Below are positions 1-26,205 of a stretch of 26,205 nucleotides of DNA, one piece after another. The translations under genes were made by a program, and so were the position numbers. The notes below the pieces were generated by a model. The model was not told the origin of the DNA. It did not search any database and was given only the letters and a program-made list of their open reading frames with translations. This DNA is from a virus. Lineage: Duplodnaviria > Caudoviricetes. The stretch's first letter is position 1, and each line of letters begins with the position of its first letter. Location of the stretch: the IMG/VR virus record IMGVR_UViG_3300032290_000052, positions 1 to 26,205 of that record; one strand, given 5' to 3'.

Positions 1-64
1 ATACTGGGGTTTTTGCTTTATGCACGTCAGACAGTCATCAAATATCACAAGTCACAAATTACTT

Positions 65-80
65 TATACAGTACTGTATA
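65..80. promoter_or_regulatory. Perfect 16-bp palindrome TATACAGTACTGTATA (operator-like; LexA-like half-sites)
   Basis: Self-complementary at 65-80; overlaps CTGTATATCCGTACAT (74-89), one mismatch from the CTG-N10-CAG SOS box. Confidence 0.45.
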
Positions 81-157
81 TCCGTACATGTATATGTACA
101 GGCCACGCTAGAAAGTACTGTACAAAAGGGGTCGAGCGATTCAAAATCGACTGTCCG

Positions 158-177
158 ATGACGTGCATGACGTGCAT
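158..177 (+). repeat. Short tandem repeat ATGACGTGC x2 + AT
   Basis: Direct repeats at 158-166 and 167-175, just upstream of ATG 184. Confidence 0.6.
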
Positions 178-183
178 ACAATT

Positions 184-399
184 ATGGCAACAAATAAAGC
201 AGGTAGACCCGCTTCAATTCGTACGCGCAATTTTAAGCGCCGATTGTCAGATAGCGACGCGCAGATTTTGGCGGCCGCCGGCGCCGGTGATGTATCCGCC
301 GGTTTTCGTAATTTGATCGCCTTGTATCAAGAACTGTACGCAATGGGATACAAAAGTATCGATGAAGTCCTTATAGCTTTTGATAATCGTCCAAAATAG
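184..399 (+). CDS. Small putative DNA-binding protein (71 aa; AGRP motif then ribbon-helix-helix-like pattern)
   Basis: In-frame ATG at 184 within ORF 163..399; MATNKAGRPASIRTRNFKRRLSDSDAQILAAAGAGDVSAGFRNLI: basic GRP motif, a strand-like segment, then two helices. Confidence 0.5.
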   Translation: MATNKAGRPASIRTRNFKRRLSDSDAQILAAAGAGDVSAGFRNLIALYQELYAMGYKSIDEVLIAFDNRPK

Positions 400-436
400 T
401 TGATAGGTTTTGACTATTAAATAAAGTGTTGCGGAT

Positions 437-470
437 TGTGTCTTAAAGCGCCCGCACCAAGACACATTTT
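437..470 (+). terminator. Possible intrinsic terminator hairpin
   Basis: TGTGTCTT (437-444) / AAGACACA (459-466) inverted repeat followed by TTTT; the 14-nt loop is long. Confidence 0.3.
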
Positions 471-493
471 ACATAACGCATTTTATTTTCGTG
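466..493 (-). other. dif-like XerCD site 1 (CACGAAAATAA-AATGCG-TTATGTAAAAT on the - strand)
   Basis: 11-6-11 architecture; XerD arm TTATGTAAAAT is 10/11 identical to E. coli TTATGTTAAAT; the XerC-side arm ends in ATAA. Confidence 0.55.
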
Positions 494-542
494 CCAGCAA
501 ATTAATTAGGGTCAGACCCCTCGACTTTTCCGGCGCAATAGG

Positions 543-565
543 CCCTCCCTATTACCCTCCCTCCC
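543..565 (-). other. Canonical G-quadruplex motif GGG-A-GGG-A-GGG-TAATA-GGG-A-GGG
   Basis: The + strand reads CCCTCCCTATTACCCTCCCTCCC, giving five G3 tracts with short loops on the - strand. Confidence 0.6.
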
Positions 566-575
566 TCGCCGCCAT

Positions 576-603
576 AATGCATATAACCTGCATTATGTAA
601 AAC
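576..603 (+). other. dif-like XerCD site 2 (AATGCATATAA-CCTGCA-TTATGTAAAAC)
   Basis: 11-6-11 architecture with the ATAA-N6-TTATG core of proteobacterial dif sites; inverted relative to site 1. Confidence 0.6.
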
Positions 604-629
604 GCGCTGCATAGTTTTTGCCTATTAGA

Positions 630-665
630 GTGAGTGCTTGCTAACGTAAGTTAGTGCTTACTAAC
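630..665. promoter_or_regulatory. Two tandem quasi-palindromes (GTGAGTGCTTGCTAAC, GTTAGTGCTTACTAAC), SlmA-binding-site-like
   Basis: 16-bp units at 630-645 and 650-665 with a 20-bp period; 12-bp cores GTGAGTGCTTGC and GTTAGTGCTTAC resemble the SlmA consensus GTgAGtaCTcAC. Confidence 0.5.
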
Positions 666-668
666 ATA

Positions 669-681
669 GGGGGGAGGGGGG
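669..681 (+). other. G-run GGGGGGAGGGGGG containing the KOPS octamer GGGGAGGG (671-678)
   Basis: Exact GGGNAGGG match. G-runs just upstream of terS could also mark a packaging/terminus region. Confidence 0.4.
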
Positions 682-720
682 TATGGCTGTCTTATAATAT
701 TTGCGGGTGCCTCCAACCCA

Positions 721-783
721 CAAAAAAAGCAAAAAAAGGCAAAATAGCAAAATAGCCTTTCTGGCAAACCAAATTAGCAAAAA
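721..783 (+). repeat. Roughly phased A-tracts and GCAAAATA repeats (intrinsically bent DNA)
   Basis: A-tracts start at 722, 731, 741 and 749 (8-10 bp spacing), with more at 766-783; upstream of TACAAT (790-795) and terS. Confidence 0.5.
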
Positions 784-826
784 GAGCTATACAATCCGAT
801 TGCTTCCAATTAAAAGGAAAAAAGCG

Positions 827-1165
827 ATGCCAGCACCAATTAAAGACCCGCCCTACGTTTTTCCGACGACGCTTGCGAAGACGGATACCCAGCGCATCAA
901 AGAACTAAAGCGCATGTTGATCGAGGGCCAAGGCGAGCATGTTGTCCAAAAGGTGTTGGACATTGCTTTGGAAGACGGACACCCAGGGCAAATGGCTGCG
1001 CTAAAGATGTGCATGGATCGTGCGCTACCGGCCAGCCTGTTCGAGAAGACTGCCGCACAACGCAGCGCCATTAACATCACCATATCGACGCTAGGCGCCC
1101 CGCAAGTAATCGAATCATCGCCAACCAACGACGACATAACGGACGTAGAGGCCAAAGATGGATGA
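827..1165 (+). CDS. terS: Putative terminase small subunit (112 aa)
   Basis: ATG 827 preceded by AAGGA; helical protein with ALEDG..QMAALKMCMDRALP and an acidic tail ITDVEAKD; lies upstream of terL. The TTG 701 extension runs through A-tracts and is unlikely. Confidence 0.65.
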   Translation: MPAPIKDPPYVFPTTLAKTDTQRIKELKRMLIEGQGEHVVQKVLDIALEDGHPGQMAALKMCMDRALPASLFEKTAAQRSAINITISTLGAPQVIESSPTNDDITDVEAKDG

Positions 1166-1559
1166 CTATCTAAATAGCTTAGGACTATCGCCGCAGGAAC
1201 TAAACAAGGTTATGTACCACCGGTCTAACATGGCCAAGCCTGGGGTTGACCCCGAAGGCAATCCAATCACCATCTACGCCACCGGCATTCAGATACCGTC
1301 TGGCAAGTACAAAGGCCAGTTCGTATCAATACCTGGGTATGTCGGCGGTAAGGTGATTGAAGACGAAAGCACGTTATGGAAAACGTGGAAGCGCGATATT
1401 GAAGCCGGTAAGTGGCCGATCTATCCAACCAGCAAAGCCTTGAACGAGCGCGACGCATGGCTGCATCAAATAATGGAGCGCGACATGGCGCTTGAGCGAG
1501 CCAAGCAAACGCCAGCCGAACCGGTGTTTTACAAAGACCCCTTCGGAGCGCCTGACTAA
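1158..1559 (+). CDS. Hypothetical protein between terS and terL (133 aa)
   Basis: GAGG upstream; overlaps both neighbours (coupled); no recognisable family; C-terminus VFYKDPFGAPD. Confidence 0.8.
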   Translation: MDDYLNSLGLSPQELNKVMYHRSNMAKPGVDPEGNPITIYATGIQIPSGKYKGQFVSIPGYVGGKVIEDESTLWKTWKRDIEAGKWPIYPTSKALNERDAWLHQIMERDMALERAKQTPAEPVFYKDPFGAPD

Positions 1560-2818
1560 TGTCTGACGTACATTTTCAGTTCCTGCCGTGGCAAGAGCAA
1601 GTGTTTGCTGATTCCACACGTTTTAAAGTGATCGCCGCTGGCCGACGCTGTGGCAAGTCTAGGTTAGCGGCCACTACGCTGCTGCTAGAAGGTCTGAAAT
1701 GTCCTGCCGGATCGGCTGTCTTGTATGTGGCGCCCACCAACGGCCAAGCCCGCCAGATTATCTGGAACGTACTAATGGAGCTGGGACGGGATGTAATCGC
1801 CAACAGTCACATCAACAATCAAGACATCACCCTAATCAACGGCGCAACTATCTATGTCAGAGGCGCCGATCGGCCAGACACCCTGCGCGGTGTGTCCTTG
1901 ACCTACGCCGTGCTGGACGAGGTGGCCGACATTAAGCCGGAAACGTGGGAACAGGTAATACGCGCGGCGCTCTCAGACAAGAAGGGTCGCGGGATGTTCA
2001 TCGGAACACCCAAAGGGCGCAACTGGTTCTATGATCTATTTCAGTTGGGCGAAGACGGCACTGACAAAGATTGGAAGAGCTGGCACTTCACCACCAAAGA
2101 CAACCCGCTAATTGATCCAGAAGAAATCGAGTCGGCCAAGAAGACGCTATCCACCTTTGCGTTTAAGCAGGAATACATGGCCAGTTTCAGTAATGCTGGC
2201 TCGGACATCTTTAAGGAAGAGTGGATCAAGTACGGTGAAGAGCCGACGCAAGGTAGTTACTTTGTGGCGGTGGACTTGGCCGGATTTGAAGAAGTGGCAC
2301 GACAAGCGGCCAACTCTAAGAAGCGGCTGGACGAGTCAGCCATTGCAGTAGTCAAAGTGACTGACGAGGGCAAATGGTGGATCAAGAAGATAGAACATGG
2401 CCGGTGGGATATTCGGGAGACGGCGGCCAAGATACTGATGGCCATGCGGGATTACCGACCGCTGTCGATTGGAATTGAGCGAGGCGCATTAAAAAACGCT
2501 GTTTTGCCGTATTTGAGTGACTTAATGCGTAAGAATAATGTATATTCGCACATAGTTGACCTAACGCACGGCAACCGGAAAAAGGCTGACCGGATTATCT
2601 GGAGCCTCCAAGGGCGTTTTGAGCATGGCAGGATTGTGCTTAATTCAGACGAGGATTGGGATATATTCCTAGATCAGCTTCTTATGTTCCCTGCACAGGG
2701 GGTACACGACGATTTGCCTGACGCCTTGTCCTATATAGACCAATTGGCCGTGACATCCTACATGCAAGAGGATGAATCCGACGATTGGGAACCGGTGGAC
2801 ATTATTTCGGGTGTATAA
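1559..2818 (+). CDS. terL: Terminase large subunit
   Basis: Adenine-binding motif FLPWQ, Walker A AGRRCGKS, Walker B AVLDE, coupling motif GTPKG, RNase H-like nuclease VAVDLA ... HDDLPDA. Confidence 0.97.
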   Translation: MSDVHFQFLPWQEQVFADSTRFKVIAAGRRCGKSRLAATTLLLEGLKCPAGSAVLYVAPTNGQARQIIWNVLMELGRDVIANSHINNQDITLINGATIYVRGADRPDTLRGVSLTYAVLDEVADIKPETWEQVIRAALSDKKGRGMFIGTPKGRNWFYDLFQLGEDGTDKDWKSWHFTTKDNPLIDPEEIESAKKTLSTFAFKQEYMASFSNAGSDIFKEEWIKYGEEPTQGSYFVAVDLAGFEEVARQAANSKKRLDESAIAVVKVTDEGKWWIKKIEHGRWDIRETAAKILMAMRDYRPLSIGIERGALKNAVLPYLSDLMRKNNVYSHIVDLTHGNRKKADRIIWSLQGRFEHGRIVLNSDEDWDIFLDQLLMFPAQGVHDDLPDALSYIDQLAVTSYMQEDESDDWEPVDIISGV

Positions 2819-4849
2819 ATGGATCAAAATGAATTCGATCAACCCACAGAAAACGACAAAGAACTAGTCAGTTTTGTGGTGGATCACTGCGATAGGTGGA
2901 GAACGTATCGCGATATTAACTTCCTCCCGCAATGGGAAGAATACGAGCGCATCTTCCGTGGCCAATGGGCGTCCGAAGACAAGACGAGAGAGTCTGAGCG
3001 CTCACGCATTGTCACCCCTGCAACGCAACAAGCCGTTGAAACCAGACACGCTGAGATTATTGAGGCGATCTTTGGTTCTGGCGAATTCTTTGACATCAAA
3101 GACGATTTGCAAGATGTCGATGGCAACCCGATGGATGTCGAGTTTTTGAAACTCCAGATGATGGAGGATTTCAAGCGCGACAAGTTGAGGAAGCATGTTG
3201 ACCAAGTGGTGTTGTTGGCTGAGATTTACGGCACGGGTATCGCCGAGATCACAACGTCAATGGAGAAAGAATTAGCTCCTGCGACGATGCCAATGCCAGG
3301 CCAAACACAAGCGGCCATCGGGACTGTTGAGAAGATGCGTGTGTCGGTCAAACCGATGCCGATTAATCCGAAAAATTTCCTGTGGGATCCCAACGGCACG
3401 ACCGTTGATGATTGCATGGGCGTGGCCATTGAGAAGTACGTATCGATTCACAAGGTGGTGCGGGGTATTGAGCGCGGAATTTATCGCAAGGTCAACATCA
3501 CGCCGACTTACGAAGATACGGATTTGGAGCCAACGCAGGAAGTTAGCCAGTACCAAGATGAGAAGGTGCTGCTCTTGACCTACTACGGTCTGGTGCCAAG
3601 AGAGTACCTGCAAAAGATTGAAGACGAGGACATTGTTGAGCTGTTCCCTGACGATTCAGCGGCTGAAGATTACCAAGACATGGTCGAGGCGATCATTGTT
3701 ATCGCTAACGATGGCCTGTTATTGAAGGCTGAAGAGAGTCCGTACATGATGAAGGATCGTCCTGTACTGACCTATCAGGCTGATACTGTCCCTAATAGAT
3801 TGCCTGGCCGTGGAACAATCGAAAAAGCCTACAACATGCAGAAATCCATTGATGCGCAAGTGCGTACTCACTTGGATTCACTGGCGTTGACTGCTTCCCC
3901 AATGATGGCCGTAGACGCAACGCGACTGCCGCGAGGCGCAAAGCTAACGGTTCAGCCTGGCAAGGCGATCTATACCAACGGCAACCCGAATGAGATTTTA
4001 TATCCGTTCAAGTTTGGCCAAACCGATGGTTCAAGCATTACAACGGCTGAAAAATTCCAGCAAATGCTCTTGCAAGCCACCGGCACATTAGATAGTAATG
4101 GCATGGTGTCTGCGGTTGGACGCGATGCGGCGGGTACTGGCATGTCGATGGCTGTGGCGTCGATCATCAAGAAGTACAAACGCACGTTAGTGAACTTTCA
4201 AGAAGACTTTTTGATTCCGTTCATCAACAAAGCAGCGTACCGCTTTATGCAATTTGACCCCGAACGGTACCCGTCGGTCGATATGGTATTCATTCCGACA
4301 GCTACGTTGGGTATTATTGCGCGTGAGTACGAGCAAGCGCAGTTTATTAGCTTACTTCAGACACTTGGCCCTGATACTCCGGTGCTGCCGATCATTCTGA
4401 AAGGTATTGTCGCCAATAGTTCGCTTTCCAACCGTGCTGAACTGATGGCGCGCTTGGATTCAATGGGTCAAGTTGATCCTGAAGCCCAGCAAAAGCAGAT
4501 GGTTCAAGAGCAATTGGCCTTGCAAGCAGCGCAAGCGCAGATTGCAGTCAATACGACGCAAGCCGAGCAGAATCGTGCTGAAGCAACCAAGATTATGATC
4601 GACACCAAGCTGAAACCCTTGGAAGTACAAGCCAAGATTCAGCAAGGGTTGACAGCTAACCTGCCAAATCAGGCCGATATGGCATCTAGAGAGTTTGACA
4701 AGCGGGTCAAGGTCGCTGAATTGATGCTGAAAGAAGCGGATATTAAGAACAAATCTAAGATTGTTGAGTTACAAATGTCAAAAGCCAAGGATAATGTCGT
4801 CGATGCTGAAAACGACTTCCTCGATGAACTGCAAAAGGGAATGCAATAA
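2819..4849 (+). CDS. Portal protein (P22-like, long C-terminal helical barrel)
   Basis: 676 aa directly after terL; podovirus portal-like segments (AEIYGTG, NPKNFLWDP, LPGRG) and a Q/A-rich coiled-coil C-terminus. Confidence 0.9.
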   Translation: MDQNEFDQPTENDKELVSFVVDHCDRWRTYRDINFLPQWEEYERIFRGQWASEDKTRESERSRIVTPATQQAVETRHAEIIEAIFGSGEFFDIKDDLQDVDGNPMDVEFLKLQMMEDFKRDKLRKHVDQVVLLAEIYGTGIAEITTSMEKELAPATMPMPGQTQAAIGTVEKMRVSVKPMPINPKNFLWDPNGTTVDDCMGVAIEKYVSIHKVVRGIERGIYRKVNITPTYEDTDLEPTQEVSQYQDEKVLLLTYYGLVPREYLQKIEDEDIVELFPDDSAAEDYQDMVEAIIVIANDGLLLKAEESPYMMKDRPVLTYQADTVPNRLPGRGTIEKAYNMQKSIDAQVRTHLDSLALTASPMMAVDATRLPRGAKLTVQPGKAIYTNGNPNEILYPFKFGQTDGSSITTAEKFQQMLLQATGTLDSNGMVSAVGRDAAGTGMSMAVASIIKKYKRTLVNFQEDFLIPFINKAAYRFMQFDPERYPSVDMVFIPTATLGIIAREYEQAQFISLLQTLGPDTPVLPIILKGIVANSSLSNRAELMARLDSMGQVDPEAQQKQMVQEQLALQAAQAQIAVNTTQAEQNRAEATKIMIDTKLKPLEVQAKIQQGLTANLPNQADMASREFDKRVKVAELMLKEADIKNKSKIVELQMSKAKDNVVDAENDFLDELQKGMQ

Positions 4850-6726
4850 TGGATATCGATAAACTGTTTAACGTCGATCAGGTTCCCGACAGCCTTTTTG
4901 ACTCGGTAAATAACACAGTCTCAGAAGCTCGGGCGATGCAGAAGAAAAAAGCTGCTGAAAACGCTCAAGCGGTCATTCAAGCGCTTCAGAAGATGAAGGG
5001 CGATTTAGAAGGCAAGTACGACAGCGTTTATTCAATGCTGGAGTCCCGCATTGCCAGCATTCAGGACGGTCGTGATGGTATTGACGGACGTGATGGGGTT
5101 AACGGTCGTGACGGTAAGAATGGCAAAGACGGTCTAGCTGGCCGTGATGGCCGCGATGGTGTGGATGGTATCAATGGTTTGGATGGTGCTGACGGTATAT
5201 CCATCGCTGATATACGTTTGGACTTCGATAACAGCCTAGTAATTACGCTATCCAATGGCCGTGAGATCAATGCCGGTGAAATACTACCGCCAGACATTAC
5301 TGATCGCTTGAAAATCATCATCAACCAAGGCGCAAGCGGTGCCGGCGGTGGTAGTGGCACAAGTTTGCCAGATCAGACAGGCAATGCCGGTAAGTTTTTA
5401 AGTACCGACGGCACCGATGCGTTATGGAGCACCCCCGCTGGTTCAGGTGATGTGGTTGGCCCAGCTTCGTCAGTTGATTCTGAACTTGTACTATTTAATA
5501 GCACTACTGGCAAACTAATTAAACGTGCAACGCTAACCGGTCTTGTTAAAGCAACGTCTGGTGTAGCAAGTGCTGCAACGGCAGGGACTGATTTTGTTGC
5601 CCCAGGTGGTGCTTTAGGTACACCAAGCAGCGGTACATTAACTAATGCGACCGGTTTGCCTTTGTCCACCGGTGTGACAGGTAGTCTGCCAGTTGTTAAT
5701 GGCGGTACAGGTCAAACTAGCTTTACTGATGGCCAACTGTTAATTGGTAACTCAAGCGGCAACACGCTAACCAAAGCAACGCTAACGGCTGGATCGAACA
5801 TAACGATTACGAATTCTGCCGGTGGCATTACGATTGCTGCGGCAGGTGGTGGTAGCGGTGACGTAGTTGGCCCAGCATCGTCCACCGATAACGCTGTTGT
5901 TAGATTTGATGGAACTACAGGTAAATTAGTTCAGAATTCGTCGTTTGCTGTTAATGATTCTGGCGAAGTTACCGCCGGTATATGGAAGGGTACTGAAATA
6001 ACGGTGCCGTATGGCGGCACGGGTGTCGCTACCATTACCGGAATTATCAAAGGCAATGGTGCATCAGCGTTTAGTGCTGCAACTGCTGGGACAGACTATC
6101 TTGCGCCACCATCTGGCACCGCATTGCTGAAAGCAAACAGCGGCGGGGCTTTGGCTAATGCTACGGCTGGAACCGATTATGTTGAGCCAGGTGGCGCGTT
6201 AGGCACACCTAGCTCTGGTACGTTGACCAATGCAACTGGTTTGCCAATCTCTACCGGTGTTAGTGGTTTAGGTACTGGCATTGCGACATTCTTGGCTACT
6301 CCTTCAGCCGCAAACTTAGCGTCAGCAGTTACCGAAGAAACAGGTTCAGGTTCACTTGTATTCGCTACGTCTCCTACTGTCAATAATCCGACAATTACTA
6401 ACTATGTTGAGTCAGTTGTTGCTATTGGTACTGTTACAACTGCTAGTACATTGTCATTAACTAACGGCACAGTCCAGACAGCTACATTAACGGCTTCTAC
6501 GGCTTGTACGTTCACAATGCCTACTGCTACGGCTGGTAAATCATTTATTCTATTGTTAAAGCAAGCTGCATCGACTGGTAACGGTACTGCTACGTTTACA
6601 GGTGTGAAATTTTCTGGTGGTACTGCTCCGACTATTACTGCTACGGCTGGCAAGATGGATATATTGACGTTTACGGCTGACGGAACTAATTGGTATGGAA
6701 GTTTTATTCAAAACTTTACGCCATAA
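4849..6726 (+). CDS. Collagen-repeat fibre-like virion protein (625 aa)
   Basis: N-terminal coiled coil, 15 G-X-Y triplets, then G/T/S/A-rich fibre repeats and a beta-rich C-terminal domain. Confidence 0.8.
   Translation: MDIDKLFNVDQVPDSLFDSVNNTVSEARAMQKKKAAENAQAVIQALQKMKGDLEGKYDSVYSMLESRIASIQDGRDGIDGRDGVNGRDGKNGKDGLAGRDGRDGVDGINGLDGADGISIADIRLDFDNSLVITLSNGREINAGEILPPDITDRLKIIINQGASGAGGGSGTSLPDQTGNAGKFLSTDGTDALWSTPAGSGDVVGPASSVDSELVLFNSTTGKLIKRATLTGLVKATSGVASAATAGTDFVAPGGALGTPSSGTLTNATGLPLSTGVTGSLPVVNGGTGQTSFTDGQLLIGNSSGNTLTKATLTAGSNITITNSAGGITIAAAGGGSGDVVGPASSTDNAVVRFDGTTGKLVQNSSFAVNDSGEVTAGIWKGTEITVPYGGTGVATITGIIKGNGASAFSAATAGTDYLAPPSGTALLKANSGGALANATAGTDYVEPGGALGTPSSGTLTNATGLPISTGVSGLGTGIATFLATPSAANLASAVTEETGSGSLVFATSPTVNNPTITNYVESVVAIGTVTTASTLSLTNGTVQTATLTASTACTFTMPTATAGKSFILLLKQAASTGNGTATFTGVKFSGGTAPTITATAGKMDILTFTADGTNWYGSFIQNFTP
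5068..5202 (+). repeat. Collagen-like (Gly-X-Y)15, proline-free, mostly G-X-D/N
   Basis: GRD GID GRD GVN GRD GKN GKD GLA GRD GRD GVD GIN GLD GAD GIS. Confidence 0.9.
5440..6261 (+). repeat. Internal duplicated fibre modules
   Basis: GSGDVVGPASS..F..TTGKL at 5440-5523 and 5851-5934; AGTD(F/Y)V.PGGALGTPSSGTLTNATGLP.STGV at 5581-5676 and 6166-6261; protein conserved with synonymous DNA divergence. Confidence 0.85.
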
Positions 6727-6735
6727 AGGGTAAGA

Positions 6736-7572
6736 ATGTTTGCTTTTACTAAATTGATGCAAGCAATGGCTTCCTCATCAGTTCTATCAACAATTGAAGT
6801 TTTAATTGTTGGTGGTGGTGGCGGTGGTGGTGCTGCAACTATTGGTGGCGGTGGAGGTGGTGGCGGTCTTGTTTATGATTCAACATTTTCTATAACTATT
6901 GGCTCTCCTTACACGATTACGGTAGGTGCTGGTGGCTCTGGAAATGGTGGTAATGGAACTAATTCAACTGGTTTTGGATATACAGCAACTGGTGGTGGAG
7001 CAGCAGGTTATTGGGGAACAACAACAACCAGAAATGGTAAAAATGGTGGTAGTGGTGGTTCTGCTGGTGAATATGCGGGTATCGGAACTGCTGGAACAAC
7101 AACTCAAACAACATATAGTGGTAAAGGTTTTGGCAGTAATGCTGGTGCTGGTTATGCAGTAGGATCAGTAATTAAAACTGGCGGCGGTGGTGGCTCTGGT
7201 GCTGTTGGTTCGGCTGCTACATCAACAAATGCTGGTAATGGTGGAGCAGGTAAAACGTATTCAATAAGTGGAACAGCTACTGGATATGCTGGCGGTGGTG
7301 GTGGATCAGATTACAACTCAACGAACCACGGAACAGCAACAGATGGCGGTGGAGCAGGTGGTACTACTGGAACTGCTGGAGCCGCAGGAACTGGTGGTGG
7401 CGGCGGGGCAGGAAGAAGCGGATCGGGCGTTGCTGGCGGTGGTGGAGTTTTAATTCTCCGTTATCCTGATACATTTGCGGCTGCTACATCAACTACAGGC
7501 TCTCCAACAATTACAGTTTCTGGTGGGTATCGCACGTATAAATGGACTGGAAACGGTTCTATTACATTCTAG
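6736..7572 (+). CDS. Glycine-rich virion/fibre-tip protein (278 aa)
   Basis: EVLIVGGGGGGG...GGGGGG, YTITVGAGG, GVLILRY, YRTYKWTGNGSITF: the phage glycine-rich domain pattern. Confidence 0.8.
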   Translation: MFAFTKLMQAMASSSVLSTIEVLIVGGGGGGGAATIGGGGGGGGLVYDSTFSITIGSPYTITVGAGGSGNGGNGTNSTGFGYTATGGGAAGYWGTTTTRNGKNGGSGGSAGEYAGIGTAGTTTQTTYSGKGFGSNAGAGYAVGSVIKTGGGGGSGAVGSAATSTNAGNGGAGKTYSISGTATGYAGGGGGSDYNSTNHGTATDGGGAGGTTGTAGAAGTGGGGGAGRSGSGVAGGGGVLILRYPDTFAAATSTTGSPTITVSGGYRTYKWTGNGSITF

Positions 7573-7579
7573 GTAAAGT

Positions 7580-7948
7580 ATGGCTCACTTTGCAAAATTA
7601 GACGAAAACAATATAGTTATTGAAGTTCACGGTTTAAATAACAATGAGCTTATTGATGACAATGGAATTGAACAAGAATCAAAAGGTATTGATTTTTTAG
7701 TTAATTGGTCTGGTGGCTATACAAAATGGAAACAAACCAGTTATAACGCAAACTTTAGAAAAAACTACGCTGGTATTGGATATTTTTACGACGAAACAAA
7801 AGATGCGTTTATTCCTCCACAGCCTTATCCGTCTTGGTTATTGAATGAAAATTCTTATCAATGGGAAGCTCCAATAGCTATTCCTACTGATGATGAACGA
7901 TATGTTTGGGATGAAGCAAATACATCTTGGGTTACATATGACGCCTGA
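7580..7948 (+). CDS. Phage protein associated with glycine-rich fibres (MAHFAKL... type; possible chaperone)
   Basis: MAHFAKLDENN, WKQTSYN..FRKNYAGIGY.YD...DAFIPPQPYPSW.L...W.AP, WDE...W; follows the Gly-rich gene. Confidence 0.75.
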   Translation: MAHFAKLDENNIVIEVHGLNNNELIDDNGIEQESKGIDFLVNWSGGYTKWKQTSYNANFRKNYAGIGYFYDETKDAFIPPQPYPSWLLNENSYQWEAPIAIPTDDERYVWDEANTSWVTYDA

Positions 7949-8177
7949 ATTGCAAAAATATTATGAAGACCGCTTTTCCATGATGGCGACATCTGGATGG
8001 GGCGACTTAGTAGATGACATTGACGAAATGATAAAAGCATTGAATAATATTTCTGCAATTGAGGACGAAAAAAGTCTACAATTTAAGAAGGGCGAACTTT
8101 CCATTTTGTTATGGTTGAAAAACTTGCGACAAGTCAGCTCAGACGCTTATGAGGATTTAAATGCGCCGAATGTATGA
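7938..8177 (+). CDS. Small helical head-module protein (79 aa)
   Basis: In-frame ATG 7938 (MTPELQKYYEDRFSMMATSGW...FKKGEL); type of small protein found between portal and scaffold in podoviruses. Confidence 0.7.
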   Translation: MTPELQKYYEDRFSMMATSGWGDLVDDIDEMIKALNNISAIEDEKSLQFKKGELSILLWLKNLRQVSSDAYEDLNAPNV

Positions 8178-8388
8178 ATTTGCCTGTGAAAACGGGCATC
8201 GTATTGAGAAATTGACCAGTTATGAGATGGCTCAAGTTCAATGCGAGTGCGGTGGCAATGCCAGCCGCATAATATCCGCTCCAGCGTTTAAATTGGAGGG
8301 TTGGTCGGGAGCATTTCCGACTGCCGCAGCCCAATTTGATCGTAGGCATCGAGAAAAACTCGCTGCGGAGCAAAAAGCGAACAGATAA
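8161..8388 (+). CDS. FmdB-like zinc-ribbon protein
   Basis: YEFACENGH...CECGG..SRIISAP matches the FmdB zinc-ribbon pattern; GAGG RBS upstream. Confidence 0.75.
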   Translation: MRRMYEFACENGHRIEKLTSYEMAQVQCECGGNASRIISAPAFKLEGWSGAFPTAAAQFDRRHREKLAAEQKANR

Positions 8389-8448
8389 CCAGTAATGGCC
8401 TGTTTATGATCCTGGGAACCAAAAGATGGCAGGAAAAGGAAACCTAAT

Positions 8449-9207
8449 ATGTTGATTGACAAAGAATCTGAGTTGCCTAGTGAGTTAGAGACAGAGGAAG
8501 CCAAGCTAGAATCTACGATTGGCCATGACAAACCAGACCTTCCTGAAAGGTATCGGAATAAGTCTCTCGAAGACGTTATGAAGATGCACCAAGAAGCGGA
8601 AAAAGTCATTGGACGCCAAGCGCAAGAAGTCGGCGAAGTGCGGAAACTGGCAGATGAACTGATTAAGCAAAACCTTAGTTCTAGGCAGCAACCTATTGCA
8701 GAGGCAGAGCAGGAAGTAGACTTTTACGAAGACCCACAAAAGGCAGTTCGTAATACGATTGATAGACACCCTGACATCATTGAGGCTCGAAAAGCCGCAT
8801 CGGAGTTAAGGGCGTTACAGACTCAACAGAAGCTGACTCAAGCACATCCTGATTTTGAACAAGTTGTTCGAGATGATGGGTTTGTGAATTGGGTTAAGTC
8901 GTCACCGATTCGTTTGGATTTATTCAAGCGAGCTGATGCAGAGTTTGATTTTGATTCGGCTAACGAATTGCTGTCCACCTACAAAGAGTTGCGTGGAATT
9001 CAGACTAAGCAAGCGAACCAACAAGCATCAACGGATCGCCAAAAAACGATGAAATCCGTGCAGGTTGATAGCGGTGGAAGCGGTGAGAGTTCAAAAAGAG
9101 TTTACCGACGTGCTGACCTAATTCGGCTAAAAATGAATGACCCAGCCCGATATGACGCACTATCTGATGAGATTATGTCGGCGTATCAAGAGGGACGGGT
9201 CAAGTAA
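8449..9207 (+). CDS. Capsid scaffolding protein
   Basis: Acidic and helical; PERYRNKS.EDV.KMHQEAEK.IGRQ..EVGE.R; C-terminal DP.RY..LSDEI..AY.EGRVK; immediately upstream of the capsid gene. Confidence 0.85.
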   Translation: MLIDKESELPSELETEEAKLESTIGHDKPDLPERYRNKSLEDVMKMHQEAEKVIGRQAQEVGEVRKLADELIKQNLSSRQQPIAEAEQEVDFYEDPQKAVRNTIDRHPDIIEARKAASELRALQTQQKLTQAHPDFEQVVRDDGFVNWVKSSPIRLDLFKRADAEFDFDSANELLSTYKELRGIQTKQANQQASTDRQKTMKSVQVDSGGSGESSKRVYRRADLIRLKMNDPARYDALSDEIMSAYQEGRVK

Positions 9208-9233
9208 CTTACTTTTGATCTAGGAGCATTAAC

Positions 9234-10208
9234 ATGGCAAATACAGCATTTTCCCCAACCAATAGCGTAACCGTATCGAGCGCCGGTACCTTCGTCCCAG
9301 AGATTTGGAGTGATGAGATTGTTGCGTCTTACAAGAAGAATCTCGTTCTGGCCAATCTGGTCATGAAGATGAACTTCCGTGGCAAAAAAGGCGATGTGAT
9401 TCACATCCCAGCGCCAACACGTGGTTCGGCATCGTTAAAAGTAGCAACCGATGCAGTAACTCTGATTGCTGCCAGCAACACCGAAGTGCAAGTGACTATC
9501 GACAAGCACTATGAGTACAGCCGTTTGATCGAGGACATCGCTGAAATTCAAGCTCTGAATTCAATGCGTCAGTTCTATACTGCTGATGCTGGCTATGCTT
9601 TGGCGCGTCAAGTAGATACCAACTTGATTCAATTGGGTCGTGCATTTAACGGCGCAACAGTTGGCACCGACGACTATGCAACTAGCAACACAACCACTAA
9701 AGCCTTCATCGGCTCAAACGGTACAACTGCATACAACTCAACATCGTCAAATGCAGCCGCTCTGACTGATGCAGCTATTCGTCGCACAATCCAGCGCTTG
9801 GATGACAACGACACACCAATGGACGGTCGTTTCTTTGTTATTCCTCCATCAAGCCGCAATACATTGATGGGTTTGGCTCGCTACACTGAGCAAGCATTTG
9901 TCGGTGATGGCAATGCAATCCGCAATGGCGAGATCGGAAATTTGTACGGTATCCCTGTGTTTGTTTCGTCAAACGCTGATACTGGTGCTGGCACTTCAGG
10001 CACCGACCGTATTTGCTTGATGGGCCACAAGGATTCGATGGTTCTAGTTGAGCAAGTTGCGGTTCGCTCGCAGACTCAGTACAAACAAGAGTACCTCGGC
10101 ACTCTGTTTACTGCTGACACTCTGTATGGCGTCAAAGCAATGCGTACTGCGGCAACTGTTGGCGCAGCCTTGTCGTCTTCGGCATTCGCCTTGGCCGTGC
10201 CTGCCTAA
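9234..10208 (+). CDS. Major capsid protein (HK97 fold, P22/T7-like)
   Basis: FVPEIWS, KGDVIHIP, LDDNDTP.DGRFFVIPP, GEIGNLYGIPVFVS, ADTLYGVK; AGGAG RBS; strong terminator downstream. Confidence 0.93.
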   Translation: MANTAFSPTNSVTVSSAGTFVPEIWSDEIVASYKKNLVLANLVMKMNFRGKKGDVIHIPAPTRGSASLKVATDAVTLIAASNTEVQVTIDKHYEYSRLIEDIAEIQALNSMRQFYTADAGYALARQVDTNLIQLGRAFNGATVGTDDYATSNTTTKAFIGSNGTTAYNSTSSNAAALTDAAIRRTIQRLDDNDTPMDGRFFVIPPSSRNTLMGLARYTEQAFVGDGNAIRNGEIGNLYGIPVFVSSNADTGAGTSGTDRICLMGHKDSMVLVEQVAVRSQTQYKQEYLGTLFTADTLYGVKAMRTAATVGAALSSSAFALAVPA

Positions 10209-10210
10209 TT

Positions 10211-10239
10211 AAACACCCCGCCTTCGGGCGGGGGTTTTT
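10211..10239 (+). terminator. Rho-independent terminator
   Basis: CCCCGCC-TTCG-GGCGGGG followed by GTTTTT. Confidence 0.9.
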
Positions 10240-10260
10240 AACCTAATTGGGAGAACTACT

Positions 10261-10587
10261 ATGGCAACAGCTTCAGCAGTAACTGTACGCGCAGGCAACG
10301 ATCAATTCCGTGGCCTGTTTTCTGATACGTGGATGGTAACAGCCACGCTCGACGCTGGCTCGCTAGTTGATGGCGCTGGCGAAACCGATGATGTCACCGT
10401 TCCAGGCGTAGCACTCGGTGATATGGTTATCGGCGCATCATTGGGCGTGGATTTGGTGGGTTTGACTGTTACTGGCTATGTCAGTGCAGCCAATACCGTT
10501 AAATTCCGTATCCAAAACGAATCAGGCTCAACCGCTGATTTGGCATCGTCAACACTTCGTATCGTTGTAGCACGTTCGGTAGCGTAA
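10261..10587 (+). CDS. Putative capsid decoration/minor head protein (108 aa)
   Basis: GGGAG RBS; small beta-rich protein directly after the capsid gene, with its own terminator. Confidence 0.6.
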   Translation: MATASAVTVRAGNDQFRGLFSDTWMVTATLDAGSLVDGAGETDDVTVPGVALGDMVIGASLGVDLVGLTVTGYVSAANTVKFRIQNESGSTADLASSTLRIVVARSVA

Positions 10588-10588
10588 T

Positions 10589-10615
10589 AATCGGGGGCTT
10601 CGGCCCCTGATTTTT
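10589..10615 (+). terminator. Rho-independent terminator
   Basis: AATCGGGGGC-TTCG-GCCCCTGATT followed by a T-run. Confidence 0.85.
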
Positions 10616-10625
10616 AAAGGTTCCT

Positions 10626-10835
10626 ATGGCAATTTTTAGATGTCTTCAAAGCGGTCAAACTGTTGAGTTTACGCAGTCGCATGACGTTGAAAGCATGAAA
10701 GGCCATGCTGGGTATGAACGCATTGATGAGCCTGAGACTTCGGGTGATAATGACGAACATTTGGTAATTATGCGGCCACCAGAGGCGCAGAAACGGCCTG
10801 GAAGGCCAAGAAAGACAGGTCATGTCGGACATTGA
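10626..10835 (+). CDS. Small protein with C-terminal AT-hook-like KRPGRPRK (69 aa)
   Basis: AAGG RBS; GRP core flanked by basic residues. Confidence 0.7.
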   Translation: MAIFRCLQSGQTVEFTQSHDVESMKGHAGYERIDEPETSGDNDEHLVIMRPPEAQKRPGRPRKTGHVGH

Positions 10836-11028
10836 TTTACGTGAATTTGGCAAGCTGGAAGCTCAGGTTGAAGTGCTGCAAACCGAGGTTACTGCCTTGC
10901 GTGAGGACGTCAAAACCTTGTTGGCGATGGCCAATAAGTCCAAGGGCGGCTTTTGGGTCGGTATGGCAATTGCGTCAGCCATGAGCGGCGCGGCGGCATT
11001 TGTTATGGATCGGGTCTTTTTTAGATGA
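10822..11028 (+). CDS. Coiled-coil plus C-terminal TM protein (XhlA/holin-like, 68 aa)
   Basis: Heptad segment LEAQVEVLQTEVTALREDV then KGGFWVGMAIASAMSGAAAFVM. Confidence 0.6.
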   Translation: MSDIDLREFGKLEAQVEVLQTEVTALREDVKTLLAMANKSKGGFWVGMAIASAMSGAAAFVMDRVFFR

Positions 11029-11432
11029 AAGACGGTCTATTAACAGGCAAAACCTGCCCCATTGCAACGCAGGATGTCTCGGTCAATCTGAAAAACCGAA
11101 ACCATGCGTTCAAAGAATACGGTTATGGCCCACCTAATCCAGACGAGGCAAATACTGCCTTTTGGATGAAAAAGGCCACGATGTACAACGCGCCAACGTC
11201 TGCCATTAAGGGCATGCTGTGTGGCAATTGCGCAGCTTTTATTCAGACGCCTAGCATGATGGAATGCATTGTTGGCGGTCTGGAGAAGGACGAAAACGAA
11301 GATGAATTGTCGTATGACGAGGAATTCGTAGCGGCGGCTGATCTAGGCTATTGTGATCTGTTTCAATTTACCTGCGCAGCGGCTCGCACATGCGATGCGT
11401 GGAAATCTGGCGGCCCTATAACAAAGGATTAA
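11025..11432 (+). CDS. Cysteine-rich protein with HiPIP-like cysteine spacing (135 aa)
   Basis: CGNCAAF ... GYCDLFQFTCAAARTCDAW; ATGA overlap with the upstream gene. Confidence 0.6.
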   Translation: MKDGLLTGKTCPIATQDVSVNLKNRNHAFKEYGYGPPNPDEANTAFWMKKATMYNAPTSAIKGMLCGNCAAFIQTPSMMECIVGGLEKDENEDELSYDEEFVAAADLGYCDLFQFTCAAARTCDAWKSGGPITKD

Positions 11433-11433
11433 T

Positions 11434-11751
11434 ATGTCAACATTTCAGTTAGACCCTAATCAAGTCGCTTTGGGCGTGGGAGCTATCGGAACTACCCAAG
11501 CGGCTACAGTAACAACTAGCAGCGTACAGATGACTGCATTTGGCGCAAACACTACACTGATTCGCATTGCTTGCGCTAATGGTCACTGTCATTTTGCGAT
11601 TGGAGCTAATCCAACTGCTTCAATTACAACAAGCCCATTAATCGGCAATAATCAATCAGAAATTATTGCAGTAACTCCAGGCCAAAAGATTGCTTTTATT
11701 AAAGATGCTACTGTCACTACTTCCACAGTAACTGTTACGGAGTTAGTATGA
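11434..11751 (+). CDS. Small beta-rich putative virion protein (105 aa)
   Basis: AAGGA RBS; T/A-rich; LIRIA...CHFAIGANPTA...IAVTPGQKIAFI. Confidence 0.65.
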   Translation: MSTFQLDPNQVALGVGAIGTTQAATVTTSSVQMTAFGANTTLIRIACANGHCHFAIGANPTASITTSPLIGNNQSEIIAVTPGQKIAFIKDATVTTSTVTVTELV

Positions 11752-11936
11752 AAAAATCAACTATGGCACAAAAGAAAATGGGCAAAGTTATGGGCGAATA
11801 CAAAGCCGGTTCTTTGCATTCAGGTAAGGGTGGCCCTGTAGTTACAAATCGTAAGCAAGCGGTCGCCATTGCTATGAGCGAGGCCAAAATGCCACAGCGC
11901 GGTATGCGCACAGCCAAGAACAAGGCAAAGAAATGA
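11748..11936 (+). CDS. Small basic protein (DUF6496-like, 62 aa)
   Basis: GGAG RBS; KVMGEYKAGSLHSGKGGPVVTNRKQAVAIAMSEA. Confidence 0.7.
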   Translation: MKKSTMAQKKMGKVMGEYKAGSLHSGKGGPVVTNRKQAVAIAMSEAKMPQRGMRTAKNKAKK

Positions 11937-12091
11937 TGAAGCCTGTTTGGGACAAGAAGCGCCCAAAGTCGTTAGGCGCATCTAAGCCATTGTCGCCAGC
12001 CAAGAAAACGGCGGCTAAGAAGATGGCCAAAGAGGCTGGTAGACCCTATCCTAACCTGGTCGATAATATGCGGGCAGCGAGGAAGAAATGA
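11933..12091 (+). CDS. Small basic protein (52 aa), absent from the ORF track
   Basis: MMKPVWDKKRPKSLGASKPLSPAKKTAAKKMAKEAGRPYPNLVDNMRAARKK; fills the gap exactly, with ATGA overlaps at both ends. Confidence 0.8.
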   Translation: MMKPVWDKKRPKSLGASKPLSPAKKTAAKKMAKEAGRPYPNLVDNMRAARKK

Positions 12092-12339
12092 TTAAACGTG
12101 GCAAAGAGGAATTTTCTGGCTACAACAAGCCGAAAAAGACACCTAGCCACCCGACCAAAAGCCATGCCGTATTGGCTAAGTCGGGCGATGAGGTTAAGCT
12201 GATCCGCTTTGGCCAGCAAGGCGTCACCGGCAGTCCTGACGGCAGCAAACGCAATGAAGCATTTAAGGCGCGTCATGCTAAGAATATTGCCAAGGGCAAG
12301 ATGAGTGCGGCCTTTTGGGCAGATCGCGTTAAATGGTAG
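12088..12339 (+). CDS. Small basic phage protein (83 aa)
   Basis: GAGG RBS; GYNKPKKTP.HPTKSHAVLAK...KLIRFGQQG...FKARH...SAAFWADRVKW. Confidence 0.8.
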   Translation: MIKRGKEEFSGYNKPKKTPSHPTKSHAVLAKSGDEVKLIRFGQQGVTGSPDGSKRNEAFKARHAKNIAKGKMSAAFWADRVKW

Positions 12340-12366
12340 CCAGAAATAACGTAATTTCTCTATAAT
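12337..12366 (+). promoter_or_regulatory. Putative sigma70-type promoter for the tail operon
   Basis: TAGCCA (12337-12342), 18-bp spacer, perfect TATAAT (12361-12366), within a 96-bp intergenic gap. Confidence 0.5.
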
Positions 12367-12435
12367 AGGGGCGAAGGCTTCTTCCCACAGGGGATAGGCA
12401 AAAGCTGGCTCTGTGTAAGGTTTGCGGGGAAGCGA

Positions 12436-13086
12436 ATGACCTATCTTGAATTAGTAAATGCGGTATTGACACGACTACGTGAGCCGACAGTATCAACTGT
12501 CGCTCTGAATTCCTATTCGGCGTTGATTGGCAAAATGGTCAACGACGCCAAGCGCCAAGTTGAAGATTCCTACGATTGGAATGTCCTTGGCCAAGAATTA
12601 ACGGTTACCACCGCATCGGGAACGTATGTCTACTCATTGACCGGCGCAGGTCAAAAATTCCGTGTATCCAGTGATCCGTTAAATACCACTAGCAATGTTG
12701 TCATGCGAAATATCAGCGTGGCTGACATGCGCCAAAAGCAAAACTTCACGCCGATTGTTACCAACATCCCAGCGCAGTATTGCTTTGAAGGTGTTGACGG
12801 TAACGGCGACGCTCAAGTTCAATTGTATGGCCGCCCTGATGGTGTCTATAGCATCAAGTTTTTTCTGACTATCCCACAAGCAGCTCTGTCATCGGACGGC
12901 ACATCGGTGTTGGTACCTGACGTATTGGTTGAGCAAAATGCGTACGCCAGAGCATTGGTTGAGCGTGGCGAAGATGGTGGCCTGACATCGTCAGAGGCTT
13001 ACAATCTTTATCGCTCCATGTTGGCTGATTACATTGCTTTGGAAGCGACACGCTTCCCTGAAACGCAGGAGTTTGTGTCAACATGA
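12436..13086 (+). CDS. Tail adaptor / tail tubular protein A (T7 gp11-like)
   Basis: MTYLELVNAVLTRLRE...VNDAKRQVED..DW; 216 aa; first gene of the tail module. Confidence 0.8.
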   Translation: MTYLELVNAVLTRLREPTVSTVALNSYSALIGKMVNDAKRQVEDSYDWNVLGQELTVTTASGTYVYSLTGAGQKFRVSSDPLNTTSNVVMRNISVADMRQKQNFTPIVTNIPAQYCFEGVDGNGDAQVQLYGRPDGVYSIKFFLTIPQAALSSDGTSVLVPDVLVEQNAYARALVERGEDGGLTSSEAYNLYRSMLADYIALEATRFPETQEFVST

Positions 13087-14639
13087 GCCAGCAACTTGAG
13101 CGTTTTAGCATTAGCGCACCAGGATTTTTCGGATTAAATACCCAGGACAGCCCGTTAGATTTAGCGGCTGGTTTTGCGTTGACTGCGACTAACTGTATCA
13201 TTGACCAGTATGGTCGGATGGGCGCTCGTAAGGGTTGGACAAAACAAAACAGCAGTTCAGGCAATCTTGGCGCTAATGATGTTGGTGTCATTCATGAGTT
13301 GGTGCAAACCGATGGCTCGGTAACGACGCTATTTGCTGGAAACAATAAGTTATTCAAATTAAGTGGTTCAACAGCTACCGAACTAACCTACGGCGGCGGC
13401 GGCACAGCGCCGACTATTACCGCTAGTAATTGGCATTGCGCATCGCTTAATGGAATAACGTATTTTTTTCAGTCAGCACATGATCCACTAATCTATGACC
13501 CAGCGGTTAGCACAACAACGTATCGTCGGGTAAGTGAAAAAACTGGTTATGCCGGTACAGTGCCATCAGGCAATATCTGCATCTCAGCGTATGGTCGTTT
13601 GTGGATAGCCAACACGGCGACCAATAAAACGACGCTGACGTTTTCTGATTTGATTGCTGGACATATTTATACCGGCGGCACATCAGGCACATTAAATGTG
13701 AATAACGTATGGGCTAATGGCGCTGATGAGATTACTGGTTTAGCTGCTCATAACGGTTTTCTGTTTATCTTTGGTAAGCGTCAGATTTTGGTCTATCAAG
13801 GAGCAACAGCGCCTAGCACGATGTCGCTGTATGACACGGTAGTAGGTATCGGTTGCCAATGGCGCGATTCAATTCAAAGCACGAATACTGATGTGGTGTT
13901 TTTATCCAACAGTGGCGTGCGCTCAGTGCTGCGAACCATTCAAGAGAAGTCAGCGCCGTTTCGTGACTTGAGCAAGAATGTTCGTAATGACTTGATGCAA
14001 TTGGTGGGTGGTGAAACACCGGCAAATATTAAAGCAGTGTATTCGGAAGTTGATGCGTTTTATCTGCTGACGTTTCCGACAGCAAAACAAGCGTATGTGT
14101 TTGACACGCGCAATGTAATGCAGGATGGATCATCTAGAGTAACCACATGGACTCAGATTGAGCCAACGGCATTATTTGCCTTGCGCAATGGCGATTTATT
14201 GATTGGTAAGAATGGCTATGTCGGTAAATACACAGGCTATCTTGATGATACATCGACTTATCGAATGTTTTATTACACTAACCACGCTGATTTAGGTGAT
14301 GTTACTGTTACCTCCATTATTAAACGTATTTCTATTGTTGCTATTGGTGGCACCAATCAAATAGTCACCATCAAGTGGGGATATGACTTTACTGAAGGCT
14401 ATTTGTCAGAAAACGTAGCTATCCCCGCACAAGGCGTTTCAGAATATGGTGTTGCTGAGTATGGCGCAAATGGCTCTCCAGTTGCGTATTATGCTGGTGG
14501 TATTACGATTCAAACACTAAACGCACAAGCAACTGGATCAGGGAAAGTGGTTCAAACGGGCTATGAAGCAGAAATTAATGGGTTTGAATTATCCATTCAA
14601 AAGATTGAAATTTTGGCCAAGCATGGCCGTATAAGTTAA
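13083..14639 (+). CDS. Tail nozzle / tubular protein B (T7 gp12 or P22 gp10-like)
   Basis: 518 aa beta-propeller-like; PGFFGLNT, AYGRLW, DEITGLA, VFLSNSGVRS; follows the adaptor. Confidence 0.8.
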   Translation: MSQQLERFSISAPGFFGLNTQDSPLDLAAGFALTATNCIIDQYGRMGARKGWTKQNSSSGNLGANDVGVIHELVQTDGSVTTLFAGNNKLFKLSGSTATELTYGGGGTAPTITASNWHCASLNGITYFFQSAHDPLIYDPAVSTTTYRRVSEKTGYAGTVPSGNICISAYGRLWIANTATNKTTLTFSDLIAGHIYTGGTSGTLNVNNVWANGADEITGLAAHNGFLFIFGKRQILVYQGATAPSTMSLYDTVVGIGCQWRDSIQSTNTDVVFLSNSGVRSVLRTIQEKSAPFRDLSKNVRNDLMQLVGGETPANIKAVYSEVDAFYLLTFPTAKQAYVFDTRNVMQDGSSRVTTWTQIEPTALFALRNGDLLIGKNGYVGKYTGYLDDTSTYRMFYYTNHADLGDVTVTSIIKRISIVAIGGTNQIVTIKWGYDFTEGYLSENVAIPAQGVSEYGVAEYGANGSPVAYYAGGITIQTLNAQATGSGKVVQTGYEAEINGFELSIQKIEILAKHGRIS

Positions 14640-14649
14640 GGGGCGGCAC

Positions 14650-15426
14650 ATGTCTAACTACACAAAATCAACCGACTTTGCATCTAAAGATTCGTTAGCC
14701 TCTGGCAACGCAGCTAAGATTGTTAAGGGTACGGAGATTGACACCGAGTTTAATAATATCGCCACAGCGATTGCGACGAAAGCTGATTCAGCTAGCCCAT
14801 CGTTTAGCGGTACGGTAACAGCGGCAACTATTTCAGCAACAACGGTATCCACAGCGGGAGCCGCAATTACTGGTGGTTCAGTTACTGGCATTACTGACAT
14901 AACTGTTGCTGACGGTGGCACAGGCGCATCAACAGCAGCTAATGCCAGGGCGAATTTAGGAACTGTTGCAGATACAGCGACCAATGGTATTGCTGCTAGA
15001 ACAGCGGCTAATACATTGACAGCTAGAACTATTACGGCTGGCACAGGCATTTCAGTTACAAATGGAACAGGCGCATCAGGCGATCCAACTATTGCTAATA
15101 CGGGCGTAATTACAGTTAATGGAAGTTCCGGTGCCGTCACTTTAGATGTTGGTGCTGAAAATGCGGCGTTATCTCTTGGCGGCATAGGCACATACGCATT
15201 TCTAGTGCAAGGAACCATAGGCACTACAGGAATTACCGCAGGGTCAACTTATGCGGGTAGTGACTTGCGGTATTACGGGCTAAATGGAACAAGCCTTACA
15301 AGTTCAACCAATTTTAACGGTGGTGGAACTGCTGGAGCTACGCCATCAGGAACATGGCGAGCGATGGGTACGTGTAACGCTACATCAAACACATTTCGAG
15401 TAACTTTATTTTTGCGCATATCATGA
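14650..15426 (+). CDS. Tail fibre
   Basis: Anchor-like N-terminus (IDTEFNNIATAIATKAD), VADGGTGASTAANARANLG fibre motif, tip GIGTYAFL...GTWRAMG...TLFLRIS. Confidence 0.8.
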   Translation: MSNYTKSTDFASKDSLASGNAAKIVKGTEIDTEFNNIATAIATKADSASPSFSGTVTAATISATTVSTAGAAITGGSVTGITDITVADGGTGASTAANARANLGTVADTATNGIAARTAANTLTARTITAGTGISVTNGTGASGDPTIANTGVITVNGSSGAVTLDVGAENAALSLGGIGTYAFLVQGTIGTTGITAGSTYAGSDLRYYGLNGTSLTSSTNFNGGGTAGATPSGTWRAMGTCNATSNTFRVTLFLRIS

Positions 15427-15809
15427 TTATTGAGTACGCAAAAAACCCTAAATGGGCGTTTAGCGATAAGTCTGGTATAAATTTAATTGTTAAATTTAAA
15501 GATTTTGATTTTGAAGTGCCCTATACAGCGACTGATTTAGATATTGTTGAGCATAGTAAAGAGTTATACAAAAAAGCAATTCATGGTGAATTTGGTGAAA
15601 TTAATGATTGTGATTTGCCAAACAAAGATGAATTAGCTAAAACCATTAGATTGCATAGAAATACGTTATTAAGTTTATCCGATTGGACTCAATTAACTGA
15701 TGTTCCAAGTGAAACTAAAGAAAAATGGGCTGTTTATAGGCAAATGTTGCGTGATATACCAAAGCAAAATAATTTTCCTTTTGATGTGGTATTTCCTTTA
15801 GAGCCATAA
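15423..15809 (+). CDS. Tail fibre assembly chaperone
   Basis: R..RN.LL..SDWTQL.D......W..YRQ.LRDIP.Q..FP..V.FP motif; ATGA coupling to the fibre gene; visibly AT-rich. Confidence 0.85.
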   Translation: MIIEYAKNPKWAFSDKSGINLIVKFKDFDFEVPYTATDLDIVEHSKELYKKAIHGEFGEINDCDLPNKDELAKTIRLHRNTLLSLSDWTQLTDVPSETKEKWAVYRQMLRDIPKQNNFPFDVVFPLEP

Positions 15810-15814
15810 AAAAT

Positions 15815-16150
15815 ATGAGCGCCGTTCAAAAACAACTTGTAGATTTAGGCGGTGAGATTACTCACCACTTTTCAGATGGCTTGTATGCCAAGGAATCGTT
15901 TGTTCCTTCCGGCACAGCTATCATGAAGCACACGCACAACTTTAGCCATTTATCTATTTTGGCCAAAGGGCGTGTTGCAGTCATGAAGGGTGAAGTGATT
16001 GAAATAATTGACGCGCCAGCGTGTATTGAGATTAAAGCAAACGTGATTCATGGTATTAAGGCCATGAGTGATTGTGTCTGGTTTTGTATCCATGCGACGG
16101 ATGAAAAAGACCCGTCAAAAGTGGATGACGTTTTAATTAGAGGGGATTGA
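15815..16150 (+). CDS. Cupin-fold protein (111 aa)
   Basis: HHFSDGLYAKE..VP.G....KHTHNFSHLSIL.KG and H.IKA..D.VW.CIH. Confidence 0.75.
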   Translation: MSAVQKQLVDLGGEITHHFSDGLYAKESFVPSGTAIMKHTHNFSHLSILAKGRVAVMKGEVIEIIDAPACIEIKANVIHGIKAMSDCVWFCIHATDEKDPSKVDDVLIRGD

Positions 16151-16151
16151 T

Positions 16152-17207
16152 ATGCCTTTAGGATGGATTGCAGCAGGGTCTAGTTTACTTGGTGGATATT
16201 TACAAGGCGAGGCCGCTAAAGATGCGGCAGCTACTTCAGCTAGAGCGCAAGAACGCGCTGCTAGGATTGCTGCCGAAGAGGCGCGCTTTCGTCCTATTGG
16301 AATGACAACCCGTTTCGGGTCTAGTCAATTCACTATGGATCCAACCACTGGCCGACTAAGCGCCGCTGGCTATACGGTTAGTCCAGAGCTAAAAGCGTAT
16401 CAAGACCGCTTGATGGCACTAAGTGGTGGCGCTTTAACTGATGCCGAAGCTGCTAGAGCGCAGTATCAACCATTAACTGGCGCAGCAACTAGCCTGTTTA
16501 ATTTGGGTGAGCAATACTTGGCGCAATCTCCTGAAGATGTTGCAGCTCAGTACATGCAGCGTCAACAGGATTTGTTAGCGCCAAGTCGTGAACGCCAATA
16601 TGCGCAACTGCAAAACCAACTATTCCAAACTGGTCGCGGCGGTTTGGCTGTTGGTGCAACTGGCGAGCGCCCAGGCGGTGGTGCTGGTCTTGGTGCAAGT
16701 AATCCTGAATTAGAGGCTTACTACAACGCATTGGCTCAACAAGACGCTGCATTAGCTGGCCAAGCACAACAAGCTGGTCAGCAACAGTTGGCGTTTGGCA
16801 CAGGATTGTTTGGTGAAGGCGCTGGATTGTTAGGCCGATATCAACAGGGGCAAATTGGCGCTCTGTCCCCATTTACAACGTACCTTGGCGGCGTCGGTAC
16901 TTTGGAAGAATTTGGCCAACAACCATTTAATTTGGGTGTGAATCTTGGCGGTAGAAATACCAACCCATCAGGCGCTCAAGCATTATTAACGGGTGGAATG
17001 GGGGCTGCGCAAACTATGCAACAGGCTAATTCCTATAGCCCATTTGGTACTGCGTTAATGGGCGGCGCTAATTCGCTCAATGCGTACCAAAATCAGCAAC
17101 GACAAGATGAGCGATTTAATCAAATATTGAATAGAAGTAATTTAAATGCGTGGCAAATTAACCAGCAAGAATATTCAAACCCCTATTCTGGCTACACCGG
17201 CCCTTAA
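16152..17207 (+). CDS. Putative DNA ejection/internal virion protein 1 (351 aa)
   Basis: Hydrophobic G/A N-terminus (LGWIAAGSSLLGG); Q/G/A-rich; no Cys; first of three ejection-type genes. Confidence 0.7.
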   Translation: MPLGWIAAGSSLLGGYLQGEAAKDAAATSARAQERAARIAAEEARFRPIGMTTRFGSSQFTMDPTTGRLSAAGYTVSPELKAYQDRLMALSGGALTDAEAARAQYQPLTGAATSLFNLGEQYLAQSPEDVAAQYMQRQQDLLAPSRERQYAQLQNQLFQTGRGGLAVGATGERPGGGAGLGASNPELEAYYNALAQQDAALAGQAQQAGQQQLAFGTGLFGEGAGLLGRYQQGQIGALSPFTTYLGGVGTLEEFGQQPFNLGVNLGGRNTNPSGAQALLTGGMGAAQTMQQANSYSPFGTALMGGANSLNAYQNQQRQDERFNQILNRSNLNAWQINQQEYSNPYSGYTGP

Positions 17208-17230
17208 TTAAAATATTTTGAGAGGTAATT

Positions 17231-18718
17231 ATGGCAAGCGAAATATTAGGGCTGTTTACATCGCCAGAAGACTATCAAATGAGGCAGCAACAAGCGCAGC
17301 AAAATCGTGCGCTTCAGTTTGCTCAACTTAGTCCATTTGAGAAAGCTAGCTATGGAATCTATCAAGGTGCTGGCCAGTTGGCTGGCGCAACCGCTGGATT
17401 GTTTGGTATGCAAGACCCACAGCTAAAATTAATTTCGCAGCGTCAGATGTTGTCCCAAGAAATTGATCCGTCTGACCCTGAGTCTATATTGCGTGTGGCT
17501 CGTAAAGCTGGACAAATGGGCGATCAACAATTTGCATTGACGCTATCGGATTATGGTCGTAAAGCACAAGTAGATATTGCTACCGCACAACAAAAAATGC
17601 GTGAAGGAAAAGCAGCTGCAACACCTCAAGCATTACAGATTGCTGGTGCTAAAGCTGAACTTATGGATCGCATAGAACAAATAAAACAGTTACCTGATTC
17701 GCCTGAAAAAACACGTGCATTAAGTATTGCAAACAATACGTTAAATAGTCTTCAAACAACCGCGCGCCAAGGTCAAATACCTGACTCAATTGAGATAGCG
17801 CGTGAGCTAGCGTTAGAGGCTGGCCCTGAAGGCTCTGACGCGTATACGACTAGATACCGTACAGAATTACGTACGCTTACAGACAAGAAAAACACAGATA
17901 AACAGTTAGAACAAGCACGTTTATTAGTTGAAGCCGGATATACGCCAGGATCAGCAGAATATATAGCTAAAATGCGTCAATTTGTAGAGTCTGAAATAAC
18001 TGGCCGCGGTAAAGGTAAAGGTACGCAAGTAGATATAGGCGGAATTCGCGTAGATACAGGTAAGGCTGGCGAAGCTGCCGGCAAAAAACTTGGGGAAGAA
18101 CTTATCGACGTTAAAGGTAAACAAGCGGCTATTGATAGCATACGAGATGCTAAAGCGTTGCTTGGCCCTAACGGCGAAGGTGTTTACGCTGGTGCTTATG
18201 GCCCAACTAAACAATTTGTCGCTAAATTTACTGGCGTTGGTAGCACAGAAAAAGCCGCTAGAACTGAAGAGTTTTTAGCTTACATTGGTGAAACGGTTGT
18301 ACCTCGTTTGAAAGAGTTTGGCGGTAACGATTCTGAGCAGGAGTTAGCGTACTTGAACAAGATTACCGGCGGCGACATTACTATGGAGCCAAAGGCGCTT
18401 GTACGTATCTTAGAGACCGCCGAGAAAAAAATTCAACGTGGTATAGAACGGTTACGTAAGCAAGCGGAAACTGGCGAAACTAAAAGGCCGCTAACATCAC
18501 TGTTACCGCGTGCCGGCGATAATACTAATCGTCCATCAGAGCCAGCTATGGTTATGCCCGCGCCGGCAGCTCCGCCAGCAGCAGCGGTAACGCCAGCAAC
18601 AGCGCCTAAAGCGCCAGCAGCAGCGCCTAAAACGCCAGCAGCTAAAGCGCCGTCTGGTACGCCAAAAGCAACTAAACGATGGAATCCTCAAACTCGTAAA
18701 TTAGAGGTGATTCGATGA
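17231..18718 (+). CDS. Putative DNA ejection/internal virion protein 2 (495 aa)
   Basis: GAGG RBS; helical, Cys-free; ILGLF N-terminus; P/A/K-rich linker near the C-terminus. Confidence 0.7.
   Translation: MASEILGLFTSPEDYQMRQQQAQQNRALQFAQLSPFEKASYGIYQGAGQLAGATAGLFGMQDPQLKLISQRQMLSQEIDPSDPESILRVARKAGQMGDQQFALTLSDYGRKAQVDIATAQQKMREGKAAATPQALQIAGAKAELMDRIEQIKQLPDSPEKTRALSIANNTLNSLQTTARQGQIPDSIEIARELALEAGPEGSDAYTTRYRTELRTLTDKKNTDKQLEQARLLVEAGYTPGSAEYIAKMRQFVESEITGRGKGKGTQVDIGGIRVDTGKAGEAAGKKLGEELIDVKGKQAAIDSIRDAKALLGPNGEGVYAGAYGPTKQFVAKFTGVGSTEKAARTEEFLAYIGETVVPRLKEFGGNDSEQELAYLNKITGGDITMEPKALVRILETAEKKIQRGIERLRKQAETGETKRPLTSLLPRAGDNTNRPSEPAMVMPAPAAPPAAAVTPATAPKAPAAAPKTPAAKAPSGTPKATKRWNPQTRKLEVIR
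18591..18642 (+). repeat. 21-bp tandem repeat (about 2.5 copies) encoding PA(T/A)APK(A/T)
   Basis: CGCCAGCAACAGCGCCTAAAG / CGCCAGCAGCAGCGCCTAAAA / CGCCAGCAGC. Confidence 0.8.
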
Positions 18719-20457
18719 CACAATACATTCAGTTTGGGGAAGATATTGTAGAATTTCCTGATGGAATGTCGGAAGCCGATATTGAATCGGCGTTATCTAT
18801 TGCATCTGGCGTAAATGAAGACCGCTCGATTCCACAAATGCCTTTTACTGGAGCAGTAGCGCCAGTAACGGCGCCCACATCTGGGTTTTTGATGGGCTTA
18901 AAAGATCCTATCAGCGGCGGCGCGCAATTAGCGCCTAGAGGATTGGCATACGCTACATCTTTAGGCGGCGCCATACCTAACTCTGTTAGCCGATTTTTTG
19001 ATGAAGAAGCGCGTAAAGTTGATGAAATGGTTCGCGCCGAACAAGCCGCATATATGGCTCAACGTCAAGCTCAAGGCGAAACTGGGTTTGATTTTGCACG
19101 TTTAGGCGGCAATATTCTTAGCCCAGCCAACCTTGCGCCTGGTGTATTTGCTACACGTTTGGCAGCGGTAAGAGGTGCTGGCCCAGCTATGCAAGCCGCC
19201 GCAGGCGGTGTTGCTGGCAGTCTTATGCAGCCAGCAACCGAAGAAGATTTTGCGGCTCAAAAATTAGAGCAAGCTACTTTAGGTGGAGCGTTTGGTGCGG
19301 GTGGGCAACAAGTAGCCGCCGGCGCTGGTCGCGTATTAAATCCGCTTGTATCTAAAGCTGAACAAACTATGCGCGATCTAGGCATAACCCCGACTATGGG
19401 GCAAGTGCTTGGAAAAGGCGCAAAATCTTTAGAGTCGTTTGCGCAATACATGCCAGTTATTGGCACAGCAATTCAAGACGCGCGTCAACGCACTGTATTC
19501 GATTTTAATAAAGGCGTAATCAATAAAGCGTTAGATCGTATAAATACTAAACTACCAGCCGATGTTATTGGCAGAGACGCTATTAAGTTTGCGTCAGATA
19601 CTGTATCTGATGAGTATGATAATGTTCTATCAAAGATAAACTTTGAGTTAGATTTCAATACTAGCAGCAACATACTCGGCGCCTTAAATAAAGCTAACCT
19701 ACTGTCGCCGCAACAACGCCAAGCCGCGATTGACTATGTAAATAATATCGCGCTTAGTAAGTTCTCTGGGCGTAAATTAACTGGCCAAGAATATAAAGCT
19801 ATTGAATCTGATTTGCGTAAAAAAGCGTCAGGTCTTTTATCTAGTACAACAGAAGCCGAACGTGAAGTAGGCGACGCATTGTTTGGTGTTCTTGGTGAGT
19901 TTAAAAAATCACTGTACAACCAAAATCAAAAACTAACCCCACAATTACGTAGAGTTGATTCGGCATATGCCGACATGAGCGTAATTAAATTAGCGGCTGC
20001 TAATTCGGGCGCCGAAAACGGTGTGTTTACACCTAAACAGTTTTCTACTGCGGTACGTCAAGGCGATAGAACTTTGCGTAAATCTGCGTTTGCTAAAGGC
20101 ACGGCTAGATCGCAACAAATATCTGACGCGGCTATGCAAATGCTTGAAGAAGATGCGGGCGCTACATTGGCGGGCCGTTATGCAGCCGGCGGCGCCGGAT
20201 TGTTTGGCCTTGCGGCGCGGCCTGAAATCGGGATACCAGCATTGCTTGGTGGCCGTGCGATGTACTCTGAATCTGGTCAAAAACTCATGAATGCGCTATT
20301 ACGTTCCCGCCCCGAAGCTATGCAACAAGCGGGCGGTATGTTAACTCGTGGCGCGCCTTATGTTGGTGGCGCTGTTGGGCCACAACCCGTGTACCAATAC
20401 AACGTGCAAGAGCGCAGTTTGCCGCCAGTAGAGGTTACTGCCGACCGCGAGGAGTAA
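18715..20457 (+). CDS. Putative DNA ejection/internal virion protein 3 (580 aa)
   Basis: N-terminal VEFPDGMS.ADIE.AL motif; G/A-rich hydrophobic stretches; GITPTMGQ; Cys-free; last tail-module gene. Confidence 0.7.
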   Translation: MTQYIQFGEDIVEFPDGMSEADIESALSIASGVNEDRSIPQMPFTGAVAPVTAPTSGFLMGLKDPISGGAQLAPRGLAYATSLGGAIPNSVSRFFDEEARKVDEMVRAEQAAYMAQRQAQGETGFDFARLGGNILSPANLAPGVFATRLAAVRGAGPAMQAAAGGVAGSLMQPATEEDFAAQKLEQATLGGAFGAGGQQVAAGAGRVLNPLVSKAEQTMRDLGITPTMGQVLGKGAKSLESFAQYMPVIGTAIQDARQRTVFDFNKGVINKALDRINTKLPADVIGRDAIKFASDTVSDEYDNVLSKINFELDFNTSSNILGALNKANLLSPQQRQAAIDYVNNIALSKFSGRKLTGQEYKAIESDLRKKASGLLSSTTEAEREVGDALFGVLGEFKKSLYNQNQKLTPQLRRVDSAYADMSVIKLAAANSGAENGVFTPKQFSTAVRQGDRTLRKSAFAKGTARSQQISDAAMQMLEEDAGATLAGRYAAGGAGLFGLAARPEIGIPALLGGRAMYSESGQKLMNALLRSRPEAMQQAGGMLTRGAPYVGGAVGPQPVYQYNVQERSLPPVEVTADREE

Positions 20458-21138
20458 ATGCCATTTGCGCTGATCGCAGCGGCTAACACGGCCATTGCGG
20501 CAGCAAAAGCCGGATGCAAACTTTATAAAGACATAAAGAACGCATCCGGCGACGTCAAAGAAGTATTGGACGATCTGAAATCGCAGTTTAGTAAAATTCA
20601 GCATCCGACGAATGAGCAAAAGCAACAATTTAATGAAGAAGTAAAAAAGGTTCAGCATGTAGCAAAGGCTGACCCTAACGATGCACTTGGCGAAGTTGGC
20701 GAGCATTTAGGTAAGTTTCTTGACGCATTTGACACGATTGAAAAACTGTTTTTACAGGAAGAACGTGATTCAAAAAAGGTTTACAAGGGCGAAGAATCTA
20801 TCGGTAGGCGCGCATTGCGGCGTGTGTTGATACGCAGTCGGCTAAACTCAATGTACGCCGACATCCGCACCGAAATGACGTTTAATGCACCGGCTGAGTT
20901 GGGCGATTTGTGGACTCGGTTTGAAAAAATGTGGGGCCAGATTCAAGAGGAACAACGAACGGCCAATGCTGAAGAACTGCGCGGGATACAAATGGCCGCA
21001 GCGAAGCGGAGACGAGTTATTAGAAAGCTCAAGGAAAATGCGACATGGTTTGGCGCGGTTCTGTTCGTGACCCTATGGTTAATAAGTCTCCTACTACTGA
21101 TAAGGACGAGCAAGACAATATCCCTTGGGTATTATTGA
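20458..21138 (+). CDS. Helical protein with amphipathic N-terminus and C-terminal TM (226 aa), head of the lysis cassette
   Basis: GAGGAG RBS; TM WFGAVLFVTLWLISLLLLI preceded by the basic KRRRVIRKLK. Confidence 0.8.
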   Translation: MPFALIAAANTAIAAAKAGCKLYKDIKNASGDVKEVLDDLKSQFSKIQHPTNEQKQQFNEEVKKVQHVAKADPNDALGEVGEHLGKFLDAFDTIEKLFLQEERDSKKVYKGEESIGRRALRRVLIRSRLNSMYADIRTEMTFNAPAELGDLWTRFEKMWGQIQEEQRTANAEELRGIQMAAAKRRRVIRKLKENATWFGAVLFVTLWLISLLLLIRTSKTISLGYY

Positions 21139-21338
21139 TTTGCTTAATCACGATGGTGCTAACGCTGGCTATTGCGCTGCCATTAGTTGGTTTGGCTATC
21201 ATGGACGCCAACAACGCAACCAATGCGGCGATTATTGAAGTTGATAGGATGCGCAGAATACGTAAATTGCTGATGCGTGAATTAGAGGAAAAAAATGCTA
21301 ACACTGAGCCAACTCAAGCAACTACTACCAAGGAATGA
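21075..21338 (+). CDS. Single-TM membrane protein (holin/antiholin candidate; start 21075 or 21045)
   Basis: Hydrophobic IPWVLLICLITMVLTLAIALPLVGLAIM; bridges the gap to the endolysin, overlapping both neighbours. Confidence 0.65.
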   Translation: MVNKSPTTDKDEQDNIPWVLLICLITMVLTLAIALPLVGLAIMDANNATNAAIIEVDRMRRIRKLLMRELEEKNANTEPTQATTTKE

Positions 21339-21930
21339 ATATGTCGAACATTGGCATAATGCTCTGTCTCAACTGCTTCCTGACTATGACATTAATACCG
21401 CTCATCGTATTGCTGCTTTTGTAGCGCAATGCAGCCATGAATCCGGTGGCTTTACGACGCTAAAAGAAAACCTGAAGTACAAACCCCAATCGCTTCGGCG
21501 ACTTTTCTCTAAATATTTTCCAGATGACGCTATCGCTAACCAGTATTGTGCGCGCCCTAACAAGCAAGAGGCTATCGCAAACCGTATTTACGCTAACCGC
21601 ATGGGCAATGGTGATGAGTCTAGCGGTGATGGCTACCGCTTTTGTGGCCGTGGTCTTATCCAGCTTACTGGTCGGTCAAACTATCAATCCTTTGCAGATT
21701 CTATTGAGGTGGATGGTCGCCCATTAAAAATCGACGAAGTGCCAGAATATTTGGCCACGTTTGAGGGCGCAGCGCAAAGCGCTTGCTGGTTTTGGGAAAC
21801 GAATAAGCTCAATCAATGGGCTGATGCTGGCGACATTCTTACATTAACTAAGCGCATTAACGGAGGCACCATTGGACTCGAAGACCGTAAAAAGCATTAT
21901 GAGCATGCTTTGCATGTGCTTGGTGCTTAG
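21295..21930 (+). CDS. Endolysin, glycoside hydrolase family 19
   Basis: AFVAQCSHESGGF, GDGYRFCGRGLIQLTGRSNY, SACWFW, TKRINGG..GLEDR; GAGG RBS. Confidence 0.93.
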   Translation: MLTLSQLKQLLPRNEYVEHWHNALSQLLPDYDINTAHRIAAFVAQCSHESGGFTTLKENLKYKPQSLRRLFSKYFPDDAIANQYCARPNKQEAIANRIYANRMGNGDESSGDGYRFCGRGLIQLTGRSNYQSFADSIEVDGRPLKIDEVPEYLATFEGAAQSACWFWETNKLNQWADAGDILTLTKRINGGTIGLEDRKKHYEHALHVLGA

Positions 21931-22066
21931 TGCTTGCCAAGATCGTTTTAGGTATCCTTGCCAAAATCCTGAAAATTGGGAAGCAAAAGAATGCAAGCCG
22001 CCCATTTGCACTGCAACTGGTACGTGCCCTGAAGATGTCACGCAACCCGAAAAGGTGACGAAATGA
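21872..22066 (+). CDS. Small cysteine-rich lipoprotein (64 aa)
   Basis: TTG start after GGAGG (alternative ATG 21899); lipobox LSAC; four more Cys in the mature part (YPCQ..ECKPPICTATGTCP). Confidence 0.7.
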   Translation: MDSKTVKSIMSMLCMCLVLSACQDRFRYPCQNPENWEAKECKPPICTATGTCPEDVTQPEKVTK

Positions 22067-22503
22067 ACGAAGAAAATCTCAATGCTTGGCTAAAGTTTGC
22101 CATCGGCATTTGTTTTTGCATGATCCTAATGATGATGGCGTCGCTGTCTATGTATAGCGTTGTGTTTGTCACGCAGCCAATGTCGGGCATGGCTCCAGCC
22201 GATAAGCAGTTTTTCTTACTGCTTTCTGACATGAGTAAGTACATACTTGGTGCATTAGCCACGTTGATTGCTGTCAAAGGCAAAGATCAGTTCGTGCCGC
22301 CAGGGTTGACTACCGCTAAAGAGCGCGAAGAGGCAATGAAGCCTACGCCGCCAACGCCGCCAACTACGCCGCCGTCAGCGCCTATGCCGCCGTCCAAGCG
22401 CGTGGAGCCAACGATTGAGCCAGTATCAGCAGCAGCGCCCGTTGTTTTAGGATTTAATGGCAAACCTGCCCCACCACCCGCAGCACAACCGGAGATTGAA
22501 TGA
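22063..22503 (+). CDS. Two-TM membrane protein with Pro-rich tail (holin candidate, 146 aa)
   Basis: FAIGICFCMILMMMASLSMYSVVFV and FFLLLSDMSKYILGALATLIAV; tail PTPPTPPTTPPSAPMPP; AAGGTG RBS. Confidence 0.7.
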   Translation: MNEENLNAWLKFAIGICFCMILMMMASLSMYSVVFVTQPMSGMAPADKQFFLLLSDMSKYILGALATLIAVKGKDQFVPPGLTTAKEREEAMKPTPPTPPTTPPSAPMPPSKRVEPTIEPVSAAAPVVLGFNGKPAPPPAAQPEIE

Positions 22504-22658
22504 TGCGCAACCTTTTTATGATGCTGTTGTTTGTTCCTTTGATGGCGTTTGCTGGCGGCGAGATGAAGAAAGTCTGTCATCAGGAAAAAGGTAAGGAAGT
22601 ATGTAAGACAATTAAGGTTCATAAGAAATTAGAAGGTACGAAAGTGCCGCCTAAATGA
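22500..22658 (+). CDS. Small secreted cationic two-Cys peptide (52 aa), absent from the ORF track
   Basis: MMRNLFMMLLFVPLMAFA|GGEMKKVCHQEKGKEVCKTIKVHKKLEGTKVPPK; GGAG RBS; ATGA overlaps at both ends; A-X-A signal peptidase site. Confidence 0.75.
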   Translation: MMRNLFMMLLFVPLMAFAGGEMKKVCHQEKGKEVCKTIKVHKKLEGTKVPPK

Positions 22659-23116
22659 ACCCGTATTTCATTGCTGGCAGTGTCCTAGCCGTAGTGTTTG
22701 CCTACGGCGCTGGGCATTGGCAGGGCGACGATGCTGGCCAGGCTAAAGTTCAGGCCAAATGGGATAAGGAAAAGGCCAAACAGATGGCCGAGTACGCCGA
22801 GAACATGCGTTTGGCCAGAGAGAAAGAGCAAGCGTTGCAGCAGGGCGCCGACCATCTACGTGAGGAGAAAGATCGTGAAATCCGCAACATTAACGCTCGC
22901 GCCACTGCTCTTGCTAACAGCTTGCGCGACCGGCCAGATCGCCCCACCACCGAAAGCGGTGCCGTGTCCGGTACCGCCGGCGCTTGTAGTGGAGCAACCG
23001 GAGCGCAACTGGCTAGGTCAGATGGAGAATTTCTTGCAGGGTACGCTGCCGACGCAGCCAGGCTTAAAGCCGCCCTCGACCAATGCGTCAAGCAGTACGA
23101 AACCCTAAGACGTTAA
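22655..23116 (+). CDS. Rz: Inner-membrane spanin (Rz-like)
   Basis: N-terminal TM, long coiled coil, C-terminal AADAARLKAALDQC; contains an embedded lipoprotein ORF. Confidence 0.85.
   Translation: MNPYFIAGSVLAVVFAYGAGHWQGDDAGQAKVQAKWDKEKAKQMAEYAENMRLAREKEQALQQGADHLREEKDREIRNINARATALANSLRDRPDRPTTESGAVSGTAGACSGATGAQLARSDGEFLAGYAADAARLKAALDQCVKQYETLRR
22875..23108 (+). CDS. Rz1: Outer-membrane spanin lipoprotein (Rz1-like, 77 aa), fully embedded in the Rz +1 frame
   Basis: GAGGAG (22862-22867) then GTG 22875; MKSATLTLAPLLLLTA|C lipobox; Pro-rich PPPKAVPCPVPPAL. Confidence 0.85.
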   Translation: MKSATLTLAPLLLLTACATGQIAPPPKAVPCPVPPALVVEQPERNWLGQMENFLQGTLPTQPGLKPPSTNASSSTKP

Positions 23117-23301
23117 TGATTGACGATCTGCTCAATACCTTGAGCGCATCGCATCCGAAACTCAGCCCATTTTTTTATAAACTTGGGGTCTTCCGATGGT
23201 GGCATCCAATCGTAATTGGCGCGCCATCGGATGGTGACATCGGTGGTTGATGGCGTATAAATGTAATGGTCGCCCATACTCATGTTATTACGTTTCTTCA
23301 T
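23113..23301 (-). CDS. Hypothetical protein (62 aa)
   Basis: GGAGG RBS before ATG 23301; YTPSTTDV..RW..W.PPSE. Confidence 0.65.
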   Translation of the reverse strand: MKKRNNMSMGDHYIYTPSTTDVTIRWRANYDWMPPSEDPKFIKKWAEFRMRCAQGIEQIVNH

Positions 23302-23536
23302 AGTTCCTCCGGTCTTCGTTTTTCCTTCGCGTAGCAACTTCTTTCTTTTTCATTAACGCAACCTCTTCTTTAGTATAAATAGGTTTTGGTTCTGGTGGCG
23401 GCAACGAAGCCAACCATACCTCGCCCGTATAAGCAGAAAAGCTGCATTTGTTGCATTTACGCAACCGCCTAACCCCGCCTAGCTGTTTTTGCGTCCATGT
23501 TACGTAGGTCTTAGTGCCGCACTCTTTACAGTTCAT
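23288..23536 (-). CDS. Zinc-ribbon protein (NrdR N-terminus-like pattern)
   Basis: MNCKECG..T.V..T......RRLRKCNKCSF...T.E. Confidence 0.7.
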   Translation of the reverse strand: MNCKECGTKTYVTWTQKQLGGVRRLRKCNKCSFSAYTGEVWLASLPPPEPKPIYTKEEVALMKKKEVATRRKNEDRRNYEET

Positions 23537-23724
23537 GAAGCAGCCTTTGCTAAAATTTCTTTACGCTCTCTGGCGTCACGTAGCGCGCAGTAGCGTTGAT
23601 GCAAACGATTTAGATAAGACGCTCTGCGATACGTATCCAATTCACTTTGCAGCAAAAGAAAAACTTGTTTTTCTGTAAGCGACGATAAGCGGGCATTTAA
23701 TTCAGCCCAGTGTGGTTTTTTCAT
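23533..23724 (-). CDS. Hypothetical protein (63 aa)
   Basis: Coupled ATGA overlaps; L.RLHQRY..LR..RER motif. Confidence 0.7.
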   Translation of the reverse strand: MKKPHWAELNARLSSLTEKQVFLLLQSELDTYRRASYLNRLHQRYCALRDARERKEILAKAAS

Positions 23725-24017
23725 GCCTTACCTTTCCAGTTAATAATTTCAACAGCTTTTAAATCATTTGTTTTTGCATCAAAGACCAATGAAAGGTTAG
23801 GGAATTTTGCGCCGACATCAATAAACAATTCACCGTTTAATATGTGCGCATTTAATTCAATTGCATAGTCTGGTTTAACGCGCAAACGGTATTCCGTTTC
23901 TTCATTCCATGATGGATTGTCGCTGTCTTCCCACACTTGATTACGCTTAGAGAATTTCTGAATCTTTGCGCCATCAGCCCATGCTTTGATTAATTTTGCG
24001 TGTTTGTGTTCAGTCAT
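23721..24017 (-). CDS. Hypothetical phage protein (HKHA.LIKAWADGA.IQ type)
   Basis: GGAGGAG RBS; HKHAKLIKAWADGAKIQ...W.....PSW.....YR. Confidence 0.75.
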   Translation of the reverse strand: MTEHKHAKLIKAWADGAKIQKFSKRNQVWEDSDNPSWNEETEYRLRVKPDYAIELNAHILNGELFIDVGAKFPNLSLVFDAKTNDLKAVEIINWKGKA

Positions 24018-24252
24018 TGTTCTCCTCCTTAAAGTAGCTCATCATTTCTGCGTTCATTTTTGCTTGCGCCCATTTTTGTGGGCCTGACAACTGCATTAGC
24101 GCTAGCGAGAATTGCACAAAATTCTGCAACTTTTCTAGCTCTAACTCATCAACTTCGCCTCGGCGAATACTTTTAAACACTTGCGCAATGCCGATGCGAT
24201 TGCCATTGATTATTGCTTCCCAATCAAAGTCAATCTTCTTTTTCTTAGGCAT
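24010..24252 (-). CDS. Hypothetical protein (80 aa)
   Basis: AAGGA RBS; 8-bp overlaps with both neighbours. Confidence 0.7.
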   Translation of the reverse strand: MPKKKKIDFDWEAIINGNRIGIAQVFKSIRRGEVDELELEKLQNFVQFSLALMQLSGPQKWAQAKMNAEMMSYFKEENND

Positions 24253-24553
24253 TTTTTTCCTTTAGCTTGGCTTCAATGGCGCGGATAAACTTGGCAAGCA
24301 ACGGCGCTTCAACGTGATGCAGCCCATCAAATACCGTCAACATCCCTACTTCCTCATCCGTCAGCCCCTGCCATTCGCGCTGTGGCGGGGCGGTGTAGAG
24401 TGCAATTGGCTTAAATACGCTTTGCGGTTTTTTCCATCGAAAGTATTTATGACCTACGGCGTTTTCGCATAAGTAGGCCACCGGCTCCTGCTCTATCGGC
24501 TGCGTATAGTTCGGCTTGCCACCTGAGTACGTCTTTACCCACGGTTCAATCAT
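24245..24553 (-). CDS. Hypothetical protein with EPVA / LYTAP / WQGLTDEE modules
   Basis: QEPVAY...PIALYTAPPQREWQGLTDEE...FIRAIEAKLKEKN: mosaic early-gene modules that I associate with proteobacterial phages. Confidence 0.75.
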   Translation of the reverse strand: MIEPWVKTYSGGKPNYTQPIEQEPVAYLCENAVGHKYFRWKKPQSVFKPIALYTAPPQREWQGLTDEEVGMLTVFDGLHHVEAPLLAKFIRAIEAKLKEKNA

Positions 24554-24747
24554 GCTGCCCTCGCGTATAGTTTTTTCATAATGGCTCTTACATCAGAAAC
24601 TTTACCCGACCGATTCATATAAATGCTTTCGGTCTTATGCGCCAAACATGGCGCGCAAATCCATCGGCCACTTGATCTGGTTTTGCGAAACTCACCTCCG
24701 TCAACGTCTCTGGTGCTTTGGCAACTGGTGCAGAATTTAGTATTCAT
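24550..24747 (-). CDS. Small zinc-finger protein (65 aa)
   Basis: FCTSCQ...RWICAPC; GGAGG RBS. Confidence 0.7.
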   Translation of the reverse strand: MNTKFCTSCQSTRDVDGGEFRKTRSSGRWICAPCLAHKTESIYMNRSGKVSDVRAIMKKLYARAA

Positions 24748-26090
24748 TTCAGTTCCTCCAACGCGACATCTGATATAGCGCGCTTGTCTTTTAATGCGCC
24801 GAGTATTTTTTCGTCTACTGTTTTATCAGTCATCATGATGTATACCCACACTGCGCGCATTTGACCGGAACGATGGAGCCGGCCGATGGTTTGCTCGTAG
24901 AGTTCCAAACTCCACGGCAACGACAGAAAGACCATATGGCATCCTCCATACTGTAAATTAAGGCCATGTCCTGCTGATTTTGGATGCACAGCGAGTAACT
25001 CCACTTCGCCTCGGTTCCATCGTTCAATCGCGTCCGTTTCATCCAACGTAACCACCTTGGGATGCCGCTTTTTAATTTCTGCAAGCTCTTCCTGATACAT
25101 ATACGCAATGATCGTATTCGCATGTTGATTCTCCTCTAGTAATTCTGCTAGTCGGTCAAACTTATGCGGGCTAAACCAAATGGCCGTTTTTGTTGTAGCA
25201 AACTTGCCTGGTTGAATTAGCGCCTGTGTTTCTGTCTGATAAACAAAACCCGATGACATCTGTTGCAACTTACCTGTGACTACTGCCGCGTTTGCTGCTA
25301 TTGCTCTATCGTCCCCACCAAACTCCACTACAAAATCACGCTTCATTTTTGCGTAGTGCGTCATGTCCATTGTGCTGCGCACTTCAACGACGTTTAACGG
25401 TGGCAACGTGTCGCTGTACTCGCCAGGCTCTAATAGATACGTCGCTGGTTTAATCTTCTGCATCACTGCTTGTAAGCCACCGCGCTTGGGCATCCACTCA
25501 CCATAGTCGCGATTAACCAAAATAAAGTGCTGCTGCATGAACGCGCCCTTACTGCGGCCCAACAACTTCTCGTTGATGATCTTGCATTGCCCAAATACGT
25601 CTTCTAACCCATTGCTAGTAAACGATCCGGTTAAGCCCCAACGAATAGCAAACTGGTCAATCACTTTATGCAACGCTTTAAATCTGGCGCCGGATGGATT
25701 CTTTAATCGTGTCAGCTCATCAAACACAATTGCATCAAACCCAGCCACACCGTAATCCGCTAACCATTGCAGGTTGTCGTAATTGATAACAACAATGTCG
25801 GACGCTTTATCAATTGCGCGCAATCGATCTAAGGGTGAGCCGACAGCTAAGTTCAGCGTAAGAGTTGGTGCCCACTTCGGCAATTCAACAGGCCAGACGT
25901 CAGTACAAACGCGCTTAGGTGCAACAACTAAAAATCGTTTCGCATGTCCGTCTTTAATCATCGCGGCCATTGCCGTTAACGTGATCGCAGTCTTACCAGC
26001 ACCAACGGGCGCTAAGATCATTGCCTTATCATTCCCGTACAGGAAGTCAGCTGCTTCGTCTTGGTAAGGTCTGAGTTTTAACCCACTCAT
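24744..26090 (-). CDS. SNF2-like superfamily 2 helicase
   Basis: Q motif LRPYQ, Walker A GAGKT, Walker B VFDELT, motif III LTGS, SAGHGLNLQ, motif VI QTIGRLHRSGQ. Confidence 0.93.
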   Translation of the reverse strand: MSGLKLRPYQDEAADFLYGNDKAMILAPVGAGKTAITLTAMAAMIKDGHAKRFLVVAPKRVCTDVWPVELPKWAPTLTLNLAVGSPLDRLRAIDKASDIVVINYDNLQWLADYGVAGFDAIVFDELTRLKNPSGARFKALHKVIDQFAIRWGLTGSFTSNGLEDVFGQCKIINEKLLGRSKGAFMQQHFILVNRDYGEWMPKRGGLQAVMQKIKPATYLLEPGEYSDTLPPLNVVEVRSTMDMTHYAKMKRDFVVEFGGDDRAIAANAAVVTGKLQQMSSGFVYQTETQALIQPGKFATTKTAIWFSPHKFDRLAELLEENQHANTIIAYMYQEELAEIKKRHPKVVTLDETDAIERWNRGEVELLAVHPKSAGHGLNLQYGGCHMVFLSLPWSLELYEQTIGRLHRSGQMRAVWVYIMMTDKTVDEKILGALKDKRAISDVALEELK

Positions 26091-26205
26091 CGATCTTTTC
26101 CTTAGAATTTAGTAATGCGTACTTCTGATGCAAATCCAACACCGTGTCTCGAAAGATTACTTGTAGCGGTGACAGCTTGCCGCGTGGTGCTTTCAATTCT
26201 ACAAA
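26047..26205 (-). CDS. VRR-NUC domain nuclease, C-terminal part (5' end outside the window)
   Basis: Own translation FVELKAPRGKLSPLQVIFRDTVLDLHQKYALLNSKEKIDEWV...; FVELK..G.LS..Q motif; upstream of an SNF2 helicase. Confidence 0.85.
   Translation of the reverse strand, partial: FVELKAPRGKLSPLQVIFRDTVLDLHQKYALLNSKEKIDEWVKTQTLPRRSS

Follow-up and report, generated by a model that had tools for sequence, protein, structure and literature searches.

A dif-like site and an exchangeable operator slot as a candidate landing pad for host DNA-binding proteins in a family of freshwater tailed phages

Introduction

The use of the host recombinases XerC and XerD is known from plasmids, filamentous phages and double-jelly-roll phages. 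In the plasmid sites cer (ColE1) and psi (pSC101), a dif-like core with a central region unlike that of chromosomal dif, flanked by accessory sequences to which other proteins bind, is served by host XerCD, the replicon having no recombinase of its own. Other host proteins act as repressors: phages such as GIL01 and CTX reportedly have their lytic genes held off by host LexA. In dif-type double-jelly-roll and Xer-integrating elements the gene xafT adjoins attP (Ma & Zhang 2025). The 12-bp palindrome of SlmA is given by Tonthat et al. (2011) as GTRAGYRCTYAC, with G1, T2, A4, G5, a purine at 3 and a pyrimidine at 6, and 52 SlmA ChIP sites are reported there for E. coli. A full-text literature search found, in the portions of the sources accessible, no description of a tailed phage using host XerCD, and it found none of a control region that exchanges its operator array among DnaA, LexA and SlmA-type sites.

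Here we analyse an uncultured phage represented by a stretch of 26,205 nucleotides (the window), with particular attention to the spacer upstream of its late operon. Like cer and psi, this spacer has a dif-like core, with a central region unlike chromosomal dif, on a replicon without its own recombinase. It differs from them in belonging to a tailed-phage genome, in having ATAG-N7-CTAT palindromes on both sides of the site rather than ~180 bp ArgR/PepA or ArcA sites on one side, and in the linkage of a phage gene to the site; recombination here is a proposal made from sequence. With the filamentous phages CTX, TLC and VGJ and the dif-type double-jelly-roll vibriophages the locus shares a dif-like site, the lack of an integrase and a small gene beside the site. 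Those phages are integrated at dif, often in tandem arrays, whereas no integrated copy was found here, and the small gene of our phage, gp71, has no detectable likeness to any Pfam family and lies in a tailed phage. The LexA-controlled phages GIL01 and CTX are similar in having a host repressor site at the phage control region and no phage repressor, but in the present family LexA boxes are one of at least three interchangeable site types and are absent from the window's own region.

Results

The phage, its relatives and the layout of the region

The family consists of freshwater tailed phages; the phage studied here is podovirus-like and has its own replication genes. Related large terminases (TerL) are present on an estimated ~1,500 viral contigs, from samples mostly labelled lake, river or drinking-water. 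Cultured relatives are distant: none of 50,697 phage records matched at the DNA level and the best TerL identity to a cultured relative is <60%. The window encodes PolA, a primase, an exonuclease and a helicase, and neither repressor nor partition genes were found in the phage gene content. The features of the region are collected in Table 1. The first late gene had no match in family searches and its assignment as terS follows from position. The spacer had been described in an earlier note on this DNA as the only large intergenic region, which is correct for the window; in the complete relative G001 there is another, ~680 nt long, whose end corresponds to window positions 1–183. No Rfam family matched positions 1–1300 at E ≤ 1.

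The relatives are non-independent samples, and counts taken from them overstate the number of separate events. Six loci (L085, L119, L153, L174, L181 and L198), which matched the search pattern and on inspection by eye lacked the rest of the core, were dropped; L090 was omitted from core alignment A1 on the unchecked assumption that it belongs with L085 in one unrelated group. The set of 85 relatives still includes four of the dropped loci, all without dif-like matches.

Table 1 Features of the region upstream of the late genes
Feature	Positions	Strand	Basis
Small gene gp71, 71 aa, matching no known family; co-occurs with the dif-like site	184..399	+	Relatives
ATAG-N7-CTAT palindrome, copy 1	403..417		Palindrome count
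dif-like copy 1, lineage-specific, inverted relative to copy 2	466..493	-	Second best window match
ATAG-N7-CTAT palindrome, copy 2, at fixed offset left of the dif-like core	538..552		Relatives
C-rich tract, canonical G4 motif on the minus strand, not conserved	543..570	-	Close relatives
dif-like 28-mer: XerC-arm-like 576-586, central 587-592, XerD-arm-like 593-603	576..603	+	Relatives; dif tables of Carnoy & Roten 2009
ATAG-N7-CTAT palindrome, copy 3, immediately right of the dif-like core	611..625		Palindrome count
Two tandem 20-bp repeats, each with a SlmA-SBS-like 12-mer (630-641, 650-661); swappable operator slot	629..668	+	Relatives
G6AG6 run, start of the invariant core; contains KOPS-like octamer 671-678	669..681	+	Alignment
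Rest of core: TATAAT 693-698, TTTGCGGGTGCCTCC 700-714, CCCAC 717-721, A-run 722-728	682..730	+	Alignment of 114 sequences
Variable A-rich leader up to the first late gene	729..826	+	Relatives, DNA contigs, terS homologs
First late gene, putative small terminase (terS)	827..1165	+	Position only
Large terminase	1559..2818	+	Family searches

All of the motifs listed in the earlier note, namely two dif-like sites, a G4 motif, two SlmA-like boxes, a KOPS octamer and phased A-tracts, are present at the positions assigned to them. The strength of the case was said to lie in their co-occurrence; instead, it is conservation in relatives that lifts two of them above chance. A scan of relatives against shuffles, as the note had proposed, showed enrichment of the dif-like site and of SlmA-consensus 12-mers, while the second dif-like copy, the G4 motif and the A-tracts proved not to be conserved.

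The dif-like site

The 28-mer at 576–603 (+) reads AATGCATATAA-CCTGCA-TTATGTAAAAC and that at 466–493 (−) reads CACGAAAATAA-AATGCG-TTATGTAAAAT; no other stretch of the window matches the dif of Methylobacillus (Carnoy & Roten 2009) as well. Against this reference, which was picked after the match had been seen, each 28-mer agrees at 13 of the 14 inner arm positions, a score reached in none of 100 shuffles, and when all 22 arm positions are counted the best score, 17, was reached in 7 of 100. With the E. coli-like arm of Thiobacillus dif the inner score is 12/14, reached in 27 of 100 shuffles. The evidence from the window alone is marginal. The XerD-like arm, TTATGTAAAAC, matches Methylobacillus dif at 10 of 11 positions, a dif-type arm being expected near TTATGTTAAAT, and AATGCATATAA with its 6-bp central region fits a XerC arm at the 6–8 bp spacing to the XerD arm.

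In the relatives, a dif-like 28-mer lies ≤260 nt from the core in 58 of 113, compared with a mean of 1.05 matches in 200 dinucleotide shuffles. Using the pattern AA-N6-TTATGKHA, the site is found ≤400 nt from the core in 40 of 85 distinct relatives, with 8 matches in the 353,405 nt elsewhere in the same loci; the other 45 have no dif-like site by this pattern. The complete genomes G001 and G003 have one site each. TTATG and A25 are fixed across the sites and position 24 is variable; in the XerC-like arm the inner CATAA or ATACAA is kept and the outer part varies. The XerD-like arms of relatives include TTATGTAAAAT, TTATGTCAAAT, TTATGTTAAGT and TTATGTTAACT, all four of which are natural dif arms in the tables of Carnoy & Roten (2009), and the conservation pattern of the phage arms follows the natural dif variation recorded there. 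The XerD arm of Methylobacillus dif, as those tables give it, is identical in 15 of 30 distinct phage sites oriented like that of the window; the commonest arm in the window's clade, TTATGTAAAAT, is that of Methylobacillus flagellatus, and the site of the relative L115, ACTTGATACAA-CGGGCG-TTATGTTAAGT, matches Rhodoferax ferrireducens dif at 21 of 22 arm positions. The phage sites are similar to the chromosomal dif of Betaproteobacteria in those tables in arm sequences and in the pattern of conserved positions, and unlike it in being phage-borne and surrounded by phage-specific palindromes. The 95 relatives scanned contain 70 copies of ATAG-N7-CTAT, spread over 34 of them, where shuffles gave 0.7, and its offsets of −47/−38 and +26 from the dif-like core, that is, on both sides, recur in relatives.

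The central hexamer in the phage sites is CCWGCA or TGTCCA, compared with TGTATA in the dif of those hosts, a difference easier to reconcile with recombination among phage copies than with recombination at host dif. No PF00589 tyrosine recombinase was detected in any of five complete relatives (the control was detected in 14 of 14 genomes), as would be expected for an element that borrows XerCD. We predict that 576–603 is a binding site for host XerC/XerD. Contigs of two loci, L002 and L004, start ≤8 nt from the dif-like site; these are 2 of 49 family loci with near-identical genomes, and the observation was given no weight.

Of the two dif-like sites proposed earlier, then, 576–603 is conserved in relatives and 466–493 is not: a second, inverted copy is confined to the window, L003 and L006 in the set of 85 relatives, and the segment carrying it is missing from L005, L007, L008 and L009. 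L005 and L006 retain the G4 tract, whereas the other four of the six close relatives, L003, L007, L008 and L009, have lost or altered it. The A-tracts at 720–790 are present yet replaceable, since L005 lacks them, and DNA contigs from runs X2 and X7 have position 728/729 joined to 785. Although both elements occur in the window, we do not regard either as part of a conserved cassette.

The small gene gp71

Of 82 relatives, 44 have a gp71 homolog no more than 1 kb upstream of the core, and 40 of these also carry the dif-like site, compared with only 4 of the 38 relatives without a homolog (Fisher p = 3e-14, a statistic that ignores shared ancestry); by eye, the four exceptions, in which no homolog was called, have diverged gp71 copies. 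The module can thus no longer be described as protein-free, as had been suggested, since the dif mimic travels with a phage gene. The protein has no Pfam or PHROG match. Its predicted structure (pLDDT 86.5) has three helices behind a basic arm, and neither Foldseek against the PDB (no matches at E ≤ 0.001) nor a profile search of PDB sequences returned anything. A protein atlas offered MobC_2, RHH_7 and DUF3950, all below 0.9 and to be taken as leads only. We considered whether gp71 variants follow the repeat type at 629–668 and rejected this, there being no tracking. A possible role for gp71 is that of accessory or activating factor for the Xer site.

An exchangeable slot ahead of the core

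The two repeats, 629–648 and 649–668, are 85% alike, and their 12-mers match GTNAGNNCTNAC with one and no mismatches, respectively; at ≤1 mismatch there are 11 such matches in the whole window against 6.6 expected. Compared with the SlmA consensus, each 12-mer deviates once, 630–641 at position 2 of the second half and 650–661 by a T at position 3, and one of these deviations falls at a position important for binding according to Tonthat et al. (2011).

The 260 nt upstream of the G-run were scanned in 113 relatives and compared with shuffles. Exact DnaA boxes (TTATCCACA) number 123 in 36 relatives, with 1–5 in each (shuffle mean 0.41), LexA boxes 19 in 13 relatives (0.55), and perfect SlmA-consensus 12-mers 23 in 16 relatives, usually two in each (0.05). 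The three types were never found together in one relative's slot, and the arrays stop 6–20 nt ahead of the G-run. The window's own slot contains neither DnaA nor LexA boxes. The SlmA-like boxes of the earlier note thus occupy a slot that holds perfect SlmA palindromes in some relatives, and the window's own units fit the consensus with one deviation each. The perfect palindromes (16 of 113 relatives) match the 12-bp consensus of E. coli; according to Tonthat et al. (2011), the E. coli sites are scattered on the chromosome outside promoter regions, whereas the phage ones are tandem and abut the conserved core.

SlmA itself (NF007015 above cut-off) is encoded by 89 of 121 genomes in the order of G007, which is the candidate host order, or by 88 of 120 if G035, flagged as unpublished, is set aside. 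Across 41 chromosomes of G007's family, the candidate host family, the E. coli SlmA consensus shows no enrichment (41 matches, 44 in the control). Binding of the 629–668 repeats by the primase-helicase was also considered and rejected, as the C-terminus of that protein fails to separate relatives with the repeats from those without.

The conserved core

The core occurs once in the window. Its AT-rich, −10-like element is nearly invariant in the alignment of 114 sequences, and 80 of 85 relatives have a terS homolog downstream on the same strand, at 93–1135 nt; L014 has the entire module turned around with respect to terL. A hairpin between GYGGG and CCCAC was rejected: compensatory pairs were absent, and the share of paired cells, 75.7%, did not exceed that of shuffles, of which 331 in 500 were as high. 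The TATAAT has no −35 partner 16–18 bp away as a sigma-70 promoter would, and the two sites that a promoter scan gave in 1 kb equal the expectation (2.0) and lie outside the core. Assembled contigs from four RNA libraries included none on 1–688 and one covering 689–948, which shows neither a transcript start nor upstream silence. Judged from its sequence and position, the core is probably the promoter or leader of the late operon, a reading that leaves the role of the G-run unaccounted for.

An octamer within the G-run, GGGGAGGG, had been read as a KOPS that would recruit FtsK. It is the only match in 26 kb, where 1.5 are expected, and at least one was present in 84 of 100 shuffles; over-representation of GGGNAGGG with a skew toward dif, the mark of KOPS, was not seen (1 against 1.5 expected). 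The octamer does point away from 576–603, as the earlier note had it, but relatives have the dif-like site in two orientations, and the direction of the octamer relative to the site changes with them. The octamer is simply part of the conserved G-run, and the FtsK element of the earlier idea is not supported.

Discussion

We interpret the 400–826 spacer as a landing pad, placed ahead of the late operon, for DNA-binding proteins of the host, likely made up of two parts; we rate this as a serious possibility, somewhat short of probable. In the first part, host XerC/XerD would bind the palindrome-flanked dif mimic, which is inherited with gp71, and gp71 may assist or activate them there. The role of the mimic would be multimer resolution on a circular form of the genome, in the manner of cer and psi on plasmids; the gene content, with partition and repressor genes absent, holds no sign of a circular plasmid-like stage. 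In the second part, the repeats at 629–668 are predicted operators for a repressor-type protein of the host, which could be SlmA or another TetR-like protein. They abut the invariant core 669–730, here taken as late operon promoter plus leader, and the host protein would gate it. The sequences themselves show the motifs, their conservation and enrichment, their swapping between relatives and the linkage of gene and site, from which we go on to infer the identity of the bound proteins, the recombination and the promoter role of the core. The phage thus likely borrows host chromosome proteins to resolve and time its own genome. What survives of the originally proposed host-protein-recruiting cis module is its conserved look-alikes of host chromosome-protein sites, without FtsK.

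Several other explanations have to be weighed against this. It is doubtful that the spacer is a replication origin joined to a multimer-resolution site, in which the repeats would be initiator sites, the G-run and AT-rich stretch an unwinding or priming element, and the dif mimic a counterpart of cer. Up to five exact DnaA boxes are found per 260-nt segment (up to seven within 400 nt at ≤1 mismatch), and in G003 all four perfect boxes of the 35-kb genome lie ≤240 nt from the core. Plasmid origins have a G-rich block beside an AT-rich block, which the core resembles. In the relatives with DnaA boxes the replication module is of another kind, lacking PolA and encoding a primase of a different type. 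The cumulative GC-skew minimum of G001 is 24 nt from the G-run, but those of G002 and G003 are 3–4 kb off; likewise, the inverted module of L014 suggests that function may not depend on orientation, but the core faces terS in 80 of 85 relatives. Origins do not usually contain LexA boxes or SlmA-type palindromes. Moreover, the window's clade has 9-mer iterons, at 19–29 and 158–175, which covary with a C-terminal motif of the primase-helicase (NT pairs with ATGACGTGC in 6 of 6 loci, and HS only with units ending in CCCAC, 6 of 6); since these lie in the other intergenic region, they speak against an origin within 400–826. We think it unlikely that the spacer is a packaging site (cos or pac), with the terminase recognising the core and perhaps cutting in the G-run while neighbouring sites bind DNA-bending proteins. 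The position right upstream of the first late gene is classic, the orientation is fixed, and the single-copy core is as conserved as TerL (80–99% identical, 80 loci) between flanks that cannot be aligned. Four contigs (L038, L041, L103 and G169) start at or ≤7 nt from the G-run, but G-runs also break short-read assemblies and the core is internal in most contigs. DNA contigs cross it (record 4 of run X1 spans 434–1920), no fixed ends were found at the region in the assembled DNA contigs of the runs, complete records close elsewhere, the 123-nt end repeat of G002 being 5.8 kb away, and the DnaA, LexA and SlmA-type arrays would be left unexplained.

Integration at host dif, with the mimic as attachment site for host XerCD as in the CTX-type and double-jelly-roll phages, appears quite unlikely. 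The two inverted copies ~80 nt apart in the window presumably resemble the arrangement of the CTX phage, but the second copy is not conserved. The phage arms closely match host-type dif and no integrase was found in five of five complete relatives, but the central regions depart from the host TGTATA and the gene content is lytic (PolA, primase, exonuclease, helicase), with no repressor. The small gene adjoins the site as xafT adjoins attP in known elements (Ma & Zhang 2025). Among 185,579 species genomes there were six loci, all on short or phage-sized MAG contigs and none with host flanks; two contigs >40 kb are wrap-arounds of two variants rather than prophages, and no copy integrated at host dif with hybrid flanking sites was found. 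We find it very unlikely that the sites are only a decoy or sink, an idea of the earlier note, by which they would soak up or activate DnaA, LexA, SlmA and XerCD as the genome multiplies and arrest host replication or division, with no regulation of phage genes. In its favour, the arrays are interchangeable and their proteins all have a part in the cell cycle of the host, and SlmA is present in the candidate host order. However, they keep a fixed place 6–20 nt from the core, which a decoy does not need, each genome has just 2–5 sites, and the E. coli SlmA consensus is not enriched on the candidate host chromosomes (41 against 44 in the control).

Returning to the landing pad for host proteins, a broader proposal, which we consider speculative and rather improbable, is that this widespread family of freshwater tailed phages hands both recombination and developmental timing to host chromosome-maintenance proteins. 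XerCD would act by way of a dif mimic with a partner protein, while a plug-in array of DnaA, LexA or SlmA-type sites would keep the late operon silent until the host protein is titrated by replication of the phage genome or removed upon DNA damage, and lineages would swap the array like a cassette. If the landing-pad reading holds, gp71 would be a candidate for a new Xer partner protein, and the hosts of uncultured phages could be guessed from sequence alone, because the dif arms track host clades. The family would also provide a testable example of a phage that reads the cell-cycle state of its host through borrowed proteins.

Conserved elements of the late-operon spacer

The spacer at 400–826 combines three elements: a conserved mimic of dif that is tied to a phage gene, a slot filled across relatives by interchangeable arrays of host-type sites, and an invariant core facing the late operon. 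The earlier note had read it as a candidate cassette of two dif-like sites, a G4, SlmA-like boxes and KOPS that may recruit host XerCD, FtsK and SlmA. Every one of its motifs is present where it was placed, but the window alone gives them weak support. Its top two matches to dif are the two dif-like 28-mers, and whether these beat shuffled sequence depends on the reference chosen; the SlmA-like core pattern matches 11 times (≤1 mismatch) against 6.6 expected, and the KOPS octamer once against 1.5 expected.

Features of the window
Feature	Position	Strand	Remark
Inverted copy of the 9-mer	19–29		
Palindrome TATACAGTACTGTATA and overlapping LexA-box-like 16-mer	65–80 and 74–89		palindrome perfect, 16 bp
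Tandem 9-mers ATGACGTGC	158–175		two copies, just upstream of gene 184–399
Small phage gene gp71	184–399		71 aa
Second dif-like copy	466–493	−	
dif-like site	576–603	+	
Tandem 20-bp repeats	629–668		the "SlmA boxes"
Invariant core	669–730		one copy
G-run	669–681		opens the core
First late gene	827–1165	+	unassigned; putative terS by position
133-aa ORF	1158–1559		
Large terminase	1559–2818	+	
Portal, major head protein, tail genes, lysis genes		+	late module
Early genes	far end	−	include a SNF2-type helicase

Relatives were gathered in three ways (by TerL, the core pattern and primase) and the region was then aligned. A block of ~65 nt, corresponding to the core, is common to 114 distinct sequences with unalignable flanks; this and all other counts of relatives refer to related sequences and not to independent events. 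The consensus runs from TTGAT(A) through G6–9 A G4–6, ~13 nt, TGTAATATTTG, YGGGWRCCTCC and CCCAC to an A-run. The A inside the G-run shifts (G6AG6, G7AG5, G8AG4 and G9AG4 in the core alignment, A1) whilst the total run length stays at 13–15, which suggests slippage under a length constraint. Because an apparent hairpin in the core has zero covariation support, the constraint acts on sequence. The core is oriented toward a terS homologue in 80 of 85 relatives, at a distance of 93–1135 nt. The G-run is also where four contigs end. In L014, a relative whose TerL is 91% identical, the module at 1300–1450 is inverted as a whole with respect to terL; it comprises the dif-like site, an SlmA-like repeat, a G10 run and an AT-rich stretch, and is missing the GGGWRCCTCC segment of the core.

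A swappable slot upstream of the core

Directly upstream of the core, the place of the two 20-bp repeats is taken in relatives by other repeated palindromes. We surveyed 113 distinct relatives over the 260 nt preceding the G-run, against 200 dinucleotide shuffles, using DnaA- and LexA-box patterns. Exact DnaA boxes gave 123 hits in 36 relatives (shuffle mean 0.41) and LexA boxes (CTGT-N8-ACAG) 19 hits in 13 (0.55). The SlmA consensus GTRAGYRCTYAC, taken with its position rules from Tonthat et al. 2011, gave 23 hits in 16 (0.05); 28 of the 113, the window among them, match a looser pattern, GTNAGNNCTNAC. The three site types are mutually exclusive; 48 relatives carry none of them, and 23 of those also have no dif-like site. 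Across the family the slot is thus filled by different arrays that look like sites of host chromosome proteins, the "SlmA boxes" being one such filling. In L146, L173, L179 and L073 the slot is occupied, wholly or in part, by a repeated near-palindrome, GGGTAAACCCTA, for which no match to a known protein site was found.

SlmA scores above the curated cut-off in 89 of 121 genomes sampled within the order to which one betaproteobacterial MAG belongs. This MAG contains a phage contig whose TerL is 95% identical, the link between the two being binning alone. The SlmA consensus, which is that of E. coli, gave 41 hits against 44 for a reversed control in 41 genomes of the MAG's family.

The dif mimic and gene 184–399

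Throughout the window's clade the plus-strand dif-like site is conserved in a single orientation, separated from the G-run by ~90 nt, or by 130 or 184 nt in members with additional inserted repeats; the 28-mer is flanked by two ATAG-N7-CTAT palindromes at constant offsets. In a second clade, that with DnaA boxes, it is reversed and lies 130–160 nt from the G-run. Fixed and variable positions agree with those of real dif sites in the comparison by Carnoy & Roten. The arms correspond to real host types: those in L115 match the dif arms of Rhodoferax ferrireducens at all but 1 of 22 positions, TTATGTAAAAT is the arm of Methylobacillus and TTATGTCAAAT one found in Burkholderia. The central hexamers differ from the hosts' TGTATA. 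Of 44 relatives with gene 184–399, 40 have the site, against 4 of 38 without the gene; by eye, these last four carry diverged copies of the gene. Site and gene are inherited together. The gene product has no family match. Its model is confident, with a basic arm and three helices, and Foldseek found no fold match in the PDB.

The cassette is in part real, and more interesting than its motifs taken singly: its dif mimic holds up, as does the operator slot, whereas KOPS does not, and the G4 (C-tract), the A-tracts and the minus-strand dif-like copy drop out, being variable or lost even in relatives ~80–90% identical here.

The phage family and its candidate replication origin

The window is a viral contig of 26,205 bases, classed as linear and 74% complete. 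Its closest complete relative, G001 (36.6 kb), covers 9 kb missing from it, with a DUF2800 nuclease, a family A DNA polymerase and a 759-residue primase-helicase. A related TerL is encoded on roughly 1,500 viral contigs. Comparison with 50,697 records of cultured phages gave no DNA match and a top TerL identity below 60%. Lake, river and drinking water are the labels of the runs with this sequence. The 133-aa ORF that separates the first late gene from terL is an indel: L002, L003, L004, L009 and L010 lack it, and DNA contigs from runs X3 and X7 pass directly from 1157 to 1559. A different ORF replaces it in L011, L013 and L014; by eye, the ORF of the first two shows DPPY, a motif characteristic of DNA methyltransferases.

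That 400–826 is the replication origin is a live reading, weakened by the tandem 9-mers in the other intergenic region. Their counterpart in G001 lies at 8740–8990 of L202, and relatives carry ATTGCCCAC, ATGACCCAC, ATTGCCCTC and other units at the equivalent place. The unit covaries, in two separate backgrounds, with a short motif near the primase-helicase C-terminus: GR(I/V)NTRE pairs with ACGTGC (6/6 loci), and HSR(E/D)F is seen solely with units whose last bases are CCCAC (6/6). From this pattern, the repeats are likely to be an origin with its initiator code, and the origin of the window's clade more likely lies there than in 400–826. The origin reading of 400–826 is weakened rather than eliminated. 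The DnaA-box relatives use a different replication module: such relatives, as in G003 (L330 12684–18272), have no PolA, a different primase-helicase (phrog_906/239 type) and a RuvC-like resolvase, with these genes running in the direction of the late operon; the module has therefore been swapped within a family sharing TerL at 80% identity or above. The palindrome TATACAGTACTGTATA, conserved in 7/7 aligned sequences, overlaps a 16-mer that resembles a LexA box at one mismatch, and is probably an early-promoter operator.

Integration through the 400–826 region is also a live reading. No tyrosine recombinase was found in five complete relatives, and no integrated copy among 185,579 species (one genome each). 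Two contigs exceed genome length, G168 (47.8 kb) and G169 (41.2 kb; loci L411–L416 for the pair), and are wrap-arounds with no host DNA: the first 8–10 kb recurs at the far end. As these overlaps are only 82–96% identical, each contig is either two variants in tandem or the product of an assembly that spiralled through two strains, which accounts for the two direct dif-like sites, 33.3 kb apart, on G169.

Proposed working

We propose that host XerCD would bind the dif mimic and resolve multimers of a circular phage replicon, perhaps assisted by the small protein of gene 184–399, and that a host repressor-type protein on the repeats would gate the core, the putative promoter and leader of the late operon. 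The mechanism has four main weaknesses: the core has no −35 element and a promoter scan found nothing there, the G-run is left unexplained, the L014 module is inverted, and nothing points directly to a circular plasmid-like stage. A packaging site is a live alternative.

The XerCD and repressor arrangement would be classed with Xer-exploiting elements and with phages under host-repressor control. A further dif-like site, TTTATAGATAA-ACCGCA-TTATGTAAAAT, recurs in L211, L218, L234, L237 and ~30 more loci, on many unrelated viral contigs, mostly large (up to 132 kb). Mimics of dif may be commoner in viral contigs than thought.
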